This document shows, one piece after another, positions 1-57,823 of a stretch of DNA of 57,823 nucleotides. Source of the stretch: Candidatus Nomurabacteria bacterium (GTDB lineage Bacteria; Patescibacteriota; Minisyncoccia; Phycocordibacterales; UBA9973); assembly GCA_003155695.1 (NCBI GenBank), contig PMDZ01000004.1, positions 51,257 through 109,079 on the forward strand. Direction: 5' to 3'. The translations under genes were made by a program, and so were the position numbers. The notes under the pieces were generated by a model, which had not been told where the DNA came from, searched no databases, and saw nothing but the letters and a program-made list of their open reading frames with translations. Position 1 is the first letter of the stretch. Each line of letters starts with the position of its first letter.

Positions 1-22
1 TTTCGGAACGAGTTTCACTTTG

Positions 23-94
23 TGACCCTACCGGGAATCGAACCCGGATTACCGGCTTGAAAAGCCGATGTCCTAACCGTTAGACGATAAGGCC
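23..94 (-). tRNA. tRNA-Glu (anticodon UUC)
   Basis: Reverse complement folds as a 72-nt cloverleaf. Acceptor GGCCTTA/TAGGGTC (two G-U pairs), D stem GTCT/GGAC, anticodon stem TCGGC/GCCGG with loop TTTTCAA (TTC), 4-nt variable loop, T arm CCGGG-TTCGATT-CCCGG. CCA is not encoded. Confidence 0.85.
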
Positions 95-196
95 GATGTA
101 ATTACTAATTAATAATTACTAATTAACAATTAAGAATCATGAAGTATTATAGACCCAAAATAATTAGTAATCAGTAATTGGTAATTATTAATTATC
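95..196. repeat. AT-rich TAATTA-type palindromic element (copy 1 of 3)
   Basis: Arms GATGTAATTACTAATTAATAATTAC... and ...GGTAATTATTAATTATC are inverted relative to each other. Shares ACAATTAAGAAT and GTAATTAYTAATTAA with the copies at 12783-12900 and 57473-57576. Confidence 0.5.
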
Positions 197-280
197 AATG
201 AGTATAGCATTTTTGATTGAAAAATCAAATTTTTGGGAATAAAGTGCTTAAAATATAAGGATTTTGTTCAGAATTTGAGC

Positions 281-310
281 TTGACAAATAGCCCTTATGT
301 GTGATATAAT
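281..310 (+). promoter_or_regulatory. sigma70-like promoter (TTGACA-18-TATAAT) flanked by an inverted repeat
   Basis: TTGACA at 281-286 and TATAAT at 305-310. Inverted repeat CAAATAGCC (285-293) / GGCTATTTG (323-331) brackets the -10. Confidence 0.5.
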
Positions 311-354
311 ACTAGGGAAATAGGCTATTTGACAAAAACGTTATTAATTATATT

Positions 355-420
355 GATTTGTTTATTTTGGGAGCTAAAATCCCCTGTTTCAATCTCATTG
401 GCCCTTAAAATAAACAAATC
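355..420 (+). promoter_or_regulatory. 5' UTR stem-loop with a 14-bp perfect stem upstream of the SPFH gene
   Basis: GATTTGTTTATTTT (355-368) is the exact reverse complement of AAAATAAACAAATC (407-420). The loop is 38 nt. Confidence 0.4.
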
Positions 421-447
421 TAGTATAAATTAAATAACTAAAAAAAA

Positions 448-1662
448 ATGAAAAAAATAATGCGTTTAATCTTCAACATGCGAAATATGTTGATATTAGT
501 TGTACTTCTCATTACTTACACAGTCTTTTTAAGATCAGGTAAGATTGAGTTGTTGAAATTCTTAGTATTTTGTCTATTTTGTTTGGGAATAATTATCTTC
601 GCGATAGTTTACCTTTTTTGGGCTGATAGAAAGATATTCTTTACCTTCCATAAAAGAAATAGCATTCAAGGAATTGTTAAAGGTAAAGGAGAAGAGTTTA
701 CGGGAAAAATTATTTTTCCTTCTGTTGATCAATATTTAGATGATAAGTCTAATGTTGTTGATTTTACACCTGGCACACATTCAGATGAAATTGATGAACA
801 TGTGCAAAAACCCAACTGGATTGGTATGTATCCAATCAAAGGTTATCCATTTCATACCATTTTCAAATATCACAAAATATGGCAGGAATGGGTTACAACT
901 GAGAAAATTATCGACGGTAAACCCGTTGTAGTGAGAAGTCTCGGACCAATGAGAAATGAAATGACTCCGTATCTGTTTACCAAAAGGCAAGAATATGGCC
1001 TTATGATATTGGAAGCTGAAAACAAAGAAGGTTACCCTTTAGACTTTGAAATTGCGTGGTATTGCAAACCTGTTAATTACAAAAAAGCTATTATTGATGT
1101 CAAAGACAGTTTTGGACAGATGCAAACCCAAATTCAAGGAGCTACAAATCTCTTTGTTAAGACGGAAACATTTTTATCATTAGATGCTCTGGTATTGAAA
1201 GATGGTAGAAACCCACTAGATGTCCTTGGTGAACAGGACAGATATTCCGAATTTATCGTAAGTCTCAACAAACAACTTGTTGGTGAGAAAAATCATAAAG
1301 GAATGGTATCCGAATTAGGCTGGGTAATTATCGGCGCCAAAATCATGAACATGTCATTTTCCAGTACTGCAAGTAAGGAAATCCGCGAGGCTGTAACCAA
1401 GGTTGGAGTGGTAACTCAAAAAAAACTTGCTGATATTATTGATGCCGAAGGGAAAAAACAAGTAGCGATACTTGAAAGTGAGGGTGAATCCAAAGCAATG
1501 GATAATATTACTGAATCAAAACGGAAACGTTTTGAATTATTCAAAGACAACCCAAACGCTATTCAAATAGAGATTGCAGAAAAAACTTTTGAAAAATCCA
1601 AATTAACAACTTATGTTGCTGGAGGTTCAGAAGTAAAACCAGTAATTCCTTTAGACAAATAA
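448..1662 (+). CDS. SPFH/band-7 (stomatin/prohibitin-like) domain membrane protein
   Basis: N-terminal TM helices. C-terminal region ...GWVIIGAKIMNMSF...IIDAEGKKQVAILESEGESKA... resembles the SPFH core plus its AEGE-rich coiled tail. Confidence 0.55.
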   Translation: MKKIMRLIFNMRNMLILVVLLITYTVFLRSGKIELLKFLVFCLFCLGIIIFAIVYLFWADRKIFFTFHKRNSIQGIVKGKGEEFTGKIIFPSVDQYLDDKSNVVDFTPGTHSDEIDEHVQKPNWIGMYPIKGYPFHTIFKYHKIWQEWVTTEKIIDGKPVVVRSLGPMRNEMTPYLFTKRQEYGLMILEAENKEGYPLDFEIAWYCKPVNYKKAIIDVKDSFGQMQTQIQGATNLFVKTETFLSLDALVLKDGRNPLDVLGEQDRYSEFIVSLNKQLVGEKNHKGMVSELGWVIIGAKIMNMSFSSTASKEIREAVTKVGVVTQKKLADIIDAEGKKQVAILESEGESKAMDNITESKRKRFELFKDNPNAIQIEIAEKTFEKSKLTTYVAGGSEVKPVIPLDK

Positions 1663-1664
1663 TT

Positions 1665-2330
1665 ATGAACTGGATATGGTATTTAATTGTGGCAGTAGTA
1701 ACAATTACTATTGTCATATTGCTGATTATCCGAAAACAAAATCAGCAAAAAAAAGCAACTGCGGTTGTTCAAAAAACTCAAAATACGCTAGCAACTGTGA
1801 CCACTCAGCCACTGGTTCAAACACCGCCTGCACATACGCAGGTAACAGTTCAAACCCAGAAATCTTATCGGTTTTGGAATTTTATAAAGATTCTGGTGAC
1901 CTTTGTAATTATTGCAGGTCTTGTAGTGTTACTTGTTTGGGCTATTCCGACAAAGGTTATCCCTTGGTGGCATAATATCACCCGAGATAAACCAAAACCA
2001 CAACTACATTATATTGTAGTTGATAACTGGGTCCCAGATCCAGAAAATACACGAACTGTGTATTTTATCTCTGAATATAAAGAGGTAATCAATTTTACAG
2101 GGGGACAATATGACCTGAGATTATCCTTCAGCAATTCGACAACATCATATTGCGTTAGAGATTTTCTGACAGGAGTTTATAATTGCGGGGAAGCTAATGA
2201 AGACGTAGAGATTCCCAAAAGTCCTACAACAACCATCTGTTTAATGTTTAAAACAAACGATGGACAAAAATGTGGGAAAATCGACGTTATCGCCGAGAAA
2301 AATATAAAAAAATCAATGTTAGTCCAATAA
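1665..2330 (+). CDS. hypothetical membrane protein (two TM segments, Q/T-rich linker, Cys-containing C-terminal domain)
   Basis: ORF starts 2 nt after the SPFH stop, so the two are a likely operon. TM at the N-terminus and around aa 75-95. Confidence 0.5.
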   Translation: MNWIWYLIVAVVTITIVILLIIRKQNQQKKATAVVQKTQNTLATVTTQPLVQTPPAHTQVTVQTQKSYRFWNFIKILVTFVIIAGLVVLLVWAIPTKVIPWWHNITRDKPKPQLHYIVVDNWVPDPENTRTVYFISEYKEVINFTGGQYDLRLSFSNSTTSYCVRDFLTGVYNCGEANEDVEIPKSPTTTICLMFKTNDGQKCGKIDVIAEKNIKKSMLVQ

Positions 2331-2352
2331 ATGGATTAGCATATAAAACAAA

Positions 2353-2394
2353 AAAGGGCTTTAGAGAATGAAATCTCAAGGCCCTTTATTTTTT
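2353..2394 (+). terminator. intrinsic terminator
   Basis: Stem AAAGGGC (2353-2359) / GCCCTTT (2381-2387) followed by a T-run. Confidence 0.6.
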
Positions 2395-2401
2395 GTCTAA
2401 A

Positions 2402-2437
2402 ACCAAAAAGGCAGGAAGCGAAGCTTCCTGCCTTTTA
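2402..2437 (-). terminator. intrinsic terminator (bidirectional shape)
   Basis: 10-bp stem GGCAGGAAGC / GCTTCCTGCC with a GAA loop. A/T runs on both sides. Confidence 0.6.
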
Positions 2438-2461
2438 ATTTGTCTAATTTTGTATTTAAAA

Positions 2462-2788
2462 CTATTTCAAGTCTCCTACTGTATAATTCCCGGTAGTTTT
2501 GTCTACTGTTATTCTGGTTTCTCCCAGTGAGGTCAAAATCATACTCATAATTCCAAAAACTGCAACCATTATGAACATTCCTATTATTCCCCAAAGCATG
2601 CTAGATTTGCTTGATTTACGTATCTCCTCATTGTCCGGAGATAACAAATACCGAGCAAGCCCATAGATGAAGTACACCATCGCTAAAGCAAACAAAAGCT
2701 TGATTAAGGGATTTAGAATCACCTTATCTACGCTTTTCATCAAAGTTACAACGCTTGCTTCAGCTACTGGTATAATTTGGAAAGTCAT
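2462..2788 (-). CDS. small two-helix pilin-like membrane protein (VirB2/TrbC-like module), paralog 5
   Basis: Module LLFALAMVYFIYGLARYLLSPDNEEIRKSSKSSMLWGIIGMFIMVAVFG is shared with the four upstream ORFs. Confidence 0.6.
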   Translation of the reverse strand: MTFQIIPVAEASVVTLMKSVDKVILNPLIKLLFALAMVYFIYGLARYLLSPDNEEIRKSSKSSMLWGIIGMFIMVAVFGIMSMILTSLGETRITVDKTTGNYTVGDLK

Positions 2789-2797
2789 AAAAAGTTA

Positions 2798-3175
2798 TTA
2801 TTGACCTGCACAAGTAACACCTGTTTGAGCATTAGGAATACAAGGAATCTGGCTTACATCCAATTGTTCCCCTGTAACACCAAAGGTATTCGTTACAACC
2901 TTTATAATTCCCCAGAAAGCAATAATAACAAACAAACCGATAAGACCATTGATAATCATACCTCGCGCATTCTTCTTTTTCTCTTCATCTCCTGACACAG
3001 TGTACTGTATAACTCCCCAAATGAAGTAAACAACAGCAAGAGTTATCAAAACAGGGATGAGGATAGCTAATATCTGATTGATAATAGCTACGACACCAAA
3101 CACAGTTTGTGAGGTTCCTGCCGCAAAAGCGAGCGATGGAGCAAGAACAGCACCTAATGAAATAATCTTCTTCAT
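2798..3175 (-). CDS. small two-helix pilin-like membrane protein, paralog 4
   Basis: Signal peptide MKKIISLGAVLAPSLAFAA. Module VVYFIWGVIQYTVSGDEEKKKNARGMIINGLIGLFVIIAFWG. Confidence 0.7.
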   Translation of the reverse strand: MKKIISLGAVLAPSLAFAAGTSQTVFGVVAIINQILAILIPVLITLAVVYFIWGVIQYTVSGDEEKKKNARGMIINGLIGLFVIIAFWGIIKVVTNTFGVTGEQLDVSQIPCIPNAQTGVTCAGQ

Positions 3176-3359
3176 ATAATTTTACTAAACCTTGTCGCGC
3201 AATTGTCTATATGTAGCGCAACGTTAATTTATAATAAACACTTCTTATAATGTTGCCTTTCCAACCGACCAGAGTAGAAAAGACATCTAACTTTTTAACT
3301 TCACTTACCTTATTGTATCACAAAAGAACTAAAAAATTAACAATACCAAATATATATCT

Positions 3360-3731
3360 TTATTTGATTTGCGGTATAGTAACACTCAGTCCGAGAGTTC
3401 CAGTGAGAATACCAACTAGTCCCCACATTGCAACAATAACAAACAAGGCTATTAATCCTCCAATAATAAAATTCTTACCATTTTTACGTTTCTCTTCGTT
3501 ACCTGGATTTAAATAATATTGAATAACCCCCCAAATAAAACCAGCCATAGCCAATGTAACCAAAAACGGAACTAATGCACTATTGAGAACGCACTGCCCC
3601 CAATTTATTATACCCTCAATTCCACCTACAGCAGCATTACCACAAACTGTAACCGCAGCTTCAGCTGGCGAAAACATTAATAACCCTACTAACGCATAAC
3701 TTCCCAACAAAATAATTTTTTTCATAAACAA
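3360..3731 (-). CDS. small two-helix pilin-like membrane protein, paralog 3
   Basis: Signal peptide ending SPAEAA. Module AGFIWGVIQYYLNPGNEEKRKNGKNFIIGGLIALFVIVAMWG. Confidence 0.7.
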   Translation of the reverse strand: MFMKKIILLGSYALVGLLMFSPAEAAVTVCGNAAVGGIEGIINWGQCVLNSALVPFLVTLAMAGFIWGVIQYYLNPGNEEKRKNGKNFIIGGLIALFVIVAMWGLVGILTGTLGLSVTIPQIK

Positions 3732-3752
3732 TATTTTTTAATAATAAACATA

Positions 3753-4169
3753 TTATGTTGAACTTTTAATTTCATCGACCGTTTTTCCAATTGCATCCGC
3801 TATGACAAACGCACCAAGCAATATTGCCGCCCCTATTATAGTATATGTAAGAGCTTTTTTGGCTTTGGTAATCTTCTCCGGGCTACCTTGAGCCTCCACA
3901 AAAAGAAATCCGGTATATATGATGGCCAAAGCCACAATCGGAACTCCAACAACAAGGACTATATTTATGACAATCTTTATAAAATCGGGAATGGTTTGAG
4001 GACCGGTTGTCCCTAAAGGATTGTCTATGGTACTTGTAATGCCCGTGCCAGTGGTACCTGTTCCGGCAAATATTACCGGTACAAACAACATGAAGGCGAA
4101 TACAAATACAAAACTATATTTTAAAATATTTGATAAAATAGTGTATTTTTTTGTTTTGAAAATTTTCAT
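3753..4169 (-). CDS. small two-helix pilin-like membrane protein, paralog 2
   Basis: N-terminal hydrophobic leader and a GT-rich segment. Module ALAIIYTGFLFVEAQGSPEKITKAKKALTYTIIGAAILLGAF. Confidence 0.65.
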   Translation of the reverse strand: MKIFKTKKYTILSNILKYSFVFVFAFMLFVPVIFAGTGTTGTGITSTIDNPLGTTGPQTIPDFIKIVINIVLVVGVPIVALAIIYTGFLFVEAQGSPEKITKAKKALTYTIIGAAILLGAFVIADAIGKTVDEIKSST

Positions 4170-4193
4170 TATAAAAATGTTAATTAATAATAA

Positions 4194-5531
4194 CTAAGAT
4201 AAAAACATCGGACCAATAAAACCAAGACTTACAAGAATAGTCTTTACGACAAGCCAAGCTACCAGAGCGATAATAAAACCGATAAGAGCTCTTATTAAAA
4301 TTTTCTTGGCCTTTGTTTTATTCTCCGCGCTCCCCATATCACTAAGATACAGGAATCCTACATAGACAAGGATAAGAGCAAAGAGCGGGGTGACAAGATA
4401 AACAAGTATGTAATTAATAATCTTATTTATCATCGCAACTAAAGCATCAAAACCGCACGCATTTTTATATTGCTGTGTTGTAGAATCAATTTCCCCACTA
4501 TTACAATCGGGAACTAAACCACTAAATTTGACCTGAGTTGTGGGGGTAGTTGGGGTGGTTGGAGTAGTTGGTGGAGTGGTTGGATTGGTTGTGCCTGTAA
4601 CAGTAAAACCAATACTAGTCGCATCTCCATTATTAAGTGTATGCACAGTAATCGGACCAGTGGTAGCACCAGGTGGCACTCTGACGGTAATCGTTGTCGG
4701 TGAAGGGTTGGTGGCAGTTGGAACATTTCCGGCACCGTTAAAAACAACCCAGCCGACACCAGTTAAATTTGTTCCTGTAATTGTAATTGTATCCCCTACA
4801 GCACCGGTTCCCGGAGAAACATTTGTTATTGTAGGTACCGTAGAATTTGCTAATGTTGAAAAATTAACAGTTCCGACTGAATCACTCGCTCCCGCATATT
4901 CCACAATACCTTCATAATCACCAACAGAACCTAATCCATCAAATGAGGCACTGGCAGTTCCACTCGCACTACTTGTGACAGTATAACTTCTGATATAATA
5001 CGCCGTTAAATCCCCCAAAGAAACCACTTGAAGTACTACGCTCTGGTTGGACGTGAGCCCTGTTGCATTTAAAGTTACCGATGTTGCATTAAGAGATGAA
5101 GTGGTTAGAGCAGGTGTTCCAGTTGTTGAAGTTGCATTTTTTTTGAATGCATATGTTAATGTAACATCATTCAATAAAGGGCCAGCAACATTACACATAG
5201 TATCCGTTAGTTGAAAATTGGAGCAAGCATCGAGCCCTCCAGTCAAAAAACTTCCGGTCGATTCATTGTCTGGGACTAACGTTATACCTATACTTGAAAT
5301 GTTTGTAACCTGCACTGTGCATCCTGCTAGAGTCTGGCAACTGGGATTATTATTAATTTCACTATTAGTACTAATGATAGAGCCAGTACCATTTAGATCA
5401 GCTTTATAGTTAATATGAACAATTTTCAAAGTGTAGGCGAAAGTTAATTTGGGTAGAATAAAAAAGCTTGGAAGGAAAATTAATAGTCCTAAAATAAATG
5501 TAGATATAAATTTAGGTGTTTTGTTAATCAT
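4194..5531 (-). CDS. large surface protein: signal peptide, beta-rich ectodomain with IPT/TIG-like repeat, Pro/Thr linker, C-terminal pilin-like two-helix module
   Basis: IPT/TIG-like PTITNVSPGTGAVGDTITITGTNLTG...GPITV. Linker TTNPTTPPTTPTTPTTPTT. C-terminus LILVYVGFLYLSDMGSAENKTKAKKILIRALIGFIIALVAW matches the small paralogs. Confidence 0.7.
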   Translation of the reverse strand: MINKTPKFISTFILGLLIFLPSFFILPKLTFAYTLKIVHINYKADLNGTGSIISTNSEINNNPSCQTLAGCTVQVTNISSIGITLVPDNESTGSFLTGGLDACSNFQLTDTMCNVAGPLLNDVTLTYAFKKNATSTTGTPALTTSSLNATSVTLNATGLTSNQSVVLQVVSLGDLTAYYIRSYTVTSSASGTASASFDGLGSVGDYEGIVEYAGASDSVGTVNFSTLANSTVPTITNVSPGTGAVGDTITITGTNLTGVGWVVFNGAGNVPTATNPSPTTITVRVPPGATTGPITVHTLNNGDATSIGFTVTGTTNPTTPPTTPTTPTTPTTQVKFSGLVPDCNSGEIDSTTQQYKNACGFDALVAMINKIINYILVYLVTPLFALILVYVGFLYLSDMGSAENKTKAKKILIRALIGFIIALVAWLVVKTILVSLGFIGPMFLS

Positions 5532-5533
5532 AA

Positions 5534-6856
5534 TTATTTTCTTAGGAGAAGAGTAAGTTCATCTTGCGCTTTGTTTATGGCTTCACCTGTCGACAAATTA
5601 TTTGATAATATGTTTTCTATCAATTCTTTAAAGATTGAATCACTTTTTGCACTATTCGGGTCAAGCCAAGACCTGGAGATAAGTGCCGAATTGAAGAATG
5701 TGAATAAATAAGGGTCATTTGGCCTGTTGGCAAGAAGAGCTCGAGAGGCAGGAGGCAGAGAAAGGGCGGTACTGAAATTCTTGGCATCATCTCCTTGATT
5801 TATCGTTTCTGCCACGCCTATTGCCGACGCTATATTCCCGGATTTTTTATTAACCGCGATGGTATATATTTCCCCATATGTTCGCTTTACTGTGGTATCT
5901 TTTATCTGAGGAATTTGTGTTACATCAAAACTTAAATTAGGATTTGCCGCTTCTATTTTAAATAGTTCACTAGCTCTGCCTAGATAAAAGGCGAGCTTCC
6001 CTGCTGTAAACATATCCAGAGAATTAGGAAGAGAACGATTCCAAGAATAAGCCGTATCCGATGGATTTGAAAACTCGACAAAGAATTCAACGACAGCCGA
6101 AGTGGGAGAAATAGCAAGGTTGGATGGATTACTGTTCAGCACAGATATATAACTTTGTTTGGTTTGGTTAACTTGATCAACCTGTCTCTCTATGATGAAG
6201 TTATTATTCTGAAGGAGCAGGGTTGCCAGTATATCTTTGGCATTATTTATATTATCGTATTGACCGAGAGCAATCATACTTCGACTTATGGTCCCTTGAT
6301 TATCTCTTTTGGTTAAAGTGGGGTTGAGAGTAAATAATTCATCCCAACTTTTTGGAGGATAAACTATTCCTTCGTTTGTTATAATATCTTTGTTGTAATA
6401 CAAAACCATCGGGTCAACAACTATCGGAAATCCTAAAACCCCTTCATTATCCAGATAAATATCCGCTCCATCAATGAAAGAATCTTTGAACGTCTTCTCC
6501 GGATAATTTGCATATGGTACTTTGTATATAAAATTATTATTACTTTTTATCATATCCGGAGTTATTATAAATAGGTCAGGACCTGTTCCATTTGCAAACG
6601 CCTCAATTAGATCTTGCTGGTAAGTGGACGGGTCTTTCCCTTCATATCTTACACTTAAATCTTTATTGGCTTTACTTACAACATCAAACGATTTAGATAA
6701 ATCAGTGCTGTGAAAAGTTCCCCAAATAACAACCTTGCCTTGAAGCCCACTTTTTGTACTTGTACCACCTATTTTTATAGCTCCCGAGAATATCAAAACG
6801 GCAAAAACAAAGAAGGCCAAAAAGATTGCGATTAAAATTGTTTGGAAATTACTCAT
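5534..6856 (-). CDS. extracellular solute-binding protein family 1-like protein, membrane anchored (no transporter partner in window)
   Basis: N-terminal TM. Pattern GKVVIWGTF...YEGKDPSTYQQDLIEAFANGTGPDLFIITPDMI is typical of sugar-type ABC substrate-binding proteins. There is a 2-nt gap to the next gene. Confidence 0.55.
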   Translation of the reverse strand: MSNFQTILIAIFLAFFVFAVLIFSGAIKIGGTSTKSGLQGKVVIWGTFHSTDLSKSFDVVSKANKDLSVRYEGKDPSTYQQDLIEAFANGTGPDLFIITPDMIKSNNNFIYKVPYANYPEKTFKDSFIDGADIYLDNEGVLGFPIVVDPMVLYYNKDIITNEGIVYPPKSWDELFTLNPTLTKRDNQGTISRSMIALGQYDNINNAKDILATLLLQNNNFIIERQVDQVNQTKQSYISVLNSNPSNLAISPTSAVVEFFVEFSNPSDTAYSWNRSLPNSLDMFTAGKLAFYLGRASELFKIEAANPNLSFDVTQIPQIKDTTVKRTYGEIYTIAVNKKSGNIASAIGVAETINQGDDAKNFSTALSLPPASRALLANRPNDPYLFTFFNSALISRSWLDPNSAKSDSIFKELIENILSNNLSTGEAINKAQDELTLLLRK

Positions 6857-7376
6857 ATGTAAAAATTATACCATAATGATGGGCGCTAGTGGAAATATTT
6901 TCTATTGTTTTAAAACCTCTTTTTTCAAATAATTCTTTTGCCATATTTTCTGTCACAACATGCTCGGGTATCGGTCCCATTCCTCCAAACGACTCGATCC
7001 AATCTATCAAGAGAACTTTTCCTCCTTTCTTCAGGACACGTTTTGCTTCGTCGATAAGACCAAGCTTATCTTCGGCTTGAAATAAGACATTAGAAATAAT
7101 AACCGCATCCATCGAACGGTCGGCTATTTTGGTTCCTCCACGTCTTTCTATATCGCCCCAAATACATTCAATATTTGAGAATCCCCATTGTTTTATCTCA
7201 CTTTCTAGTTTTTTTACCAAGTCTTTCTGAACTTCGATGGCATAAACTTTTCCTGAGTATCCAACTTTTGGACTGCAAGCTTTGGAGTAAAAACCTGTCC
7301 CTGCCCCAAAATCCGCTACACGCATACCTTCCGTTAATCCTAAGTGTAAAATATTTTGTTCCGGGTTAGTAAACAT
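6849..7376 (-). CDS. class I SAM-dependent methyltransferase
   Basis: Motif I VADFGAGTGFYS and post-I/II pattern VYAIEV...DAVIISNVL. Overlaps the downstream ORF by 8 nt. Confidence 0.8.
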   Translation of the reverse strand: MFTNPEQNILHLGLTEGMRVADFGAGTGFYSKACSPKVGYSGKVYAIEVQKDLVKKLESEIKQWGFSNIECIWGDIERRGGTKIADRSMDAVIISNVLFQAEDKLGLIDEAKRVLKKGGKVLLIDWIESFGGMGPIPEHVVTENMAKELFEKRGFKTIENISTSAHHYGIIFTYE

Positions 7377-7423
7377 ATGTATATATTATATCATAACTAA
7401 AACAAAAAAACTCAAAATAAACA

Positions 7424-9871
7424 CTACAAACAAGTAATTGAGGCAATGTTGTCCCCACCGCGGAGCTTCATAACTGTCACTCCTTGAGTCTGACGGCCTG
7501 AAGTCGGAAGCGAATCAAGACTGACGCGGATGACTTGACCTTTTTGCGAGACGGCGATGATTTCACTTTCTTCACCGACAATTTTCGCCACGATTAGTTT
7601 ACCGGTTTTGGCTGTAACTTTGGCGGTTTTTATTCCCGAGCCACCGCGTTTTTGAGTTTTGTATTCTTTGATATTGGTTTTCTTACCGAAACCATTGGAG
7701 GAAAGCGTCAGGATGGAAAGTTTAGTCTCTCCTTTTGGAATCCTATCTACCCCTATCACAAAATCATTTTTGCTTAACTTTATGGCTCTAACACCACCGG
7801 CCGAGCGACCCATTTCGCGAACATCAGTTTCCTTGAACCGAATAGATTGTCCTAAAGTTGTTGCAAGAGCCACATCGTCTCCTTTCGAAATAGCCAGTAC
7901 TGCTTGAAGTTCATCATCTTTATCGAGCTTGATAGCCAATAAACCACTCCTGCGAACATCTTTAAAGCTCTCGGCTGCCACCTTTTTGGCTACTCCCATT
8001 TTGGTCACCATCATAAGTGTCTCAACCGTACTCTTCATTTCTTTATCAATCGGTAAAATCGAAGTAACTTTTTCCTCCGCACCAAGGGAAATGAAATTCA
8101 TTATTGATTTGCCTTTTGTCGCCCGCTTGCCTTCCGGAATATCATACATTTTAATCTGGTAGGCCTTGCCCAAATTCGTGAAGAACAATAAATCCGAGTG
8201 GGTATTGGCCGAGACAAGCATGGTGACAAAGTCTTCGTCTTTTGTCTCTATATCTATGACTCCGACACCTCCGCGTTTCTGAGCATGATATTCGGATGGG
8301 TCGGTGCGTTTAACATAGCCACCTTTGGTGAATACTAGGACCGATTCTTTCTCCGGAATCAAATCTTCTTCGTTTATGGCTTTGACTCCTCCCTTAATAA
8401 TACGGGTGCGTCTTACATCCGAATACTTTTCTTTTATATCTTTAAGTTCGAGGGATATAATATTCATCATCTTTTTTGGACTGGCAAGCAGAATTTCCAA
8501 CTCTTTAATTAATTTCTGTTTTTCTTCCAGCTCAAGTTCGACATTTTTGCGTTCAAGGCCGGCCAATTTCTGAAGTTTCATCTCAAGAATGGCTGTTGCT
8601 TGCAAATCCGAAAATTTGAATTCTTTCATTAAATTTATCTTGGCTACAGCTGTATCTTTTGAAGCTCGGATAACCGATATAACTTTATCTATATGGTCAA
8701 GAGCTTTCTTGAGCCCGAGAAGAATGTGTTCCCTTTCTTTGGCTTTGCGTAAATCAAATATAGTGCGACGACGGACGATTACTTCCCGATGAGAAATGAA
8801 TTCCCCGAGCAAACTCTTGAGCGATAGAGTTTGCGGAACTCCATCTACTAGTGCCACAATATTATAATTAAATGACTGCTCGAGCTGGGTATGTTTGTAA
8901 ATATAATTTAAAACTTTTTGTGGAATAACTCCGCTTTTAAGGTCTATGACAATACGAATATCCTTGGCTGACTCATCGCGTAGCCCTTTTACCCCTTCAA
9001 GTTTTTTCTCCTGGACAAGGAGAGCAATGGATTCAATGAGAGCAGATTTATTCACACGATACGGTATTGAAGTAATAACAATTTGGAAAGTGTCACTTTT
9101 TTGTTCCACTATTTCCGCTTCTCCACGGGTCACGACTCCACCACGCCCTGTCGAATACGCATGAACCAAATCGGCTTGGCCATAAACTATGCCACCAATC
9201 GGGAAATCAGGACCTTTGATAAATTCCATCAAGTCTTCCGTTGTCGCATCTTTATTATCTATCAAGTGAACAGTCGCATCGATAACTTCAGCTAGGTTGT
9301 GCGGTGGAATATTTGTGGCCATTCCGACGGCAATGCCCAGAGTTCCGTTCAAAAGTAAATTTGGAACGGCTGTCGGCAAAACACTTGGCTCTTTGCGAGT
9401 TTGGTCATAGTTTGGTCTGAAGTCCACGGTCTCTTTCTCGAGGTCAAGAAGTAAAAGTGAAGAAATTTTGGACATTTTTGCCTCCGTATAACGCATGGCT
9501 GCCGCTCCGTCGCCATCGATAGAGCCGAAGTTTCCTTGCCCATGAATGAGCGGATAACGATAAGAAAAATCTTGAGCCATGCCAACCATCGAATCATAAA
9601 CGGCCACATCTCCATGCGGGTGATATTTTCCAAGGACATCTCCGACAATAGCGGCTGACTTTCGAAAACGCGCAGAAGAAGTCAAACCCATTTCGTTCAT
9701 GCCAAATAAAATTCTTCTGTGAACCGGTTTCAATCCATCCCGAACATCAGGAAGCGCCCGGTCAGTAATAACCGACATTGCGTAGTCAATGAACGACTCT
9801 TTCATTTCCGAACTTATTTCCACAGAAATTACATTTTTATGATTGTCTTTTATTTCTTCTTCCTTTGCCAT
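7424..9871 (-). CDS. gyrA: DNA gyrase subunit A
   Basis: 815 aa. [27 protein letters not shown] active-site Tyr motif, and C-terminal beta-pinwheel repeats. Confidence 0.97.
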
Positions 9872-9874
9872 AAA

Positions 9875-10207
9875 TTATTGATATTCAACAGGGATAAGAT
9901 CTATTTGTTTCTGTTCTTCCTCTTTTGGTTCTGTCGGCGCAGGTGTGCTTACTTTTTTCAGTGATGAGATATTTCCGACGCTTGCAGTGACATTATTATA
10001 TGTGTCTTTAATTGATTGCCCGAAAAGAGCAAATGGTTTTATGTCTTCTTGTGTTTTAGCTGCAACTTGACCACTACCCAATTTATGACCAATACCATTT
10101 ATCCAAATAAAACCGACAAAAGACATACAAACTATAAGCGACCCGACTAATATTTGCTTTCGTGTATCTTCAGATTTGGATTGTAATTTTTTTATATATT
10201 CATGCAT
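9875..10207 (-). CDS. hypothetical membrane-anchored protein
   Basis: Single N-terminal TM (ILVGSLIVCMSFVGFIWI). 3-nt gap to gyrA. Confidence 0.45.
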   Translation of the reverse strand: MHEYIKKLQSKSEDTRKQILVGSLIVCMSFVGFIWINGIGHKLGSGQVAAKTQEDIKPFALFGQSIKDTYNNVTASVGNISSLKKVSTPAPTEPKEEEQKQIDLIPVEYQ

Positions 10208-10225
10208 AAAAAATAATTTTAAAAA

Positions 10226-10852
10226 TTATGATGATAATACAACGACCTCGCCTTCTTTTCCAATTAATTCCTTGGCTTTGATTGTCAATTTTTCAATCGG
10301 CACAATTTTCTCTTGTCCAGCTTCCTTCAGGAATGCTTTCAGCGTCTTCTCGTCATAATCCATCGGAATAATAATTTTCGGTTCAAGTGTCACGGCTAAT
10401 TTGTAAGCTTCTATCGGACTAAGCAAGTCGCTGTTGCCGATAGGCACGAATAATATATCCGGTTCTTCAATTTGCTCGCGAACGCTGGCGCTAAATTTCT
10501 CGTTGGAAACAGCCCCGAGAAAACACAAAGAAATATTTTCGATTGAAAGAGAATAAATGGTATTGATATATTTCTTGCCGCCGAGCTTTGTCTCCGTCAT
10601 GATTCCTTTGATAAAAATATCCTTGATCTCGTAATCCCCGGGACCACTGATTTCAAAAGGAATCGTTTCGCCGTGAGAGACCATATCAAAACCGTTATAA
10701 TCCGGATGATTAATAGTGGAAAGAGCGATGTCCGAGCCAAATCGAGATGTAAGTGATGAAAATTTGGAATCCTTGCTTATAGGATTGACAGCCAAAACCA
10801 GATTCCCTTGCCCGATTTTGAAGAATTGCTTTCCCAAATATGTGATAACCAT
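10226..10852 (-). CDS. MBL-fold metal-dependent hydrolase-like protein (UPF0173-like, His motif degenerate)
   Basis: MVITYLGKQFFKI... N-terminus and overall length resemble UPF0173 / Lactamase_B_3 proteins. The HxHxDH motif is not intact. Confidence 0.5.
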   Translation of the reverse strand: MVITYLGKQFFKIGQGNLVLAVNPISKDSKFSSLTSRFGSDIALSTINHPDYNGFDMVSHGETIPFEISGPGDYEIKDIFIKGIMTETKLGGKKYINTIYSLSIENISLCFLGAVSNEKFSASVREQIEEPDILFVPIGNSDLLSPIEAYKLAVTLEPKIIIPMDYDEKTLKAFLKEAGQEKIVPIEKLTIKAKELIGKEGEVVVLSS

Positions 10853-10898
10853 GTGTGTATTATAGCATTTTTAATAGAAAAAAGAAAGAGTTTTTATT

Positions 10899-10930
10899 AC
10901 CAAAACACCTAGGTTTTACCTAGGTGTTTG
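10899..10930 (-). terminator. intrinsic terminator
   Basis: Stem AAACACCTAGG / CCTAGGTGTTT with a 5-nt loop. Confidence 0.6.
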
Positions 10931-10954
10931 TGTATATTTTGGAATTTAACAATT

Positions 10955-11371
10955 TTATTGTAATTCATTTTTTATCTGCTCGGCTTCAGCTGATCTTCCT
11001 GCTTTTTTTAATTCACTAATCATATCTTCCAAATTACTATAATAACCGACTACCTCATCCATCATCTTTACCACATCTCTTATATCACCTTCTCCTTTAT
11101 TTTCAGCAGCAAGTTTCAAGATTTCACTTCGAGCTAACTTGTAATCCTTATCCTTAATATCTTTTAACTTTTTCGCTATTTCTTTATTATTTTTAATATA
11201 TTCTTTTATACGAGGATAAATTTCCTTTTTATCGTCAAAATTCAACAATTCAGGATCAATCTCCCACCATTCTTTTTTTTGTTCTTGTTTCCCTGACAAA
11301 TCCTCTGGTTTGGTTTTATCCATATTACTAGTACCCCCTATATTATTTGCGCCCGGTGCTCCTCCAATCAT
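10955..11371 (-). CDS. hypothetical charged/coiled-coil protein
   Basis: ORF only. Lys/Glu-rich with no recognisable motif. Confidence 0.4.
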   Translation of the reverse strand: MIGGAPGANNIGGTSNMDKTKPEDLSGKQEQKKEWWEIDPELLNFDDKKEIYPRIKEYIKNNKEIAKKLKDIKDKDYKLARSEILKLAAENKGEGDIRDVVKMMDEVVGYYSNLEDMISELKKAGRSAEAEQIKNELQ

Positions 11372-11485
11372 TGTATTAGTCGCTAATTAGCGAGATTATT
11401 ATTAATACCTTAATAATACCCCCCCTCATACACATTGTCAATCCTTTATCCACGTGCAGTGTCTCAGGTCTTGTTGAAATTTAGC

Positions 11486-11514
11486 TTGATTAATAATTAT
11501 ATATGTAGTATATT
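11486..11514 (+). promoter_or_regulatory. sigma70-like promoter TTGATT-17-TATATT
   Basis: TTGATT at 11486-11491, 17-nt spacer, TATATT at 11509-11514. Confidence 0.5.
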
Positions 11515-11591
11515 AGTCGCATTACAAGCTCGGTTTGAAGGTTAACCCTTTTTGTCGAAAGTTTAGGAAAACAAAAAGATCTTCAACTGTG

Positions 11592-11611
11592 CCGCGAGAC
11601 GCGGTTTTTTT
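11592..11611 (+). terminator. terminator-like hairpin inside the rpsA leader
   Basis: CCGCG-AGA-CGCGG followed by T7, about 90 nt downstream of the predicted TSS and 43 nt upstream of the rpsA ATG. Confidence 0.5.
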
Positions 11612-11654
11612 AGTACCAAAACATAAATTTATTTATGTTTTAAAAAATATAGAT

Positions 11655-12782
11655 ATGAAAAAAGAAAATCAAGATGTTATAGATAGCATTGCCGAACACG
11701 CAAAAATGGAGCTTTCCAGTGTCGGCAAAATGCTCGATAAAGCTGAGGTTCCCCCACAAGTGGATGCACTTGTAGAAGGCCCGGTAATTTCCATTCAGAA
11801 GTCATCTGTTTACATTGACCTTACTCCATTCGGGACAGGTATAATTTATGGACGAGAATTTATAAATGCCAAGGACATAATCAAGAAAATAAATATCGGT
11901 GATGTTGTTAAGGCAAAAGTAGTTGAAACCGATAACGAAGATGGTTATATTGAATTATCTTTGAAGGAAGCAAAGCAAGCTCTCATTTGGAGTGAAGCCG
12001 AGAAAGCCATTAAGTCAAAAATGACTCTTGAACTCACTATTAAAGAAGCCAACAAAGGTGGACTTATATTGGAGTGGCAAGGCATCCAAGGATTCCTTCC
12101 GGCTTCTCAACTTAAGAGTGAGCACTATCCACGAGTCGAAGATTCTGACAAGGATAAAATATTAAAAGCCCTAAAATTATTAATCGGCAAACGCATAAAC
12201 GTCGTGATGATTTCCGCTCTACCTAAAGAAGGCAAACTAATTTTTTCGGAAAAGGATAATAATCCGGAAGAGAGACGCGAGATTGTCGGCAAATATGCCG
12301 TCGGTGATGAGCTCGAATGTATCGTTGCCGGTATTGTTGACTTCGGTGTCTTTTTAAAGTTGGAAGAAGGTCTTGAAGGGTTAGTTCACATTTCCGAGAT
12401 TGATTGGGGCTTAGTGGAAGACCCACGAACAATGTTCAAGGTTGGCGACAAAGTCAAAGCAAAAATTATTGAAATAAAAGACGGTAAAATTTCTCTCTCA
12501 ATCAAAGCTCTCAAAGAAAATCCATGGAATGAGTTTGAAAACGTTCTTAAGAAAGGAGATATCGTTTCGGGAGTCGTGATTAAATTCAATAAACACGGAG
12601 CTCTTGTCTCTATAAAACAGGGTGTCGCCGGTTTGGTTCACAATTCGGGATTCGGTTCTGAAGAGAAATTAAAGAAGACTTTGGAATTGGGCAAGAAATA
12701 TAATTTCCAAGTGACTTTATTTGAAGCCAAGGACCAAAGAATGACGCTTGTTTACTTGGATGAAACCAAGAAAACCGAATAG
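11655..12782 (+). CDS. rpsA: 30S ribosomal protein S1 (four S1 domains)
   Basis: Repeated S1 motifs (GDVVKAKVVE..., GKRINVVMIS..., GDELECIVAGIVDFGVFLKL, GDIVSGVVIKFNKHGALVSI). Start moved to ATG 11655 because the longer ORF would run through the promoter and terminator hairpin. Confidence 0.85.
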   Translation: MKKENQDVIDSIAEHAKMELSSVGKMLDKAEVPPQVDALVEGPVISIQKSSVYIDLTPFGTGIIYGREFINAKDIIKKINIGDVVKAKVVETDNEDGYIELSLKEAKQALIWSEAEKAIKSKMTLELTIKEANKGGLILEWQGIQGFLPASQLKSEHYPRVEDSDKDKILKALKLLIGKRINVVMISALPKEGKLIFSEKDNNPEERREIVGKYAVGDELECIVAGIVDFGVFLKLEEGLEGLVHISEIDWGLVEDPRTMFKVGDKVKAKIIEIKDGKISLSIKALKENPWNEFENVLKKGDIVSGVVIKFNKHGALVSIKQGVAGLVHNSGFGSEEKLKKTLELGKKYNFQVTLFEAKDQRMTLVYLDETKKTE

Positions 12783-12900
12783 TAATTACTAATTAAAAAT
12801 TACCGATTACCAGTTAAATAGCCCAAACTAACGAAGTTAGTTTGGGCTATTTTTGATTTTGGATTTAATTATTAATTCTTAATTAGTAATTATTAATTAT
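12783..12900. repeat. AT-rich TAATTA-type palindromic element (copy 2 of 3) filling the rpsA/pth intergenic region
   Basis: Left arm GTAATTACTAATTAAAAATTACC. Right arm TTAATTCTTAATTAGTAATTATTAATTAT (contains the reverse complement TTAATTAGTAATTA of the left arm). Confidence 0.5.
12820..12853. terminator. bidirectional intrinsic terminator between convergent rpsA and pth
   Basis: 13-bp stem AGCCCAAACTAAC / GTTAGTTTGGGCT with a GAA loop, then a T-run. Confidence 0.8.
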
Positions 12901-13477
12901 ATAGACTCATGGCTTTTTCTTTGCCTTCGGCCGACACCATTTCAATAATTTCCGAGACTTTTTTTGAAATCTTTTTAATTTCTTTCAACTCATCTTCTTT
13001 GAATTTTCCGAGCAGAAATTTCAAAATTGCCTCCTCTCCTTTTGGCTTTTTCATTTTTCCAGATGGGGCAAGTGGTAATGTGCCAATACGGATTCGCAAG
13101 AATTCGCGGGATTTTACTTTCTTTATGACCGATTCCAAACCATTATGTCCGCCGGACGAACGATTGAAAGAAATTTTCAAGCTTCCGAGTGGCAAATCTA
13201 TATCATCATAAACGACAACTAGATTTTTTAATTTTTTGGGACTATCGATTAATTGCGCTACTGCTACCCCGGAATTATTCATAAACGTTTCCGGCAGAAG
13301 AAAATCAAACTTTTCCCCGTTAATTTCTCCTTTAGCACACAGTGATTTTAATTTCGGGTTACTTTTCCATTCGGAAAAATCATTAGCTTGCGCAATATTT
13401 TCCAATATCATTCGTCCGGTATTATGACGAGAGTATTCATATTCTTTTCCAGGGTTTCCCAATCCAACGATTAACAT
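12893..13477 (-). CDS. pth: peptidyl-tRNA hydrolase
   Basis: MLIVGLGNPGKEYEYSRHNTG..., GGHNGLES motif. Confidence 0.95.
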   Translation of the reverse strand: MLIVGLGNPGKEYEYSRHNTGRMILENIAQANDFSEWKSNPKLKSLCAKGEINGEKFDFLLPETFMNNSGVAVAQLIDSPKKLKNLVVVYDDIDLPLGSLKISFNRSSGGHNGLESVIKKVKSREFLRIRIGTLPLAPSGKMKKPKGEEAILKFLLGKFKEDELKEIKKISKKVSEIIEMVSAEGKEKAMSLYN

Positions 13478-13798
13478 AAACTTATATTAACATAAACCGG
13501 TCGTTCACGAAATAGCTCTTCTTAAAGGGTACGAAAATTTTTTCTAAAAATTTTCTCAGTTTTCGTTTCGACAAACTCAAAAGCCCCTTTAATAAGACTA
13601 TTTCGTTTCCGACCTTGGCTATGTGAAGCAGGATTATTGAAATTATGAGTCGTGTCGGAGCCCTTTAGGGTAAAGCGCGAATAATTTAAATAATCCTGCG
13701 GAACAATTTTTGAAAAAGTTTGCTTTAAATTTTTCAAACATTAGACTACATTTAATCGTATCATGTCAAGACTATTTGTGTGATAAAATGAGCCCAAT

Positions 13799-14404
13799 AT
13801 GGAAAATAATAATAGTCAGGTTAACGACCCAAATACCCTCCCAAAAACAAAATTCCAAAAGTTTCTGGCGGACGCTTGGGACCTTATCAAGTTTGCGGTA
13901 ATTGCTCTCATTATAGTCATACCGATAAGAATGTTCATTGCTCAACCTTTCGTTGTCAGTGGTGAATCAATGTTCCCTACTTTTAATAACGGCGAGTATC
14001 TGATAGTGGATGAATTATCTTATAGATTGAATACTCCACACCGTGGCGATGTAATTATTTTCCGATATCCAAATGACACAACAAGATTTTTTATAAAAAG
14101 AATTATAGGCATGCCCAATGAAGAAATCTCGATAAAAAATGGTGCAGTAACCATTATAAATAAAGACAACCCGAATGGTTTTACGTTAAGTGAACCATAC
14201 ATCGACGAACCGTTTGACACAACTGCCACGTACAAAACAGGAGCGAATGAATATTTTGTCATGGGAGATAATAGGAATAGAAGTTCCGATTCTCGTGCCT
14301 GGGGACTTCTTCCAGGGAATTTAATAATCGGTAGAGCATACTTGAGACTATTGCCTTTCAAAAGCGCCTCTTACTTGCCAGGACATTATCAAGAAAGTAA
14401 ATAA
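13799..14404 (+). CDS. lepB: signal peptidase I
   Basis: SGESMFPTF (catalytic Ser box), GDVIIF, KRIIGMPNE (Lys box), GDNRNRSSDSR. Confidence 0.9.
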   Translation: MENNNSQVNDPNTLPKTKFQKFLADAWDLIKFAVIALIIVIPIRMFIAQPFVVSGESMFPTFNNGEYLIVDELSYRLNTPHRGDVIIFRYPNDTTRFFIKRIIGMPNEEISIKNGAVTIINKDNPNGFTLSEPYIDEPFDTTATYKTGANEYFVMGDNRNRSSDSRAWGLLPGNLIIGRAYLRLLPFKSASYLPGHYQESK

Positions 14405-14424
14405 CCTGCCTGCCGGCAGGCAGG
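14405..14424. other. perfect 20-bp GC-rich palindrome CCTGCCTGCCGGCAGGCAGG
   Basis: Self-complementary. Starts right after the lepB stop and is directly followed by TATAAT (14425-14430) and the hisS ATG (14436). Confidence 0.7.
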
Positions 14425-14435
14425 TATAATAAAAG

Positions 14436-15728
14436 ATGGAAAATAAAAAGATAAATAAAGGACAAATGTCGTCAGTTAAAGGAATGCGGGACATTATCGA
14501 TAATCAATATTATCAATTCCAGGGATTCTTCGAAAAAGCTCAAGAGATAGCTGTCTATTACGGTTTCAAGCCGATTGAAACCCCGATTGTCGAAGAAGAA
14601 GAAGTCTTCACCTCTTCTATCGGAGTCGGCACCGATATTGTCGACAAAGAAATGTACACACTCAAAACAAAAGGCGGAGACCATTTGGCTCTTCGTCCCG
14701 AACACACCGCTGGCATCATGCGCAGCTACATCGAGCACGGCATGCAAGCTCTTCCCCAGCCGGTAATGCTTTATAGTTACGGACCGGTCTTTCGTCACGA
14801 CAATCCTCAGAAAGGACGCTACCGCCAATTCTGGCAATTTGATATGGATGTCATCGGGAGCGATAAAAGTATCCTCGATGCTCTTGTGATAAAAACCGCT
14901 TGGACTATTTTAATGGAAGCAGGAGCCACAGATCTTTCTGTCGATATTAATTCAATCGGTGACAAAGAATGCCGAGCTTCATATATCAGAGAGCTGGTTT
15001 CTTATTATAAAAAGAATATTAATGTTCTTTCCGGGATAGATAGGGAAAGATTAAAGACAAATCCCCTTCGGATTCTTGATTCCAAAGAAGAAAAAACGGT
15101 TGAGCTGAATCAGAATGCTCCCGAGAGTATTTCCCACCTTTGCCCGGCTTGTAAAAAACATTTCAAAGAAGTTCTTGAATATCTGGAAGAAATGGAAATC
15201 CCTTATACCATAAATAAATGTCTTGTTCGTGGTCTTTCCTATTACACCAGAACTGTCATTGAAATAATGCAGGAAGATAAAGAAACCGGAAAAAAAGTCA
15301 CAATCACCGGAGGCGGACGTTATGATTATTTGGGCAAGCAACTTGGTAGCAAAAAAGAAATATCGGCCGTCGGCATATCTATCGGCGTCGATAGAATTGT
15401 CGAAGCTCCTTGGTTTGCTAAACTGGCTCCTCGAATAATCAAAAAGACCAAAATTTATTTCATTCAGCTCGGCTTTGATGCCAAACTAAAATCGTTAAAT
15501 GTTATCGAAATACTTCGTAAAGGTAGGATTCCTATTGCTCAATCCATCTCAAAAGATAATTTGGGAGCCCAGCTGGCTATCGCCGAGAAACTTGGCATGG
15601 AATATACAATTATCTTCGGACAAAAGGAAGCCTTGGAAGATTCCGTCATATTCAGAAATATGAACAATCGTTCCCAGGAAACAGTTAAACTTTCAAAATT
15701 GCTGGAATATATCAAGAATTTAAAATAA
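14436..15728 (+). CDS. hisS: histidine--tRNA ligase
   Basis: LRPEHTAGIMRSY, RYRQFWQFDMDVIG, GGGRYD class II motifs. Confidence 0.95.
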   Translation: MENKKINKGQMSSVKGMRDIIDNQYYQFQGFFEKAQEIAVYYGFKPIETPIVEEEEVFTSSIGVGTDIVDKEMYTLKTKGGDHLALRPEHTAGIMRSYIEHGMQALPQPVMLYSYGPVFRHDNPQKGRYRQFWQFDMDVIGSDKSILDALVIKTAWTILMEAGATDLSVDINSIGDKECRASYIRELVSYYKKNINVLSGIDRERLKTNPLRILDSKEEKTVELNQNAPESISHLCPACKKHFKEVLEYLEEMEIPYTINKCLVRGLSYYTRTVIEIMQEDKETGKKVTITGGGRYDYLGKQLGSKKEISAVGISIGVDRIVEAPWFAKLAPRIIKKTKIYFIQLGFDAKLKSLNVIEILRKGRIPIAQSISKDNLGAQLAIAEKLGMEYTIIFGQKEALEDSVIFRNMNNRSQETVKLSKLLEYIKNLK

Positions 15729-15738
15729 ATATAATTAT

Positions 15739-16272
15739 ATGGCTCTGATAGTTCAAAATGAGGACAAGGTGTTACGCAAAATATCGAAAGAAATACCTAT
15801 TTCTTCCATCACAAAACCAAAAATTAAAAAAATCATCAGTGATATGAATGAGGCTCTTGATTCGCAGTTTGATGGAGTCGCTATTGCCGCCCCTCAGATA
15901 GGAGAATCTCTCCGGATGTTCATCGTCTCCGGTAAGACATTTGATGAGGATTTTGCTCGAGGCAAATTTACTAAAGAAGATTTGTATATGAAAGACCATC
16001 CAGACAATATGGTCTTCATTAATCCAGTCCTTAAAAAAATCTCAAAAGACAGAAAACTGATGATTGAAGGCTGCCTTTCCGTCCGACCACTTTATGGCAA
16101 GGTCCGCCGAGCAACACGAGCAACCGTTGAAGCCTATAATGAGCATGGGCACAAATTCACCAAAGAGGGAGTTGGTCTTCTCGCTCATATCTTCCAGCAC
16201 GAAATCGACCACTTGGAAGGAGTCCTCTTTATAGACAAAGCCAAGGATTTACAAGAAATTCTAACGGAATAA
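15739..16272 (+). CDS. def: peptide deformylase
   Basis: GVAIAAPQIG, EGCLS, HEIDHLEG. Confidence 0.95.
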   Translation: MALIVQNEDKVLRKISKEIPISSITKPKIKKIISDMNEALDSQFDGVAIAAPQIGESLRMFIVSGKTFDEDFARGKFTKEDLYMKDHPDNMVFINPVLKKISKDRKLMIEGCLSVRPLYGKVRRATRATVEAYNEHGHKFTKEGVGLLAHIFQHEIDHLEGVLFIDKAKDLQEILTE

Positions 16273-16276
16273 ATTT

Positions 16277-17137
16277 ATGAATGAGCAAAATAATTTCAAT
16301 CAAATAATTAAAGAAAAGACACCAGGTGAGAGATTTTTGGAACATGATTATTTAACGGCAGGAAAGAAGATAAAACTAAAAAAAGTTTTCGGCAATAATG
16401 AATCGATTGAGGGTATTTTAGATTTTGATGTTAAACAAGGAAAACCAATAATTATGGACAATGGGTCGAAAAATATCGACTCAATAATAAATGCACAACT
16501 TTTGAAAGATAAGATTTTTTTAAAAACTGCTGACCATACTTACGAATTAGTACCTCCGACAGACGCAGTGGCAAAAACCAGACCAAATTCCGAAGAACTA
16601 ATTAAAATTGATAATGAAATAGAAAGTGAATTAAAAAGAGCCCAAGCTTCTGCCCTTAGCATGCAAGAAGCAAAGATTCTGTTTGTAAAGAAACAAAATT
16701 TATCTCTAGAACTTAATAAGACTCCTGACATTCAAGACCAAATAAAAGAAATTGAAACAAAACTCAAAGCTTGCACAGTTGTAGTAGATACCCTTTTGGA
16801 ATTTAAAATTCTTATGGAAAAAACCTCAAAAAATTATTACATAATTAGAAGTGTTATTGAACACGAAAATGCTCATTCAAATAAAGCTTCATCATTGGAA
16901 GTAATTCATGGGGGTTATTCTGTGCTTGTTTTAAAAAACAAAGAAGGTGTTTTTTCTTATTTACCAACAGCTCGTACAAAACCACAAGAAAATTGGGATG
17001 ATAAAAGAAAAATTGAGACTAATATTAAAATTGGAAGAGCTCCCGAAGAATATGGTAATAGAATGTCTGACGGAGATAAAGAGAACGTAGCTAAACTGCG
17101 AGAGCAACTGGAAAATCTTAACGAAATTGATACATAA
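16277..17137 (+). CDS. hypothetical protein with HExxH motif, inserted between def and fmt
   Basis: 286 aa with a central coiled-coil-like region and IEHENAHSN (HExxH) near aa 195. Gaps of 4 nt and 2 nt to its neighbours. Confidence 0.5.
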   Translation: MNEQNNFNQIIKEKTPGERFLEHDYLTAGKKIKLKKVFGNNESIEGILDFDVKQGKPIIMDNGSKNIDSIINAQLLKDKIFLKTADHTYELVPPTDAVAKTRPNSEELIKIDNEIESELKRAQASALSMQEAKILFVKKQNLSLELNKTPDIQDQIKEIETKLKACTVVVDTLLEFKILMEKTSKNYYIIRSVIEHENAHSNKASSLEVIHGGYSVLVLKNKEGVFSYLPTARTKPQENWDDKRKIETNIKIGRAPEEYGNRMSDGDKENVAKLREQLENLNEIDT

Positions 17138-17139
17138 TT

Positions 17140-17991
17140 ATGGAAAAATTAAACTTTGCATTCTTCGGAACTCCAACGGTTGCAAGCCTTACACTGGATA
17201 TAATGGCTAGGAATGGATATGTTCCATCCATAATCGTAACTTCACCGGACAAACCTGCCGGGCGGGGTTTGAAGATGACTCCAACTCCAGTTTCTCTTTG
17301 GGCAGAAAAAAATAATATCCCTTGTCTAAAACCTGAAAAAATCACTCCTGAATTTATCAATAATCTAAAACCTGACATCTATAATCTATTTGTGGTTGTT
17401 GCTTATGGAAAAATATTGCCGGAAATACTAATTAATGCACCAAAACTAGGAACAATAAATATCCATTATTCCCTGCTTCCAAAATGGCGCGGGGCTTCCC
17501 CTCTTGAGGCCTCACTTATAAATGGTGATGATGTCACAGGAGTAAGTATCCAACAGATGGTGTATAAATTGGATAGTGGACCAATTTTTGCCGAAAAAGA
17601 AATAACGATAGACGAGAAAATTACCAAAGAAGAATTAAGAAATAAATTAATAGAAATGGGTGGTAATTTGCTTTGCGAAATTCTTCCCAAAATTGTTAAT
17701 AAAAATATCACCCCAGAAATACAGGATGAATCCAAAGCTACTTATTGCTCTAAAATAAATAAGGAAGACGGCGAGTTAGATATTGTGAATGGAAATCCGA
17801 AAGAAAATTACAATAAATATCGGGCATTCTCCGGCTGGCCAGGAACATATTTTTTTGCAACAAAACACAACAAAAAAATAAGGGTAAAAATAAAAGAAGC
17901 AGTTTATGAGAACAACCTATTCATCATCAATAGGGTCACTCCTGAAGGCAAGAAGGAAATTAGTTACGAAGATTTTTTAAGACAAAACTAA
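17140..17991 (+). CDS. fmt: methionyl-tRNA formyltransferase
   Basis: FFGTP N-terminus, HYSLLPKWRGASPLEASL. Confidence 0.93.
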   Translation: MEKLNFAFFGTPTVASLTLDIMARNGYVPSIIVTSPDKPAGRGLKMTPTPVSLWAEKNNIPCLKPEKITPEFINNLKPDIYNLFVVVAYGKILPEILINAPKLGTINIHYSLLPKWRGASPLEASLINGDDVTGVSIQQMVYKLDSGPIFAEKEITIDEKITKEELRNKLIEMGGNLLCEILPKIVNKNITPEIQDESKATYCSKINKEDGELDIVNGNPKENYNKYRAFSGWPGTYFFATKHNKKIRVKIKEAVYENNLFIINRVTPEGKKEISYEDFLRQN

Positions 17992-17993
17992 TA

Positions 17994-18383
17994 TTATTTT
18001 GAAGTAAAAGGATTGCGGTCGGACATACCTTTCAGCATTTTTTTGACACTCTTTGCTCCCCTTTTGAAAAGCGTGTGTTTGCGGTCTTTATTGCTGGTTA
18101 TTTGGCGGACTATTTCCGCTTTGGCGTCATCTATGGCTGCGTATAAATCCTCTTTCTCGGAAAAAGTATAAAATTCTGTTCCGGATATTTCTATATTAAA
18201 TTCAGCTCTGAAAACGTCTCCTTGTTTGTGGTGATTTGTCGTTTTTCCTACTTCCACCTGAGCTACCACCTTATCAGTATCTTTAATAAACTTTTTAATT
18301 CCATCTAAACGTTTATTCACATAATCATTAATAGCACTTGTTAACTCCATGTTCGTTGCCTTAATATTTGCGTTTATATTCAT
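17994..18383 (-). CDS. hpf: ribosome hibernation promoting factor / S30AE family protein
   Basis: MNINANIKATNMELTSAINDYVNKRL... is a typical RaiA/HPF N-terminus and length. Confidence 0.8.
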   Translation of the reverse strand: MNINANIKATNMELTSAINDYVNKRLDGIKKFIKDTDKVVAQVEVGKTTNHHKQGDVFRAEFNIEISGTEFYTFSEKEDLYAAIDDAKAEIVRQITSNKDRKHTLFKRGAKSVKKMLKGMSDRNPFTSK

Positions 18384-18440
18384 AATTTAAAAAGCTAATT
18401 AATAATACTATCATTATACTCTTAATTCATTAAAAACAAA

Positions 18441-18671
18441 TTAATTTTCCGGTAAATTAATCGACAAAAGTTTACTTGGGCTTTGATGGCCGTTTATTAT
18501 ACGAACGCTCTTTGTAGAAACATGGAATAGAGATGCAACAATCTCTACTATCCTTTTATTGGCTTGATTCCTTTCGGCTTTTTCACGGACCGAAATATTG
18601 TAGCTGTCTTCACTTTTCTTTTTTACTTCTTCTCTCTTCGCCCCGGCCTGAACTTTAACCTTTATATACAT
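18441..18671 (-). CDS. DUF167 (YggU-like) protein
   Basis: MYIKVKVQAGAKREEV... and size match DUF167. Confidence 0.55.
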   Translation of the reverse strand: MYIKVKVQAGAKREEVKKKSEDSYNISVREKAERNQANKRIVEIVASLFHVSTKSVRIINGHQSPSKLLSINLPEN

Positions 18672-18759
18672 GATGTATAAATTATAACAAAATAGAAAAT
18701 ATCTTGATAGGTCTACCGTTTGGCTTTTTTAATACAATAAAAAGGGTTATAATACGTCT

Positions 18760-19629
18760 ATGAGTAAAATATTGAAATTTGTAAAAATCTTTTTCTTTAT
18801 ATTATACATATTGGTAATATTTTTCTTAATGCTTGAAAACAAACAAATCTCTTTATTTTACAATTTACCATCATTCATTATTCCCGGAATATTTTTCATC
18901 AGCATTCTATTTATTTGTTACAAATATATTGTTTCAATAATGAAGGAAGACCAGCTAGAGGAAGAAATTGTTTCTATAGTAAATCATTCTTTCCGCACTC
19001 CCCTTACAAGTATGATTTGGTATATGAAAGAATTGGAGAAAAATATCCCTCAAAATGAAAAAATGTTATATTTGCAAAGCCTGAATAATGGAGCCAACAA
19101 ACTTCTCTCTGTAATCGATGTTCTGGTCGGCATTAAAGATGTGGAAAATACTTCGGGATATTATTTTGAAGCAATCTCAATAAGGGAAATCGTCGAGAAA
19201 TCAATAAAAAAATATCGTGACAAAATTAATAAAAAAAATATCACCTTCCAAGTTTCTACTTTCAAAGATATCCCGCTTCTGACAATGGACTTGAAAAAGA
19301 TTTCCTTCGTTATCGATACCATAATAGAAAATGCCGTTTCTTACACAAAACAAAATGGTAAAATTTTGATTGATTGTATTTCCGGTTCTAAAAAGCTTAC
19401 ATTATATATCAGCGACACAGGTATAGGACTTGGTTTAAAGGATAAAATTATGCTTTTCTCGAAATTTTACCGCAACCATAAAGCCAAACTTATGAACACC
19501 GACGGAATGGGTCTTCGACTATATTTGTCCAAGCAAATCATCAAAAGACACGGTGGTAAAATATACGCCAAATCAAACGGTTTGAATGAAGGCACAACTT
19601 TTTTTATAGAATTACCGTTTCGAAAGTAA
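18760..19629 (+). CDS. sensor histidine kinase (no adjacent response regulator)
   Basis: Two N-terminal TM helices. H box HSFRTPLTSM, N box IENAVSYT, G1 DTGIGL, G2 GMGLRL. Confidence 0.8.
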   Translation: MSKILKFVKIFFFILYILVIFFLMLENKQISLFYNLPSFIIPGIFFISILFICYKYIVSIMKEDQLEEEIVSIVNHSFRTPLTSMIWYMKELEKNIPQNEKMLYLQSLNNGANKLLSVIDVLVGIKDVENTSGYYFEAISIREIVEKSIKKYRDKINKKNITFQVSTFKDIPLLTMDLKKISFVIDTIIENAVSYTKQNGKILIDCISGSKKLTLYISDTGIGLGLKDKIMLFSKFYRNHKAKLMNTDGMGLRLYLSKQIIKRHGGKIYAKSNGLNEGTTFFIELPFRK

Positions 19630-19631
19630 TT

Positions 19632-21140
19632 TCATTTTAAAACAATAAGACCTATAATTCCCAAAATTGACAGATAAATAAGGCAAGGAACAATGACTCC
19701 TTTTAAGACACCAACTTCCCCATTCTTCGTCCCCGTCACGGCTTCGGCTGTCAGAATATCTGCGAGCGCTATCATATTACCAGCCGCCGCTCCAACAACG
19801 CCAAGAGCAAGAATTACACTGGTGTTCAGAGAAAGATTTGTAGCTGCCATATTAAATAAATGACCAAACATGATATTGGAGACTGTAACACTGCCGGTCA
19901 TGAAAGCTCCAAAAGCTCCGATAAAAGGAGCGAAAAGTGGGAGGAGAGCTGTTTCAAAACTCTTAGTAATAAGACTAATTGCCGAAAGAAGCCCTGAATA
20001 ATTGTTACCGGAATTTATCATTATTTGGACCATTGCCAACATTGAAAAAACAACGAGGAAAGGACGAATTGCTCCTTTTGCGGCTTTCTTGATTGAACTT
20101 TTGATTATCTCACCTTTCTCTTTCCAAATCAGCATAACCAATAAACCGGAAATTATAAAAATAAAACCAGGGTTAAATAAACTGAAAGTGTGACTAAATC
20201 CTAAAGATAACGGTATTCCAAAATTTCCCAAAATAAATTTACCTAAAATCAATAATGCAATAAGAATGATATAAGGGAGAAATGCTTTGGCTGGTGACAT
20301 TGAAGACGTCTCCACCTCTTCTTTTTTCCCTGAAAGTGATAACACTTCTTTCGGAACCAGAAAACCGAGTTTTACAGAAATGATAATCGCCACTAATCCA
20401 AAAAGTGAACCAAGAATTGATGGAAATTCTTGTCCCAGAAAAACAAAGAAAAGAGATGGCACAACGAAAAGCAAACCCGAATATATGGCAAATGGTAATG
20501 CGTCAAAAAATTCTTTTTTTCTGTTCGGTCGTCCTCCGGTAATAAACCAAAGCATAAAAACCGGAACAATAAATCCGACGAGATTAAGTAGCGCGGAATA
20601 TAACGGAACCAATGTTGTATTTAATCCGACAAACCCCATTTTTATCGGGGTTCCGGCGGCACCAAAAACTCCCGGGGCGCTATTCCCTAACAGGCCAACA
20701 ACCAGTGCTCTTATTGGAGTTAATCCTAAGCCCATCAAAATAGGCACGGCTATAGCCGCCGGAGTTCCGAAGCCAGCTGTCCCCTCGATGAAGCATTCCA
20801 AAAACCAGGCAATGATAATTATCTGAATTCGATAATCTTTTGAGAGACTTCCAAGATAATAAGATATATTTTTTATTATTTTTAAATCTTTTAGAATTTC
20901 GAGAAAGAATATAGCTCCAAAAATAATTATAAATATATCTAGAGCGACGAAAAATCCTTTTCCGTAAGATGCGTATAGGAAAGATGGCATTATCTTCCAG
21001 TAGAAAATTGCCAGGATTGTATAAAGAGCAAGTGTAACAAAAGATGACCAAAGAAGCGGTACTTTTTTTACAAGTAAAAGGAAAAGAAAAACCAGAAAAG
21101 GAAACAGCGACAGTAGGATTGGAATATTATCGATATTCAT
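19632..21140 (-). CDS. L-lactate permease (LctP) family transporter
   Basis: Polytopic. GFGTPAAIAVPILMGLGLTP...GNSAPGVFGAAGTPI resembles the LctP signature. Confidence 0.7.
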   Translation of the reverse strand: MNIDNIPILLSLFPFLVFLFLLLVKKVPLLWSSFVTLALYTILAIFYWKIMPSFLYASYGKGFFVALDIFIIIFGAIFFLEILKDLKIIKNISYYLGSLSKDYRIQIIIIAWFLECFIEGTAGFGTPAAIAVPILMGLGLTPIRALVVGLLGNSAPGVFGAAGTPIKMGFVGLNTTLVPLYSALLNLVGFIVPVFMLWFITGGRPNRKKEFFDALPFAIYSGLLFVVPSLFFVFLGQEFPSILGSLFGLVAIIISVKLGFLVPKEVLSLSGKKEEVETSSMSPAKAFLPYIILIALLILGKFILGNFGIPLSLGFSHTFSLFNPGFIFIISGLLVMLIWKEKGEIIKSSIKKAAKGAIRPFLVVFSMLAMVQIMINSGNNYSGLLSAISLITKSFETALLPLFAPFIGAFGAFMTGSVTVSNIMFGHLFNMAATNLSLNTSVILALGVVGAAAGNMIALADILTAEAVTGTKNGEVGVLKGVIVPCLIYLSILGIIGLIVLK

Positions 21141-21185
21141 TATGTTGTATATGACACTAAAAAAATTCTAATCAATGCATTATAA

Positions 21186-21749
21186 TTATTGGGTTTTGAG
21201 CCAACTAATCATTTTTAAAAACGTTCCGGGTCCCACTTCCCCATCTTGTGTTAAGCCTTGCGCTTTCTGGAAAGCTTTTACGGCTGTTGCTACACTTACG
21301 CCATAATCGTTATCAACTTTTGTCGAAGTATTATTATATATATTCAAAAATTTCTGCAATGTTCCCACCGCAATACCTTGCGATTTATTCTTAAGATAAG
21401 TCTTGCCGTCCGCAAGTTTTTGTAAATCATCTATAAGACTTTGATATTTGTAAGCAGGGGTTTTAGCCGGAATACTGGTGGGAGTCGTAGTAGTTCCTGG
21501 TGTTGTACCGGCCGAAACGTTTTGTTCGTTTTGGGTTTCCGCTTCTTTCTCCGCTTTCAAGAGATTGTAATCTGTTTTTGCTTGAGCTAGCTCTTTGGTA
21601 AGTTCTTCATTTTGTTGTTCCAATTCTTTCTGTTTTTGACTATCGACGTGAGTACTCCCCGATTCTATCGTTGAAAACGCCCAGTAGCCGGAAAGACCCA
21701 ACAGGGCTAAAATAAAAATTGAAAACAAAGTAAATTTAAAATTATCCAT
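21186..21749 (-). CDS. membrane-anchored protein with peptidoglycan-binding (PG_binding_1) domain
   Basis: N-terminal TM and coiled coil. C-terminus VGTLQKFLN...DNDYGVSVATAVKAFQKAQGLTQDGEVGPGT. Confidence 0.65.
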   Translation of the reverse strand: MDNFKFTLFSIFILALLGLSGYWAFSTIESGSTHVDSQKQKELEQQNEELTKELAQAKTDYNLLKAEKEAETQNEQNVSAGTTPGTTTTPTSIPAKTPAYKYQSLIDDLQKLADGKTYLKNKSQGIAVGTLQKFLNIYNNTSTKVDNDYGVSVATAVKAFQKAQGLTQDGEVGPGTFLKMISWLKTQ

Positions 21750-21785
21750 ATATTGATTATAACAAAAAAATATTTTTACGCCAAA

Positions 21786-24293
21786 TTATGGCGCTTTAAT
21801 GAAAAAGCGGTAAAAGAAATATTTAGAAATTTCAGCAATAAACAGATAACCAATAACAATACCTGCAATTAGTAATATTAATGTCATGGGAAGCGGAGCA
21901 AACGAGAGAAGCGGACCAAGCGGTGTGTAAGGAACTATCCAAGCGATTACGACGATGAGAATTGCGCTTAGAGTAACAAAAATTCCCGGTTTACTTCTAA
22001 AGAATGGCACACGTTTGGTCCTGATAATAAAGATAACAAGTATTTGGGTGGCGATAGATTCAATAAACCAACCTGTTTGAAAATGTCGTGCATCCAAATG
22101 GAATACTTTATAGAGTAAAAAGAATGTCAGAAAATCAAAAATTGAACTCAAAAGTCCAAAGACAATTATATATTTGGAAAATTCTTTCATATTCCATTTC
22201 AATGGAAGTTTTACCGACTCAGCATCGGTCGTATCGGTCGGAATTGTCGTTTGAGAAATATCATACAAGAAATTATTGAAGAGTATTTGGGACGAAAGCA
22301 TCGGGAAAAACGGCAAGATGAATGAGGCGCCCATCATTGAAAACATATTGCCGAAGTTTGAACTGAAGCCCATCTTTATATATTTGAGAGTATTTTGGAA
22401 TGTCTTTCGCCCTTCTATAACTCCATCTTTGAGCACGTGTAAATTTTTATTGAGCAGTATTATATCGGCCGTTTCTTTGGCTACGTCAACGGCATTGTTG
22501 ACGGATATGCCGACATCGGCAATTTTCAAAACCGGAGCATCATTTATGCCGTCACCCATATAGCCGACGGTGTGCCCTTTCTTTTGTAACATCCCAACAA
22601 TTCTCTCTTTTTGTTCCGGGGAAACTCGAGAAAAAATATTAATGGAATCAATTTTTTGCAAAAGCTCCAAGTCGGAAAGCGCATCAAGCATCACACCGGT
22701 CATTGTCCCTTCTATTTTTATATTTAAGTCTCGACAGATTCTTTCGGTCAGAATTTCACTATCGCCGGTGATAATTTTCACAAGGACAGAAAGCTCGCGC
22801 AACTCTTCGAGAGCCAAGCTGGCACTCTTTTTTGGCGGGTCAAGGAAAGCGGCGAAACCGATGAAGGTCATCTCTTTTTCTTCCTGATTTTCATAATTTA
22901 CTCTTTCTTCCTTTTCGATTTTTTTTACGGCAATCGCCAGTACCCGGAAACCGTCGGCGCTTAATTTGTCATATTCTTCCCCGGCTTTCTTTATATTTTC
23001 ATCACCAAATTTTAATTTGTCTTCCTCACTTTCCAAAAATGTGGAGATTGGGAATATACTTTCCGGAGCGCCTTTGGCAATCAATAATCTTTCTCCATTG
23101 TGCTCAACGACGATAGAATCACGTCGCCTCTCAAAATCAAAAGGAATCTCGTCAATTTTCGTATACGAACTTGTATCCATTTTCCCGTGTACCTGAATGG
23201 CTTCATCAAGGGGACTTTTGCGGGCTGTGTGATAAATACTGTTTAGATAAACATACAAAAGAACATTTTTGGAATCAAGACCATTCATATTTACACATTT
23301 TACTAATTCTATTTTGTCCTCAGTCAAAGTTCCCGTTTTATCGGTGCAAAGAATATCCATACTCCCAAAGTTCTGAACCGAAGCCAGATTTTTCAAAATA
23401 ACTTCCTTCTTGGCCATTCGAAGCGACCCGTGAGAAAGCGTGACAGACATTATGACCGGCAGAAGTTCCGGCGTCAGCCCGACGGCAATGGCCGCGGCAA
23501 AAAGAAAAGAATTCAATATTCCCCTGCCGTAAAAAGCATTGACCAGAAAAACAATCATCACCATGACTAAAGTAAGTCGAAGAATAAAAACACTAAAATG
23601 TTTCAGCCCATGTTCAAAACTCGTCGCTTCTTTGGTGACAGAAAGTTGCTTGGCAATTTTTCCGAATTCCGCTCTCTCGCCGGTTTGGACGACTTCGACT
23701 ACCGCATACCCGGTCACTACCGATGTCCCCATGAATACGGCAGTCGTATCAGAAAGATTTAATTGTTTGCTGACTAAAGGCGAATTATCTTTATTGATAA
23801 ATTTTTCAACAGGGAAAGATTCACCGGAGAGCGCCGATTGATTGACGAAAAAATCATCAGCCGAAATGACAATGCAATCCGCCGGGATAACGTCGCCAGC
23901 TGAAAGCTCCACGATGTCCCCAGGGACAATCAAATGGAAAGAAATTTCTTGCTTTTTCCCGTCGCGGCGAACCGTGGCCGTCGAAGCCACTTTCTCGACT
24001 AATTTCAAGGCGACTTTTTCCGATTTGTAGCTATTGAAGAAATCCAAGATGACCGAGATTAAAACAATAACAATAATGATTATGGCATTGACGCGTTGGC
24101 CGAAAAAGAAAGATATCGCCGCAGCACCAATTAAAAGAAATAGAAGTGGATTATTAAACTTCTTAATAAGCATCTCAATCGGTTGCAACCTTTTGCGACG
24201 GTAAATTGTATTCTCGCCAAACTCCGTAAGATATTTTTTCGCCTCTGCCGACGACAAACCAACTTTCTGGTTTGTCCTTTTTATATTGGGCAT
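21786..24293 (-). CDS. P-type ATPase, MgtA-like (Mg2+ importing type suspected)
   Basis: CTDKTGTLTEDKI, TGDS, MGDGINDAP, and 10-TM topology. Cation assignment is by resemblance only. Confidence 0.85.
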   Translation of the reverse strand: MPNIKRTNQKVGLSSAEAKKYLTEFGENTIYRRKRLQPIEMLIKKFNNPLLFLLIGAAAISFFFGQRVNAIIIIVIVLISVILDFFNSYKSEKVALKLVEKVASTATVRRDGKKQEISFHLIVPGDIVELSAGDVIPADCIVISADDFFVNQSALSGESFPVEKFINKDNSPLVSKQLNLSDTTAVFMGTSVVTGYAVVEVVQTGERAEFGKIAKQLSVTKEATSFEHGLKHFSVFILRLTLVMVMIVFLVNAFYGRGILNSFLFAAAIAVGLTPELLPVIMSVTLSHGSLRMAKKEVILKNLASVQNFGSMDILCTDKTGTLTEDKIELVKCVNMNGLDSKNVLLYVYLNSIYHTARKSPLDEAIQVHGKMDTSSYTKIDEIPFDFERRRDSIVVEHNGERLLIAKGAPESIFPISTFLESEEDKLKFGDENIKKAGEEYDKLSADGFRVLAIAVKKIEKEERVNYENQEEKEMTFIGFAAFLDPPKKSASLALEELRELSVLVKIITGDSEILTERICRDLNIKIEGTMTGVMLDALSDLELLQKIDSINIFSRVSPEQKERIVGMLQKKGHTVGYMGDGINDAPVLKIADVGISVNNAVDVAKETADIILLNKNLHVLKDGVIEGRKTFQNTLKYIKMGFSSNFGNMFSMMGASFILPFFPMLSSQILFNNFLYDISQTTIPTDTTDAESVKLPLKWNMKEFSKYIIVFGLLSSIFDFLTFFLLYKVFHLDARHFQTGWFIESIATQILVIFIIRTKRVPFFRSKPGIFVTLSAILIVVIAWIVPYTPLGPLLSFAPLPMTLILLIAGIVIGYLFIAEISKYFFYRFFIKAP

Positions 24294-24346
24294 ATTTTGT
24301 ATTATAGCAGAAAAAAGATTAGATATTAAAAATTTATCCGATTATC

Positions 24347-24372
24347 TCTACCCATCTGAGACGAAGTGAAAC
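24347..24372 (-). repeat. solitary copy of the tRNA-Asn-3'-end-like repeat (G1 type)
   Basis: CTCTACCCATCTGAGACGAAGTGAAAC aligns with GCTCCCCGTCTGGGACGAAGTGGGAACC of the 35.6-42.6 kb array. Confidence 0.5.
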
Positions 24373-24480
24373 TTTTTAAGTAAGATAAAATAAACAAGCC
24401 CTTATCAAAAAAGATAAGGGTCTTGAGTTATATTTTCTCTTGTCTACGACAATTACTGGAGAGAATAACCAGTAAAATAA

Positions 24481-24792
24481 TCAAGTTTTGATTTCTTCTT
24501 CAAAGGAGGAAAGAAATTCTTCAGAAAGATCAATCAGCCTTTGAATACCTTGTACGCAGAGAGTATCATCTGATGATGTGCGGATTTGTTCAGTCAGATA
24601 ACTAATAACAGTTTCAGCAATTTTTGTTTTGCTATGATAAGTTCGATCGTCATCTGAAGACTTTGCATTGCCTTCTTCAAAGACTCTGTCATTCTTAAGT
24701 AAATCACCAAGTTTCAAAGTTAAAACTTTAGTAAACGAGAAGGAGAAACCTGAAATTTGATCCTGTTTTAAAGATAATTTTAGCTTTGGCAT
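24481..24792 (-). CDS. hypothetical protein
   Basis: ORF with its own promoter/leader (see 24872-24933). No recognisable motif. Confidence 0.45.
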   Translation of the reverse strand: MPKLKLSLKQDQISGFSFSFTKVLTLKLGDLLKNDRVFEEGNAKSSDDDRTYHSKTKIAETVISYLTEQIRTSSDDTLCVQGIQRLIDLSEEFLSSFEEEIKT

Positions 24793-24871
24793 TTTTTTTA
24801 TTTTAATGTTATTACTCCGTGAACTATTAAAGTATCCTCAGAAAAGAAACTTAAATAGTTCACTGAATAAT

Positions 24872-24933
24872 CAAAACCTATATCAAAGAACCACTATCTT
24901 TTGTATGATAGCATAATTATGGCACTCTGTCAA
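24872..24933 (-). promoter_or_regulatory. promoter TTGACA-17-TATCAT with CTATC/GATAG inverted repeat and conserved leader (copy A)
   Basis: On the minus strand: TTGACA (24933-24928), TATCAT (24910-24905), then ACAAAAGATAGTGGTTCTTTGATAT. Homologous to 27281-27334. Confidence 0.55.
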
Positions 24934-24952
24934 TATCTATTTTGGAGGGTTA

Positions 24953-26233
24953 TTAGTTTACAAACGTCAACGCGGTTCCCACTTGGTCGCCACGGCCGGT
25001 ACGGCCAATGCGGTGGACGTAGTCTTCGTAGGTCGCTGGGACTTCGAAGTTGATGACGTGCGAGACGTTCGGGATATCAAGTCCTCGAGCAGCTACGTCG
25101 GTCGCCACAAGTATTTGCGAGTGGTTTTCGCGGAAAGCTTTGAGTGCGCTTTGGCGGCGATTTTGATTTTTATCTCCATGAATTGATTCGGCTTTGAATC
25201 CTTGGCGAACTAGTATCTGGCAAAGTTTTTCAACACCGTGTTTGGTTCGGCCGAAAATAAGAACTTTTGAAAATTCTTTTTTAGATAAAAGATTACTCAA
25301 GTGCTCTATTTTATCACTGCCTTGTGGAACGCGGATAATATCTTGTTCAACGTTTCTTGCTGTCTCTCCTGTTTTAACCGAAATTTTTTCCGGATTGGTC
25401 AAAAATTCTTTGATTAATTTATCGAGCTCTCCAGTAATCGTTGCTGAGAATAAAAGTGTCTGACGGTTGGGCGCCATACCCGCCATTATGAACCTCATAT
25501 CAGCGACGAAGCCCATATCGAGCATGCGGTCGGCTTCATCGAGAACGATTGTGCGGAATTCTGCCAAGTGTATTACTTTGCGGTCAACCAAGTCGCGTAA
25601 ACGTCCCGGCGTTCCGATGACGAAATTGTGAGCTCGGCGCAAACCATAAATCTGATTGGAAATACTCATTCCGCCAACCGAGCAGACTGAGAAAATTCTC
25701 AAGTCACCGCGGAATTCCATCAACTCCTGATTAATCTGCAATGCCAGTTCGCGAGTCGGCACAATGACAAGAACTTTTTCGCGTGGATTTTTTAGAATTT
25801 TATCAAGAAGCGGAATGAGAAAGGCCGCCGTTTTGCCGGTACCGGTATTTGCCACGCCGACGACATCGCGACCAGAAAGCACATAGGGAATTGCCACATC
25901 CTGAATCGGAGTTGGTGTTACATATCCTTTCTTTATTACGTTTGCTTTTATCACGTTATTAATCGCAAAATCCGCAAATTTATTTTGTGGCACATACGGA
26001 GCCGATTTGATAATTGGGTCAGCCTTGCAAACGAAACGAGAAGACGGAATAGTGCTTCCACCATTAAAACGCCCTCGAGAATTACCCCGACTTGCTGGTC
26101 TTGATTGATTATTTGAACGACCTCGAAAACTGCTTCTTTGACCATTTTGACCACCTGCTCGGTGGCCTCCTCCATTCGCATAATGCGAAGCAGGCTTGCC
26201 GGAGCTAGTGCTTCGGTTATATTGTTTATACAT
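24953..26233 (-). CDS. DEAD-box ATP-dependent RNA helicase with Gly/Arg/Ser-rich N-terminal extension
   Basis: Q motif region, ANTGTGKTAAF, DEADRM, SAT, HRIGRTGRG. Confidence 0.93.
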   Translation of the reverse strand: MYKQYNRSTSSGKPASHYANGGGHRAGGQNGQRSSFRGRSNNQSRPASRGNSRGRFNGGSTIPSSRFVCKADPIIKSAPYVPQNKFADFAINNVIKANVIKKGYVTPTPIQDVAIPYVLSGRDVVGVANTGTGKTAAFLIPLLDKILKNPREKVLVIVPTRELALQINQELMEFRGDLRIFSVCSVGGMSISNQIYGLRRAHNFVIGTPGRLRDLVDRKVIHLAEFRTIVLDEADRMLDMGFVADMRFIMAGMAPNRQTLLFSATITGELDKLIKEFLTNPEKISVKTGETARNVEQDIIRVPQGSDKIEHLSNLLSKKEFSKVLIFGRTKHGVEKLCQILVRQGFKAESIHGDKNQNRRQSALKAFRENHSQILVATDVAARGLDIPNVSHVINFEVPATYEDYVHRIGRTGRGDQVGTALTFVN

Positions 26234-26374
26234 AATTTTTACTCGGTCTATATATTAAAGTAAGACGGACCGAGACCTTTCCCTCCAGTTTCCATAAAGA
26301 CTATCGCGAGGGATAAGGCATTATATATAGCGCAACAAGCGCAAGAAACCAATGAGAATACAACTTACCTAAAG

Positions 26375-26403
26375 AGTATATAATATTTGATAGTATTTGT
26401 CAA
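26375..26403 (-). promoter_or_regulatory. consensus promoter TTGACA-17-TATACT for the helicase, giving a ~135-nt 5' UTR
   Basis: Minus strand: TTGACA (26403-26398), 17-nt spacer, TATACT (26380-26375). Confidence 0.6.
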
Positions 26404-26555
26404 GCTCCACACCTATATTTTTATTGTAGCACTTTGGACTACGTCGAAAACTATAAAAATATACGTGTAGCGTCAAGCCAGTCATCGAATCAAGAAAATA
26501 TAAAATGGTTCCCAATTTGCTTGGGAACCATTTATTTTAAAAATATCGAGATGTT

Positions 26556-26864
26556 TTAAATTATCTCAAAGAACTTTTTTTCATGTTCAGCCCACCCGAG
26601 TTTTCCCTCTCTACTTTCAGCCAATTCTCTCCAGAACTTATCGGCTACTTTACTAATTGTCTGAATATCATCTATGATAATTGACAATTTAGATAATTCT
26701 TTTTTAAGTAAATCATCCGACGCAGGAGATATTTCTACTGGTGACACGGTTTCTCTTCCCTTTGAATCCGATTCGTAGTCAAAGCCTGAACCTTCAAGTG
26801 CCATCAAGATACGACGATCGTTTGTATGATGACAAATAACTAATTTTGCCTTAATTTTTTCCAT
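26556..26864 (-). CDS. hypothetical protein
   Basis: ORF followed by the terminator hairpin GGTTCCCAA/TTGGGAACC at about 26504-26532. Confidence 0.45.
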   Translation of the reverse strand: MEKIKAKLVICHHTNDRRILMALEGSGFDYESDSKGRETVSPVEISPASDDLLKKELSKLSIIIDDIQTISKVADKFWRELAESREGKLGWAEHEKKFFEII

Positions 26865-26898
26865 TTATAAAAGTTTTAAAAGTTTGAAATTACATTAA

Positions 26899-27192
26899 TT
26901 ATTTGTGATCAGAGAATTTAACAATATAATGGAAAGACCCTTTTCCAAAAAAACTTTCTTCATAATATTCTTCGGATGAAACAGAAGAATTTGTAGTGTC
27001 TTTGTAAGTGACCTTTATTTTGTTGTTCCTTGTAACGTCTATACTTTGGACAACATATCCTTTTTTAAATGGAATATTTATCGTGTCCTCAGTATTTTTC
27101 CCGCCAAGGATTATTTGAGCGCCGTTTTTGGCTCTGCCATTACAAGCAGCAAGTGTTATTATTACACTCAGCAAAAAAATCAATTTTTTCAT
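26899..27192 (-). CDS. small lipoprotein
   Basis: Signal peptide with lipobox MKKLIFLLSVIITLAAC. Confidence 0.55.
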   Translation of the reverse strand: MKKLIFLLSVIITLAACNGRAKNGAQIILGGKNTEDTINIPFKKGYVVQSIDVTRNNKIKVTYKDTTNSSVSSEEYYEESFFGKGSFHYIVKFSDHK

Positions 27193-27280
27193 AATTGTCT
27201 ATATTAAGTGGTTAATTATTTGTTTAGATTACTCTAAACTCCTTACAGAAATACAGAGTAATCCAAACAAACGCAACCAA

Positions 27281-27334
27281 ATATCAAAGAACCACTACTA
27301 TCTGTAGGATAGCATAATTTTGTTGTTTTGTCAA
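27281..27334 (-). promoter_or_regulatory. promoter TTGACA-17-TATCCT with CTATC/GATAG inverted repeat and conserved leader (copy B)
   Basis: Minus strand: TTGACA (27334-27329), TATCCT (27311-27306), then ACAGATAGTAGTGGTTCTTTGATAT. Confidence 0.55.
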
Positions 27335-27337
27335 TGC

Positions 27338-27880
27338 TTAAGTTTTGGGACGAAAATACTTTTTGATGAAGATACTCCCCCAGACGATGAGGAGAGACGA
27401 GTAGTTTATTATCATGAACAACATGTTGCTCCAGGCTATGCCGTAAGGAAAGCGGTATGAAGATAACGGGAAAAGAAATGGCGTTGGGAAAAAGGCTAGA
27501 GAGTGCGATGGAATATCGATTAGAATATGAAATGCCCAGCCGAGAAGAACCCAAGGCGGACGTTTTCTGATAGCCCAGACGATTAGGAATATCACGGCAA
27601 AGATTATTAAAGAGTGACTATATTGATAAAGGTCATGAGATAGATTTAATCCTGCGGCAACTTGATTTCTTGTGGTGAAAAATTGAAGTGTTCTTGCTCC
27701 GGTTAAAATAGTCCATAGTGCAATGACGAAAGGAATTGAGAAAGCGAATAAATCCGGGAATATACCCCAAAAGGCTGTCCAAATTAAATTCAATTTAAAT
27801 GGCTTGCCTTTCTTAAGGGCGGCCAGGTTGGCCTTTCTGGCTGCCACTGTCGTCCATAATGTGTGAGCTAAAATATCCAT
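27338..27880 (-). CDS. polytopic membrane protein, possibly DUF457/YdjM-like metal-dependent hydrolase
   Basis: MDILAHTLW... start, several His residues at helix ends, 5-6 TM segments. Weak family assignment. Confidence 0.4.
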   Translation of the reverse strand: MDILAHTLWTTVAARKANLAALKKGKPFKLNLIWTAFWGIFPDLFAFSIPFVIALWTILTGARTLQFFTTRNQVAAGLNLSHDLYQYSHSLIIFAVIFLIVWAIRKRPPWVLLGWAFHILIDIPSHSLAFFPTPFLFPLSSYRFPYGIAWSNMLFMIINYSSLLIVWGSIFIKKYFRPKT

Positions 27881-27904
27881 AAAGAAACTGACTCTCTAGA
27901 AATT

Positions 27905-28042
27905 TTAAGACCTTTTACTAACTGACTTTTTCTTGTCTTTCTTATTCTTGAGCATAAGTTTTTTGACTGCCAGTCTTTTCTTCGTCTTATGGGAATGCTT
28001 TGACTTTATGTGTGCGATTAAATGCGTTGCTCTTTTTGCCAT
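27905..28042 (-). CDS. candidate 45-aa highly basic small protein
   Basis: Hand translation: MAKRATHLIAHIKSKHSHKTKKRLAVKKLMLKNKKDKKKSVSKRS. Below the ORF-track size cutoff. Ends 25 nt upstream of the next gene. Confidence 0.3.
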   Translation of the reverse strand: MAKRATHLIAHIKSKHSHKTKKRLAVKKLMLKNKKDKKKSVSKRS

Positions 28043-28158
28043 AAATAATATTTATTTCGATTATTAATAATATGATTTTATTATACTTTATATCCATGGA
28101 TAATACAAAGAAAAATACCCCACCCGCCAAAAGCGGATGAAGGGTATTTTTCTTTTAA

Positions 28159-28359
28159 TTATGCGCGAGATACTTTTGTTGCAGCTGGGCCTTTTTCACT
28201 TTGAGTAACTTCAAAAGTGACTGTATCGCCAACTTGAAGTTCGTCAAATGTAACGCCAACTAACTCTTTGGAATGAAAGAAAAGATCTTTTGCTTCGCCT
28301 TCGCGAGCAATAAATCCAAATCCTTTATCTGTGAGAGTTTTGATTGTTCCTGTCATCAT
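28159..28359 (-). CDS. cold shock protein (CspA family)
   Basis: KGFGFI (RNP1) and DLFFH (RNP2-like) motifs. 66 aa. Confidence 0.93.
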   Translation of the reverse strand: MMTGTIKTLTDKGFGFIAREGEAKDLFFHSKELVGVTFDELQVGDTVTFEVTQSEKGPAATKVSRA

Positions 28360-28527
28360 GTGATTTTATTTTTGATTATTTTTGCTTGAAACTTCGACGT
28401 TGTTCCTGTGCCTTAACACAGAGTACAGTATAACACATTTTGGAAATATACCTAATGTTTTATCCAGAATAAAAAGAGGCTGACTTATTTTAAGACAGCC
28501 CCATGTGTATAAATCCCTTCCTTTTTT

Positions 28528-29577
28528 TTATTTAATAATTAATTTCTTTGCTGTGTAGTAGTTATTGTCCTTGTAAAACTTTACTATATACAGCCCCTTT
28601 GGCAAACCGGCTGTTGATAAACTGCTATTTATTTTCTTACTGTTTATCATTACAGTACCGGTCATGTTACAGATAACTACGTTCATTCCTTCACATTTTT
28701 CAGAAAAATTAATTTGGTCATGCGTCGGATTGGGATAGATATTGACCTTGTCAGATGTATTTACATCGTTGACCGAAGTTGTTACATCTCCCTCGTATTG
28801 AACCAATACATAATCGACTAGCATTCTGCCGATTATATTTTCGGTTTTTACGTTAGTTGGCTGTAAAGTGCCATCATAAGCTTCTGCCCATGAATCAGCA
28901 GGTGCCCACATACTTAAATGCAGTTGCACAGGACCAGTTGGTACTTTGTTTGACCTTCTCACTTCAAGACCATCAATCCCCCATATTATTTCTTTTGGAG
29001 TAATCTCCAAAGTATACGTATGATAGATCGCGATTGAATTTGAGATGATAAATTCACGCGGATCTCCTACAGGTGATCCTTTAACAAAGACGTCGGTGAC
29101 CACCGGATCCGGGTCACTTAAAATTTCATTCGTCAGCAATCCAAATAAGATCTGTTCATCGGAATTCCCAAATTTAGGCAATCCTTGTACAAATATAAAA
29201 CCAGCCATTCCTCGTGGTGCCGGGTTTTGTATTCTGGCCCGAACCGTAAAGACTAGCCTACCATCCCTCATTTCAAATTCTTGTTTCGTAGCCAAATCAG
29301 TACCGAGAATGTATTTCCCTTCCGTGGTCCAAGTTTGAGCTTCAACCTTTGCTTCGCTGAAAGATGACTGCGGTAAGGGCGAATTTCTGTAGATTGTACG
29401 ACCCATAGTTATCGGTGTACCATCCTGGTTTTCATGCCATGGAAAATACCAGTTTGCAGCATCAACAGTCAAATCGGCGAAGTGGTCGTAAAAAAGATCT
29501 TTCAGTGCCTCGACATTTCCACATATGATGATAGTGCTTATAGCTAAAATCATCAAAACTTTCTGTTTTGTTTTCAA
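28528..29577 (-). CDS. secreted concanavalin/glucanase-like protein with T9SS-type C-terminal sorting domain
   Basis: Signal peptide. C-terminus VNIYPNPTHDQINFS...GLPKGLYIVKFYKDNNYYTAKKLIIK matches the Por/T9SS CTD pattern. Apparent TTG start. Confidence 0.7.
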   Translation of the reverse strand: MKTKQKVLMILAISTIIICGNVEALKDLFYDHFADLTVDAANWYFPWHENQDGTPITMGRTIYRNSPLPQSSFSEAKVEAQTWTTEGKYILGTDLATKQEFEMRDGRLVFTVRARIQNPAPRGMAGFIFVQGLPKFGNSDEQILFGLLTNEILSDPDPVVTDVFVKGSPVGDPREFIISNSIAIYHTYTLEITPKEIIWGIDGLEVRRSNKVPTGPVQLHLSMWAPADSWAEAYDGTLQPTNVKTENIIGRMLVDYVLVQYEGDVTTSVNDVNTSDKVNIYPNPTHDQINFSEKCEGMNVVICNMTGTVMINSKKINSSLSTAGLPKGLYIVKFYKDNNYYTAKKLIIK

Positions 29578-29663
29578 TTTTTTCCGTATTTAATTAATTA
29601 TTAGAATTCTCAAAAAGCTCGTATTACGTCGATAATAACATTTTTTGCATTGCTGTCAATTCC

Positions 29664-31163
29664 TTAAATCGTCTTATTTATATAGTAATCCACCGGGGCA
29701 AAATCGTCGGTCAGAATCGGTAAATTTGTCTCAATCGGTTTTTGCCATAAATGTCCCAGATATTCGTTTAATGTCGAGTCGACATCAGTAAAAGATGGGC
29801 TTTTTTCACTTCGGAGCGCCACCAAAATTACATTTTGAACTTGACCACCATTATCTGGCCTTGTTACCGGAAATAAATATACTTGGGGGAAAATATTTTT
29901 GTATGTTATATATTCAGCCTTTAGGAAATCGCTCTTTCCCCCTTCCAAAGCGGAAATAATATTTAGCACGACAAGTCCATTATCATTTAAAACATTATAT
30001 TCCTCCTGTATTGCTTCCTTTGTCGTCAGTTGATATGGCAAAGAATAATGAGAAGTGAAAGCGTCGCCGTAAATCACGTCATATTTTTCTTTTGTTTTAT
30101 TCAAGTACACTCTCCCGTCTTCATGATAAATAGTCAGTCTTGGGTCATCCTTCAATCTAAAATATTCTTTGGCCAACTCGGTGACTTTTGGGTCAATTTC
30201 AACGACATCTATAGTCGCATCTTTATATCTTTCCAAAAAATATTTCGGGTACGAATACCCGGCACCACCGAACATCAAAGTTTTCTGGAAGCTTGGATTA
30301 AAATGTTCCGCTAAATTGTAATATTTGGTGTATTCATTTACCAGTTCATCGCTATTTAAGAACATTGACGAGTGATTTTCATTATTAATACCCATTGTCT
30401 TTACCAACTCGCCCGTTCCCTTATCAATATGGTCATAGACCCAGATACGATTATATGCAGTATCAACGTCGATAAAATTTGTAAATTTAACATCCTTCAA
30501 TATTACGGAGTTAAAAATATTCATTACTGAGCAACCTATAACTATAATAAGCAAAAAAAATAATTTTGTTTTTACAAATTGTTTTATGGAAAGAGTGATA
30601 GACGTAAGGATTAAAGTTATTAACAATATAATTAACAATTTATTCGTGCCAAAGTATGGAATCAAATAAAAACCGGATAAAAATGTCCCGAATATACTGC
30701 CAAGAGTCGATATGGCATATAGATTACCGACAGTTGAAGCTAAAGTATCCAAATTGTGCATTTTTAATTTTACGGCATAAGGAGAAATCATCCCGAGACA
30801 TATACTAACAGGCGCAAATAAAATTATTGAGACGAAGACAGAAGTAATTTTGGCATCAGAAAAAACACCCTGTAATCCAATGAGCCAATAATCTTTCGTC
30901 AGGGTCGTTAGTCCAATTAAAATTGCCGAGATGAAAATAATAGCCGATAAACTCTCAAAATTCGGTTTTTTGTCCGCAATTTTTCCGCCCCAATAATAAC
31001 CCAAACTAAGGCTACCCAAGATAACACCTATCAAACTTGTCCAGACGAAAATCGATGTCCCCAAGTATGGTCCGAGCACTCTTGAGCCGACGAGCTCAAA
31101 AATCATAACTACCGCACCACATACAAAGACAACAATTTCCAGGATGTATTTATTGAATTTCAT
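29664..31163 (-). CDS. fused membrane domain / spermidine synthase-like aminopropyltransferase
   Basis: About 7 N-terminal TM helices. C-terminal MFGGAGYSYPKYF...VVEIDPKVTELAKEYF...DVIYGDAF methyltransferase-fold motifs. Confidence 0.75.
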   Translation of the reverse strand: MKFNKYILEIVVFVCGAVVMIFELVGSRVLGPYLGTSIFVWTSLIGVILGSLSLGYYWGGKIADKKPNFESLSAIIFISAILIGLTTLTKDYWLIGLQGVFSDAKITSVFVSIILFAPVSICLGMISPYAVKLKMHNLDTLASTVGNLYAISTLGSIFGTFLSGFYLIPYFGTNKLLIILLITLILTSITLSIKQFVKTKLFFLLIIVIGCSVMNIFNSVILKDVKFTNFIDVDTAYNRIWVYDHIDKGTGELVKTMGINNENHSSMFLNSDELVNEYTKYYNLAEHFNPSFQKTLMFGGAGYSYPKYFLERYKDATIDVVEIDPKVTELAKEYFRLKDDPRLTIYHEDGRVYLNKTKEKYDVIYGDAFTSHYSLPYQLTTKEAIQEEYNVLNDNGLVVLNIISALEGGKSDFLKAEYITYKNIFPQVYLFPVTRPDNGGQVQNVILVALRSEKSPSFTDVDSTLNEYLGHLWQKPIETNLPILTDDFAPVDYYINKTI

Positions 31164-31241
31164 TTTGTGGTTTTATTATAACATAAAAATAAAAAGTTCT
31201 GTCATTATTTTTCAATAACAACAGAACAATTTCTAGGCTTT

Positions 31242-31622
31242 CTACACGGCCATAAGAATTTTTTCTTCTGTTTCATTAATTATTATTTCCCCGTCAAATT
31301 CAAACAAAACTTTTATAGCCTTTTTAGAGAAATTAAATTCATCAGCTGGAACATATAAATCAACATAGACAAGGTAAGGTTTTTTACAATTTTCCTTATA
31401 GAAACTTTTCATTCTGAAAGTTTTATGATATTTTTCTTCATCATTAGGTATTACAGTGATTCCTGTTTTTTTTAAGTTATCTTTCATTTTTTTTATAAAA
31501 TAAAGTATTGTGCCTTCAGCTTCAGCTTTTACCCTTATTCTATATTTATTATTTCCCTTGTCCGTGTATCCTAAAAAAACATCTTTTCTTGTAGTCATTG
31601 TATTAGATTTATGGGTTAACAC
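31242..31622 (-). CDS. hypothetical protein
   Basis: ORF only. Confidence 0.4.
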   Translation of the reverse strand: MLTHKSNTMTTRKDVFLGYTDKGNNKYRIRVKAEAEGTILYFIKKMKDNLKKTGITVIPNDEEKYHKTFRMKSFYKENCKKPYLVYVDLYVPADEFNFSKKAIKVLFEFDGEIIINETEEKILMAV

Positions 31623-31784
31623 TATAAATTGATTATTCTAAAAACCCCTGGAGAGGTCCTTGGAATAATCAACAAATAGTAATTAACTAAAATCAATTAT
31701 CAAAGACCTAATGTTATCTTAATGATATACATTTTTATTTTACTGTCAATTTTTTTGTAAATATTTTTGTTAATAACTTTTTAA

Positions 31785-32204
31785 TTAGATATCATTTTGA
31801 ATTTTTTCAACTAGCTCTGCACAGTGTGAGCAACGTTTTGCTTCAATCGGTATTTCGCTTAAACATTCCGGACATTTTTTTGTAGTTGGGTCGACTGGCG
31901 GTTCTTTATGAGAACGGGAAATAAGCAAGTTTATCGGTTTGACAACGAAGAAAAATACCGATGTTGCCACCAAGATAAAAGAAACGAGAGCATTAATGAA
32001 ATGTCCATACATAAACTTGCTGCCATTTATCACAAAAAATAAACTTGAAAAATCCGGAGCCTTAACAATGGCAGCAATGAGCGGGGTGATTACATCCGAT
32101 ACCAAGGCCGCAACTATTGTCCCGAACGCCGCTCCGATGACTACACCGACAGCTAAGTCGACGACATTACCTCTAAGTAAAAATTGCTTGAATTCTTTCA
32201 ACAT
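31785..32204 (-). CDS. mscL: large-conductance mechanosensitive channel with C-terminal zinc-ribbon tail
   Basis: MLKEFKQFLLRGNVVDLAVGVVIGAAFG... C-terminal CPECLSEIPIEAKRCSHC. Confidence 0.92.
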   Translation of the reverse strand: MLKEFKQFLLRGNVVDLAVGVVIGAAFGTIVAALVSDVITPLIAAIVKAPDFSSLFFVINGSKFMYGHFINALVSFILVATSVFFFVVKPINLLISRSHKEPPVDPTTKKCPECLSEIPIEAKRCSHCAELVEKIQNDI

Positions 32205-32235
32205 AAAAATTTAATTAAAATTGATAATAAAATAA

Positions 32236-32649
32236 TTATTTTGAGATCCCGTCTATAAAGTCGTGATATTTTTTATCTTCTTGACCAATATGTTTTAGCC
32301 ACCACTGCCCTATGTATGTTTCGATGTCCAGAATAAGTTCTCTCGGCGAAACTCCGCTATTCAACTTTTTCTTGAAAGAAAGGTTGTTTAAAATAAATTC
32401 TTTATGTCTGCCTCTGTGTTCATCAAACTCAGGATAGTTGTATTTTCTCATGTATTCTTCCTCATAAGAAAAATGATCGTTAACATACCCGTCAAAGAAA
32501 TGTATTGCTTCAGATACTTCCTTGGAAGTTGCTCCAAAAGTCATAGCATGAATAATTTCATTAATCTGCAATAACAACTTTTGATGTTGGTTATCAATAT
32601 GGTCCTCTCCAACCGACATATCTTTCGTCCATTCAAAATAAATTGACAT
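32236..32649 (-). CDS. bacteriohemerythrin-like metal-binding protein
   Basis: FEWTKDMSVGEDHIDNQHQKLL..., HFSYEEEYM, and H/E ligands spaced as in hemerythrin. Confidence 0.8.
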   Translation of the reverse strand: MSIYFEWTKDMSVGEDHIDNQHQKLLLQINEIIHAMTFGATSKEVSEAIHFFDGYVNDHFSYEEEYMRKYNYPEFDEHRGRHKEFILNNLSFKKKLNSGVSPRELILDIETYIGQWWLKHIGQEDKKYHDFIDGISK

Positions 32650-32690
32650 ATAAAATAATATTTCTTAAAAAATAATAAAACGATTAACTT

Positions 32691-33254
32691 TTACATTATA
32701 CCATATAAGCCAACCAGTGTGGCCTCATCAATAATGTGCCCGTTCATCGCCTTAATAAGGTCTGCTTTTGTCGAAGTTTTTACTACTGAAAGAATAGTGT
32801 TGAGAGCATAGAGTTTAAAATTGTAGTGATGAATACCGGATGGTGGACAAGGAGCAATCCACCCTGGTTTATTCAGGCTTGTGTAACCCTCTTCGGAACC
32901 ACTTGGCACGCTATTGTTTTCAATCAGAGATGTTTTAGGATCAATATTCCAAACCACCCAGTGCACGAAATCTCCATTTGGAGCATCAGGGTCATCGACA
33001 ATTAGTGCCAAACTTTTTGCATTTTTAGGAACATCGGATATTTTGAGCGTCGGTTGCGTACTTTTTCCATTGCAAGTATATTCCACCGGGATTTTGCCGT
33101 TGTTAGTAAAAACATCACTTTCTATTTTCATATATGTTGAAATATTTACATTTTTAAAATTAATCGACTCATTTTCTTTAATTAAAATTTTGGAAAATAA
33201 AACCACTCCTAGTATTATCACTATTAATAAAATTAGCCATGCTTTTAAATTCAT
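32691..33254 (-). CDS. YbhB/YbcL family PEBP (Raf kinase inhibitor-like) protein
   Basis: LALIVDDPDAPNGDFVHWVVWNI and GIHHYNFKLYAL. Start set at the internal Met (MNLKAWLILL), which gives a signal anchor. Confidence 0.8.
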   Translation of the reverse strand: MNLKAWLILLIVIILGVVLFSKILIKENESINFKNVNISTYMKIESDVFTNNGKIPVEYTCNGKSTQPTLKISDVPKNAKSLALIVDDPDAPNGDFVHWVVWNIDPKTSLIENNSVPSGSEEGYTSLNKPGWIAPCPPSGIHHYNFKLYALNTILSVVKTSTKADLIKAMNGHIIDEATLVGLYGIM

Positions 33255-33265
33255 AATAAATTGAT

Positions 33266-33496
33266 TTATTTCTTTTCCACGACAATCGTGCATTTGGTAA
33301 GAAGAGCCGCCAAAGCTCCGACAACTGCCAACACTGGAGCAATAATTGCCCCGACTGCCCCATAAGTCAGAGGAATTTCGACAATCACCTTGTCTTCTTC
33401 GTTTTTTATTATAAGTTTCCTTATATTACCCTCATGAATCAATTCTTTGACCTTTTTTAACAAGTCCTTACCGTCTATTTTAAATTCTTGTTTCAT
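33266..33496 (-). CDS. DUF4342-like small protein
   Basis: DLLKKVKELIHEGNIRKLIIKNEEDKVIVEIPLTYGAVGAIIAPVLAVVGALAAL. Confidence 0.55.
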   Translation of the reverse strand: MKQEFKIDGKDLLKKVKELIHEGNIRKLIIKNEEDKVIVEIPLTYGAVGAIIAPVLAVVGALAALLTKCTIVVEKK

Positions 33497-33565
33497 AAAT
33501 TTATTGTTGTTGACTTATAATTTCCCTTTATTTTAACATAAAGTTAATAGATTCAAAATTAAAAT

Positions 33566-33718
33566 TTATTTTAACGGGTTTTCCCCGCGTATAACACGGA
33601 CCAAAAAAAGAATTATCGCTATTACCAAAAGAATGTGGATAAATCCTCCCAAAACGAAACCACCCAAAAGACCTAAAATCCACAGAATTAATAAGATTAT
33701 TGCAATTGTAGTAATCAT
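33566..33718 (-). CDS. lmo0937-family 50-aa membrane protein
   Basis: Hand translation: MITTIAIILLILWILGLLGGFVLGGFIHILLVIAIILFLVRVIRGENPLK. Below the ORF-track cutoff. Confidence 0.6.
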   Translation of the reverse strand: MITTIAIILLILWILGLLGGFVLGGFIHILLVIAIILFLVRVIRGENPLK

Positions 33719-33846
33719 AGATATTTTTTACAACTCAAAACACTAGTCCTCGACCTCATTTATTATAATATATATAAATGAATTTATTATTAATACCTTA
33801 AACTGGTTCAAGATTATATTTAATTATATCATATTTGCTTTATTAA

Positions 33847-35073
33847 TTATTTCTTCCCTAGTGGAAACGAATTCCCTCTTTTTCTTCCTTCACCTTTTAA
33901 GGATGAAGCTCTTTTCAGGACATTTTGTCCGAATTTTGCCCTTATATTGTCACTGACTTCTTCTATAATACTCTTTGATTCTGATTTATCCTGCATCCCA
34001 AATAAATCTCTTGGCACTTCTTCGCTACGTCGCAAATTTTGCAGTGTAATCCCTGTTGAGCGAATTTTTTCTCCGTTTTGTAAAATTTTTTTGAAAACAT
34101 TTTCAATAGTGTTAAGGATGATACTCGGATTATTTGTATAAAGCGGCAATTTACTTTCACCGGAACGATAAGCAAAATCGGTGTTTTTAACAAAAAAAGA
34201 AACGGCATTAGACATCAATCCAAGTCCTCGGGCATGTTCGCAAGCTCGTTCGACATTCTCCGAAAGCTCGGCGAAGATTATTTTCGAGTCGCTTGACGAT
34301 GGTCTGAATGTGGCAGTCGATTGGATTGATTTTTGGTCGCGCGGGTCGGCATCGGCATCAACTTCGTAGAAATTCTCGCCAGAAAGTTCTTTTTGTAATA
34401 TGTATATAGGTTCGGAAAAATATTTCTTTATTTGCTCGCTCGGATAATGAACAAAATCATAAGCGGTTTTTATCCCCATATTTCGTAGGCGCGGAACAGT
34501 CCGGCGACCAATGCCCCAGACGTCATCTATCTCGGTTTTTTTCAAAGCTTCCTCTTCATCTTTTTTATCAAGCAGCAAAACCAGACCGTTCGGTTTATTC
34601 AATTTCGAAGCCGTCTTGGCCAAGACTTTGGTCCGGGCAAGACCAAGTGAATATGTAACTCCAAAAGAATTCTTTATTTCGTTCTTGATATCGTTTGCCA
34701 ACTTTTCGGCACTGCCGGCAAGACGAATATCCGATGGTTTGACCACAGCAAAACACTCATCAATGCTATATTGCTCCACTTGCTCGAGATATGACACGAG
34801 TATATCGTATACTCCACTTGAAATCCTTCCGTACAAATCAAAATGATGAGGAAGTATAATCACTCGGGGGAATTCTTTCTTAATCTTAAATATTGGCATC
34901 CCGCGAGTGACTCCGAGACTCTTCGCTTCATAACTCATGGCCACAGCGATTCCTCGGTCTTCTCCGACAATAACTGGCTTACCTTTGTATTCCGGATGTT
35001 GCGACACTTCACACGAGACAAAGAAAGAATCCCCGTCGACATGAAGAAATAAATTTTCTGAACTAATAGACAT
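33847..35073 (-). CDS. dinB: DNA polymerase IV (Y-family)
   Basis: LHVDGDSFFVSCE, SIDECF, and HhH / little-finger region. Confidence 0.85.
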   Translation of the reverse strand: MSISSENLFLHVDGDSFFVSCEVSQHPEYKGKPVIVGEDRGIAVAMSYEAKSLGVTRGMPIFKIKKEFPRVIILPHHFDLYGRISSGVYDILVSYLEQVEQYSIDECFAVVKPSDIRLAGSAEKLANDIKNEIKNSFGVTYSLGLARTKVLAKTASKLNKPNGLVLLLDKKDEEEALKKTEIDDVWGIGRRTVPRLRNMGIKTAYDFVHYPSEQIKKYFSEPIYILQKELSGENFYEVDADADPRDQKSIQSTATFRPSSSDSKIIFAELSENVERACEHARGLGLMSNAVSFFVKNTDFAYRSGESKLPLYTNNPSIILNTIENVFKKILQNGEKIRSTGITLQNLRRSEEVPRDLFGMQDKSESKSIIEEVSDNIRAKFGQNVLKRASSLKGEGRKRGNSFPLGKK

Positions 35074-35103
35074 TCCCCTATTGTAACAAAATATAGTTTA
35101 CTT

Positions 35104-35574
35104 TTATATTTTTTTTACCTTATGCTCATGGAATATTAACCATAGAATTATGATGTCAATGATAGTAATTATCAGTAGGGCTATAGAGTGATTTATCAGA
35201 AGATGATATATCTGATACATAATTAACCCACCAAGTCCAAAAATGGCCACAGGATAAGCCCACTTTTTTCTTTGTAACAAACCGACAATTATTATGAGCT
35301 TTACAATACCGTGTGTTAGAAGATAAAAAATAAGAAAATGTTTTCCCGAGAAGGAAAATTGATGAACATCTTTTAAAATTAAATTGGCAAAAAAATCATT
35401 TGGGTCCTCAACAAGTTCTCCGTGAATAATTTTTAAAATGAAATTTACTATATTGTTGGTGCTTATAAAATACAGAACGGCTCCGATACCAACTTCCAAT
35501 AATGCTTGCATTGTTTTAAGCAAAAGACCGAATTCATAAACTGCAAATATTTTTTTTTCTTTTGTTTCCTCCAC
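35104..35574 (-). CDS. DUF2127-like membrane protein (GTG start)
   Basis: Four TM helices. Family assignment is by resemblance only. Confidence 0.45.
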   Translation of the reverse strand: MEETKEKKIFAVYEFGLLLKTMQALLEVGIGAVLYFISTNNIVNFILKIIHGELVEDPNDFFANLILKDVHQFSFSGKHFLIFYLLTHGIVKLIIIVGLLQRKKWAYPVAIFGLGGLIMYQIYHLLINHSIALLIITIIDIIILWLIFHEHKVKKI

Positions 35575-35620
35575 TGTATTAATATATCATAAACGAGACA
35601 AATTTTGTTTATACTACTCA

Positions 35621-35642
35621 GCTCCACGTCTGGAAGTTGAAC
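35621..35642 (-). repeat. tRNA-Asn-3'-end-like repeat, G1 type (array boundary)
   Basis: GCTCCACGTCTGGAAGTTGAAC, followed by TTTTTTGAATATG and a terminator-like module (35660-35705) that is also found at 37020-37065. Confidence 0.6.
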
Positions 35643-35713
35643 TTTTTTGAATATGAAAATAAAAAAAGACCCTTGCATTTTTTAATGAATGTAGGTATCT
35701 ATTTTATTCTTGT

Positions 35714-35920
35714 CTATTCAAGAAGAATTTCATATATCTTTTTTACTTTACTAAAAATATCCAACTCTTCTCTTGTACTTCTGGCTCTTGAATTTGGAAC
35801 AGTAATCCCTATATCGATTTCAGCTCCAATGTGAAAGATAGTAACTCCTGGTAATGTTTTCAATTTTTCTAACATATTAGTGCTTAAGTTCCCTACATCT
35901 TTTAAAATTATTCCTTTCAT
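35714..35920 (-). CDS. hypothetical 68-aa protein (cassette 9)
   Basis: ORF only. Confidence 0.35.
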   Translation of the reverse strand: MKGIILKDVGNLSTNMLEKLKTLPGVTIFHIGAEIDIGITVPNSRARSTREELDIFSKVKKIYEILLE

Positions 35921-36026
35921 TTTATCTATTTTTGGTTTATACTATTTTTTCCTCACATTACTTCTTAACAATAATTTTGTCAATTATAACTCAAAAACAA
36001 CCTTACATAATAAGATTAAATTCATT

Positions 36027-36057
36027 TGTTCCGAACTTGGAACGATACTCGAAAGAG
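36027..36057 (-). repeat. tRNA-Asn-3'-end-like repeat, G2 type
   Basis: TGTTCCGAACTTGGAACGATACTCGAAAGAG. Ends 2 nt before the stop of the 36059-36787 ORF. Confidence 0.6.
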
Positions 36058-36058
36058 T

Positions 36059-36787
36059 TTAATTTTTGGATTCGAGGATAACCATTGATTGAGGATTGAA
36101 GCCTTTGACGACCAACCAGATGCCCAACGAAAACTCAAATAGTGCGACTGGAATTGAGGATAATCCTGCAAGAGGGGCATGTTGACCGATTAAACCGAAC
36201 ATTACCGCTAGATAACCAATAAGTAGTATTGGTGCCCCAAAGATTCCAATTAATGAAAGACCTCTCGGTACCAACTGCGACTTATATAAAAGAAATCCCA
36301 GTAACAAGTCACATATGGCTGGCATGAGGCTTTGCCCGAGGAGGAAGATGCGGTCATAAAGGGCGACAAGCGCATGACTTGCGACCAACGCATTTGGTCC
36401 AACTCCGGCTTGTCGCAATGTCACAATTGACAATAGAAACGCCACACCGACGAAGATAGTACTGGATTCCAAAATTCTGGCGGCGATGAGGCCTAATGCG
36501 AGTGTTTCATTTTGTTTTTTGAGAACACGAAATAACACAACAGCGGTAGCGATACCTGCAAGGGCCACGATAATCTCCAGGATACCGCCGATGATTGCGG
36601 AAGTGTCCGGCCCGGCACCGAGAATGTAGTTAGCACTTTTTACTTGACCGTAAATAGCAAGAGTCGGAACCGAAACAAATGTGAGCAGGTAAAGTATGCC
36701 AGCCGTTAATGATATTTTTCTCGACGATAGTAAGACTTCCTTATTTATTTCGACGTTCTGTTTGTTTAAGTTTGTTTTTTCTTCCAT
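36059..36787 (-). CDS. DUF4386-like membrane protein (cassette 8)
   Basis: LTAGILYLLTFVSVPTLAIYG... and 6-TM pattern. Confidence 0.5.
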   Translation of the reverse strand: MEEKTNLNKQNVEINKEVLLSSRKISLTAGILYLLTFVSVPTLAIYGQVKSANYILGAGPDTSAIIGGILEIIVALAGIATAVVLFRVLKKQNETLALGLIAARILESSTIFVGVAFLLSIVTLRQAGVGPNALVASHALVALYDRIFLLGQSLMPAICDLLLGFLLYKSQLVPRGLSLIGIFGAPILLIGYLAVMFGLIGQHAPLAGLSSIPVALFEFSLGIWLVVKGFNPQSMVILESKN

Positions 36788-36940
36788 ATTATTATCGTTG
36801 GTTAAATTATTATAATTTCGAACTTTATATTATTGTGTTTTTTATGCCGACATTTTTAATATACCCTCAATAGATTAATATTGCATTAATAATATTTTTT
36901 TCATCAAAAGCCCTCATGAAAAGACCCAAGATTTTTACTA

Positions 36941-37001
36941 CTCCCCGTCTGGGGCGAAACCTGCCCGCCCTCGCGTACTCGGGAGCAGGCGGGTGGGAAC
37001 C
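36941..37001 (-). repeat. tRNA-Asn-3'-end-like repeat, G1 type with a GC-rich internal insertion
   Basis: CTCCCCGTCTGGGGCG...[CCTGCCCGCCCTCGCGTACTCGGGAGCAGGCGGG]...TGGGAACC, then TTATTGAATGAGG. Confidence 0.6.
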
Positions 37002-37078
37002 TTATTGAATGAGGGAAAATAAAAAAGACCCTTGCATTGTTTGATGTAGGTATCTATTTTGTTTTTGTTATCACATTT

Positions 37079-37405
37079 TTACCCTCCAACTTCGGTTAAG
37101 TTTCGAGTTGCAACTTTACATTCTTTACCAAGAATTCCACAAAATTCTTCGGCACCAATCTCTATTAAGTCGAAGCAGAAGAGTTGGCCATCTTTATTGT
37201 GCGGTATCTCAACAACAAAGAGTTGCTCAAAAATACTCGCCGTAATGAAATTAAAGAAAAGTATTTCCGTTTCTCTTTTTGTTTCTGTAAAAGGAAAAAC
37301 AAAAACGTTATATCCTTTTCTTTTGTATTTTTCAAGCATCGCTATGAGTGCTGTCGTATTTAGTGATTTATCAACCACTAAAACATTAAATATTTTTCCT
37401 TCCAT
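37079..37405 (-). CDS. hypothetical 108-aa protein (cassette 7)
   Basis: ORF. Its upstream region is homologous to that of 42673-42972. Confidence 0.4.
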   Translation of the reverse strand: MEGKIFNVLVVDKSLNTTALIAMLEKYKRKGYNVFVFPFTETKRETEILFFNFITASIFEQLFVVEIPHNKDGQLFCFDLIEIGAEEFCGILGKECKVATRNLTEVGG

Positions 37406-37524
37406 CTTTATAAAGATTAAGTAAAAGCTTTTCCTTTACTCTACTCCTTTTCACAAAAATTATCAATTTGATTTGAATTAATGAAAACAAAAAACCACCA
37501 TATTAAAATTGAGTAAATAATTTA

Positions 37525-37547
37525 CTCCCCGTCTGGAAGAAGGTTAA
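37525..37547 (-). repeat. tRNA-Asn-3'-end-like repeat, G1 type
   Basis: CTCCCCGTCTGGAAGAAGGTTAA. Abuts the stop of the 37549-38538 ORF. Confidence 0.6.
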
Positions 37548-37548
37548 A

Positions 37549-38538
37549 CTATTTAAACAAGATTTTTCCTTTAAATGGATTGGGCAACCCAGAATTTATA
37601 CCTGCTTCCGCATCGCTCAACCCCGCATAGAGTGTCACAGTACCATCATCGCCAAATACCAAACTACTAGGAAAGATGATATCTGCTAATTCTGTATTTT
37701 TCTCTTCCCCCGCAGGAAAATTCTCTCTTGTCGCTATAATTTCAATCGGTGATGAAAGATGCGTTTCGGGATCATACACAAATGCCATAGCGTAGTAATG
37801 TTTGATGTCTTGTTCGTCGATATACGCAATATGTCCAACAACTCCAATTTTTCCATCTTCCAATAGATACAATTCGTTTACACCACCCCATTCTCCGGAA
37901 GCAAATTGATTTTCAATAATTTTCGCATTGAGAAGATTCTTCTCGTTCAAATCTTCGGGACTCTCTATTTCAATATAACCTATTTTACCATTTCCATTTT
38001 CTCCACCTTGTGGTCGAGTAAAAACACCAATATGACCATTTGCGAGAGACACAAGTCGGATATCTTTCATTCCGTCCGGACCGACGGCGAATTTTTCAAG
38101 CGATGAAAGATCGTGCCCGCGATAAAAAACCGTTCGGTAACCGACTTCGTCTTTATTGTCCTTTCCAGGACTGGGGTACACCTCAACGCCACCAAAAATT
38201 GTTTCATCTCCAATTTGTTTTAAAAAACCATCTTCCAACTTAAAAGTAGGTGCACCATCAATTGGAGACCACACGCCATTCTTCTCTTCAAAGAACATAA
38301 CCTGCGAATCTGCCAATTTTTCTCGTTTTTCCACGCGCCCAGCAATAACTGTTCTATTGTCAATAAAAAAGGGAGCTGTAATATTATATACATCTTGTCC
38401 ATCAACACCTGAAAACTGTAACTTCTCCCCCATAGGAAGAGCTTCTTTTGATTTAAATCTCTCTAGAAGTTCGGTACAACGTGGCGGATAAGGTCTTTTT
38501 TCTTTCTCTATATCTATATTATTCATTTCCATTCCCAT
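37549..38538 (-). CDS. beta-propeller-like protein resembling DUF1861 (cassette 6)
   Basis: LQFSGVDGQDVYNITAPF...IAGRVEKRE...VMFFEE..GVW resembles DUF1861 (glycosidase-like fold). From memory only. Confidence 0.4.
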   Translation of the reverse strand: MGMEMNNIDIEKEKRPYPPRCTELLERFKSKEALPMGEKLQFSGVDGQDVYNITAPFFIDNRTVIAGRVEKREKLADSQVMFFEEKNGVWSPIDGAPTFKLEDGFLKQIGDETIFGGVEVYPSPGKDNKDEVGYRTVFYRGHDLSSLEKFAVGPDGMKDIRLVSLANGHIGVFTRPQGGENGNGKIGYIEIESPEDLNEKNLLNAKIIENQFASGEWGGVNELYLLEDGKIGVVGHIAYIDEQDIKHYYAMAFVYDPETHLSSPIEIIATRENFPAGEEKNTELADIIFPSSLVFGDDGTVTLYAGLSDAEAGINSGLPNPFKGKILFK

Positions 38539-38576
38539 AAGATAATTTTACCACTCTAGGGGATTAATACATAATC

Positions 38577-38608
38577 TTGCTCCGAACTTGGGATGATGTT
38601 TGAATGAG
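38577..38608 (-). repeat. tRNA-Asn-3'-end-like repeat, G2 type
   Basis: TTGCTCCGAACTTGGGATGATGTTTGAATGAG. 5 nt from the stop of the 38614-39627 ORF. Confidence 0.65.
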
Positions 38609-38613
38609 TATAA

Positions 38614-39627
38614 TTAAGGACAGACAAATTCACAATTAGGACCAGAACGTCCAACATAAGAACCATCAGGACATTGTTTCGCCTCCATGGTACAAGCGAC
38701 TGGTTCTTTTAATCCTGTACATCTCCAATTTATTTCAGCTGTCTTAGTTTTTTCATCTACCACACAAGCTGGATTGCATCCTTCTTTTGTTGCATTTAAA
38801 TTAGCGTCATACCACCAAGTTTTAGAGTTTTCATTATAAATACCACTAGCCAAAACTTCACCACCTTTAATACAAGACTTTTCAGCAATTACTCGAGCTT
38901 CAACTTCTGATAGAAGACTGTCTATCAAATTAATTTTGACTTCATTATTATTTCTCACATAACTAAAACTTTTACTCCCTTGTATGTGACCGTCTTCATA
39001 GGTCATCGTTCCAGTTTTCATAGAAGGATTTACATTTATTGAAGTCGCATACCACGAACCACCTAAAACGGGTTTTTCTGGCACAATAGTTTTAATATTT
39101 TCACGAATATATTTTTCAACAATAATTTTGTCGTCCAATGATTCACAGTCTGTTTGTGACATTTGAAATCCTGGAGTTAATTTTGTGGTATCTTTATACA
39201 TATAAACTCCATCCCCTCTATCTACCATTTCACCAAAAAACACAACTGCACTTCCTTCACCAAATTCAATTTTTAACTGTTCTGTCGCATGCATTCCTTC
39301 TCCAAATGTATCCCACAAAACATCTGCAACACGTCCGCTAATCTTGGGATCCATAGGACCAACAGTTCCTGTAAAAGTCCCCACCAGGCTATCTGTTTTT
39401 GCTGGGAGGTTTTGATATTCACCAGTTACTTTATTACCCAAGATGCTCATTTTAAGCCAAGCACGATCGGGAAAACCATTTGAAGTATCTTTTGAATATT
39501 GATAACACATGACAATAGGTTCTTTAGGTATTATAACAGCCTCTTTCTCTTTGTTTTTTATAATAAAAAAAACAACTCCAACCACTACTACAACAAACAA
39601 AACAATATAAATTAGTATTTTTTTCAT
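38614..39627 (-). CDS. membrane-anchored Cys-rich surface protein (modules X-B-A) (cassette 5)
   Basis: N-terminal TM. Shares module B (LLSEVEARVIAEKSCIKGG...NPACVVDEKTKTAEINWRCTGL) and module A (CTMEAKQCPDGSYVGRSGPNCEF) with 39756-40478. Confidence 0.55.
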   Translation of the reverse strand: MKKILIYIVLFVVVVVGVVFFIIKNKEKEAVIIPKEPIVMCYQYSKDTSNGFPDRAWLKMSILGNKVTGEYQNLPAKTDSLVGTFTGTVGPMDPKISGRVADVLWDTFGEGMHATEQLKIEFGEGSAVVFFGEMVDRGDGVYMYKDTTKLTPGFQMSQTDCESLDDKIIVEKYIRENIKTIVPEKPVLGGSWYATSINVNPSMKTGTMTYEDGHIQGSKSFSYVRNNNEVKINLIDSLLSEVEARVIAEKSCIKGGEVLASGIYNENSKTWWYDANLNATKEGCNPACVVDEKTKTAEINWRCTGLKEPVACTMEAKQCPDGSYVGRSGPNCEFVCP

Positions 39628-39701
39628 AATCTAAATATACCACAGGTTCGAATTTCTACTAAGGTAGGTAAAATAACCATTATATTATATGGCTTTAAAT
39701 T

Positions 39702-39735
39702 TTGCTCCAAACTTGGGGTGATGTTCGAAAAAGTA
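39702..39735 (-). repeat. tRNA-Asn-3'-end-like repeat, G2 type
   Basis: TTGCTCCAAACTTGGGGTGATGTTCGAAAAAGTA. Confidence 0.6.
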
Positions 39736-39755
39736 CTGGGGAGAGGAGAAAATGT

Positions 39756-40478
39756 TTATCTAATTCCTGAATCACAAGAGAGATTAACTTCAATTACCTT
39801 TGATGGTTCTATGGTTATGTTTTTCGTCTCACATCTCGGCATTACAGAGCCACCTACTGGCTGAAGTGCATATTCACCTGGCGGAAGCATTATTTTATAT
39901 TTACCATCTTTGTCACTTTCTATTGTTGCGAAAGGTGAACTTTTTGGGCTTCCAATAGAGATTACTTGAATGCTAGTAGTATAAGACCTATCTGCACAGT
40001 TTGGATCAGGAGGTAAGCGTTCCACTGGACAAGTCGGCCCAATTGTTACCACTCCTTCAACACCGGAATCAAGAGGAAGGAGACCGGTACACCGCCAGTT
40101 TATTTCGGCGGTTTTTGTCTCTTCGCTCACCACACAAGCCGGATTACATCCTTCACGTGTTGCATTTAAATTTGCATCAAACCACCAGGTTTTTGAATTA
40201 TTATTATAAATGCCACCAGCTAAAGCTTCACCTCCTTTAATACATAATTTTTCTGCAATGACACGAGCTTCAGCTTCAGAGAGTAAACTATTTATTTTCG
40301 GACATAGAGCAAATTCACAATTTGGTCCCGTGCGTCCTACAGAAGAACCATCGGGACAAAGTTTGGCTTCTTCGGTACAAGCTAAGGGGCCGTTATTATT
40401 TATAAAATTAAATTTGTATATTCCAAAGCCCAAAATCAATAAAACCAACACAATTATAATTATTAAAATTTTTTTCAT
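39756..40478 (-). CDS. membrane-anchored Cys-rich surface protein (modules A-B-Ig-like) (cassette 4)
   Basis: N-terminal TM, then module A, module B, and a C-terminal beta-sandwich-like region (DKDGKYKIMLPPGEYAL). Confidence 0.55.
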   Translation of the reverse strand: MKKILIIIIVLVLLILGFGIYKFNFINNNGPLACTEEAKLCPDGSSVGRTGPNCEFALCPKINSLLSEAEARVIAEKLCIKGGEALAGGIYNNNSKTWWFDANLNATREGCNPACVVSEETKTAEINWRCTGLLPLDSGVEGVVTIGPTCPVERLPPDPNCADRSYTTSIQVISIGSPKSSPFATIESDKDGKYKIMLPPGEYALQPVGGSVMPRCETKNITIEPSKVIEVNLSCDSGIR

Positions 40479-40495
40479 ATTTATATTATATCACA

Positions 40496-41164
40496 TCAGT
40501 TATCTCTTCCATCTCCAGTTAGTGGTATTTCCTTTCCTAAATATTTTGGTTCTCTATATAAAACCAAATTGATTACTGCTTTTATATTTGCAAACATTTC
40601 TCGTATATAATTACGAAATTTATAATGACCATTATCTGCATTCAAACCATATGCATTCATGCCTAATACCCTAGCAATAAAAACCGACCTTGGTAGATGA
40701 AATGATTGAGTAACTATTGTTATAGAATCTGCTAGAAAAATATCTCTAGCTCTATACATACTACTATATGTATCAAAACCAGCATGATCTAAAAAGATGT
40801 TTTTATCAGGAATACCTTTTCCTAATAAATATATTCTAACAGGATTTACTTCATTATAAGCCACAGTGCTATTGTCTCCCGTTACTAAAATTTTTTCAAC
40901 TTTTTTTGCATTATATAATTTTATAGCCGAATCAACTCTATCTATCAATATAGGTGAAAGATTTCCATTCGTTAATATTGAAGCTCCCAAAATAACTGCA
41001 ACTTCAGTATGTGGAATTTCTTTAACATCGTTCCAAATATATGCTTTCGTTTTTAATTTTATTATTATGGAAATAAAAATAATAAAAAGTATTATTAAAA
41101 TAACTAAATAAATTACTATTTTGATAATTTTTTTTATTATTTTCAGAATAAAATTAATTTTCAC
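40496..41164 (-). CDS. DUF218 (YdcF/SanA-like) membrane-anchored protein
   Basis: VAVILGASILTNG...DRVDSAIKLYNAKKVEKILVTGDN...VTQSFHLPRS. Start placed at GTG 41164; the longer ORF to 41254 overlaps the upstream gene. Confidence 0.65.
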   Translation of the reverse strand: MKINFILKIIKKIIKIVIYLVILIILFIIFISIIIKLKTKAYIWNDVKEIPHTEVAVILGASILTNGNLSPILIDRVDSAIKLYNAKKVEKILVTGDNSTVAYNEVNPVRIYLLGKGIPDKNIFLDHAGFDTYSSMYRARDIFLADSITIVTQSFHLPRSVFIARVLGMNAYGLNADNGHYKFRNYIREMFANIKAVINLVLYREPKYLGKEIPLTGDGRDN

Positions 41165-41217
41165 ATAAAAAAACAGCAAAGTTGAACGGGGGAAGATATT
41201 ACACCGATGGAAACTTT

Positions 41218-41499
41218 TTATATTAACTCTTCTCCTTTTGCGCTTAAAACACAAATACCTTTTTCAGAACTTTCAAGATATCCTTTCTTTTTTAAATAAA
41301 AGCGTGCCCATGAAACTCTATCGCTCAACTTAGTTTGTGTCCCTTTATGAATCTTATTTCTTTCATCCTCGGTTAAATTAAGCATATCGGCCACCACACG
41401 CTCAACATCCTTAACTGAGGCTCTTCCTCCTAAATCATATATGGCTTTTAACGTTACACTAGTTAGATTTTTATACAAAGGTAATTTCATACTCATCAT
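41218..41499 (-). CDS. stand-alone Mrr_N-like winged-helix protein
   Basis: LKAIYDLGGRASVKDVERVVADMLNLTEDERNKIHKGTQTKLSDRVSWARFYLKKKGYLE. Start trimmed to the Met at 41499. Confidence 0.5.
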   Translation of the reverse strand: MMSMKLPLYKNLTSVTLKAIYDLGGRASVKDVERVVADMLNLTEDERNKIHKGTQTKLSDRVSWARFYLKKKGYLESSEKGICVLSAKGEELI

Positions 41500-41562
41500 T
41501 ATACTATAAATTAAGCCAACTGAAAAACGTTTTAAGTTTTTCAATTTTTGGGTTCTATACTT

Positions 41563-41591
41563 GGCTCCCCTTCTGGGACGAAGTGGGAACC
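41563..41591 (-). repeat. tRNA-Asn-3'-end-like repeat, G1 type
   Basis: GGCTCCCCTTCTGGGACGAAGTGGGAACC, preceded by TCTATACT. Nearly identical to 42224-42252. Confidence 0.65.
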
Positions 41592-41629
41592 ATATTAAAT
41601 AGTTTAAACTGTATGATATAATATAAAAC

Positions 41630-42112
41630 ATGGAAAAGATAAATATTTACATAGATGGAAATAATTTATACAGGTCAGCTAAAGAACTAGGATTTGAAAT
41701 TGATTACAAAAAATTTAGAGGATGGCTTAGGCAGAAATATAATGCTAGTAATATTTATCTATTTATTGGACTAGTTCCTGAAAGAGTAAAATTCTACGAG
41801 TATTTACAGAGTTGCGGCTATATTTTGGTTTTTAAACAAACAGTATCTGTTGGGGAAAAAATAAAAGGAAATTGTGATGCGGAACTAGTGTTAAAAACTG
41901 TATCTGATTTTTACACCAAATCTTTTTCAAAATGTATTTTAATCACAGGTGATGGGGATTTTGGTTGTCTGGTAGAATTTTTAAAAGAAAATAAGGTTAT
42001 AAATATTGTGATATCACCCGATGAAAACAAATGCTCTATTTTACTAAGAAATAAAAATATAGAAATCACTTTTTTGAATGAGCTTTATCATAAGTTTTCA
42101 AATAGAATATAA
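41630..42112 (+). CDS. NYN (LabA/DUF88-like) domain putative RNase (cassette 3)
   Basis: INIYIDGNNLYRSAKELG...ILITGDGDFGCLVEFL is a typical NYN/PIN-like acidic motif arrangement. Confidence 0.7.
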   Translation: MEKINIYIDGNNLYRSAKELGFEIDYKKFRGWLRQKYNASNIYLFIGLVPERVKFYEYLQSCGYILVFKQTVSVGEKIKGNCDAELVLKTVSDFYTKSFSKCILITGDGDFGCLVEFLKENKVINIVISPDENKCSILLRNKNIEITFLNELYHKFSNRI

Positions 42113-42223
42113 AAAGAAAAAGCCCCCAATATAGACGAATCTATATAAGGGTCTTCTTCATAGTGATACAGGTATTATATCATAATTATCCTAAAATATG
42201 CAAGTACTGAGTCTATACTAACT

Positions 42224-42252
42224 GGCTCCCCGTCTGGGACGAAGTGGGAACC
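42224..42252 (-). repeat. tRNA-Asn-3'-end-like repeat, G1 type
   Basis: GGCTCCCCGTCTGGGACGAAGTGGGAACC. Hairpin-capable: GGCTCCC/GGGAACC outer stem and CGTC/GACG inner stem. Confidence 0.65.
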
Positions 42253-42274
42253 TTTTTGATGGAATCTATAAAAG

Positions 42275-42559
42275 ATGTATAATTGGAATATGACAACTAA
42301 AAAACATATTACAACAGAAGAAGCAAAACGGACGGGTAAGCGATTAGGGATTAAATGGGATAAATTTGATGTTGCTCAGTTTAAAATTGGTATGGAAGTA
42401 GAATTGGAACATGGAACTATTAGAAAACTAACAAATATTAGTAATGACAATTTATTAATGACAGGTAAGATTGCACTGGCACATCTAAATGAAATTCCCG
42501 ACTACTTCACTCGTTTATTGAAGATGGAAAAAGAAGCTAAAAAACAGATCCCAAAATAA
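42275..42559 (+). CDS. DUF5661-like small protein (cassette 2)
   Basis: MEVELEHGT...GKIALAHLNEIPDYFTRL resembles the DUF5661 signature, which is often phage-associated. Confidence 0.45.
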   Translation: MYNWNMTTKKHITTEEAKRTGKRLGIKWDKFDVAQFKIGMEVELEHGTIRKLTNISNDNLLMTGKIALAHLNEIPDYFTRLLKMEKEAKKQIPK

Positions 42560-42560
42560 T

Positions 42561-42593
42561 TTGCTCCGTACTTGGAATGGTGTTCGAATGAGT
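42561..42593 (-). repeat. tRNA-Asn-3'-end-like repeat, G2 type
   Basis: TTGCTCCGTACTTGGAATGGTGTTCGAATGAGT. Read on the minus strand: CATTCGAACACCATTCCAAGTACGGAGCAAAT, versus tRNA-Asn GGTTCGATCCCTACCCACGGAGCAAAAT. Confidence 0.65.
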
Positions 42594-42672
42594 ATTGTGG
42601 AGAAATAAAAAAGACCTGCTAGTATTTAGACAGATCTTTTTTTGATTTAACCAACACTGTCCTTTATCTTAC

Positions 42673-42972
42673 TTATATATACCTCAACCTTTTTATTCTT
42701 AGTTTACTATAAGATAAATGGCATTCTTTAATAGGACTATCTCCTACTTTTTTATGTATTGTGAAATCAAAATTTTTGTATGATTTGTTTTTAAAAATTT
42801 TACAAACAAAATCATAGTCACATTTCCATAATTTTCTTTTCACCCCATCAACACATTCGTTTACTTCGATATCATCTTCAGAAAGCATTCCCAACAAGGA
42901 CTGATACGTATAATCGTCGCCTGCAACGATATACCATTGTATCTTTCTAATTGTTTTACTATTTTTTCCCAT
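42673..42972 (-). CDS. hypothetical 99-aa protein (cassette 1)
   Basis: ORF. Its promoter-like region at 42973-43050 is homologous to 37406-37470. Confidence 0.4.
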   Translation of the reverse strand: MGKNSKTIRKIQWYIVAGDDYTYQSLLGMLSEDDIEVNECVDGVKRKLWKCDYDFVCKIFKNKSYKNFDFTIHKKVGDSPIKECHLSYSKLRIKRLRYI

Positions 42973-43098
42973 TTTGTATACGTTTTAAAGAAGTTGAATA
43001 TTTTTCTTTACCTTACTACTTTTAAGAAATATTATCAATTAGACTTAGGTTTTAGAAAAGTTATCAAAAAGCCAATTTTTTTATTGTTTTTAATTTTG

Positions 43099-43170
43099 CT
43101 CCGTGGGTAGGGATCGAACCTACGACCAATCGCTTAACAGGCGACCGCTCTACCGCTGAGCTACCACGGA
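43099..43170 (-). tRNA. tRNA-Asn (anticodon GUU)
   Basis: Reverse complement: TCCGTGG-TA-GCTC-AGCGGTA-GAGC-G-GTCGC-CTGTTAA-GCGAT-TGGTC-GTAGG-TTCGATC-CCTAC-CCACGGA-G. 72 nt, CCA not encoded. Confidence 0.9.
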
Positions 43171-43197
43171 ATGTTTATTAAATTGTGTTGAACTTAT

Positions 43198-43347
43198 TTC
43201 GTGGTAAAGCTTTTATATAGCGGTCGCCTTACAGACGACCCTCTTACAGAGGCTGTCCACTCATTGGATTTTATTCCATAAAATCTCAATGAGTCTTGCG
43301 AACTGGGGTTTACCCAGTTCTCACTCCACCGCAAAGCTACCACGGAA
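43198..43347 (-). ncRNA. tRNA-Asn-derived, highly structured 150-nt element (function unknown; possible tRNA-like RNA or disrupted tRNA paralog)
   Basis: The 5' 19 nt nearly match the tRNA-Asn 5' end. Long closing stem (TTCCGTGGTAGCTTT / AAAGCTTTACCACGAA) plus four hairpins: 8 bp GAACTGGG/CCCAGTTC, 15 bp CTCATTG-GATTTTAT/ATAAAATC-CAATGAG, CCTCT/AGAGG, and GGTCGTC/GGCGACC. Confidence 0.4.
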
Positions 43348-43438
43348 TAAAATTATGATAACAAAAAAGAGAGTAAAAAGCAAAAATTCTTCATTTATAA
43401 ATGAAGGGTTTTTGCTTTAAATTCGCATTGATAATGGA

Positions 43439-44020
43439 TTAGTGAACGGGGACAGCGTGTGTGTCGTGAATAGCATGTGTGTCATGGTCGCCGGGTGACG
43501 GCTTCTTAACAAGAGCTCTAGCGATAATAATAATGGCAAAGATGAGAAGGACAACCAGCATCCATTGCCAAATTGAACTTGGCATAAAACCTCCTGACCC
43601 ACGAAGAGTAAGCGCGGTAATGCCACTGCTAGCAGAGGCCCCTAAATTATTTGCTCCACTTGTCGAGTCGGTTGCTGTATTTTTATTTGTTGATGTATTT
43701 GAAGTACTTGTAGTAGCGCTGGTAGTAGTATCTGTCGCAGGCGGTGGCGTTTGGTAATAATAATTATTTATTATTGTGGTAGATGGTTTTGTTGTTGAAT
43801 TGGTAGTACTTGCTGAATTAGTTGCTGCTGTTGGGTTGATTGGGGTGACTGGAGTGACTGGAGTGACTGGGCTTACATTACTGTTGTTATTACTCGGGGA
43901 ACTGACATAAGAACCACAATTCGCACAGATTGTATTAATAGCAAAAACATTATTTGCAAAAGCAAAAGAAAAAACAATTGCTCCAAGGATTATTAAACTT
44001 TTTGTTATTTTATTTTCCAT
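43439..44020 (-). CDS. secreted Thr/Pro/Asn-rich protein with C-terminal TM anchor and His-rich tail
   Basis: Start set at MENKITKSLIILGAIVFSFAFANNVFA (signal peptide). PVTPVTPVTP repeat. Tail HDTHAIHDTHAVPVH. Confidence 0.5.
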   Translation of the reverse strand: MENKITKSLIILGAIVFSFAFANNVFAINTICANCGSYVSSPSNNNSNVSPVTPVTPVTPINPTAATNSASTTNSTTKPSTTIINNYYYQTPPPATDTTTSATTSTSNTSTNKNTATDSTSGANNLGASASSGITALTLRGSGGFMPSSIWQWMLVVLLIFAIIIIARALVKKPSPGDHDTHAIHDTHAVPVH

Positions 44021-44168
44021 GTGTGCATTATAGCATATAAGCATGCCTTTTGTCAAGTGTTTAAATACCCCATATAACCCTTGATATATAAGGATAAATA
44101 TCAAACAAATGAATCAGCCAACTTGGAAAGACATCATTATGATTTTTATGCTAGAATGAGACAGTCTT

Positions 44169-45650
44169 ATGAAAAAAACAATTAAAACCGCTTTAATCTC
44201 TGTCTACAACAAAGATGGGCTCGAGCTGATAGTTAAATTATTAAATGAGAAGAAAATCAAAATAATTTCTACAGGTGGGACGGCAGATTTTATTCGTGCA
44301 CTTGATATCCCGGTCACAACAGTTGAAGAGATTACCAACTTCCCTTCTGTCTTCGGCGGACGAGTGAAAACTTTGCAACCACAAATTTTCGGCGGAATCT
44401 TGAATCGTCGAGATAATGCCGACGACCAAAAAGAAAAAAATAAATATAATATTGCTGACATCGATTTGGTTATTGTCGATTTATATCCATTTGAAGAAAC
44501 TCTTGCTTCCGGTGCGCCCGATGATGAGATTATCGAAAAAATCGATATCGGTGGAATTTCACTTATCCGAGCCGGAGCCAAAAATTTCAATGATGTCGTC
44601 ATTATTCCATCGAAAAATGAATATGCTTACATTACGGAAATTCTTAGTCGGGGAAATGAAACAACCAACGAAGAAAGGAAACATCTGGCTGGTTGCGCCT
44701 TTCAAGTTACAAGCCAATATGATTTCGCTATCCGAGGATACTTCGAGGGAAATAAACTTCGTTATGGCGAAAATCCTCATCAAAGCGGGATGTTTATAGG
44801 GAACATTGACGACTCATGGCAACAACTTCATGGGAAAGAAATGTCATACAATAATTTTCTTGATACCGAAGCGGCCATAAATCTTGTGAATGATTTTGCC
44901 GACCCGGCTTTTGCGATTATTAAACATATGAATGCTTGCGGATTTGCTATCGACCCCGATATCACCGTTGCATTCCAGAAAGCTTATGATGGAGACCCTG
45001 TTTCAGCTTTCGGTGGAATCTTGGCTTCAAACAGAATAATTACAAAAGAAATTACCGAAAAAATCCGCGAAAAAAAACTTTTTGTTGAAGTAATTATCGC
45101 TCCGAATTTTGAAAAAGAAGCATATGAGATTTTGGAACAAAAGAAAGATATCAGAATTTTGAAATGGAAAAATCCCGTACTTCCCAAACAGCAACACCGC
45201 ACTTGTCTTACCGGTATCCTTGTTCAAGATCGTGATACCAGAGTTGAAAAGAAAGAGGATTTAAAATGTGTGACTAAAAGACAGCCGACAAAAGAAGAAA
45301 CGAATGATATGTTAACCGCCAATACAATAGTCAAACATTTGAAATCAAATTCTATCGCTATTGTCAAAAATGCTCAATTACTGACGATGGGTTGCGGACA
45401 AACTTCAAGAATTGATGCTCTTAAACAATCGTTGGAAAAGGCAAAAAATTTCGGTTTCGATGTCCACGGTGCAGTTGTGGCCTCGGAAGCATTTCTTCCT
45501 TTCAATGACTGCGTCGAAGTAGCCGGAACCGCGGGCATAACAGCCGTAATTCAACCAGGCGGTTCAAAAGGCGACCAATCCTCCATAGACAAATGCGACG
45601 AACTTGGTATGGCTATGGTCTTTACCGGATTTCGTCATTTTAAACATTAA
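44169..45650 (+). CDS. purH: bifunctional AICAR transformylase / IMP cyclohydrolase
   Basis: ALISVYNKDGL...STGGTA (MGS-like domain) and C-terminal AICARFT domain ending FRHF. Confidence 0.93.
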   Translation: MKKTIKTALISVYNKDGLELIVKLLNEKKIKIISTGGTADFIRALDIPVTTVEEITNFPSVFGGRVKTLQPQIFGGILNRRDNADDQKEKNKYNIADIDLVIVDLYPFEETLASGAPDDEIIEKIDIGGISLIRAGAKNFNDVVIIPSKNEYAYITEILSRGNETTNEERKHLAGCAFQVTSQYDFAIRGYFEGNKLRYGENPHQSGMFIGNIDDSWQQLHGKEMSYNNFLDTEAAINLVNDFADPAFAIIKHMNACGFAIDPDITVAFQKAYDGDPVSAFGGILASNRIITKEITEKIREKKLFVEVIIAPNFEKEAYEILEQKKDIRILKWKNPVLPKQQHRTCLTGILVQDRDTRVEKKEDLKCVTKRQPTKEETNDMLTANTIVKHLKSNSIAIVKNAQLLTMGCGQTSRIDALKQSLEKAKNFGFDVHGAVVASEAFLPFNDCVEVAGTAGITAVIQPGGSKGDQSSIDKCDELGMAMVFTGFRHFKH

Positions 45651-45659
45651 TCGAAAAAA

Positions 45660-48338
45660 ATGAAAAAAAAGATAAAATCAGTACGCTTACCGAGTCATAT
45701 TTCACCAATTTCTTATAATCTCACAATTAGACCCGACTTGGAGTCTTTCACATTTTCCGGAAATGAAATAATTAAAATAAAAGTGGAAAAAGACACGAAC
45801 CAAATTACTCTCCATAGCAAAGATATAGATATCGAAACTGTAAGCATAAGTAGTAAGCAGAAAGTAGCAAGTAGTAAGGGAAAGAAAGATACGAAGCAAT
45901 TTGCAACAAAAATCACATACGATAAGGAAAAAGAGACAGTTACTTTTTATTTCAAAAATAAAATTCAAAAAGGACAAGGCGAACTTTCAATCGTTTTCAG
46001 TGGGATTATCAATGATAGTTTGCGAGGATTTTATAAAAGTAAATATGTGCTCGATGGTAAAGAAAAATATATTGCAACGACTCAGTTCGAGGCCACCGAT
46101 GCCAGGCGAGCATTCCCGTGTTTTGATGAACCAGAACACAAAGCCATATTTGAAATATCTCTCATTATATCCGAAAAACACACAGCAATTTCAAATACAT
46201 TACCAATTGATATTAAGGAACACAGTGCTGGATATAAGATTGTGTCATTTGCCCCCACTCCAAGGATGTCCACATATTTACTTGCTTTTATAATCGGAGA
46301 ATTTGAATATGTGAAAGGATATACCAAACTCGCTTCATCGGAAAGTAATTTGGGAGGTCCTCGGATGAGGGAGGACGAGGAGCCAGACCATCCCAAATCA
46401 CTTCCCGATTTCGCTCACCAAACTCTTGTCAGAGTTTTCACAACTGCCGGGAAAAAGCATCAGGCAAAATTTGCCCTTGAAGTCGCTATCAAATCACTGG
46501 AATTTTACAATAATTATTTTGATATTCCCTATCCACTTCCGACTCTCGACTTGGTCGCCATTCCCGATTTTGAAAGCGCCGCAATGGAAAACTGGGGAGC
46601 TGTGACTTTCCGCGAGACGGCCATACTTGTCGACGAAGAAAATACATCCCTTTCTAATAAACAGTGGGTCGCAATCGTTATCACCCACGAGTTGGCCCAT
46701 CAATGGTTCGGCAATTTGGTGACAATGAAATGGTGGACAGATTTGTGGCTAAACGAAGGATTTGCTTCTTATATGGAAACTTTTTGCGTCGATAAAATGT
46801 TTCCCGAATGGCATATGTGGGATTTATATTTAGCCGGCCGTTATACCCACGCTTTACGTCTTGATTCACTTTCCAATTCTCACCCAATAGAAATAAAAGT
46901 AAACCATCCCAATGAAATAAATGAAATATTTGATGAGGTCTCTTATGCCAAGGGTGGAGCAATGATAAGACAATTGTCGGAATATATCGGAGAAGATAAA
47001 TTCCGCGATGGCTTACATCACTATCTTAAGAAACATAGTTACAAAAATACCGACACCATCGACCTCTGGAAATCTTTCGAAAAAGTCAGTGGCAAACCGG
47101 TAAGTAAAATGATGTCTCTTTGGATCAAGGAAACTGGTTATCCGCTTGTGACTGTAACAAAAAGTAAAAATGAATTCTATTTATCACAAGAGAGATTTTT
47201 TTCAAGTAGGATTCAAGTTGAAAAATACAAAAAGTCGTCGAAGAAAAAACATTTATGGCCGATACCCATCAAATACGACACGAATAACGAAGTACTTCCG
47301 TTGTTAATGACGAAAAAATTTGCGACTCTTATCGGTACAACTATCGGAAAAGTAAACAAAGGCGAGGAAACATTCATGCGAGTGAAATACGACGATGAAA
47401 CACTCGAAAAACTGGCCGGCGAAGTCAGAAGTAAAACTCTTTCGACATCGGACCGGCTTGGTATAATCCGCGATTTGTTTTCTCTAGCCGAGGGCGGATA
47501 TGTTAAAACCGATGTTGCCCTTAAATTCGTTTTAAATTACAAGAACGAAACGGAATATATTGTTTGGAGTGAAATTGCCGGAGGTTTGGCTAAAATTTAT
47601 AATTTGATATCAAATGAAGATTTTATCTCTGAATATAAAACTTATGTTCTTTCCCTATTTTCGCCGTTAGCCGGGAAAATGGGATTCCAAAAAAGAGATG
47701 TTGAGAAACATTCTGATATTTTTTTAAGAAGTCTGGCCATATCCCAAGCGGCATTTTATGGAGATAAAAAAATAATTGAAAAAGCCGAAAAATTATTCAA
47801 GAGCGGGAAAGGGATTGATTCGGATATCCGTTCGGCTGTCTACAGAATCGTTGCCTCAAACGGTGGAGACAAAGAATGGAAACTTTTTGAGAAATTGTAT
47901 GCGGGAGAGAAATTACATGAAGAAAAAGAAAGGTTCGGTTACGCCCTTTGCTCGTTCAAAGATAAAACACTTCTAAAGAAAACACTTTCATTCATAATTT
48001 CCAATAATGTCAGAACTCAAGACGCTCCGCAAATGCTTGCTATGGTTTGGCAAAATACTAACGGCAGAGAAATCACTTGGAATTTCGTCAAAAGCAATTG
48101 GAAAATTCTCCTTAAAAAATATGGCGAAGGCGGGCATTTCCTGTCCCGTGTTATTTCTCCTTTGGGAAATCACACCAAGTTATCGGATTTGAAAGACGCC
48201 CAAAAATTCTTCGCTAAAAACCCCGCTCCCGGAGCCGAACGCACACTTACCCAAGCCTACGAAAAAATCGAATCCAACGCCGCCTGGTTTTCCGACGACA
48301 AAAAAATAATCAGAGATTGGCTAAATAAAAATTTCTAA
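45660..48338 (+). CDS. pepN: M1-family aminopeptidase N
   Basis: GAMENWG exopeptidase motif and HELAHQWFGNLVTMKWWTDLWLNEGFA zinc motif. Confidence 0.9.
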   Translation: MKKKIKSVRLPSHISPISYNLTIRPDLESFTFSGNEIIKIKVEKDTNQITLHSKDIDIETVSISSKQKVASSKGKKDTKQFATKITYDKEKETVTFYFKNKIQKGQGELSIVFSGIINDSLRGFYKSKYVLDGKEKYIATTQFEATDARRAFPCFDEPEHKAIFEISLIISEKHTAISNTLPIDIKEHSAGYKIVSFAPTPRMSTYLLAFIIGEFEYVKGYTKLASSESNLGGPRMREDEEPDHPKSLPDFAHQTLVRVFTTAGKKHQAKFALEVAIKSLEFYNNYFDIPYPLPTLDLVAIPDFESAAMENWGAVTFRETAILVDEENTSLSNKQWVAIVITHELAHQWFGNLVTMKWWTDLWLNEGFASYMETFCVDKMFPEWHMWDLYLAGRYTHALRLDSLSNSHPIEIKVNHPNEINEIFDEVSYAKGGAMIRQLSEYIGEDKFRDGLHHYLKKHSYKNTDTIDLWKSFEKVSGKPVSKMMSLWIKETGYPLVTVTKSKNEFYLSQERFFSSRIQVEKYKKSSKKKHLWPIPIKYDTNNEVLPLLMTKKFATLIGTTIGKVNKGEETFMRVKYDDETLEKLAGEVRSKTLSTSDRLGIIRDLFSLAEGGYVKTDVALKFVLNYKNETEYIVWSEIAGGLAKIYNLISNEDFISEYKTYVLSLFSPLAGKMGFQKRDVEKHSDIFLRSLAISQAAFYGDKKIIEKAEKLFKSGKGIDSDIRSAVYRIVASNGGDKEWKLFEKLYAGEKLHEEKERFGYALCSFKDKTLLKKTLSFIISNNVRTQDAPQMLAMVWQNTNGREITWNFVKSNWKILLKKYGEGGHFLSRVISPLGNHTKLSDLKDAQKFFAKNPAPGAERTLTQAYEKIESNAAWFSDDKKIIRDWLNKNF

Positions 48339-48340
48339 AA

Positions 48341-49027
48341 TTAGTGGATAAAAGTTTTACGGTGAATTGGAGTCTGCCCGTGCTTTTTGATTGCAGCATA
48401 ATGGTTGGCTGTTCCGTAACCGACATGACTGTCGAATCCATATTCGGGATAAATTTTAGCGTAGTTCATCATTATCCTATCTCGCGAAACTTTGGCCATT
48501 ATTGAAGCCATAGAAATAACTGGATGCAGTTCATCCCCTCTTATGATAGTTTCCTGATTTATGTATTCCACAGGAGCATGAAGTCCACCATCTAAAAAAA
48601 TTTGGTACGAAGCAAACGGAGAGAGCGAAACGGGACTTTCTAAATTTTCATCCGTGTAGGCCCCAGTACTCTGGGTAAAGCGGGGAAAATTTTGGAAGTC
48701 CCGTGAAGCGACTTCATCGAGTGATTTATTCAATGCCTTCTGAATACATTTAACAATTCCAAATTTATCAATATTCTCAGATGAGACAAAAGACACCGCA
48801 TAATCACAAAGACCGGCTCCCTTTGCATCTTTCAAATAATTAAACCAGGTCACCCGTTGTCTTTTGGTTAACTTTTTCGAATCTTTCAGTTTCGGCAATT
48901 TTTTATCAGTTGGATTGGTTGTGAAAGAACTATCCTTAATCACAAACGCACAAACCGCCACCGGCCCAGCTATTGGCCCCCGTCCAACTTCATCTATCCC
49001 TACAATATAATTCGTGCCAGTGTCCAT
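48341..49027 (-). CDS. rnhB: ribonuclease HII
   Basis: VGIDEVGRGPIAGPVAVCAF, DSKKLT, and C-terminal HRKTF. Confidence 0.9.
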   Translation of the reverse strand: MDTGTNYIVGIDEVGRGPIAGPVAVCAFVIKDSSFTTNPTDKKLPKLKDSKKLTKRQRVTWFNYLKDAKGAGLCDYAVSFVSSENIDKFGIVKCIQKALNKSLDEVASRDFQNFPRFTQSTGAYTDENLESPVSLSPFASYQIFLDGGLHAPVEYINQETIIRGDELHPVISMASIMAKVSRDRIMMNYAKIYPEYGFDSHVGYGTANHYAAIKKHGQTPIHRKTFIH

Positions 49028-49063
49028 ATAGAGCTATCATACCTTATTTGCTATACTAAGAAA

Positions 49064-52000
49064 ATGGAAATCGAACTCAATTCAAAGTTTATTCACCTTC
49101 ATACCCATTCTCACTATTCTCTACTTGATGGATTATCTAAAATCCCCGACATGATTAAAACTGCCAAGAAAAATAGGATGGATGCTCTGGCTATTACTGA
49201 CCACGGAAATATGTATGGAGCCATTGAGCTTTACAAAGAAGCTCAAAAAGCCGGAATAAAACCAATTATCGGAGTTGAAGCATACATTGCCGAACGTGGA
49301 AGGAAAGATAAAGAACCGGGGGTTGATAATAAAAGATACCACTTAACACTACTCGCCAAAAATAAACAAGGTTACAAAAATCTGATGCGTCTTGTTTCGA
49401 TTGCCAACATTGAAGGTTATTATTACAAACCTCGCATGGATAAAGAAATACTTCGCGAGTACAGCGGAGGGATTATATGTCTCTCTGGATGTATGGGCAG
49501 TGAACTTTCCCAAGCGGTCCTTGCCAACAATTCCGAAAAAGCCGGAACCCTAATCAAAGAGCACCAGGAAATTTTCGGCAAAGAAAATTATTTTCTTGAA
49601 ATTCACTCCCATCCCCATATTGAGAACGATAAAAAACTACGCGATGGAATCGCCCTCCTCGGAAAGAAATTCGGTATTCCAATTGTTGCCGGTCAGGACT
49701 CCCACTATTTATGCCAGGAAGACCATTTGGCTCATCACACACTTCTGGCTGTTAACACCGGCGGGAATGACAGCAAAGAAGGAACGGGACTTGAATTTTC
49801 AGAAGATGACTTTTCGTTGATTGACGAGAAAACCGCATTTGAATATTTTTCAGATTACAAAGAAGCCGTATCAAATACAAAATTGGTAGCCGATTCATGC
49901 GAAGAATATGACCTAGAACTTGGAAAAGCTTATTTCCCGGATTTTCCAATTCCTGATAACATAACTCCAGATGACATGCTTCGCGACTTGGCTTATAAAG
50001 GATTTGCTTTCCGAGAATTGCCCGAGACAAAAGAATACACAGATAGATTGGAATATGAGCTGAAAATAATTAAACAAAAAGGTTATCCGACCTATCTTCT
50101 AGTCGTTGGGGATTTGCTCCGCTTTGCTCGTGAGAACGAAATATATACGAATATTCGAGGATCTGTCGCTGGATCACTGACAACTTACCTTATCGGGATT
50201 ACGAATGTTGACCCGATTGATTACAAACTACCGTTTGAAAGATTCTTAAACCCGGAACGTCCATCACTTCCAGATATTGATATGGACTTTGCCGATAATA
50301 GACGTGATGAGATTATCGCCTACACAAAGCGTAAATACGGCGAAGATAAAGTCGCCCAAGTTGGAACATTCGGCACAATGATGGCTAGAGGTTCGGTCCG
50401 AGATGTCGCTCGAGCACTCGGTTATCCATACAATATTGGCGACCGAATTTCAAACATGATACCACTTGGTTCTCAAGGAATGCCAATGACTATTGACAAT
50501 GCAATGAAAATTGTACCTGAGCTGAAGGATGCTTACAAAAATGAACCTGACACAAAAAGAATAATTGACTTGGCAAAAAAAATGGAAGGGTGTGTCCGAC
50601 ATATTTCCGTCCACGCCGCCGGAGTCGTTATCGCACCGAAGCCACTATATGAATTCTCCCCCATTCAATACGACCCAAAAGGTGGCAACATCATTACTCA
50701 ATACGACATGTATAGCATTGAAGATGCCGGGTTGCCGAAATTTGATTTCCTCGGAATCAGAAACTTGGCGATACTGGCTCTAGCGGTTAAATTGGTCAAA
50801 AAAATACACAATGTCATTATCGATATCAATAAGATACCTCTTAATGACAAGAAAACTTTCGAGATTCTCGCTCGTGGAGAGACGATGGGCTTATTCCAAT
50901 TGAATGGCTCCGGTATGACCCACTATTTAAAAGAACTTAAACCAACAACCATTCACGATATCAATGCTATGGTCGCCCTTTATCGCCCAGGACCGATCCA
51001 ATTCATACCTCTGTACATTGAACGCAAACACAATGCAAAACTTATCAAATATTTAGACCCGGCCCTTGAACCGATTCTCAAACAGACTTATGGAGTGCTC
51101 GTTTACCAAGATGATTTGTTATTAATTGCCATCAACATTGCCGGATATAGTTGGGGAGAAGCCGACAAATTCCGTAAAGCTGTAGGCAAGAAAATTCCCG
51201 AGGAAATGGCCAAGCAGAAAGACCACTTTATCAGTGGTGCGGTAGAACACAGTAAATGGCCACTTAAAAAAGCCACAGAACTTTGGAATCAAATTGAACC
51301 ATTTGCCGCTTATGGGTTCAACAAAGCTCACTCGGCTAGTTATGGGCGAGTCGCTTATCAGACAGCATATATGAAAGCAAACTATCCCGTCGAATATATG
51401 ACCGCAGTTATGACTTCCGAATCAGGCGATATAGAGAAAGTGGCGGAAATTGTCCACGAATGCCAAAAAATGAACATAAATATTTTGCCGCCAAATATAA
51501 ATGAAAGTTTCGGTGGGTTTACGGTCATTGGTGGAAGCGATAAAGCAACGGGTAGAACCATTCGTTTCGGGCTTTACACGATTAAAAATTTGGGAACCGA
51601 TATTGCCGACGCGATCATTGAAGATCGCAAACAAAAAGGTAAATTCAAATCGCTGGCCGATTTCTTTGAACGAATCAATAATAAAAATTTGAATAAAAAA
51701 TCGGTAGAAGCCCTGGCCAAATCCGGGGCAATGGATGACCTGGCCGAGAGAAATATGATTGTCGGCAACCTTGAAACACTTTTATCTTTTAATAAAGAAA
51801 CAAAAGGTTCACAAAGTCAGGATTCCCTTTTCGGCTCAATTGGTGGAATAGAAGTGAAATTGTCATTATCACCGATGGCTGAAGCGACAATAAAAGAAAA
51901 ACTTACTTGGGAAAAAGAATTACTTGGGTTGTACATTTCCGGGCATCCTCTCAGCGCTTATAAAGAAAGAATTGAGAAATCTGGAACTCTGATTAAAAAA

Positions 52001-52267
52001 ATCCAAACCGAAACGAAAGTAAATACGCAAGTGACCGTCGCAGCGATTATTGATGATGTCCGAATTGTCACTACCAAAAATAATACCCGCATGGCCTTTA
52101 TTAAACTCTCCGACTTTAGCGGAACAATCGAAGCTGTTGTCTTTGCCAAACTCTTTGAGACAACAAAAGACCTCTTGTTGAAAGATACAATCATTGCCTT
52201 GAAAGGTAAAGTCACGGAACGCAACGGCGAGAAAAGTCTGATGATTGAGAGCTTAAAGGTAATATAG
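49064..52267 (+). CDS. dnaE: DNA polymerase III alpha subunit
   Basis: PHP domain FIHLHTHSHYSLLDG, PDIDMDF, HAAGVVI, and C-terminal OB fold. Confidence 0.96.
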   Translation: MEIELNSKFIHLHTHSHYSLLDGLSKIPDMIKTAKKNRMDALAITDHGNMYGAIELYKEAQKAGIKPIIGVEAYIAERGRKDKEPGVDNKRYHLTLLAKNKQGYKNLMRLVSIANIEGYYYKPRMDKEILREYSGGIICLSGCMGSELSQAVLANNSEKAGTLIKEHQEIFGKENYFLEIHSHPHIENDKKLRDGIALLGKKFGIPIVAGQDSHYLCQEDHLAHHTLLAVNTGGNDSKEGTGLEFSEDDFSLIDEKTAFEYFSDYKEAVSNTKLVADSCEEYDLELGKAYFPDFPIPDNITPDDMLRDLAYKGFAFRELPETKEYTDRLEYELKIIKQKGYPTYLLVVGDLLRFARENEIYTNIRGSVAGSLTTYLIGITNVDPIDYKLPFERFLNPERPSLPDIDMDFADNRRDEIIAYTKRKYGEDKVAQVGTFGTMMARGSVRDVARALGYPYNIGDRISNMIPLGSQGMPMTIDNAMKIVPELKDAYKNEPDTKRIIDLAKKMEGCVRHISVHAAGVVIAPKPLYEFSPIQYDPKGGNIITQYDMYSIEDAGLPKFDFLGIRNLAILALAVKLVKKIHNVIIDINKIPLNDKKTFEILARGETMGLFQLNGSGMTHYLKELKPTTIHDINAMVALYRPGPIQFIPLYIERKHNAKLIKYLDPALEPILKQTYGVLVYQDDLLLIAINIAGYSWGEADKFRKAVGKKIPEEMAKQKDHFISGAVEHSKWPLKKATELWNQIEPFAAYGFNKAHSASYGRVAYQTAYMKANYPVEYMTAVMTSESGDIEKVAEIVHECQKMNINILPPNINESFGGFTVIGGSDKATGRTIRFGLYTIKNLGTDIADAIIEDRKQKGKFKSLADFFERINNKNLNKKSVEALAKSGAMDDLAERNMIVGNLETLLSFNKETKGSQSQDSLFGSIGGIEVKLSLSPMAEATIKEKLTWEKELLGLYISGHPLSAYKERIEKSGTLIKKIQTETKVNTQVTVAAIIDDVRIVTTKNNTRMAFIKLSDFSGTIEAVVFAKLFETTKDLLLKDTIIALKGKVTERNGEKSLMIESLKVI

Positions 52268-52298
52268 AAAACTCCCCGGCCTAGGCCGGGGAGTTTTC
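52267..52298. terminator. bidirectional intrinsic terminator
   Basis: GAAAACTCCCCGGCC-TA-GGCCGGGGAGTTTTC, a perfect 15-bp stem. Confidence 0.85.
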
Positions 52299-52307
52299 TT
52301 ATTAATA

Positions 52308-52910
52308 TTAAATTATTTCATTTCCGTCATCACTGATTTTCTTCATTATTTTCGTTACCTGTTTTGGATAGCTAGGTATGACAGAATTATATTTTCTTAA
52401 AATTCCCAAAGTGGTTTTATTGTCGTAGTGACGAGCCGTACTTGGATTATTACCTCCTAGACTGTGGGCAACAATTTCTATTGAATCATCAATCGAATTA
52501 AAACTCATCTTACACGAGCCATAACCAAAGACACTATTCGAAACTCTTTTACATGCATGGATGCCTCCGGTTGATTCTCGCATAGCTATAGCTGGGAGAA
52601 GTCTCCAGTCAATATCATTCTTCTCGGCTTCAATCACAAACTTCATACCGTGACCGGCAAGCGGAGTATCATATTTGGCAAAATATGCATCAATGGCCTC
52701 TGCTTTTTCTTTTCGTCCAGCTTCTAATTCAGCTTGTTCGTTACGAGCTACTTCTTCTTGTGTTATTATCACAGAATTTTCGTTCGTAATGCTATTGTTA
52801 CTTACTTCAGTCAAACTTGGGATAGAAACCCCGGAAAGAGGCATTGCTATCGCAAGCATCGGAATCGCCACAATTGACTGCAAGTAACTTACTATTTTTT
52901 GTTTATTCAT
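52308..52910 (-). CDS. secreted protein, possible lysozyme-like / peptidoglycan hydrolase
   Basis: Signal peptide. LLPAIAMRESTGG is reminiscent of the transglycosylase catalytic Glu-Ser motif. Weak. Confidence 0.35.
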   Translation of the reverse strand: MNKQKIVSYLQSIVAIPMLAIAMPLSGVSIPSLTEVSNNSITNENSVIITQEEVARNEQAELEAGRKEKAEAIDAYFAKYDTPLAGHGMKFVIEAEKNDIDWRLLPAIAMRESTGGIHACKRVSNSVFGYGSCKMSFNSIDDSIEIVAHSLGGNNPSTARHYDNKTTLGILRKYNSVIPSYPKQVTKIMKKISDDGNEII

Positions 52911-53258
52911 ATTCAGTGGTTACGCTCCACCAAACGAGCTTGTTGGGTTAGTCTGAGCTAATATAAAACATATCAACTTGCCCAAACTAAAAAATTCCTT
53001 ATATATCATCAGATTAACGACATACTTGGAATCCCTTGTATAGTAGCACAATGTACTATAAAAGTCAATAGTTATAACATAATTTTCACTCCCGTCAAAT
53101 ACAAAAAATCCTTATTTTATAAGGCTTATTTGTGATTTATTAATTGACAATTAATAGGATAATATGTCATTATTCGCCTTAAAAATAGACCTCTAAGCAA
53201 ATTTTTGACAAATCCCCCCTTCTGTCCTGTAAGTAGTCATATTTTACAACGATATATG

Positions 53259-55763
53259 TTATATATCTTTCCCGTGACAGTGTTTATATTTCTTGCCACT
53301 TCCACAGAAACATGGGTCATTGCGACCTATCTTTTTTGTTTCTCTTTTAATTGTTCCGGGGGTATTGGCGCCATCGGAAGAACTTAAAATCAGTGCCGGA
53401 CGGGCTTCGATGATTTCTTCCTGTTTGACATTCGTTTTATTCTCTTTAACCCCAGCGTTGATAGTGTTAATTAACGAGAATACTTGTTCTTTGAAATTCG
53501 CCTCCATCTCCCTGAACAATCGCAAACCTTCTTTCTTGTATTCAACCAGAGGTTCACGTTGCCCATAAGCACGCAAGTTCACCGAGCTTCTAGTGTGCTC
53601 CATGGTCTCCAGGTGTTCTACCCATAATGTATCGGTCGAGTAAAGTGCAATGCGACGAACAGTCTCAAAAAACAAAGTGTCCCCTAGGGCAGCCCGCTTT
53701 TCTTTGATAATTTCTTCCAGAGAGGGATATTCGACAACCAATCCATTAAGAAAACTCTGTATTTCATTATAATCGCCCGAGAGCATAATTCGGCGACGTT
53801 CATAGATGACTTTACGCTGGTGATTCATGACATCATCGTACTCAAGAGTGTGTTTTCGGGAATCAAAATGGAAACCTTCGATTTTAGCCTGGGCATTTTC
53901 GAGTGTATTTGATATGAAACTATTATCTATCGGTTGGTCTTCAGGAACTCCAAGCTTACCCATCATGGATTTGATACGGTCCGAACCGAAAATACGCATT
54001 AGATCATCTTCAAGTGAGACATAGAACTCTGTTGCTCCCGGGTCACCCTGACGTCCAGAACGTCCACGAAGTTGGTTGTCAATTCGGCGGGCTTCGTGAC
54101 GCTCGGTTCCAATAACAAACAAACCACCGAGAGCTTTGACCTCTTCATATTTTTCTTTATCAAATGGAACTCCCCCTAATTTAATATCCACTCCACGGCC
54201 AGCCATATTCGTCGCTACTGTCACCGCTCCCAATCGTCCAGCGTTAGCGATAATTTCTCCTTCCCTTTCGTGATTCTTGGCATTGAGCACGGTATGGGGA
54301 ATTCCAGCTTGGGTCAGATATGCCGAAAGAAGTTCGTTCTTCTCGATTGAAACCGTACCGATTAGAACTGGTTGACCCTTTTGATTAAGCTCTTTGACCA
54401 TCGCAGCTACGGCCAATAATTTACTTTTTTCCGTTTGATAAATTAAATCATTGTAATCTTTTCGATTTATTTGGCGGTGAGTCGGCACAACAACAACATC
54501 CAGTCCATAGACCTTGAGGAATTCTTCTTTGGAAGTTTCGGCGGTTCCGGTCATTCCCGAGAGCTTTTTATAAAATCTGAAATAGTTCTGGAAAGTAATC
54601 GAGGCGACAGCAATTGTTTCTTTCTCGATTTTAACCCCTTCTTTGGCCTCAATAGCTTGATGCAAACCTTCACTCCAACGACGACCAGGCTGAAGTCGCC
54701 CGGTAAAAGCGTCAACAATAATAACTTCCCCGTCTTTGACAACATAGTCTTTATTGTTTTCATACAAAGCTCGAGCTTTGACAGCCGTTTCCAGATGGTG
54801 GACATATTTTATTCCTTTCTCGGTGTAAATGTCGTGCATACCAAGCAAATCCTCCGCCAAAGTTATACCATGGTCGGTAAGTGATATTGCTCGAAGCTTT
54901 TCATCCACCGTGTAATCTTCTTCCGGTTTTAATTTTTTGGCTATGTCGGCAAAAGTATAATACAAATCTTCACTATCTTCGGCTTGCGACGAAATAATAA
55001 GAGGTGTACGTGATTCGTCAATAAGAATGGAGTCCACCTCGTCGACGATAGCGTAATAATGCCCTCTTTGAACAATTTCATTAATATTGTGAGCCAAATT
55101 GTCGCGAAGATAATCAAAGCCAAATTCATTATTTGTTCCATAAGTTACATCGGCTGCATATGCTTCGCGACGGGTGCAAGGTCTAAGACATTCATATAAT
55201 ACTTTAAAAGATTCTAATCCAGTACCCTCTTTCTCCTCTTCCTTTTCTTCTCTACTAATATGAGCTGGATCATAGATGTATGAAGTGTTCTGTGAATTTA
55301 CAACTCCGACGCTAACTCCGAGCATGGCAAAAACCGGACCCATCCAAACCGCGTCACGTCGTGAAAGATAATCGTTGACTGTCACAATGTGAACACCAAG
55401 ACCAGTCAAGGAATTCAAATACGCCGGAAGTGTTGCCACTAAAGTTTTACCTTCACCGGTTCGCATCTCGGTAATGTTTCCTCTGTGTATAGCTATACCT
55501 CCGATAAGTTGCACATCATAATGGCGTTCATTGTGAGTTCGGAACGAAGATTCACGAACCATAGCAAAAGCTTCCGGAAGTAAATCATCAATATCCGCAC
55601 CATCTTTTAATTTTAATTTGAGCTCTTCAGTTTTTGTTTTGAAATCGGCATCGGAAAGAGACTTAATCTTGGATTCTAAACCGTTTATCTGTTCCACTTG
55701 CGGAGCCCATTTCTTTATAAGCCTATTGCTCTCTGTTCCTATAATACTATCTAATATACTCAT
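53259..55763 (-). CDS. secA: preprotein translocase ATPase SecA
   Basis: 834 aa. MRTGEGKTLVATL, DEVDSILIDE, and C-terminal zinc finger CFCGSGKKYKHCHG. Confidence 0.97.
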   Translation of the reverse strand: MSILDSIIGTESNRLIKKWAPQVEQINGLESKIKSLSDADFKTKTEELKLKLKDGADIDDLLPEAFAMVRESSFRTHNERHYDVQLIGGIAIHRGNITEMRTGEGKTLVATLPAYLNSLTGLGVHIVTVNDYLSRRDAVWMGPVFAMLGVSVGVVNSQNTSYIYDPAHISREEKEEEKEGTGLESFKVLYECLRPCTRREAYAADVTYGTNNEFGFDYLRDNLAHNINEIVQRGHYYAIVDEVDSILIDESRTPLIISSQAEDSEDLYYTFADIAKKLKPEEDYTVDEKLRAISLTDHGITLAEDLLGMHDIYTEKGIKYVHHLETAVKARALYENNKDYVVKDGEVIIVDAFTGRLQPGRRWSEGLHQAIEAKEGVKIEKETIAVASITFQNYFRFYKKLSGMTGTAETSKEEFLKVYGLDVVVVPTHRQINRKDYNDLIYQTEKSKLLAVAAMVKELNQKGQPVLIGTVSIEKNELLSAYLTQAGIPHTVLNAKNHEREGEIIANAGRLGAVTVATNMAGRGVDIKLGGVPFDKEKYEEVKALGGLFVIGTERHEARRIDNQLRGRSGRQGDPGATEFYVSLEDDLMRIFGSDRIKSMMGKLGVPEDQPIDNSFISNTLENAQAKIEGFHFDSRKHTLEYDDVMNHQRKVIYERRRIMLSGDYNEIQSFLNGLVVEYPSLEEIIKEKRAALGDTLFFETVRRIALYSTDTLWVEHLETMEHTRSSVNLRAYGQREPLVEYKKEGLRLFREMEANFKEQVFSLINTINAGVKENKTNVKQEEIIEARPALILSSSDGANTPGTIKRETKKIGRNDPCFCGSGKKYKHCHGKDI

Positions 55764-55781
55764 ATATTTCCCTATTTTAGC

Positions 55782-55822
55782 ACAAAAAGAAAATCCCCGA
55801 TAGAGAGGGGACTTTCTTTTTT
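55782..55822. terminator. hairpin terminator between the tiny Lys-rich ORF and secA
   Basis: TCCCC-GATAGAGA-GGGGA flanked by A- and T-runs. Confidence 0.5.
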
Positions 55823-55836
55823 AAAAAGTAAAATTA

Positions 55837-55881
55837 TTACTTCTTTTTCTTCTTTGCTGCTTTCTTTTTCTTTGCTGCCAT
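55837..55881 (-). CDS. candidate 14-aa Lys-rich micro-ORF MAAKKKKAAKKKKK
   Basis: Hand translation of the reverse complement: ATG GCA GCA AAG AAA AAG AAA GCA GCA AAG AAG AAA AAG AAG TAA. Followed by the terminator hairpin. Confidence 0.2.
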   Translation of the reverse strand: MAAKKKKAAKKKKK

Positions 55882-56247
55882 ATATTTTTAAAAAAATTAT
55901 TTTTAAAAGATGTATGATTTCACGACCTTGCAAATAAATTTTAGAAAAAGTTATTTGTAAAAAAATTTATCATACTCACATCTATATTATCGTACATATT
56001 CGTGCATACTGCAATGCTTTAAACGGAAAAAGTGTGGATAACTTTTTATTTTTAAAAACACTGAAATTAATTTTAAATTAATCTTTTAACAAAAATTTTC
56101 CTTTTAGTAACTAAAAACATTCCGCAAAAATATTCTCGGATTCACCACGCATAATTTTCTGTTGAAAATTTGCTCTGCTCGGCTCGACAGCCTGCGCAAG
56201 GGTTCACTCGAGAACATTTTTTCTCCATGTTTTCATTTTTTACAAAT

Positions 56248-56280
56248 GAAAAACACCGTGCTTTGGACAAGGTGTTTTTC
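56248..56280. terminator. terminator downstream of rnpB
   Basis: AAAACACC...GGTGTTTT stem with flanking A/T runs. Confidence 0.6.
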
Positions 56281-56287
56281 ATAATAT

Positions 56288-56593
56288 TGATTTGTATCTA
56301 TAAGCCGAGTTCTGTCCTCCGGCCGAAGCCGGAGCAATAGATATTTATCTAGGCCCGACGTTACCGTCAGGCTCAAGCGACTCAGACTCCCTAAAAAATA
56401 GAGAGAATACGGTCTTGCACACACGTAAGTATTTTGCCGTTTCACCCGAACTAAATCGGTTCGTCACTGTTCGCAACTCGGCGATTGCTCGCGATGGGTA
56501 TTACCCACTACGCTTGTCCGACCTAAGTCGAACTATGTGCTCGGACTTTCCTCACCCAGCCATTAGACTGGGCGCATCCATCCAATACAAACC
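56288..56593 (-). ncRNA. rnpB: RNase P RNA (bacterial, compact, about 305 nt)
   Basis: On the minus strand: GAGGAAAGTCCGAGC (56553-56539), GGGTGAAACGGC (about 56450-56439), ACAGAACTCGGCTTATA (about 56315-56299). P1 pairing is TTTGTAT (56591-56585) with ATACAAA (56297-56291). Confidence 0.85.
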
Positions 56594-56599
56594 TTGTAA

Positions 56600-56628
56600 A
56601 GTATATCAAAGCTAGCCCTGCTTGACAA
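56600..56628 (-). promoter_or_regulatory. rnpB promoter TTGTCA-17-TATACT
   Basis: Minus strand: TTGTCA (56628-56623), 17-nt spacer, TATACT (56605-56600). The predicted TSS matches the P1 5' end. Confidence 0.65.
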
Positions 56629-56650
56629 TATCATCCCAATTTGCTATACT
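56622..56650 (+). promoter_or_regulatory. consensus promoter TTGACA-17-TATACT, divergent from and sharing its -35 with the rnpB promoter
   Basis: TTGACA at 56622-56627, 17-nt spacer, TATACT at 56645-56650. Confidence 0.6.
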
Positions 56651-56656
56651 AAACCT

Positions 56657-56750
56657 AGTGAGTAAAGAATTCCTACGCTTAATATAAATTTATTTTATTA
56701 AAGCAATTGCATAGCAAAACCCCTTCGAGCAATCGGAGGGGTTTTGTATT
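56657..56750 (+). ncRNA. candidate small RNA 1 (about 93 nt, promoter to terminator)
   Basis: Bounded by the consensus promoter and by the terminator AAAACCCCTTCG...CGGAGGGGTTTT + T-run (56716-56750). Contains no ORF above 9 codons. Confidence 0.35.
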
Positions 56751-56786
56751 ATTGGTATTTTGAATCATATAAGATATAATAGTTGG

Positions 56787-56903
56787 GTAGCCGTTGTGTG
56801 TTTTAGTCAGCGGCTGCACTCACATATGCAATTGTGTTGGAGTTTAGCACCCGCTGACTCAAGCACATAACAAAAAATCTTCCATCACTGGAAGATTTTT
56901 TGT
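56787..56903 (+). ncRNA. candidate small RNA 2 (about 115 nt, extended hairpin plus terminator)
   Basis: Promoter TTGGTA-17-TATAAT (56752-56780). Stems GTTGTGTG (56793-56800)/CACATAAC (56864-56871) and GTCAGCGG (56806-56813)/CCGCTGAC (56851-56858). Terminator AAAAATCTTCCA-TCAC-TGGAAGATTTTT. Confidence 0.4.
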
Positions 56904-57106
56904 TATCTTTTTTATTTAAATAAGTATTCATTCATAATCGAGCAATAAAATATTTTTTCTATTGTTCCGTCCTATCAGGTCTTTCCCTTGTTGTCAGATT
57001 TCTTTTAGAACAAAAATCATTGTTCATTATGTGCTCAATTGAGGCACATAATATCGACTCAATAAGACCGTCTTACTCAATAAATTGAGGTAAGAGATCG
57101 GTTTCA

Positions 57107-57823
57107 AATTGAATTATTCCACGAACAGCTTCCGCTACCCGTGCCTTGTTACGACTTATTCCCTGTTACCGAGCTTACTGTAGGCCCTCCGTATGGAGAG
57201 ATTTCGAGCACTCCCGGCTCCCTTGAATTGACGGGCGGTGAGTACAAGACTTGAGAACGTATTCACCGCGGTATATATGACCCGCGATTACTAGTAATTC
57301 CAACTTCATGGGGTCGAGTTGCAGCCCCCAATCCGAACTGGCGCAATTTTTATTAGGATTCGCTCAGGGTTACCCCGTCGCTGCCCGTTGTAATTGCGAT
57401 TGTATTATGTGTGTAGCCCAAGGTATCAAGGGTCATGCTGACCTGGCGTCATCCTCCCCTTCCTCCCCGACCAAAAAATACAATTAAGAATTAATAATTA
57501 ATAATTAATAATTTGAAATACATTGCTGAATTTCTCATTCTTAATTCTTAATTCTTAATTAATAATTACATCCTTGGGTCGGGGCAGTCTCGTGTGACAC
57601 TTATAACACACAACGAGGGTTGCGTTCGTTACCCCACTTAAGGGAACAATTCAAACCACGAACTGACGACGGCCATGCAACACCTGTCAACTAGTCTTGC
57701 GAGGGCTCTAGTTTCTTAGAGCTTTCACGTTGATTTCTAACCTTGGTAAGGTTCTTCGTTTATCATCGAATTAAACCACATAATCCACTACTTGTGCAAG
57801 TCCCCGTCTATTCCTTTGAGTTT
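57107..57823 (-). rRNA. rrs: 16S rRNA, 3' portion (E. coli ~907 to 3' end), runs off the window
   Basis: Reverse complement contains AAACTCAAAGGAATAGACGGGGAC, GCATGGCCGTCGTCAG, AACGAACGCAACCC, GAGGAAGGGGAGGATGACGCCAGGTCA, GTACTCACCGCCCGTCA and AAGTCGTAACAAGG. Divergent at universal primer sites, as in CPR. Confidence 0.92.
57473..57576 (-). repeat. 104-nt A+T-rich insertion in 16S helix 40 (AT-rich TAATTA-type element, copy 3 of 3)
   Basis: Flanked by the helix-40 stem CCCCGACC (57465-57472) / GGTCGGGG (57577-57584). E. coli has only CCAGTGATAAACTGG at this position. Confidence 0.75.

What the first reader, a model, noticed from the sequence alone, without database searches (positions are those of the whole stretch)
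2462..5531. Five tandem paralogs of a VirB2/TrbC-like two-helix pilin module
ORFs 2462-2788, 2798-3175, 3360-3731 and 3753-4169, plus the last ~85 aa of 4194-5531, share one module. It begins with a hydrophobic helix ending in an aromatic turn (YFIWGVIQY, GFIWGVIQY, YFIYGLARY, YTGFLFVEA, YVGFLYLSD). A short charged loop follows (GDEEKKKNAR, PGNEEKRKNGK, PDNEEIRKSSK, GSPEKITKAKK, GSAENKTKAKK). A second helix closes it (LIGLFVIIAFWG and variants). Several copies have signal-peptide-like leaders. The combination of signal peptide, two TM helices, a short basic loop and 100-140 aa is the architecture of conjugative/T4SS pilins. Comparable small proteins are known to be expanded in CPR genomes. Yet no VirB4/VirD4/VirB6 or type IV pilus ATPase gene occurs anywhere in these 58 kb. 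The tandem quintuplication with strong divergence outside the module suggests a surface filament with interchangeable subunits, or antigenic/host-range variation. That would be plausible for an episymbiont.
Basis: partly seen in the sequence, partly recalled or inferred. Interest (0 to 1): 0.7.

Follow-up and report, generated by a model that had tools for sequence, protein, structure and literature searches.

The report
Conserved five-gene T4SS-pilin array in CPR
Five neighbouring genes of an ultra-small (CPR/Patescibacteria) bacterium really do encode five different versions of a conjugation-type (VirB2-like) pilin; such pilin arrays are already known in these bacteria, but here the five turn out to be a fixed, ancient set kept in the same order in at least 56 related species, not interchangeable variants.

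Summary
Five minus-strand ORFs (2462-5531) share one two-helix module. All five pass Pfam's own threshold for PF18895 T4SS_pilin, and there are no further copies in the window.

So is the absence of VirB4/VirD4/VirB6 or type IV pilus genes from the 58 kb.

The phenomenon is already published. Tandem arrays of 2-11 divergent VirB2-like pilins are catalogued in Patescibacteria, and one such array is essential in Southlakia epibionticum.

What I add is comparative. In 65 untruncated related loci from Paceibacteria/Nomurabacteria-type genomes, the layout is LactB-gyrA-methyltransferase-SBP-[pilins]. Sixty of these arrays have exactly five pilins, and 56 keep the order p5-p4-p3-p2-p1. All 305 modules have their nearest relative at the same array position in another genome. 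This argues against interchangeable or antigenically varying subunits. It favours five non-redundant subunits of one structure.

Other points:
- Positions 1 and 5 carry variable extra domains, Ig-like/TIG in this p5.
- p2 has its own conserved promoter-like site and 5'-UTR hairpin.
- A near-complete relative with the same array (RAAC4_OD1_1) has a VirB4/VirB6/VirB3 cluster about 250 genes away.

Filament formation and dependence on a T4SS remain inferred.

The parts
2406..2436 (.). Perfect 14-bp-stem palindrome flanked by T-runs on both strands. It is a bidirectional terminator-like site between the end of p1 and the convergent gene 1665-2330, and it marks the end of the pilin transcription unit.
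   Evidence: 14 pairs, 7 G-C; inverted repeat I4, 100% complementary
2462..2788 (-). p1, array position 5. A 108-aa T4SS_pilin-family protein without a signal peptide; the module starts at about residue 15. In 23 of 65 related genomes this position carries a C-terminal extension of up to ~670 aa with no Pfam match.
   Evidence: (28.0 bits vs 26.6)
2798..3175 (-). p2, array position 4. A 125-aa T4SS_pilin with a Sec-type leader (…AFA|A), a helical hairpin and a C-terminal tail with two invariant cysteines (C112, C122). Orthologues share 60-70% identity and are never extended. Candidate major subunit (inferred).
   Evidence: (43.6 bits)
3254..3345 (-). Conserved leader region in front of p2. It holds a possible -35 (TTGTTA, 3343-3338), an extended -10-like TGTGATACAAT (3322-3312) and a 5'-UTR hairpin (3285-3254) whose loop carries GGTCG.
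   Evidence: median gap 122 nt before position 4, against 2-26 nt for the other gaps; GTCG-loop hairpin in 53/59 genomes, against a mean of 4.2 in shuffles; 46 distinct stems; no Rfam match
3360..3731 (-). p3, array position 3. A 121-123-aa T4SS_pilin with a leader (…AEA|A) and a Cys30/Cys47 pair ahead of the module. It is the closest paralogue of p2 (46-51% identity).
   Evidence: (36.3 bits)
3753..4169 (-). p4, array position 2. A 138-aa T4SS_pilin with a long leader. This is the paralogue type that also matches Pfam TrbC/VirB2.
   Evidence: 32.2 bits; TrbC E 0.0019; 40/43 orthologues hit TrbC, best 4.6e-8
4194..5531 (-). p5, array position 1. A 445-aa fusion made of: leader; a low-confidence region (23-136); two Ig-like beta-sandwich domains (141-225; 234-311, the latter IPT/TIG-like); a Pro/Thr linker (315-337); a Cys343/Cys359 pair; and a C-terminal T4SS_pilin hairpin (360-435).
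   Evidence: 34.2 bits; homologues are PF01833 TIG + PF18895; tandem FN3/Ig-like, SGBP-B and intimin D0-D1 matches
5534..6856 (-). Membrane-anchored solute-binding-protein-fold gene (SBP_bac_1/8). It ends 2 nt before p5 and overlaps the upstream methyltransferase gene. It lies directly upstream of the array in all 65 untruncated related arrays analysed, by selection. No ABC permease or ATPase is nearby. A functional link to the pilins is only a hypothesis.
   Evidence: orthologues 62-76% identical over full length
6849..9871 (-). Upstream context, probably the same transcription unit: a class-I methyltransferase (6849-7376) and gyrA (7424-9871). This gene order is conserved in the related genomes.

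Best explanation
The locus is a fixed set of five paralogous VirB2/TrbC-superfamily pilin genes (Pfam PF18895 T4SS_pilin). It sits on the chromosome of a Paceibacteria/Nomurabacteria-type CPR bacterium, at the end of a gyrA-methyltransferase-SBP-pilin gene string.

Shown:
- Family membership of all five.
- The two-helix hairpin architecture.
- Leaders on four of the five.
- Cysteines occurring only in pairs, and only in segments that would be outside if the charged loop is cytoplasmic.
- Strict conservation of five orthologous types in one order across at least 56 species-level genomes.
- Variable extra domains only at the ends of the array: an N-terminal insert at position 1, and a C-terminal extension at position 5.
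- A separate conserved promoter-like site and leader hairpin in front of p2.
- Co-existence of the same array with a distant VirB4-TrsD-VirB3-VirB6 cluster in one near-complete relative.

Inferred:
- The proteins are inserted by Sec/YidC as hairpins with both termini outside.
- They are then taken from the membrane pool by the lineage's chromosomal MPF-FATA-like T4SS and assembled into one heteromeric pilus-like surface structure.
- p2, probably with p3, forms the bulk of that structure.
- p5 and p1, and sometimes p4, act as minor subunits that display adhesin-like domains toward a host cell.
- The structure serves host contact and possibly exchange, as proposed for the essential pilin array of Southlakia epibionticum.
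For: - Family: PF18895 is above the gathering score for all five, and for all five RAAC4 orthologues. TrbC/VirB2 is hit by 40/43 p4-type orthologues. NCBI names the orthologues 'pilin'.
- Fold: the AF2 model of p2 has a leader helix plus a hairpin, H25-60 and H64-97, with pLDDT ~90 in the hairpin. The p5 model has Ig-like domains followed by a hairpin.
- Fixed set: 60/65 arrays have five genes and 56/65 have the order p5-p4-p3-p2-p1. The nearest-neighbour test gives 305/305.
- One assembly: natural fusion proteins carry p2-type and p3-type modules in a single polypeptide.
- Surface exposure: the extensions are TIG/FN3/Ig-like, and the cysteines are paired and confined to predicted outside segments.
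- p2 as major subunit: it has its own promoter-like site and leader hairpin and is never extended, 0/67.
- Machinery elsewhere: Table S1/S3 of PMC12102498 lists VirB6, VirB3, TrsD, VirB4 and a sixth PF18895 pilin at CDS 531-537 of RAAC4_OD1_1. That genome's array is CDS 283-287. VirB4 is present in 2,417 of 3,035 Patescibacteria assemblies.
- Precedent: the pilin array in the S. epibionticum T4SS locus is essential (PMC10633639; PMC12857230).
Against: - No T4SS gene lies in the window, within 10 kb beyond either end, or within 10 kb of the array in the related loci fetched. The link to a T4SS is therefore by family name and by co-occurrence in a single checked genome.
- Presence of VirB4 in the source genome could not be tested.
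- No solved VirB2/TraA/TrbC structure is matched by sequence. Foldseek is uninformative for a bare hairpin.
- No filament made of PF18895 proteins has been observed in any CPR bacterium.
- Covalently fused two- and three-module proteins would fit a membrane-embedded oligomer at least as well as a filament.
- The 'major subunit' role of p2 has no expression data behind it.
Confidence: 0.6

Rival explanations
1. The five proteins are not filament subunits. They are permanent membrane components: either PrgF-like inner-membrane parts of the monoderm T4SS channel, or a T4SS-independent hetero-oligomeric membrane complex that works with the co-transcribed solute-binding protein, for example in uptake or sensing of a host-derived ligand.
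For: - The array is always directly preceded by an orphan, highly conserved SBP gene, with a median gap of 2 nt, and never by T4SS genes.
- The published survey scored the position-1 orthologue of RAAC4 as a homologue of pCF10 PrgF, a 75-aa two-helix membrane protein of a pilus-less Gram-positive T4SS.
- phmmer with PrgF gives its only marginal hits (E 0.01-0.06) to array pilins.
- Fused 4- and 6-helix versions exist.
- Gram-positive T4SSs generally lack pili (PMC12102498).
Against: - Profile comparison of the p4-type and p5-type alignments with PrgF gives no support, with probability below 2%.
- Sequence links go to the TrbC/VirB2 pilin family.
- The large Ig-like/TIG display domains on the end members look like adhesins on a projecting structure.
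- The SBP adjacency may simply be part of a long conserved gene order (LactB-gyrA-MT-SBP) in this lineage.
Confidence: 0.25
2. One reading: recently expanded, interchangeable pilin cassettes providing antigenic or host-range variation, like the VirB2 paralogue arrays of Bartonella and Anaplasma.
For: - Identity between paralogues is low (mean 30%).
- Sequence outside the module is strongly divergent.
- The variable extensions at positions 1 and 5 do differ between species. Host-specific adaptation of the displayed domains is therefore plausible.
- The same idea is raised in PMC12102498.
Against: - Each paralogue has a one-to-one orthologue at the same position in the related genomes, 305/305. 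The duplications therefore predate the radiation of the lineage, and every copy is retained.
- Conservation within a position is high, for example 60-70% for p2.
- No repeats longer than 48 nt at 71% identity and no invertible segments are present.
- The p5 protein is identical on 10 contigs from several samples.
Confidence: 0.07
3. Ordinary small membrane proteins (holin-like, YggT-like or similar) that resemble pilins only through hydrophobic composition.
For: There are weak sub-threshold hits to many two-helix membrane families. Examples are Phage_holin_4_1 at E 0.016 and 15.7 bits against a cut-off of 22.2, DUF350 and Yip1.
Against: - Only PF18895 passes its curated threshold, and it does so for all five copies.
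- TrbC/VirB2 is hit by 40/43 p4-type orthologues.
- There is no phage context: the neighbours are gyrA, S1, HisRS, SecA and DnaE.
- The charged loop motif and the helix periodicity are conserved across 8,994 cluster representatives.
Confidence: 0.02

Closest known systems
VirB2-like pilin arrays of Patescibacteria (Quinonero-Coronel et al. 2025, PMC12102498; the six-pilin array in the Southlakia epibionticum T4SS locus, Wang et al. 2023, PMC10633639; the TM7x 'Sec-secreted array')
   Same: The Pfam family is the same (PF18895). The genes are arranged in tandem. The paralogues are strongly diverged: the literature reports a mean of 25% and a maximum of 54%, and here the mean is 30% and the maximum 51%. 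The phylum is the same. Sec-type leaders are present.
   Different: This array is not in or near a T4SS gene cluster. It follows gyrA-methyltransferase-SBP, and in the one relative that could be checked the T4SS cluster is ~250 genes away. Its composition is fixed: five orthologous types in one order across at least 56 species. Its end members carry large display domains. In the paper's Table S3, as held, the RAAC4 copy of this array is not listed as VirB2; only its first gene appears, as 'FATA_PrgF'.
VirB2/TrbC/TraA conjugative pilins of Gram-negative T4SSs (Pfam PF04956)
   Same: Both have a leader peptide, a mature size of ~70-110 aa, two hydrophobic helices joined by a short charged loop, and termini on the outside. 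p4-type members match the TrbC HMM.
   Different: The organism is a monoderm. There are five co-conserved paralogues rather than one pilin gene. No VirB5-type tip protein is present. Some members are fused to Ig-like domains. No match to solved pilin structures was found by sequence. Assembly into a pilus has not been shown.
VirB2 paralogue arrays of Bartonella and Anaplasma (antigenic variation)
   Same: Several divergent VirB2-type genes lie side by side.
   Different: Those arrays are thought to supply alternative variants. Here every paralogue has a conserved orthologue at a fixed position and there is no recombination substrate, which points to non-redundant roles.
Major plus minor pilin sets of type IV pili and type II secretion (e.g. 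GspG with GspH-K). This is a functional analogy only.
   Same: A fixed set of about five paralogous subunits is encoded together. One small conserved member and several specialised members can carry extra domains.
   Different: The fold and family are unrelated. There is no class-III (prepilin peptidase) signal motif in any of the five, and no PilB/PilT-type ATPase in the window.
PrgF of Enterococcus pCF10 (MPF-FATA) and the Mbov_0395 'pilin-like conjugal transfer protein' family of Mycoplasma ICEs (NCBIfam NF045849)
   Same: These are small two-helix membrane proteins encoded in monoderm T4SS loci. NF045849 is the best NCBIfam hit of all five (E 3e-9 to 1e-4). The published survey scored the position-1 orthologue as PrgF.
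   Different: All NF045849 scores (22-36 bits) are below the family cut-off of 40. hhalign with pCF10 PrgF gives no support.

Membership tests
Pfam PF18895 T4SS_pilin | Whole-protein HMM score at or above the curated gathering score (26.6 bits) | tested here: met
   p1 28.0, p2 43.6, p3 36.3, p4 32.2 and p5 34.2 bits. The RAAC4 orthologues score 31.3-40.9 bits.
Pfam PF04956 TrbC/VirB2 pilin | HMM score at or above the gathering score (27.9 bits) | tested here: inconclusive
   The window's p4 scores only 18.8 bits (E 0.0019) and the other four give no hit. However, 40 of 43 p4-type orthologues hit at E<=0.01, best E 4.6e-8.
VirB2-type conjugative pilin (functional class) | Cleavable leader followed by two hydrophobic helices joined by a short charged cytoplasmic loop | tested here: met
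   Leaders with AxA-type ends are present in p2-p5 and absent in p1. Hydropathy segments were found. The AF2 hairpin is H25-60/H64-97 in p2 and H360-399/H402-435 in p5. No dedicated signal-peptide predictor was available.
VirB2-type conjugative pilin (functional class) | Encoded with, and assembled by, a T4SS (VirB4, VirB6 and others) | tested here: not met
   Genetic linkage is not met. There is no T4SS gene in the window, within 10 kb beyond its ends, or in the 10-kb flanks of the related loci fetched. Co-occurrence in the genome is met for RAAC4_OD1_1. Dependence on a T4SS is not testable here.
VirB2-type conjugative pilin (functional class) | Polymerises into an extracellular helical filament (with phospholipid) | not testable with these tools
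   No multimer prediction tool or experimental data were available. No such filament is reported for CPR bacteria in the papers read.
Patescibacterial VirB2 arrays (PMC12102498) | Two to eleven PF18895/PF04956 genes in tandem (or separated by one gene) with low mutual identity | tested here: met
   There are five adjacent genes. Module identity is 19-51% with a mean of 30%. The published range is a mean of 25% and a maximum of 54%.
Patescibacterial VirB2 arrays (PMC12102498) | Location inside or next to the virB4 cluster (true of the S. epibionticum array and of 1,135 of 1,948 assemblies) | tested here: not met
   See above. In RAAC4 the array is CDS 283-287 and virB4 is CDS 535.
NCBIfam NF045849 Mbov_0395 pilin-like conjugal transfer protein | Score at or above the curated cut-off (40 bits) | tested here: not met
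   Scores are 22.0-36.4 bits.
PrgF (MPF-FATA, pCF10) | Detectable homology to PrgF | tested here: inconclusive
   The published hmmscan labels the position-1 orthologue FATA_PrgF at 94% coverage. My hhalign against pCF10 PrgF gives probability below 2%. phmmer gives only marginal hits, E 0.01-0.06.
Type IV pilins (T4P/T2SS) | Class-III signal peptide with the G|F-T-L-I-E-type motif | tested here: not met
   A regex search found no such motif in any of the five.
Phage holins / YggT-like membrane proteins | Family HMM above the curated threshold | tested here: not met
   The best hit is Phage_holin_4_1 at 15.7 bits against a cut-off of 22.2. There was no YggT hit.

The most novel reading that the evidence does not exclude
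The five co-conserved paralogues build one obligately heteromeric VirB2-type structure in a monoderm, a composition not described for any T4SS pilus. For example, each paralogue might occupy its own protofilament of the five-start architecture known for conjugative pili. Alternatively, p2/p3 might form a shaft, with p4 and the domain-bearing p5/p1 forming a priming or tip complex. The structure would be expressed from a housekeeping operon together with a dedicated solute-binding protein, and would act as a host-contact and nutrient-uptake conduit rather than a conjugation organelle.
Probability: 0.12. Interest if true: 0.8.

Novelty: new member of a known kind. Interest (0 to 1): 0.4.

Why it matters
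T4SS-type pilins in a monoderm phylum are one of the open puzzles of CPR biology. The one genetic study found such an array essential for epibiotic growth, and nobody knows what it builds.

This locus shows that in a large Paceibacteria lineage the pilins are not a loose, variable gene family. They form a fixed five-part set, with a defined order, a separately controlled central member and domain-bearing end members, and they are unlinked from the T4SS genes. That turns 'why so many pilins?' into testable questions:
- What is the stoichiometry?
- Which subunit is the major one?
- Do the end members form a tip?
- Does the neighbouring SBP take part?

It also suggests that published catalogues undercount these arrays in Paceibacteria. 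For the finding as submitted, however, the core claim is a correct recognition of something already described.

Tried and rejected
- Sequence search of PDB with profiles of p2-type and p4-type orthologues. No VirB2/TraA/TrbC chain was found, only chance hits to designed channels and GPCR helices.
- Foldseek of the p2 model against PDB. Nothing scored below E 0.9; a bare helical hairpin carries too little information.
- Looking up the source assembly (GCA_003155385.1 / PMCO01) in the supplement of PMC12102498. It is absent, so VirB4 presence in the source genome could not be read off.
- Walking beyond the window with the look-up of encoding contigs. The ten kb on each side hold no T4SS genes.
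- Testing the SBP-pilin link outside this lineage. The 120 best SBP homologues are all orthologues at 62% identity or more, so no independent contexts were obtained.
- Rfam on the array region. There is no family for the p2 leader, only sub-threshold hits on the terminator.
- hhalign of the p4- and p5-type profiles with pCF10 PrgF. No support.
- Repeat search for cassettes or shufflon-type sites. Nothing relevant.
- Rejected idea: the multi-module proteins in the representative library are read-through artefacts. Their linkers are Cys-containing, pilin-like pre-module segments, and there is a single leader.


Full report
**What is there**

The window carries five consecutive minus-strand ORFs:
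- p1, 2462-2788 (108 aa)
- p2, 2798-3175 (125 aa)
- p3, 3360-3731 (123 aa from TTG; public gene calls use the ATG at 3725)
- p4, 3753-4169 (138 aa)
- p5, 4194-5531 (445 aa)

The similarity is real.
- Pairwise BLASTP E-values reach 1e-26 for p2/p3 and 1e-12 for p4/p5.
- Profiles of p5-type and p2-type orthologues align with 96.6% probability, E 5.5e-10.
- An HMM built from the five modules finds these five and nothing else in the six-frame translation of the window.
- Module identity is 19-51%, mean 30%.
- There are two subgroups, p1/p2/p3 and p4/p5.

**Family**

All five pass the curated threshold of Pfam PF18895 'T4SS_pilin', with 28.0-43.6 bits against 26.6. No other Pfam family reaches its threshold; the holin hit is 15.7 bits against 22.2. 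NCBIfam's closest model is the Mycoplasma ICE 'Mbov_0395 pilin-like conjugal transfer protein', but all scores are below its cut-off.

The link to classical VirB2/TrbC is strongest for the p4 type. The window's own p4 scores only 18.8 bits. Even so, 40 of 43 orthologues hit PF04956 at E<=0.01, with a best E of 4.6e-8.

Structure and topology:
- The AF2 model of p2 shows a leader helix and then a hairpin of two long helices, 25-60 and 64-97, with pLDDT about 90 in the hairpin.
- Neither profile searches of PDB sequences nor Foldseek find a solved pilin. For a bare hairpin that is uninformative rather than negative.
- p2, p3, p4 and p5 have Sec-type leaders ending in AFA/AEA/IFA/TFA. The cleavage-site alanine of p2 is invariant in 36 orthologues.
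- p1 has no leader and no room for one.
- None of the five has a type IV prepilin motif.
- Cysteines occur only in pairs, and only in segments that lie outside if the loop is cytoplasmic: p2 112/122; p3 30/47; p5 65/71, 103/113 and 343/359.

**p5**

Homologues of p5 combine PF01833 (IPT/TIG) with PF18895. The model shows, in order:
- a leader;
- a low-confidence stretch (23-136);
- two beta-sandwich domains (141-225 and 234-311);
- a Pro/Thr linker;
- the pilin hairpin (360-435).

Foldseek matches the ectodomain to tandem FN3/Ig-like modules, to Bacteroides surface glycan-binding proteins and to intimin D0-D1. p5 is therefore a pilin module carrying an adhesin-like stalk.

**Surroundings**

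The window is ordinary chromosome. It encodes gyrA, ribosomal protein S1, HisRS, peptide deformylase, formyltransferase, a P-type ATPase, lactate permease, a DEAD helicase, DinB, MscL, PurH, an M1 peptidase, DnaE, RNase HII and SecA. It also carries RNase P RNA and part of a 16S rRNA gene.

No VirB4, VirD4, VirB6, VirB3 or VirB8 homologue and no type IV pilus gene is present. phmmer with the pCF10 T4SS proteins also finds nothing. None of the unassigned ORFs is a multi-helix VirB6-like protein.

The array is directly preceded by a membrane-anchored solute-binding-fold protein (5534-6856, ending 2 nt before p5). That gene overlaps a methyltransferase gene, which follows gyrA. A perfect 14-bp hairpin terminator (2406-2436) follows p1.

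The same DNA is in NCBI assembly GCA_003155385.1 and in several metagenome assemblies. Ten kb beyond either end of the window adds a serine recombinase and assorted housekeeping genes, but no T4SS genes.

**What is known**

The phenomenon is published.
- Quinonero-Coronel et al. 2025 (PMC12102498) searched 3,035 Patescibacteria genomes with PF18895, PF04956 and CONJScan profiles. They found VirB4 in 2,417 of them.
- They report 441 'VirB2 arrays' of 2-11 tandem pilin genes in 383 assemblies, with mean identity 25% and maximum 54%.
- Wang et al. 2023 (PMC10633639) showed by Tn-seq that the series of pilin genes inside the T4SS cluster of Southlakia epibionticum is essential.

**What the comparison adds**

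The p2 protein has hundreds of close relatives (60-70% identity) named 'pilin' in Paceibacterota/Nomurabacteria MAGs. A scan of species-representative genomes with the p2 orthologue alignment returned 80 loci.

ORF calling, an iterated module HMM and BLAST against the window's proteins gave these results:
- Almost every locus shows the same gene string: metallo-beta-lactamase-fold gene, a small ORF, gyrA, methyltransferase, SBP, the pilins, and then a convergent pair. The convergent pair is a small membrane protein plus a protein of 300-420 aa with a weak SPFH/Band-7 hit.
- Of 65 arrays not truncated by a contig end, 60 have exactly five pilin genes.
- 56 of the 65 show the order p5-p4-p3-p2-p1, judged by best match to the window's paralogues.
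- Four have an extra p3-type gene.

In an alignment of the 305 modules from 60 five-gene arrays plus the window:
- mean identity is 0.50-0.59 within an array position and 0.14-0.36 between positions;
- every one of the 305 modules has its nearest relative in another genome at the same position.

The five genes are therefore five old orthologous groups, each retained. They are not a recent quintuplication and not a pool of exchangeable cassettes. Consistent with that, the array has no DNA repeats longer than 48 nt (at 71% identity) and no invertible-segment-type repeats. The identical p5 protein occurs on ten contigs from different samples.

**Pattern within the set**

Extra domains appear only at particular positions:
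- Position 1 (p5 type) has an insert between leader and module in 24 of 62 genomes. The inserts are TIG, FN3-like or Ig-like.
- Position 5 (p1 type) has a C-terminal extension of up to ~670 aa, with no Pfam match, in 23 of 65.
- Position 2 is occasionally extended (5 of 65).
- Positions 3 and 4 are essentially never extended (1 of 67 and 0 of 67).
- Nineteen of the 60 five-gene arrays have no extension at all.

The only sizeable gap inside the array lies before position 4. Its median is 122 nt, against 2-26 nt for the other gaps; in the window it is 184 nt. That gap holds an extended -10-like TGnTATAAT (window 3322-3312). It also holds a leader hairpin whose loop carries GGTCG (window 3285-3254). 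The hairpin is found in 53 of 59 genomes, against a mean of 4.2 in shuffles, and 46 different stem sequences preserve the pairing. Rfam has no match.

These features suggest, but do not prove, that p2 is separately and strongly expressed, as a major subunit would be.

**One assembly**

A profile of p2 orthologues finds 8,994 cluster representatives at E<=1e-3 among 1.84 billion. Of the best 150, 57 contain two or three pilin modules in one polypeptide. These have a single leader and short Cys-containing linkers.

Position-specific HMMs classify the modules of the five fusions examined mostly as p2-type plus p3-type. P0296 is ambiguous: its middle module scores p3-type 68.7 against p2-type 68.1. 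Each module has both termini on the same side of the membrane, so such fusions are topologically possible. They argue that these two types sit next to each other in the finished structure.

**Machinery**

I could not scan the source genome for VirB4. However, one of the 80 loci (L052) is the 693,530-bp scaffold that constitutes the assembly of Parcubacteria bacterium RAAC4_OD1_1. Its array proteins are ETB63832-63836, that is CDS 283-287, with the SBP at CDS 288.

Tables S1 and S3 of PMC12102498 list the following for this genome:
- VirB6 (CDS 531), VirB3 (533), TrsD (534) and VirB4 (535);
- one further PF18895 pilin (537);
- three T4CP-like genes elsewhere.

A genome with the same five-gene array therefore has a T4SS cluster, but about 250 genes away.

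In that table only CDS 287 of the array appears, and it is labelled FATA_PrgF rather than VirB2. CDS 283-286 are missing, although all five pass the PF18895 threshold here. This gyrA-linked array thus seems not to have been catalogued as a VirB2 array. My own test of the PrgF link, using pCF10 PrgF (a 75-aa two-helix protein), is negative by hhalign. It is only marginal by phmmer.

**Interpretation**

The best-supported reading is as follows.
- The five proteins are non-redundant subunits of one surface structure of the VirB2 type.
- They are inserted as hairpins with their termini outside.
- They are assembled by the lineage's chromosomal MPF-FATA-like T4SS.
- p2/p3 form the bulk of the structure.
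- The end members display adhesin-like domains toward a host.

The family, the architecture, the fixed composition and the co-occurrence with a T4SS in one relative are shown. Polymerisation, T4SS dependence, subunit roles and any role of the SBP are inferred.

The main rival is that they are permanent membrane components, either PrgF-like channel parts or an SBP-coupled complex. That rival is not excluded, and the fused multi-module proteins fit it equally well. The antigenic-variation model is largely refuted for the modules. It survives only in the weaker form that the displayed domains at positions 1 and 5 differ between species.

**Verdict**

This is a correct first-stage call of a known kind of feature. 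The window's array is a new, well-conserved member of that kind, with an unlinked position, fixed five-part composition and its own regulatory leader. Interest is moderate.

Noticed in passing
window 3254-3345 (minus strand); the same position in L010-L089: There is a conserved promoter-like site (extended -10, TGnTATAAT) and a 5'-UTR hairpin with a GGTCG loop in front of the p2-type gene. The hairpin is present in 53 of 59 genomes, with 46 different stems that keep the pairing. A second 'AGTCGTTTA' often lies nearer the start codon. There is no Rfam family for it, and what reads it is unknown.
   Followed up: partly
proteins P0293, P0294, P0296, P0301, P0304 (representative library): Natural proteins carry two or three T4SS_pilin modules in one chain, with p2-type and p3-type modules fused (four or six helices). 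57 of the best 150 hits are of this kind. Their organisms and gene neighbourhoods could not be looked up.
   Followed up: partly
L052 8720-10695 (RAAC4_OD1_1, ETB63832-ETB63836): Supplementary Table S3 of PMC12102498 lists only the first gene of this five-gene array, and lists it as 'FATA_PrgF'. The other four are absent from the table, although all five pass the Pfam PF18895 threshold. The published count of pilin arrays in Paceibacteria may therefore be an underestimate.
   Followed up: partly
window 5534-6856 (minus strand): This is an orphan, membrane-anchored solute-binding-fold protein. Its orthologues are 62-76% identical over full length, so it is more conserved than the pilins. It always abuts the first pilin gene. 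No ABC permease or ATPase is present in the window or in the 10-kb flanks of related loci.
   Followed up: partly
window 22-94 (tRNA-Glu) and L001 15449-18985 (beyond the window start): Just outside the window, next to tRNA-Glu, the source contig carries a 528-aa large serine recombinase, an HTH regulator and unknown genes. This may be the edge of an integrated element. The pilin array lies on the other side of the tRNA.
   Followed up: no
window 448-2330 (plus strand): A convergent gene pair lies downstream of the array: 404 aa with two N-terminal hydrophobic segments, and 221 aa. Counterparts in related genomes give a weak SPFH/Band-7 hit and sit at the same place. The pair is separated from p1 by the bidirectional terminator at 2406-2436.
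   Followed up: partly
window 28528-29577 (minus strand): A 349-aa protein has a GH16 glycoside hydrolase domain and a Por_Secre_tail domain (type IX secretion C-terminal sorting domain, E 6e-12). That is unexpected in a monoderm CPR genome, which should have no T9SS.
   Followed up: no
window 56285-56593 and 57107-57823 (minus strand): RNase P RNA (class A, 123.8 bits) and the 3' part of a 16S rRNA gene, cut by the window end. The 16S fragment could be used to place the organism.
   Followed up: no
window 41218-42559, next to tRNA-Asn at 43098-43170: A small cluster of an Mrr_N-domain protein, a NYN-domain nuclease and a DUF5661 protein lies beside a tRNA gene. This may be a small mobile or defence islet.
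   Followed up: no
L054 12705-15722: In one related genome, a 1,005-aa protein that fuses a caspase (Peptidase_C14) domain to a DEAD/Helicase_C helicase lies 2 kb downstream of the pilin array.
   Followed up: no

Follow-up and report, generated by a model that had tools for sequence, protein, structure and literature searches.

The window, a 57.8-kb stretch of DNA, carries a tRNA-Asn(GTT) gene whose 3' end (GGTTCGATCCCTACCCACGGAGC), with its core at GGAGC, we propose as the B arm of an attB site. An array of small genes (35621-43098) adjoins it and is divided by copies of a short element into nine units of 337-1861 bp. Eight of these hold one gene each, and three genes lie in the unit between copies 6 and 7. 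An earlier note on this DNA had already described such a partition of 7.5 kb, and its Pfam calls (DUF4386, DUF1861, DUF218, Mrr_N, NYN and DUF5661) were correct. From the tRNA outward, the features are:

43098..43170, minus strand: tRNA-Asn(GTT), found by ARAGORN and Rfam; anchor of the array
42673..42972, minus strand: 99-aa protein without Pfam match, in the unit adjoining the tRNA
42275..42559, plus strand: DUF5661 unit (Pfam), on the strand opposite to the tRNA
42108..42180, minus strand: putative small transcription unit, predicted from sequence, convergent with the NYN gene
41630..42112, plus strand: NYN-domain unit (Pfam), on the strand opposite to the tRNA
39756..41494, minus strand: three-gene unit with a Cys-rich 240-aa protein, DUF218 and Mrr_N
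38614..39627, minus strand: Cys-rich 337-aa unit, paralogue of 39756-40478 (repeat families D1 and D8)
37549..38538, minus strand: DUF1861 unit (Pfam)
37079..37405, minus strand: 108-aa protein without Pfam match
36059..36787, minus strand: DUF4386 unit (Pfam)
35714..35920, minus strand: 68-aa protein without Pfam match

The gene for the 99-aa protein is followed by a terminator-like hairpin at 42600-42650. The NYN gene shares one terminator-like hairpin with the putative transcription unit at 42108..42180, which has a minus-strand TATAAT sequence resembling a -10 box (plus-strand ATTATA at 42174-42179) and is kept in loci L140, L158, L160 and L188. Across loci, NYN is the commonest cassette family, and it always lies opposite to the tRNA, as here. 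Beyond the most distal copy of the element, DUF2127 and DinB genes form a conserved flank, and a DinB homologue adjoins an element copy of subtype G2 in L164.

No recombinase family was found among the 47 ORFs of the window in a Pfam scan, and tblastn with seven queries of large serine recombinases (LSRs) gave zero matches there, in line with the earlier note. Gene order is the same on every contig bearing this NYN or flank protein; thus, no array polymorphism is visible within this population.

The repeated element and the tail of a recombinase gene

The element occurs as two subtypes, G1 and G2, whose resemblance had been noticed before and amounts to 17 of 27 positions in a gapless alignment. 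With up to two mismatches, the G1 core (CTCCCCGTCTGG) has five same-strand matches within the array; its total of six in the window compares with 1.28 expected, and six or more were obtained in none of 100 shuffles. A G1-core match at 27380, on the opposite strand, is unrelated to the array. The G2 core, with up to three mismatches, has four matches in the array, the top four having 0-1 mismatch, and a repeat search of the window found G2 independently as family D7. The nine same-orientation copies of 22-61 nt and the degenerate solitary copy originally reported are all present, on a single strand:

42561..42608, plus strand: copy 9, G2; relic LSR tail LLRTWNGVRMSIVEK-stop; attR-type junction separating the 99-aa and DUF5661 units
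42224..42252, plus strand: copy 8, G1; relic tail LPVWDEVGTFLMESIKDV-stop, then a degenerate sequence resembling block B
41563..41591, plus strand: copy 7, G1; relic tail LPFWDEVGTILNS...
39702..39735, plus strand: copy 6, G2; relic tail LLQTWGDVRKS...; with the complete hairpin and block B on its left (39640-39701) it makes a full junction of ~88 nt
38577..38608, plus strand: copy 5, G2; relic tail LLRTWDDV-stop, the codon CGA having become TGA
37525..37547, plus strand: copy 4, short degenerate G1; relic tail LPVWKKVKLF
36941..37001, plus strand: copy 3, G1; GC-rich 34-nt hairpin insertion at 36957-36990, which recurs in L152
36027..36057, plus strand: copy 2, diverged G2; relic tail LFRTWNDTRKS (E = 0.44)
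35621..35642, plus strand: copy 1, short degenerate G1; the most distal junction
24347..24372, plus strand: solitary degenerate G1-like copy, reading LPI-stop-DEVKLFK (E = 0.013); probably an old relic

In a single plus-strand frame, the ten copies read L-x-x-W-(D/N/G/K)-(D/E/G/K)-V except at three degenerate positions (V to L in copy 1, V to T in copy 2 and W to a stop in the solitary copy). The translations, L-R/Q-T-W-D-D-V-R-M-S-I-L-E-K-stop for G2 and L-P-V-W-D-E-V-G-T for G1, identify the plus strand of the element as the 3'-terminal coding sequence of an LSR gene. In L256, for example, a G2 copy codes for the C-terminus (...SLLQTWDDVRIEILLNK-stop) of an intact LSR of 534 aa, and the C-terminus of protein P0027 from L260 (...LSIWDDVRQAIIEENS) is encoded over G2-like sequence. 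Truncated C-terminal remnants of LSRs lie immediately before G2 in L155, L186, L220 and L236. In 196 distinct G2 copies, variability depends on codon position, rising from 2.2% at the first through 6.3% at the second to 9.6% at the third (permutation p = 0.023), and 104 of 270 codon differences are synonymous, compared with 26% expected at random. The element had initially been taken for a degenerate 3' end of the tRNA; it consists instead of the 3' codons of the recombinase gene, corresponding to the P arm of attP.

The LSR family comprises 1670 homologues at E <= 1e-20, with Resolvase, Recombinase and Zn_ribbon_recom domains and lengths of 515-606 aa; source names point to Paceibacterota and Patescibacteria. 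Among the best 120 of the 1670, 105 run into antisense tRNA-Asn, with the sequence changing at GCTCC. Their endings, ...LL(R/P/G)x-stop in 75 and ...LLPRQ(G/D)SNLRPIA in 30, are both translated antisense tRNA-Asn. At the DNA level, LSR and tRNA-Asn genes overlap at the LSR 3' end in L262 and L263 (tRNA genes called by ARAGORN) and in L258, where the tRNA-Asn carries an insertion; similarity changes over at GCTC(C). L263 contains an element bounded by tRNA-Asn at one end and, 9.9 kb away, by a full junction consisting of block B, the hairpin, the G2 tail LQTWDEVQMSILEEK-stop and a terminator. Between them lie the LSR gene, a restriction-modification pair and other cargo.

From the LSR-tail identity, the switch at GCTCC and the L263 element, it follows that G1/G2 is the P arm of attP, that the B arm of attB is supplied by the 3' end of the tRNA, and that the array junctions are of attR type. 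Element and tRNA have only two things in common, the core GGAGC and the motif TTCGAxC, the latter offset by 5 bp; from the start of this motif to GGAGC there are 21 nt in G2 and 16 nt in the tRNA. The offset is the known serine-integrase shift, in which the motif for the zinc-ribbon domain is displaced by 5 bp between attP and attB and lies closer to the centre in attB (PMC3783163). Counting against this reading, the symmetric P'-arm motif TTTCGWG at about -23 is clear in L262 and L263 only. Similarity to the tRNA-Asn 3' end, which the earlier note had wished to see compared with shuffled controls, is modest: measured against dinucleotide shuffles, it held for the G2 consensus (p = 0.002), gave p = 0.007-0.14 for single G2 copies and failed for G1 alone (p = 0.4-0.7). 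Strong support for the link with tRNA-Asn comes from position rather than from sequence similarity.

Distribution and junctions across loci

The G2 motif was found in 261 copies at 119 loci from Paceibacterota MAGs and metagenomes. None of the 119 has copies of mixed orientation. All 19 loci containing tRNA-Asn have the array beginning at the tRNA 3' end and every copy downstream of it and co-oriented, which bears out the suggested association with this gene. ARAGORN found 24 tRNA genes across 114 G2-bearing loci, 19 of them tRNA-Asn. The 134 cassette ORFs fall into 123 families, unit size has a median of 885 bp, and 18 ORFs (13%) lie on the opposite strand; element orientation thus follows the chromosome rather than the genes, as had been argued from the window. 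Hypervariable gene-cassette islands of this kind are common in Paceibacteria (CPR bacteria). A literature search found no account of tRNA-Asn arrays of this kind in CPR bacteria, which agrees with the earlier impression of novelty. IMG/VR viral contigs contained zero copies of the element; the vehicle is therefore no recognised phage.

The G2 junction has a constant length of 87-90 nt, and the same module of hairpin and block B follows the tRNA and most G2 copies. If this module is read as the B' arm, it is displaced by a ~45-nt insertion, which counts against the model. Variation at cassette boundaries, a prediction of the earlier note, was seen between loci and not among the contigs sharing the NYN or flank protein. 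Identity between L139 and L158 is 99.5% as far as G2, past which the two are unrelated. A duplicated cassette in L152 and L171 (93% identity over 610 bp by BLAST) loses its likeness right after GGAGCC; on its upstream side, high identity starts ~95 nt past GGAGC and not at GGAGC, which again counts against the model. The NYN cassette is found immediately behind three different sequences: the true tRNA (L160), G1 (the window) and G2 (L140 and L158). In L160 it meets the true tRNA at GAGCCA, with only ~6 nt in common with G1/G2.

Proposed mechanism and competing explanations

We consider it likely that the array is a hypervariable island at the tRNA-Asn 3' end built by integrative elements that use an LSR. 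Serial site-specific integration there, at att-like sites acting in DNA and not as an RNA signal, was among the original suggestions and gains support, with LSRs as the candidate enzyme family; the mobilising enzyme would be an LSR encoded outside the 57.8-kb window. The free element would carry attP inside the 3' end of its LSR gene, with the last ~15 codons as the P arm. Crossover at or beside GCTCC (GGAGC on the tRNA strand; the exact dinucleotide is inferred) would fuse the main part of the LSR gene with the 3' end of the tRNA, forming attL; the severed LSR tail would remain at the far end as attR, together with the final cargo gene and a terminator-like hairpin. Every G1 and G2 copy in the window would then be an attR-type junction pointing as the tRNA does. 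Because attP lies within the LSR's own 3' codons, integration would exchange its C-terminal tail, after which the LSR is probably still functional.

Canonical serine integrases recombine only attP with attB, or attL with attR together with a directionality factor. Serial insertion at one tRNA therefore requires a regenerated attB, a step that we infer. We favour a route in which an LSR element heading the array may excise with any downstream attR site, carrying cassettes off or leaving them and restoring attB for further use at the tRNA; the analysis identified no directionality factor. Ordinary deletional decay of integrated elements would add to the LSR-less single-gene units. The absence of an LSR from the window and of polymorphism from this population counts against the model.

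Decay could also be the whole explanation, the units being remnants of full-size LSR elements after ordinary deletion and the cassettes never having been mobile units. We regard this as possible but clearly less probable. It fits the truncated LSR remnants beside G2, the stop codons or degeneracy in some G2 copies and the like pattern of fragmented integrases and att repeats in Prochlorococcus tycheposon islands (10.1101/2020.12.28.424599). However, random deletion leaves unexplained the uniform junction length, the shared module after each G2 and the tRNA, the identity breaks exactly at GGAGC and a tRNA that stays a usable target after each event.

It is improbable that the junctions serve today merely as portable homology with terminator and promoter functions, cassettes being exchanged between strains by homologous recombination after DNA uptake with no site-specific enzyme. 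A conserved junction of ~88 nt could support RecA-dependent exchange, and the upstream identity break in L152/L171 is not at the core, but the ~6 nt shared at the L160 tRNA, the strict anchoring and polarity, and the derivation of the repeat from an LSR tail are not accounted for.

The earlier alternative of an integron-like platform, with an IntI-type tyrosine recombinase, promoterless cassettes and folded attC-like sites originating in the 3' half of a tRNA, can hardly be upheld. As in chromosomal integrons and CALINs, long arrays of small, hyperdiverse, mostly co-oriented single-gene units are separated by a conserved repeat, toxin-antitoxin-like cassettes are reversed and the integrase is often not nearby; CALINs are attC clusters without an integrase. 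A 7-bp hairpin can be drawn for G1 and G2, with two compensatory differences between the subtypes. Yet no tyrosine-recombinase motif occurs in the 119 loci or the window, and the stem is not kept within G2, where uncompensated A.C (13/30), A.G + A.C (14/29) and C.A (16/27) mismatches occur and RNAalifold gives a weak central hairpin at most. Coding variation in LSR tails accounts for the G1/G2 differences. Unlike integrons, the system has another enzyme class, no attC-type folded sites, cassettes with their own promoter-like and terminator-like sequences (read from alignments) and a tRNA gene instead of attI as anchor. A role in RNA, as a tRNA-like processing signal or 3' UTR or as a small RNA transcribed in tRNA orientation, is equally implausible: read on the tRNA strand, where alone G-U pairs are possible, the element often lies between a stop codon and a terminator-like hairpin, but it has no Rfam match and poor base-pair covariation, often sits between two terminator-like hairpins in alignments, is flanked by genes on the other strand in 13% of cases, is limited to the tRNA-Asn array and is an LSR coding tail with codon-periodic variation.

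The LSR elements resemble phages and integrative elements with large serine integrases of the phiC31, Bxb1, A118/LI and SPbeta types in their three integrase domains, the integrase gene adjoining short, simple att sites, the 5-bp arm shift and hybrid junctions of the expected composition. They differ in having attP inside the integrase's own 3' codons, a tRNA gene 3' end as target and tandem attR-type junctions around single-gene units with no integrase, which a strict attP x attB rule alone does not predict. Tycheposons (10.1101/2020.12.28.424599) likewise integrate repeatedly at one tRNA, pushing older elements deeper into an island with att repeats, fragmented integrases and diverse cargo in a streamlined genome; they use mostly tyrosine recombinases and a partial-tRNA repeat, in contrast to the serine recombinase and integrase-tail repeat found here, and our units are much smaller.

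Archaeal integrases of the SSV type share with the LSR elements an attP inside the int gene and a tRNA gene as target. They are tyrosine recombinases, and their integration splits the int gene into two large parts, whereas here only the last ~15 codons would be exchanged.

The tRNA-Asn array and related loci

The window belongs to a Paceibacteria-type CPR genome of 36% G+C. All ten copies of the short element described in an earlier note on this DNA were recovered: nine (c1-c9) form an array beside tRNA-Asn and one (c10) stands alone.

Features of the window
24347-24372, solitary element copy c10
35621-43098, array of nine copies c1-c9
43098-43170, minus strand, tRNA-Asn(GTT)

The copies exceed chance. 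The core of subtype G1 has five same-strand matches in the array and six in all, against 1.3 expected, and no shuffle scored as high; the sixth, at 27380, is on the opposite strand and unrelated. The core of subtype G2, which is family D7 in a repeat search of the window, matches four times in the array with 0-1 mismatch each. All nine array copies share one orientation and split the region into nine units that measure 337-1861 bp; eight hold a single gene. A Pfam scan of the window ORFs confirmed the domain assignments made earlier for these cassettes. A Pfam scan of 47 window ORFs gave no recombinase family, and tblastn with seven large serine recombinase (LSR) queries had no match in the window. 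Rfam scans of the window and of L021, a related locus, using both gathering and E-value thresholds, found no family matching the element.

We then identified the degenerate G2 pattern in 61 loci among species-representative genomes, nearly all of them Paceibacterota or Patescibacteria MAGs, and in 57 further loci in metagenomes; IMG/VR viral contigs gave no match. A profile built from the copies counts 261 copies in 119 loci, none of which has both orientations, and 4-7 copies inside 8 kb are common (e.g., L140, L187, L181, L191, and L246). ARAGORN predicted 24 tRNA genes on 114 G2-bearing loci, and 19 of the 24 are tRNA-Asn. In each of these 19 loci, as in the window, all copies are found beyond the tRNA-Asn 3' end, on its downstream side, and are co-oriented with the tRNA, which bears out the association proposed from the window. 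Given this wide occurrence and the tie to tRNA-Asn in other loci, the array is one case of a general feature of this lineage. A dispersed REP-like or terminator-like repeat is a poor explanation, given this link to tRNA-Asn elsewhere and the confinement of copies within the 57.8 kb to the array plus one degenerate relic. The G1 pattern, searched in genome representatives, gave almost only chance matches in GC-rich genomes and one true copy, in L021.

Units between neighboring copies have a median length of 885 bp (n = 99), and 63 of the 99 contain exactly one ORF. Of the 134 cassette ORFs, 116 share the orientation of the tRNA and 18 oppose it. They group into 123 families, among them NUDIX hydrolases, small kinases, NYN proteins, methyltransferases, and peptidases. 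The 25 Pfam families with the most matches, as listed for these ORFs, include no recombinase, and clustering of the ORFs likewise revealed no recombinase conserved within the arrays. In the commonest cassette family (window 41630-42180; kept in L140, L158, L160, and L188), an NYN-domain gene is paired with a ~55-nt unit convergent with it; this unit has a sequence resembling a strong promoter and shares a terminator-like hairpin with the gene. The pair looks like a toxin-antitoxin or addiction-type module. Two neighboring cassettes of the window (38614-39627 and 39756-40478) encode paralogous Cys-rich proteins with signal-peptide-like N-termini, and their common segments are 79% identical.

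Directly 5' of tRNA-Asn lies a structured segment of ~155 nt (43190-43345, minus strand) with a tRNA-Asn-like start (TCCGTGGTAGCT), an Asn-like anticodon arm whose loop contains GUA, and a terminal stem of ~12 bp. It is kept in L144, has no Rfam match, and may represent a pseudo-tRNA or a small RNA not yet described.

Junction anatomy and likeness to the tRNA-Asn 3' end

In the direction of the tRNA strand, a complete junction begins with the terminator-like hairpin of the upstream gene, followed by AAAUACUCA, UUCGAACAUCAUCCCAAGUUCGGAGC (G2), and AAAAUU. It continues with an AT-rich hairpin with a U-run and the segment CGGAGGUUAGUAGAAGUUCGAACC (block B), after which come a promoter-like sequence and the next gene; the labels promoter-like and terminator-like are our reading of the alignments. 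The segment from G2 to block B measures 87-90 nt in 30 of 30 clean copies despite variable hairpin sequence. The same hairpin and block B module also follows the genuine tRNA-Asn in 6 of 11 loci, and G2 therefore holds the place of the tRNA 3' end. A GC-rich hairpin of 34 nt (CCCGCCTGCTCCCGAGTACRCGAGGGCGGGCAGG) is inserted in junctions of two unrelated genomes (window 36957-36990 and L152 ~3075-3110), which suggests a tiny mobile hairpin.

The earlier note had aligned the element with the tRNA-Asn 3' end and taken it for a degenerate copy. Compared with shuffled sequences, the alignment holds for the G2 consensus, whose similarity is modest (p = 0.002; single G2 copies 0.007-0.14), and fails for G1 alone, which is not significant. 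A degenerate copy is not what we find, since the common parts are only a GGAGC core and a shifted TTCGAxC. From the start of TTCGAxC to GGAGC there are 21 nt in G2 (TTCGAAC-N14-GGAGC) and 16 nt in the tRNA (TTCGATC-N9-GGAGC). In serine integrases, the motif of the zinc ribbon domain lies 5 bp further inward in attB than in attP (Rutherford et al., PMC3783163), and the half-site motif shared by P and B here lies 5 bp nearer the center on the tRNA side, matching that offset. Owing to this shift, the element looks like the tRNA end copied with gaps, although it is no such copy. A displaced tRNA 3' fragment, as in tyrosine-integrase islands of the Islander/tycheposon type, was rejected because the alignment requires 5 nt of gaps and G1 is not significantly similar.

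An integron-like cassette platform, one of the two hypotheses put forward from the sequence, is not sustained: a motif scan of the 119 loci found no IntI-type tyrosine recombinase, nor did Pfam scans of window ORFs, and the features of attC sites are lacking, as the element is highly conserved in sequence and poorly compensated in pairing, with GTTRRRY/RYYYAAC boxes unmatched by inspection. The reading of the element as an RNA structure is poor as well. A 7-bp stem can be drawn in G2; its one-sided changes are uncompensated, covariation within G2 is absent or contrary, and RNAalifold on 30 full junctions gave a weak consensus fold of only -1.9 kcal/mol. A -10-like box is frequent after G2 on the + strand, where by inspection nothing is encoded downstream, which argues against a promoter role.

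Just past a G2 copy and its terminator, several loci carry an inverted pair of tRNA-Asn 3' ends around ~100 nt, one of the two copies being interrupted by a hairpin.

Inverted pairs of tRNA-Asn 3' ends
L021, 2125-2296
L188, ~1490-1660
L151 and L169
L248, ~1890-1935

No Rfam family matches the pair, which in L021 is succeeded by an inverted copy of G1. Possible readings are a palindromic att arrangement and a tRNA-like RNA.

The element as 3' codons of serine recombinase genes

A motif scan of all stop-to-stop ORFs identified, in L256, an LSR of 534 aa whose gene closes with a G2 copy read on the + strand (...SLLQTWDDVRIEILLNK-stop). In the LSR frame the G2 consensus reads L-R-T-W-D-D-V-R-M-S-I, and its commonest right-flank variant (...GTATTTTGGAGAAATAA) extends the reading frame by -L-E-K-stop; G1 reads L-P-V-W-D-E-V-G-T. 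The ten window copies translate as L-x-x-W-(D/N/G/K)-(D/E/G/K)-V save three degenerate positions: c1 has L and c2 has T instead of V, and c10 has a stop instead of W. Across 196 distinct copies, variation is 2.2% at first, 6.3% at second, and 9.6% at third codon positions (permutation p = 0.023), and synonymous differences are enriched (104 of 270 versus 26% expected at random).

Cognate LSR genes were found in L256, L258, L260, L262, and L263. The family has 1670 homologues at E <= 1e-20, of which the best 120 (P0001-P0120) have 55-72% identity and carry Resolvase, Recombinase, and Zn_ribbon_recom domains (precomputed Pfam domains). Their C-termini fall into a few classes.

C-terminus classes among the best 120 of 1670 LSR homologues
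...LL(R/P/G)x-stop: 75/120
...LLPRQ(G/D)SNLRPIA: 30/120
G2-coded tail: 2/120 (P0001, P0027)
Other kinds: 13/120

Translation of the antisense strand of tRNA-Asn yields the two largest classes (105 of 120); for example, GCTCCGTGGGTAG reads L-R-G-stop. In the DNA of L262, L263, and L258, the 3' end of the LSR gene and tRNA-Asn overlap, the condition of an attL, whereas the LSR ORFs of L256 and L260 close with G2-coded tails, the condition of an unsplit attP inside the integrase gene. GCTC(C) is the point at which LSR-specific sequence switches to tRNA or G2 sequence. Truncated LSR 3' remnants lie directly before G2 in L155, L186, L220, and L236. The tRNA-Asn of L258 (~11545-11930), missed by ARAGORN, is interrupted in its anticodon loop by ~310 nt that may be an intron.

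The element repeats are thus very probably att junctions of LSRs. G1 and G2 would be the attP P arms of two LSR subfamilies, with attP inside the recombinase gene; the tRNA-Asn 3' end would be the attB B arm, and GGAGC the core. Each array junction would then be composed as P|B'-like, that is, as attR, and the tRNA followed by hairpin and block B would have the composition of attB. Block B (GTAGAAGTTCGAACC) is similar to an inverted T-arm and could be the B' arm, displaced ~45 nt by the hairpin. As to dyad symmetry of P and P', TTTCG(A/T)G occurs at about -23 in L262 and L263 and is not clear in L256, L258, and L260. A crossover in the TTCGAAC of block B and G2, acting as a pseudo-T-loop, is compatible with the point at which L139 and L158 diverge; it was rejected because the tRNA would be destroyed and because LSR and tRNA meet at GCTCC instead.

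L263 is an integrated element, the single clear case, with attL at the tRNA and attR at a G2 junction. Its complete junction lies at 1588-1700, 9.9 kb from the tRNA, and comprises block B, the hairpin, the G2 tail LQTWDEVQMSILEEK-stop, and a terminator-like hairpin; between tRNA and junction are the LSR, a restriction-modification pair, and other cargo. No attR repeat was found within 10 kb of the tRNA in L262. L248 was rejected as a second complete element, its recombinase being different, more distant, and not abutting the tRNA. Other, more distant serine recombinases occur in L165 (4978-6567), L141, L182, and L248. Those of L165 and L141 are near other tRNA genes, and the L165 ORF continues into the antisense strand of tRNA-Ala, so that serine recombinases of this lineage may target tRNA genes more widely.

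Proposed routes of cassette accumulation and exchange

A strict serine integrase cannot insert a second time at one tRNA unless attB is restored, so the accumulation of units needs a route. Two routes are probably both at work: excision through alternative attR sites and decay by deletion. In the first, an LSR element docked at the tRNA (attL) would excise with any downstream attR, carrying cassettes off or, where it has internal attR sites, leaving some behind; each excision would restore tRNA|B'. The arrangement in L256 fits such excision: cassettes and a short-form junction are followed downstream by an intact LSR whose tail is G2 (P|P' junction). In the second, docked elements would decay by deletion, as the truncated LSR remnants show.

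Several comparisons point to exchange at the level of units. Over 881 bp, L139 and L158 share 99.5% identity, and they begin to diverge inside G2. In L152/L171, a cassette is duplicated in one contig (93% identity over 610 bp, BLAST); the likeness ends just after GGAGCC, and the upstream break is not at the core. In L160 the NYN cassette adjoins the true tRNA; its neighbor is G1 in the window and G2 in both L140 and L158. L144 has the right flank of the window and L164 its DinB flank, and neither has a cassette in common with it. Presence/absence variation of cassettes, a check proposed in the earlier note, was not found: exact look-ups of the NYN protein and of a 193-aa flank protein returned the same gene order everywhere, with no strain polymorphism, and the array is fixed within the window's own population. 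For PurH, the nearest homologue belongs to a Candidatus Nomurabacteria MAG, and the closest genomes available for synteny have contigs of just 3-4 kb. We tentatively suggest that cassettes may be exchanged as units through alternative attR sites. By extension, and with a probability a little short of even, Paceibacteria would have a serine-integrase cassette exchange that is integron-like in function, in which a docked LSR element takes up single-gene cassettes, carries them between cells, and drops them, its target being restored at each excision. If so, this exchange of cassettes, each equipped with a promoter and a terminator, would be a general means of moving genes in a lineage of tiny genomes.

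Searches of the literature on integrons, hypervariable tRNA-Asn loci, and serine recombinases in Patescibacteria found no description of such a system, in agreement with the remark on CPR bacteria in the earlier note. In its mode of working it is like a serine-integrase integrative element. It shares serial integration at a tRNA and fragmented integrases with the tycheposon islands of Prochlorococcus, and the island superficially resembles a chromosomal integron or CALIN. It differs in four respects: attP lies within the terminal codons of the integrase, a tRNA 3' end is the target, the very small units each carry promoter-like and terminator-like sequences of their own, and the host belongs to another lineage.

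These loci offer a concrete and testable mechanism for accessory-gene turnover in Paceibacteria, a CPR group of mostly uncultured bacteria in which few mobile elements are known. They also provide, from sequence data only, a candidate natural attP/attB pair for a family of more than 1600 serine integrases, with G2 and the LSR 3' end as putative attP and the tRNA-Asn 3' end as putative attB. Such serine integrases do not require host factors, and the pair would therefore be an obvious start for genetic tools in Patescibacteria, and one additional source of integrases for genome engineering. For annotation, the element accounts for a recurrent assembly break point and a recurrent repeat in Paceibacteria MAGs. 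The variable recombinase C-termini can serve as a read-out of integration, the tail showing whether an element is free or docked.

Other rearrangements and repeats were observed around tRNA-Asn and elsewhere in the window. tRNA-Asn lies beside a block including HPF and Fmt in L196, L262, and L263 (with HisS too in L196 and L263), and L177 and L180 have a similar flank. In the window, the HPF/Fmt block is inverted and lies at 11.7-18.4 kb, 25 kb from tRNA-Asn (43.1 kb), which implies an inversion with one end at tRNA-Asn. AT-rich TAATTA-type repeats occur beside tRNA-Glu (98-202), between the S1 and Pth genes (12782-12909), and inside a 16S rRNA model match (57480-57569), where the repeat may be an insertion in the rRNA gene.

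Follow-up and report, generated by a model that had tools for sequence, protein, structure and literature searches.

Loss of the anti-Shine-Dalgarno core from 16S rRNA in an order of Paceibacteria, with depleted Shine-Dalgarno sequence and a leaderless-type promoter signature at start codons

Pairing of a Shine-Dalgarno (SD) sequence with the anti-SD at the 3'-end of 16S rRNA is the textbook way of finding the start codon, and lineages that lack the rRNA half of this pair are natural experiments on other ways of initiation. The stretch of DNA analysed here (the window, 57,823 nt) may be such a case. It covers positions 51257-109079 of contig C11 in a Candidatus Nomurabacteria assembly (773 kb in 12 contigs, 37% GC, estimated to be 95.7% complete), and it ends within a 16S rRNA gene whose tail, according to a preliminary description of the sequence, lacks CCUCC at the canonical position. 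The question is whether the anti-SD is really lost from this ribosome, how far such a loss extends among the relatives, and how the genes are then started.

The minus strand from 57823 to 57107 matches Rfam RF00177 (504 bits, E 4e-157, model positions 897-1533) and encodes the 3' part of a 16S rRNA, for which the posterior probabilities of the SSU model stay high up to the last column, as in a bacterial 16S 3' minor domain. A primer-site search of the whole assembly placed the 5' portion, the first ~309 nt, on another contig (C8:1-309, minus), with the middle of the gene unassembled, and one 16S 3'-end only is present in the whole assembly. The gene carries a 109-nt insertion at 57470-57578. 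Its 3' part is composed as follows.

57107..57823, minus strand: 3' part of the 16S rRNA gene, with the 5' side cut by the contig end (Rfam RF00177)
57120..57143, minus strand: helix 45 with GGAA loop, CACGGGUAGCGGAAGCUGUUCGUG (cmscan alignment)
57110..57114, minus strand: position homologous to the anti-SD core CCUCC, here AUUCA (cmscan alignment to the consensus)

Helix 45 is intact, with 10 pairs of which 5 show compensatory changes in an RNAalifold analysis of 144 tails. The RNA 3' of it reads GGAAUAAUUCAAUUUGAAA, that is G-AAUAAUUCAAUUUGAAACC at 57119-57100, and the gap between GTCGTAACAAGG and GGA in the 16S is 23 nt. Since GGAAUAAUUCAAUU (57120-57107) is aligned by cmscan to the consensus gGAUcACCUCCUUu, also written GGAUCACCUCCUUU, CCUCC corresponds to AUUCA (57114-57110), and 6 of the 11 positions after GGA differ from the consensus. 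A single-stranded tail of the GAUCACCUCCUUA type with CCUCC does not occur in this 16S, the tail being GGAAUAAUUCAAUU. The preliminary description was thus right about the missing CCUCC and about the details of the tail, leaving only the strand unstated.

An alignment with the 16S of related CPR lineages, which the same description had proposed, was made with the last 460 nt of the gene as BLAST query and 60 relatives as subjects. 16S 3'-ends were found in 38 of them, and all of the 28 loci that reach the end of helix 45, belonging to the same genus and to 15 other families of the order, have the same AUUCA/AUUCC kind of tail, GGA-(A/U)U(N)(N)UUC(A/C)…; 12 congeners are 100% identical to the window across AAUAAUUCAAUUUGAA. 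A pattern scan over one genome per species (GTDB) returned a tail of the same type in at least 120 further species genomes, and the labels among the matches listed include Nomura-, Zambryski-, Taylor-, Kaiser-, Adler-, Harrison- and Yonathbacteria as well as Paceibacter/Paceibacterota, so that the tail type is shared by more than 140 independent assemblies of related genomes. In a sample of 121 genomes of the class (at least 90% complete, sorted by tail pattern), the canonical GGAUCACCUCCUUUCUA occurs in 23, GGAUCACUUCUUAUCUA (the CUUCU type) in 3 that all belong to one family, and a UUC-type tail without GAUCAC in 7, while the remaining genomes have neither pattern, mostly probably because the 16S end is unassembled. 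Across the families of the class the CCUCC column hence reads CCUCC, CUUCU or AUUCA/AUUCC, and this series from CCUCC through CUUCU to AUUCA supports the cmscan alignment and a decay in place over an insertion. The tail in the window is confirmed as a genuine and lineage-wide loss of the anti-SD. What had been said earlier on its rarity holds for bacteria overall, where 128 taxa without the consensus anti-SD have been described (PMC6107228), but not for this order, in which the loss is the rule. Moreover, Tsurumaki et al. (2022, RNA 28:1041; PMC9297842) report that the anti-SD motif was detected in only 48% of Parcubacteria and that the motif-less lineages overlap with the group lacking uL1.

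A small element overlaps the former anti-SD position.

57103..57113, minus strand: short inverted repeat UUCA-AUU-UGAA (arm-specific complements; shuffle test)

Canonical relatives have (A/G)GGAG, a complement of the anti-SD, after CCUCCUUUCUA, and the resulting hairpin between anti-SD and trailer, CUCCUU-loop-(A/G)GGAG, has a predicted energy of -6.1 kcal/mol. AGAGAA takes that place in the CUUCU family, and in the order studied here UGAA follows UUCA after 3-5 nt, so that the arms pair as CUCC with GGAG, UUCU with AGAA, UUCA with UGAA, and UUCC with GGAA or UGGA. Among 154 distinct tails, each arm type is followed by its own exact complement in 33-67% and by the complement of another type in at most 7%, usually 0%. 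Tails carrying their own complement number 82, compared with 44 ± 3.6 under permutation of arms and downstream parts, and 65% of the tails have a stem of 4 or more pairs that includes the conserved C, versus 29% with the downstream bases shuffled. What is more, UUCC has a 3' arm of the G type in 15 of 17 tails and UUCA in none of 75. When mapped on a tree built from the neighbouring 16S sequence, the arm must have switched between A and C at least 9 times and the partner correspondingly at least 8 times. Among the independent well-supported pairs, of which there are four only, the partner changed in the same way in about 3 and in the opposite way in 0, numbers too small for significance (sign test, p ~0.25). 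Since loop lengths vary, methods that rely on an ungapped alignment (RNAalifold, pair counting in fixed columns) did not cleanly recover the repeat, and arm-anchored tests were used instead. The complementarity between trailer and anti-SD position is thus compensatory across the relatives, while the stem of this genome, with three A-U pairs among its four and a loop of 3, has no stability by itself, its MFE being 0 kcal/mol compared to -2.0 kcal/mol in the CUUCU type.

From these comparisons, UUCA..UGAA is likely homologous to the anti-SD/trailer hairpin of the relatives that keep CCUCC, and it would most likely represent the remains of a precursor hairpin in which the trailer paired with the anti-SD position, kept by compensatory changes, presumably for maturation of the 3'-end, in which it possibly has a role; the inverted repeat could equally be a site at the DNA level. 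It might also be supposed that the repeat stays in the mature 16S as a cis helix, stabilised by the ribosome and filling the platform cleft of the SD-anti-SD helix. The covariation of the two arms would fit this, and so would the unusual conservation in Parcubacteria of h26, a contact of the SD helix, as noted by Tsurumaki et al. (PMC9297842). However, a stem of 3-4 mostly A-U pairs is unstable alone, and by homology with canonical relatives its 3' arm falls in the trailer that is normally removed; we therefore hold such a cis helix to be improbable, although it survives better than the other alternatives treated below.

To examine the sequences upstream of genes, we called genes with a crude procedure (ORFs of 90 aa or more, picked greedily from the longest down, with the first ATG as start, and no trained gene finder), which gave 715 genes covering 82-94% of each contig except the 3.3-kb C3 (30%), and 709 starts were usable for the upstream statistics. 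At these starts the frequency of G falls to 0.07-0.11 at -12..-1 from about 0.17 further upstream, A climbs to about 0.5, and T at -1 reaches 0.62. GGAG occurs in -20..-1 of 2.7% of the genes, compared with 6.3% at -60..-41 and 7.1% inside genes, and a duplex with ACCUCCUUU of -4.4 kcal/mol or lower is found in 8.5%, compared with 17% and 20% in the controls. The same script applied to 50 kb of E. coli K-12 gave 66% against 10% and 8.5%, with G at 0.36-0.44 in -11..-7, which demonstrates that it detects SD sequences where they are present. SD-like sequence upstream of starts is avoided in this genome, being depleted and not enriched, and the genome-wide scan called for in the preliminary description has accordingly turned out on the side of that description; its ten starts said to lack a GGAGG-type motif were all called as ORFs here as well, and none of them has such a motif upstream.

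A different idea is that the anti-SD has been re-coded, in which case the A/U-rich tail AAUAAUUCAAUU would pair with an A/U-rich "new SD" that co-evolved with it, located ahead of the genes or at their very beginning. Strong conservation of the tail within the genus points to a function, and 5-mers complementary to it are slightly commoner at -40..-10 and +10..+19, but a control with reversed sequence gives a similar rise driven by A/T. Pairing with the actual tail in -20..-1 is no higher than in the controls (3.7% versus 3.2-4.1%, and 8.0% versus 14-15% for a longer tail), and the k-mers that are enriched are promoter words (TATAAT, TGnTA) instead of tail complements. Such a lack of enrichment matches the result of Amin et al. 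(2018, PMC6107228), in whose 128 taxa lacking the consensus anti-SD no co-evolved SD was found either. We consider a re-coded pairing very unlikely.

Another proposal was that the anti-SD had merely moved, with the string ACCUCA some 20 nt downstream as a displaced remnant. The string is indeed present at 57091-57086 (minus strand), and the surrounding trailer contains the following elements.

57071..57096, minus strand: variable trailer hairpin with ACCUCA in its 5' arm (predicted fold -11.5 kcal/mol, z -2.6)
57026..57066, minus strand: conserved trailer element CUUAUUGAGUCGAUAUU, followed by a hairpin with loop CUCAAUUGAG (conservation in the genus; predicted fold)
56962..56975, minus strand: trailer strand AUAGGACGGAACAA, 14 nt, complementary to the 5' leader UUGUUCCGUUCUAU (leader-trailer comparison)
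56867..56906, strand not assigned: terminator-like hairpin ~200 nt past the 16S 3'-end (terminator scan, reported on the plus strand)

At the site of ACCUCA the congeners have ACCUUCA, AUCUUAA, AUCUUAU, CCCUUACCAC or others, or nothing at all, so that the hairpin is kept while its sequence is free, and ACCUCA is therefore not a conserved anti-SD; the displaced remnant of the preliminary description is not supported. In its full form the proposal would have an insertion of ~20 nt after helix 45 displace the anti-SD, with …GAUCUCUUACCUCA… exposed by processing and pairing with a degenerate SD. GAUC and ACCUCA do lie 20-33 nt past helix 45, and CPR rRNA genes are known for insertions, one of which is the 109-nt insertion noted above (57470-57578). 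Nevertheless, the segment varies even inside the genus and forms a hairpin stem, the conserved tail aligns column by column with canonical relatives of the class through the intermediate GGAUCACUUCU, and the regions upstream of genes show no SD-like enrichment of any kind, all of which makes a displaced anti-SD scarcely credible.

The element at 57026..57066 is conserved throughout the genus and its GUCGAU core throughout the order, while AUAGGACGGAACAA and its complement UUGUUCCGUUCUAU, the latter located about 17-30 nt before the 16S 5'-end on contig C8, probably form a precursor processing stem in which RNase III would cut. The hairpin at 56867..56906 may also be read as a terminator of the minus strand, with an inner stem followed by a U-run, and is likely the end of the 16S transcription unit; no LSU rRNA match exists anywhere in the window, so no 23S follows the 16S, and the next gene on the same strand is the RNase P RNA (56593-56285). 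Metatranscriptome contigs (Logan, four runs) end at 57126 and 57129, which are strain-variable columns of helix 45, and such assembled contigs do not reveal where an RNA ends. The summed depth in run X16, in which organisms are mixed, is ~24,000 at 57128-57146, ~345 at 57090-57108 and 43 at 57071-57089, and contigs of low depth span the trailer. A long-range pairing between AUUCAAU of the tail and the trailer word AUUGAGU, given by the MFE fold, was rejected because it is not conserved, congeners lacking that word.

As for an artefact, the split of the 16S over two contig ends with its middle missing and the 95.7% completeness could be taken to mean that the tail comes from a misassembled or dead copy, with a CCUCC copy hidden in the unassembled 4%, but this is as poorly placed as the displaced tail, given the same tail type in more than 140 independent related assemblies, its identity in 12 congeners, an intact and covarying helix 45, a genome-wide SD depletion that agrees with the tail, and the single rRNA copy usual in genomes of 773-kb size.

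The question then becomes what marks the start codons. The top enriched k-mers at -22..-3 are promoter words, namely ATAAT, TATAA, TGCTA, TGGTA and TGATA. TATAAT-like hexamers (at least 5 of 6 matching) have their first base at -12 in 90 genes, at -13 in 38 and at -14 in 43, over a background of about 10-20 genes per position (~15), and when a TG two bases upstream is also demanded the numbers are 63, 25 and 18 versus ~2. Operon-first genes, taken as those with a divergent neighbour or an upstream gap of more than 60 nt, number 381, and in 108 of them (28%) the box lies at -14..-12; the subset at -12 has the consensus TGnTATAAT-N6-ATG with T at -1. A box of this leaderless type precedes 16 of the 55 called genes in the window, for instance the following.

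18748..18753, plus strand: TATAAT box, 6 nt before ATG 18760, example of a leaderless-type promoter
24300..24305, minus strand: TGcTATAAT box, 6 nt before ATG 24293, example of a leaderless-type promoter
49052..49057, plus strand: TGcTATACT box, 6 nt before ATG 49064, a further example, at a start that the preliminary description had named

Other starts of the window with TATAAT at -12 are 10852, 21749 and 40478. The same signature is found in four further genomes with UUC-type tails. In sequence analysis, leaderless mRNAs are classically recognised by a -10 signal located some 12 nt ahead of the start codon, for a -10 box ending 6 nt before ATG puts the usual transcription start on that A, with a pyrimidine before it. 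The pile-up of -10 boxes at a fixed distance is such a signature, and we infer from it that transcription of these genes would start at the ATG. The genes inside operons are arranged in another manner: of the same-strand neighbours, 33% begin 1-30 nt past the previous stop, with maxima at 1-4 nt, and a further 12% touch or overlap it, with a maximum at -4, a tight spacing that leaves scant room for an upstream element and suggests that their initiation may be coupled to termination.

To place SD use and the state of the tail side by side, the same script was run on stretches of ten other genomes of the class, with 23-247 genes each and related to one another. SD enrichment was detected in none of the 11 Paceibacteria genomes, this one included, five of which have a canonical anti-SD; in these five the SD zone gave 8-18% against 9-26% in the controls. 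SD use is weak or absent throughout the class, whatever the tail. Among five canonical-tail genomes from other classes of the phylum, two are SD-enriched (46% versus 13-16%, and 38% versus 15-24%), one is intermediate and two show none. The -10 signal at the ATG reaches 15-24% in the five UUC-type genomes (this one included), 14% in the CUUCU genome and 7-13% in canonical ones, over backgrounds of 2-6%, and this trend towards a stronger leaderless signal where the anti-SD is lost is only suggestive, as the genomes compared are few, gene-poor and related. Since five relatives in the class keep CCUCC without SD enrichment, the use of SD was probably lost before the tail decayed, and most likely selection on the anti-SD relaxed once SD pairing was no longer used, which let it decay, an order of events that such small samples of related genomes can only suggest. 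In this light the earlier argument that loss of the anti-SD implies SD-independent initiation stands as to the SD-independence, but the loss does not alone bring it about, for the five CCUCC-keeping relatives are without SD signal too. An SD-stimulated frameshift in prfB was also considered as a reason for anti-SD retention and discarded: in canonical-tail genomes the RF2 matches are continuous, running from about residue 3-12 to the end, which indicates no prfB frameshift and lends no support to that idea.

We also looked for the proteins of initiation and of 16S maturation. uL1 (PF00687) was found neither here nor in 25 relatives of at least 95% completeness, as opposed to 14 of 14 control genomes. 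Era, which recognises GAUCACCUCC (PMC10582724), was not found above the cut-off in this genome, and era is reported to be missing from most Paceibacteria (PMC12641178); KsgA/RsmA was not found in this assembly either, while YbeY, a maturation factor of the 16S 3'-end, is present. For bS21 no match reached the threshold here, and there are sub-threshold matches only, in 11 of 26 relatives. IF3, not found in this assembly, is present in 39 of 41 relatives, so that its absence is an assembly gap and not a loss, and an assembly that misses at least one universal gene qualifies the absence of Era, uL1 and KsgA as well. One protein of possible relevance to initiation is encoded in the window.

11655..12782, plus strand: short homologue of ribosomal protein bS1, containing four S1 domains (PF00575 matched four times in a single frame)

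Its best NCBIfam matches are S1 models (E 1e-64, below the curated cut-offs), and it is a candidate helper for SD-independent initiation on A/U-rich leaders.

Taken as a whole, our best explanation, to which we give a probability of roughly 0.8, is that this is an organism without SD-anti-SD pairing. In the course of events that we propose, SD use would have been lost first, selection on the anti-SD would then have relaxed, and the anti-SD would have decayed by C-to-U/A changes, leaving CCUCC in some families, CUUCU in one and AUUCA/AUUCC in this order. Many operon-first genes have an extended -10 promoter 6 nt before the ATG, so that their mRNA would start at the start codon or within a few nucleotides of it, and operon-internal genes begin 1-10 nt past the previous stop, or overlap it, behind A-rich and G-poor sequence. 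A bolder version, which we put forward tentatively and rate as less likely to be true than false, extends this to the whole class Paceibacteria, which would be SD-free and leaderless at operon starts, with the trailer complementarity of the decayed anti-SD kept by compensation in a hairpin with a role of its own. If true, a small precursor hairpin would have a role independent of mRNA, for example as a checkpoint of 30S 3' maturation or as a recognition element that works without Era.

Such a loss, fixed across an order of CPR bacteria, goes together with a switch in gene architecture, in which promoters abut start codons and the upstream sequence is poor in G. It also has practical consequences, as start codons in these genomes will be misplaced by gene finders that favour SD motifs, and leaderless or A-rich designs are advisable for heterologous expression and for genetic systems of Paceibacteria. 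For specialists the surprise is limited, the absence of the anti-SD in uL1-lacking Parcubacteria being already published (PMC9297842), and so is the link between no anti-SD and no SD in other organisms (PMC6107228). In our literature search we did not find the class-wide non-use of SD in spite of CCUCC, the promoter-at-ATG signature, or the compensatory complementarity of tail and trailer, and a search on leaderless initiation or SD use in Parcubacteria, Patescibacteria and CPR gave nothing relevant, though publication elsewhere is possible.

Among known systems the nearest is that of the uL1-lacking Parcubacteria (PMC9297842), which like the present genome have no CCUCCU at the 16S 3'-end and no uL1 found. 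The accessible part of that work gives detection rates of the motif only, and it includes no replacement sequence, no CUUCU intermediate and no trailer complementarity, nor the genome-wide SD test and the promoter-at-ATG signature found here. The genome studied here belongs to the Parcubacteria/Paceibacteria and is another member of that anti-SD-less group. In Bacteroidota, the anti-SD is kept and sequestered by bS21, bS18 and bS6. Initiation there resembles what we see in that SD-like sequence is depleted upstream of genes and the region is A-rich and G-poor, and the sister families of the class that keep CCUCC without an SD signal are in a comparable state, whereas in this genome the anti-SD is gone. 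Mycobacterium, Streptomyces and Deinococcus are bacteria rich in leaderless mRNAs. Their leaderless genes have, as here, TATAAT at -12..-7, a pyrimidine at -1 and no SD, but these bacteria retain the canonical anti-SD and rely on SD for their leadered genes, while here no class of genes shows SD. Mitochondria have leaderless mRNAs as well. Mammalian mitochondrial 12S rRNA is without an anti-SD (PMC10582724), and this end state, in which the anti-SD is missing and start codons sit close to the mRNA 5'-end or right at it, is convergent with that of the present genome, the descent being unrelated; in mitochondria helix 45 is still bound by an Era homologue, while Era was not found here. Finally, the consensus anti-SD is absent from Chryseobacterium, Elizabethkingia, Riemerella, Blattabacterium, some Mycoplasma and Carsonella (Lim 2012; PMC6107228), and SD motifs are absent in 94% of anti-SD-less taxa (Amin et al. 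2018, PMC6107228). The losses of the Chryseobacterium type combine, as here, a lost anti-SD with no SD motif and no replacement motif, but they concern unrelated and scattered genera, whereas in the present case the loss extends over a whole order and large parts of the class.

The 16S gene, whose first ~309 nt lie on another contig of the source assembly (C8) and whose 3' part occupies window 57823-57107 (-), is flanked on both sides by a leader and a trailer sharing 14 nt of complementarity with one G-U pair, which, judged from the sequence, is probably an RNase III-type processing stem of 16S. The elements around the gene are as follows.

G000:C8, ~17-30 nt ahead of the 5' end of 16S: leader strand of the stem
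56962-56975, ~145 nt past the 16S 3' end: trailer strand of the stem
56867-56906, ~200 nt past the 16S end: terminator-like hairpin
56593-56285, same strand as 16S, ~510 nt past the 16S end: RNase P RNA

No 23S gene follows 16S (region 56285-57107), and no LSU rRNA match was obtained across the entire 57.8-kb window, thus the rRNA genes appear to be unlinked. The cmscan alignment also showed that the 16S gene is broken near model position 1157 by a 109-nt insertion (57470-57578, -), which consists almost entirely of A+T.

As for protein-coding genes, infC (IF3) was not found in the G000 assembly although 39 of 41 relatives carry it, therefore universal genes are among the 4% of the genome missing from this assembly. 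A search of the assembly for KsgA/RsmA (PF00398) likewise gave no match. For release factor 2 (G000:C8:115970-116845, -), the prfB model is matched only over positions ~110-350, apart from a weak in-frame segment at 12-57, and four relatives of the same order (G020, G046, G047 and G051) show this same pattern. The ORFs in this order are 301-367 aa long and score under the curated prfB cut-off; in other families of the class the model is matched from ~3-12 through to the end. The N-terminal domain of RF2 seems shortened or divergent in this order.

Elsewhere in the phylum, a genome from another class (G388; L278-L281, G388:C1:100001-180000) carries a canonical anti-SD, and the same region shows clear SD enrichment upstream of gene starts (38% against 15-24% in control zones) together with a strong -10-at-ATG signal, the leaderless signature of a TATAAT box just before the start codon (22% against 3% background). 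These sequence signals indicate that SD-led and -10-at-ATG initiation coexist there.

Follow-up and report, generated by a model that had tools for sequence, protein, structure and literature searches.

We find that in this Candidatus Nomurabacteria genome (G000) the apical loop of 16S rRNA helix 40 is replaced by an ORF-less hairpin of 104 nt, and that this insert is one member of a family of heptamer-repeat sequences dispersed through the genome. The insert, a set of intergenic hairpins and the arms flanking the single 23S_rRNA_IVP (PF05635) gene make up one heptamer family in G000, which is new for this genome. Helix 40 itself is an insertion hot spot in the order. Our preferred reading, which we hold with modest confidence, is that the insert is an ORF-less palindromic element of the intervening sequence (IVS) type, cut out of the rRNA by RNase III. 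The kind of insert (rRNA IVS or short CPR rRNA insert) is already known; the site and the order-wide hot spot are new. Coordinates without a contig name refer to the window, the whole stretch of 57,823 nt that was analysed.

Alignment to the bacterial SSU model (cmscan) places 109 nt at the helix-40 apex in place of 4 loop positions (model ~1157-1160), a site at which E. coli has a 5-bp stem and a pentaloop. As in rRNA IVSs, alignment and folding reveal an extra stem-loop at the tip of a peripheral rRNA helix, where it substitutes for the apical loop. The original prediction had placed the insert and its bracketing stems exactly, without stating that the gene lies on the minus strand (Table 1). 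The base stem flanking the insert comprises 8 bp of G+C and covaries among relatives (e.g. CCCAGCCC/GGGCUGGG and CCCCCGC/GCGGGGG). With an A+T content of 84.6%, against 62.9% for the window, the insert is indeed A+T-rich, and the earlier wording "nearly pure A+T" slightly overstates this. The long imperfect A-U hairpin that had been proposed is borne out by folding: the minimum is a single long hairpin with an MFE of -41.7 kcal/mol, compared with -21.8 +/- 3.4 kcal/mol for 200 shuffles (z = -5.8). Both arms are tandem arrays of the heptamer TAATTAN, the core of which is its own reverse complement, and consequently the hairpin is built of 6-bp blocks with a single mismatch at each 7th base. A scan of the 104 nt found no ORF of at least 20 aa. 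No Rfam family came near threshold for the insert and none matched even at E <= 1, apart from plant miRNA-precursor models, which lie far below threshold and were rejected as generic hairpins. The absence of any Rfam intron match at E <= 1 and of an ORF speaks against a group I or group II intron, in line with the earlier remark that its small size leaves no room for an ORF or a group I core.

Table 1. Coordinates of the helix-40 insert, its host gene and related features in G000. Positions refer to the window unless a contig is named; arm and stem halves are given in RNA sense.
Feature	Position	Strand	Details
16S rRNA gene, 3' domain	57107-57823	-	model positions 897-1533; cmscan RF00177, 504 bits, E 4e-157
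Insert replacing helix-40 loop	57473-57576	-	104 nt, ORF-less; cmscan and fold
Helix-40 base stem, 5' half	57577-57584	-	pairs with 57465-57472
Helix-40 base stem, 3' half	57465-57472	-	pairs with 57577-57584
Insert, 5' arm	57537-57569	-	~4.5 heptamer units, AAUUAAG / UAAUUAU type; repeat families D2, I6
Hairpin apex, non-repeat	57514-57536	-	sequence and fold; partly alignable with apex of relatives' 23S copies
Insert, 3' arm	57482-57513	-	~4.5 heptamer units; repeat families I1, I6, I23
Same-family heptamer hairpin	98-202		just upstream of tRNA-Glu; repeat families D2, I2, I15; fold z = -3.1
tRNA-Glu	22-94	-	heptamer hairpin 98-202 immediately upstream
Same-family arms around terminator hairpin	12780-12900		between convergent genes; repeat families I1, I3, I9; z = -9.1
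PF05635 (23S_rRNA_IVP) gene	C5:26334-26648		four-helix-bundle, E 1.3e-28, intact; only one in G000

The 16S gene is split over contigs: the 3' 637 model positions of the bacterial 16S are present in the window, where the match is cut at the window end (the end of contig C11), the 5' piece (first 307 model positions) opens contig C8, and the part between them is missing from the assembly. Such splitting would fit a chimeric assembly or a 16S pseudogene in decay, two outcomes that the original prediction had itself raised. However, an 843-nt contig from another sample, a soil run, has 14 mismatches to the two flanks (~98% identity) and spans both junctions. This contig is without the 70 central bases 57487-57556 and carries 8 other bases there, giving a hairpin 62 nt shorter that misses the apex and inner repeats of the insert. 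Since both junctions are spanned and the length differs, the insert is no chimera and is length-variable. Near-complete relatives (4-5 contigs) also have inserts at the helix-40 site, and the 3' domain, which keeps all conserved helices at its 504-bit score, is single-copy by blastn in this 773-kb, 95.7%-complete, Paceibacteria-type genome. We therefore regard a chimera or pseudogene as extremely improbable. Copy number and hairpin length do change between near-identical strains.

We note several further features of these rRNA genes. Beyond helix 45, the 16S 3' tail (57107-57125, minus strand) reads GGAAUAAUUCAAUUUGAA, with the usual anti-Shine-Dalgarno CCUCC absent, and the tail is alike or similar in all ~29 relatives of the order (loci L001-L030). 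Past the 3' end, at ~57020-57060, lies a hairpin of the type GAGTCGATATTGTGT..CTCAATTGA..ACACA that is conserved in most genus members (L001-L016) and may be a processing stem. An RNase P RNA (class A, 124 bits) at 56285-56593 on the minus strand, ~500 nt downstream of the 16S, occupies the usual tRNA/23S place; the 23S 3' end and 5S are found on contig C1, apart from the 16S, and the rRNA genes are therefore unlinked. Helix 6 of the 16S, on the C8 5' piece (L071 197-250), has a 39-nt extension without TAATTAN repeats.

A genome search for three TAATTAN units, with up to 2 mismatches, returned 28 loci in the 773 kb of G000, compared with 0-1 in five shuffled genomes. Of these, 24 fall outside long ORFs, in most cases directly next to a stop codon. 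Two are the intergenic elements at 98-202 and 12780-12900, which had been assigned to the same repeat family as the insert; shared repeat families D2, I1, I3 and I4 confirm that assignment. At the orthologous terminator site downstream of a 415-aa gene, arms are present in G000 and G020, and the terminator is bare in G004, G005, G023, G026 and G035. The arms were therefore gained or lost within the genus. Dispersed copies and presence/absence polymorphism (the site is filled in two genus members and empty in five) are traits of MITE/REP-type elements; alignments of the terminator site and of the rRNA copies, inspected by eye, showed neither fixed ends nor target-site duplications.

Helix-40 length, taken as the segment between conserved flanks, was read in 28 genomes of the order, which answers the earlier suggestion to compare the 16S of relatives for presence or absence. 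The helix is extended in 25 of them and reaches 84-166 nt in 11. None of the 13 genomes of the own genus has a canonical helix 40: three versions are long (84-128 nt) and ten are medium (42-62 nt). The 15 genomes from 15 other families comprise eight long (116-166 nt), four medium (44-47 nt) and three canonical (12-13 nt) versions. Heptamer arrays occur on both arms in 9/11 long versions, with units that vary by lineage and are mostly not TAATTAN, and all eight long versions of relatives that were folded form strong hairpins (z = -8 to -12). Within the genus the segment thus ranges between 42 and 128 nt and differs in content, and this, like the shorter hairpin of the ~98% identical strain, is the sporadic presence known from IVSs. 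In other families the inserts are modular, with a heptamer hairpin between small G+C hairpins that carry GNRA- or UUCG-type loops. In six such inserts (L005, L015, L017, L018, L020, L021) one 7-8-nt stem word occurs three times, so that alternative pairings are possible. The sequencing runs that a search with the sequence returned contained 0.4-0.6 of the sampled words, and the three of them that are RNA or possibly RNA yielded short rRNA contigs from other taxa, with no coverage of the insert. In a wastewater run that is possibly RNA, the 36-nt helix-40 extension of a relative is covered to a depth of ~320, a signal too weak to build on.

In those members of the genus whose extension is short, each arm holds a single TAATTA unit, and the surrounding sequence is homologous to the outer portion of the G000 insert; some of the length variation is therefore probably due to slippage. 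Taken further, this could dispense with a mobile element altogether: slippage during replication would have lengthened an ancestral short extension with one TAATTA per arm at its present position, the two arms acquiring compensating changes, and the other loci would be convergent uses of an A+T-rich self-complementary motif. Consistent with this are the graded series from one unit per arm (G034, G023, G016, G010) through about two (the soil-run strain) to four to five (G000), the self-complementarity of TAATTA, by which any two arrays can pair, and the different heptamer copy numbers among Coxiella strains (PMC4990558). However, the non-repeat apex cannot come from slippage, the genomic loci far outnumber those expected by chance, and arms surround a pre-existing terminator in just two of the seven orthologous sites. 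In addition, there are other genomes with non-palindromic helix-40 heptamers that also match the arms of IVP cassettes.

Copies in other RNA genes weigh further against growth in place. The 23S of G000 itself is unassembled, and the 23S copies are known from relatives: with the G000 insert as BLAST query, matches were recovered inside the 23S genes of genus members. G004 has a 119-nt copy at 23S model 583/584, the apex of helix 25 (cmscan), which is a classical IVS site, while the G000 copy lies in 16S helix 40. G024 has a 112-nt copy at 23S model 1763-1766, and G004 and G025 have further copies at 23S model ~284 and within the 3' half of the gene. Eight rRNA-borne copies from four genus members align to one shared architecture with 46 invariant columns. 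In fact, the G004 helix-25 and G024 copies are the same composite hairpin, flanked by identical G+C modules in two different 23S helices, and in-situ growth cannot explain these copies. We consequently judge slippage without a mobile element improbable. The G000 helix-40 copy shares the heptamer hairpin and a weakly similar apex, without the G+C mini-hairpin modules of the 23S copies. BLAST identity among the copies is 74-82%, dominated by repeats and found in several alignment registers, so that the homology of the G000 copy at the level of the element rests mainly on the heptamers and the weakly similar apex. Taken with the dispersed loci and the intergenic gain or loss, these same-family rRNA hairpins support invasion by a small palindromic element, as the original prediction had proposed. 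That part of it held; the 7-base periodicity, the IVP-gene link and the order-wide extension of helix 40 had escaped it.

Same-family hairpins are also found 15-30 nt upstream of tmRNA in G020 (L081 436-513) and G025 (L084 354-428). Together with the copy upstream of tRNA-Glu, these hint that the family may favour the region 5' of stable-RNA genes. Group I introns are present in the 23S genes of G020 and G024 (L073 1903-2144; L076 1608-1817), each of which also has, at model ~284, a ~118-nt insert of non-heptamer type; the G024 23S also has a ~45-nt extension of helix 25.

The sole PF05635 gene of G000 is bracketed by inverted arrays of the heptamers found in the helix-40 insert. Through these shared arms the insert, itself ORF-less, is associated with the S23p / 23S_rRNA_IVP family. 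Seven related genomes contain 19 PF05635 genes, most of them, as judged by eye, likewise bracketed by complementary short-period arrays. In G000, G039, G051 and G053 the helix-40 heptamers match the arms of an IVP cassette in that genome, as they loosely do in G045; comparison in G020 and G054 gave no match. Across genomes, the sharing between helix 40 and IVP arms gives a diagonal sum of 84, reached or exceeded in 137/5040 permutations. In a k-mer matrix, different genomes have a few heptamer types in common (TAATTAN, AAAGTTN, GAATNAN, AGCTNNN), and the pairing of helix 40 and IVP arms is therefore not strictly genome-specific. The idea that each genome has its own heptamer was rejected, since by BLAST the G020 and G045 inserts have few or no further copies in their own genome and have copies in other genomes.

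Two observations concern the cassettes themselves. One of the 19 genes, in G053, is an intact PF05635 ORF within helix 6 of the 16S, with inverted CTGGAAN heptamer arrays on either side (L040, G053:C1:3947-4255); here a 16S gene contains an IVS that bears an ORF. Five genomes, each from a different family, have an IVP cassette directly beside the start of the same PrgI-family gene (PF12666), as at C5:25855-26701 in G000 (PF12666 E 6e-10) and in L032, L037, L038 and L042, and the arm heptamers of these cassettes are completely different between genomes.

IVSs of bacterial rRNA are known from 23S helices 9, 25 and 45 of Salmonella, Leptospira and Coxiella, 16S cases being rarer, and in the classical case RNase III removes them from the precursor without re-ligation, leaving a fragmented rRNA. 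The G000 insert resembles them as a long stem-loop in the loop of a peripheral rRNA helix, sporadic among close relatives, associated with an S23p/23S_rRNA_IVP four-helix-bundle gene and with a same-family copy in 23S helix 25 of a relative. It differs in its site, 16S helix 40, and in that its family also has members between genes and around terminators. A published parallel is the Coxiella IVS (PMC4990558): its S23p ORF is preceded by tandem heptamers whose copy number varies, and the first repeat is where RNase III cuts. The arms of the G000 insert likewise carry tandem heptamers of variable copy number.

Short inserts in CPR rRNA genes have been described before. Tsurumaki et al. 2024 (PMC11270868) report IVP ORFs, including some in 16S inserts, and many short ORF-less non-intron inserts, which they suggest to be IVSs and leave as "uncharacterized"; short non-intron "insertion sequences" in CPR rRNA are attributed there also to Brown et al. 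2015. The G000 insert resembles the short ones in its length (~100 bp), its position at the top of a stem-loop of a CPR 16S, and in having no intron model and no ORF, and is unlike them in being tied to a heptamer family, to the arms of IVP cassettes and to a helix-40 hot spot that spans the order. Inserts at 16S helix 40 were not found in the literature searched, with the proviso that the numbered sites on the maps of PMC11270868 may include helix 40.

REP/MITE-like and Rickettsia palindromic elements are also short hairpin repeats, mostly intergenic, whose presence varies between relatives. In contrast to them, the arms here are tandem 7-base arrays instead of a fixed consensus, and the RNA-gene insertions lie at helix apices. 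A literature search for heptanucleotide-repeat hairpins gave nothing pertinent. Such hairpins occur in cyanobacteria as STRR repeats and in the P6b stem of the Nostoc tRNA-Leu intron, where 7-base tandem repeats on both arms vary in copy number between strains. They are alike in placing 7-base arms inside a structured RNA gene and unlike in phylum and host RNA, and we know of no link between them and an IVP gene.

We can thus outline how the IVS-type element may behave. A gene-less palindromic element with tandem TAATTAN arms would have inserted into the apical loop of helix 40 or expanded there. Transcribed within the pre-16S rRNA, it would form an A-U duplex of ~45 bp upon the 8-bp G+C stem. 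G000 has an RNase III gene (rnc, C10:27166-27558), and by analogy with classical bacterial IVSs the enzyme most likely cuts out the element without re-ligation, an outcome we rate as slightly favoured. The 16S rRNA would then carry a nick in helix 40, its two pieces kept together by the base stem and by the head domain. For the ribosome, the element is probably neutral or selfish. Several findings run against this reading: the mismatch at each 7th base pair could weaken RNase III cutting, the G000 copy is without the G+C modules of the 23S copies, in-situ repeat growth from the one-unit-per-arm state of genus relatives could give much of the length, and the heptamer sharing between helix 40 and IVP arms is not strictly genome-specific, as the permutations indicate.

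The same element may instead be retained in the mature 16S as an expansion segment off the 30S head, leaving the rRNA unfragmented. We consider this quite possible, if the less probable fate. The extension of helix 40 in most of the order points in this direction, as do the strong hairpins kept by the long versions and the periodic stem mismatches, which may blunt RNase III. Moreover, the medium versions of the ten genus members look too short for RNase III, which suggests that the helix-40 surface tolerates extra RNA. On the other hand, the links to IVSs, namely the arms shared with the IVP gene, the presence of copies in helix 25 and the Coxiella precedent in which RNase III cuts at heptamers (PMC4990558), argue for excision, and the fast length change between strains speaks against a functional ribosomal part.

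A broader and rather doubtful proposal is that the helix-40 hairpin is a non-autonomous copy of an undescribed mobile system, of which heptamer arms with a small four-helix-bundle (IVP, Avd-like) gene would be the autonomous form and which would place copies at the tips of existing hairpins. Its targets would include helices of rRNA, terminators and the regions 5' of tRNA and tmRNA genes. If true, such a system would explain the origin of bacterial rRNA intervening sequences and the helix-40 hot spot in the order.

In sum, these results give a concrete identity to one of the short "uncharacterized" inserts that are common in CPR 16S genes. For V7-V8-based surveys of Patescibacteria, such inserts mean amplicons of altered length, broken 16S assemblies and disturbed alignments. 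The shared heptamer arms connect rRNA inserts, dispersed intergenic hairpins and an unexplained family of IVP genes. If the hairpin is excised, these bacteria work with a nicked 16S rRNA; if it is retained, their 30S head bears an A-U spur of ~45 bp.
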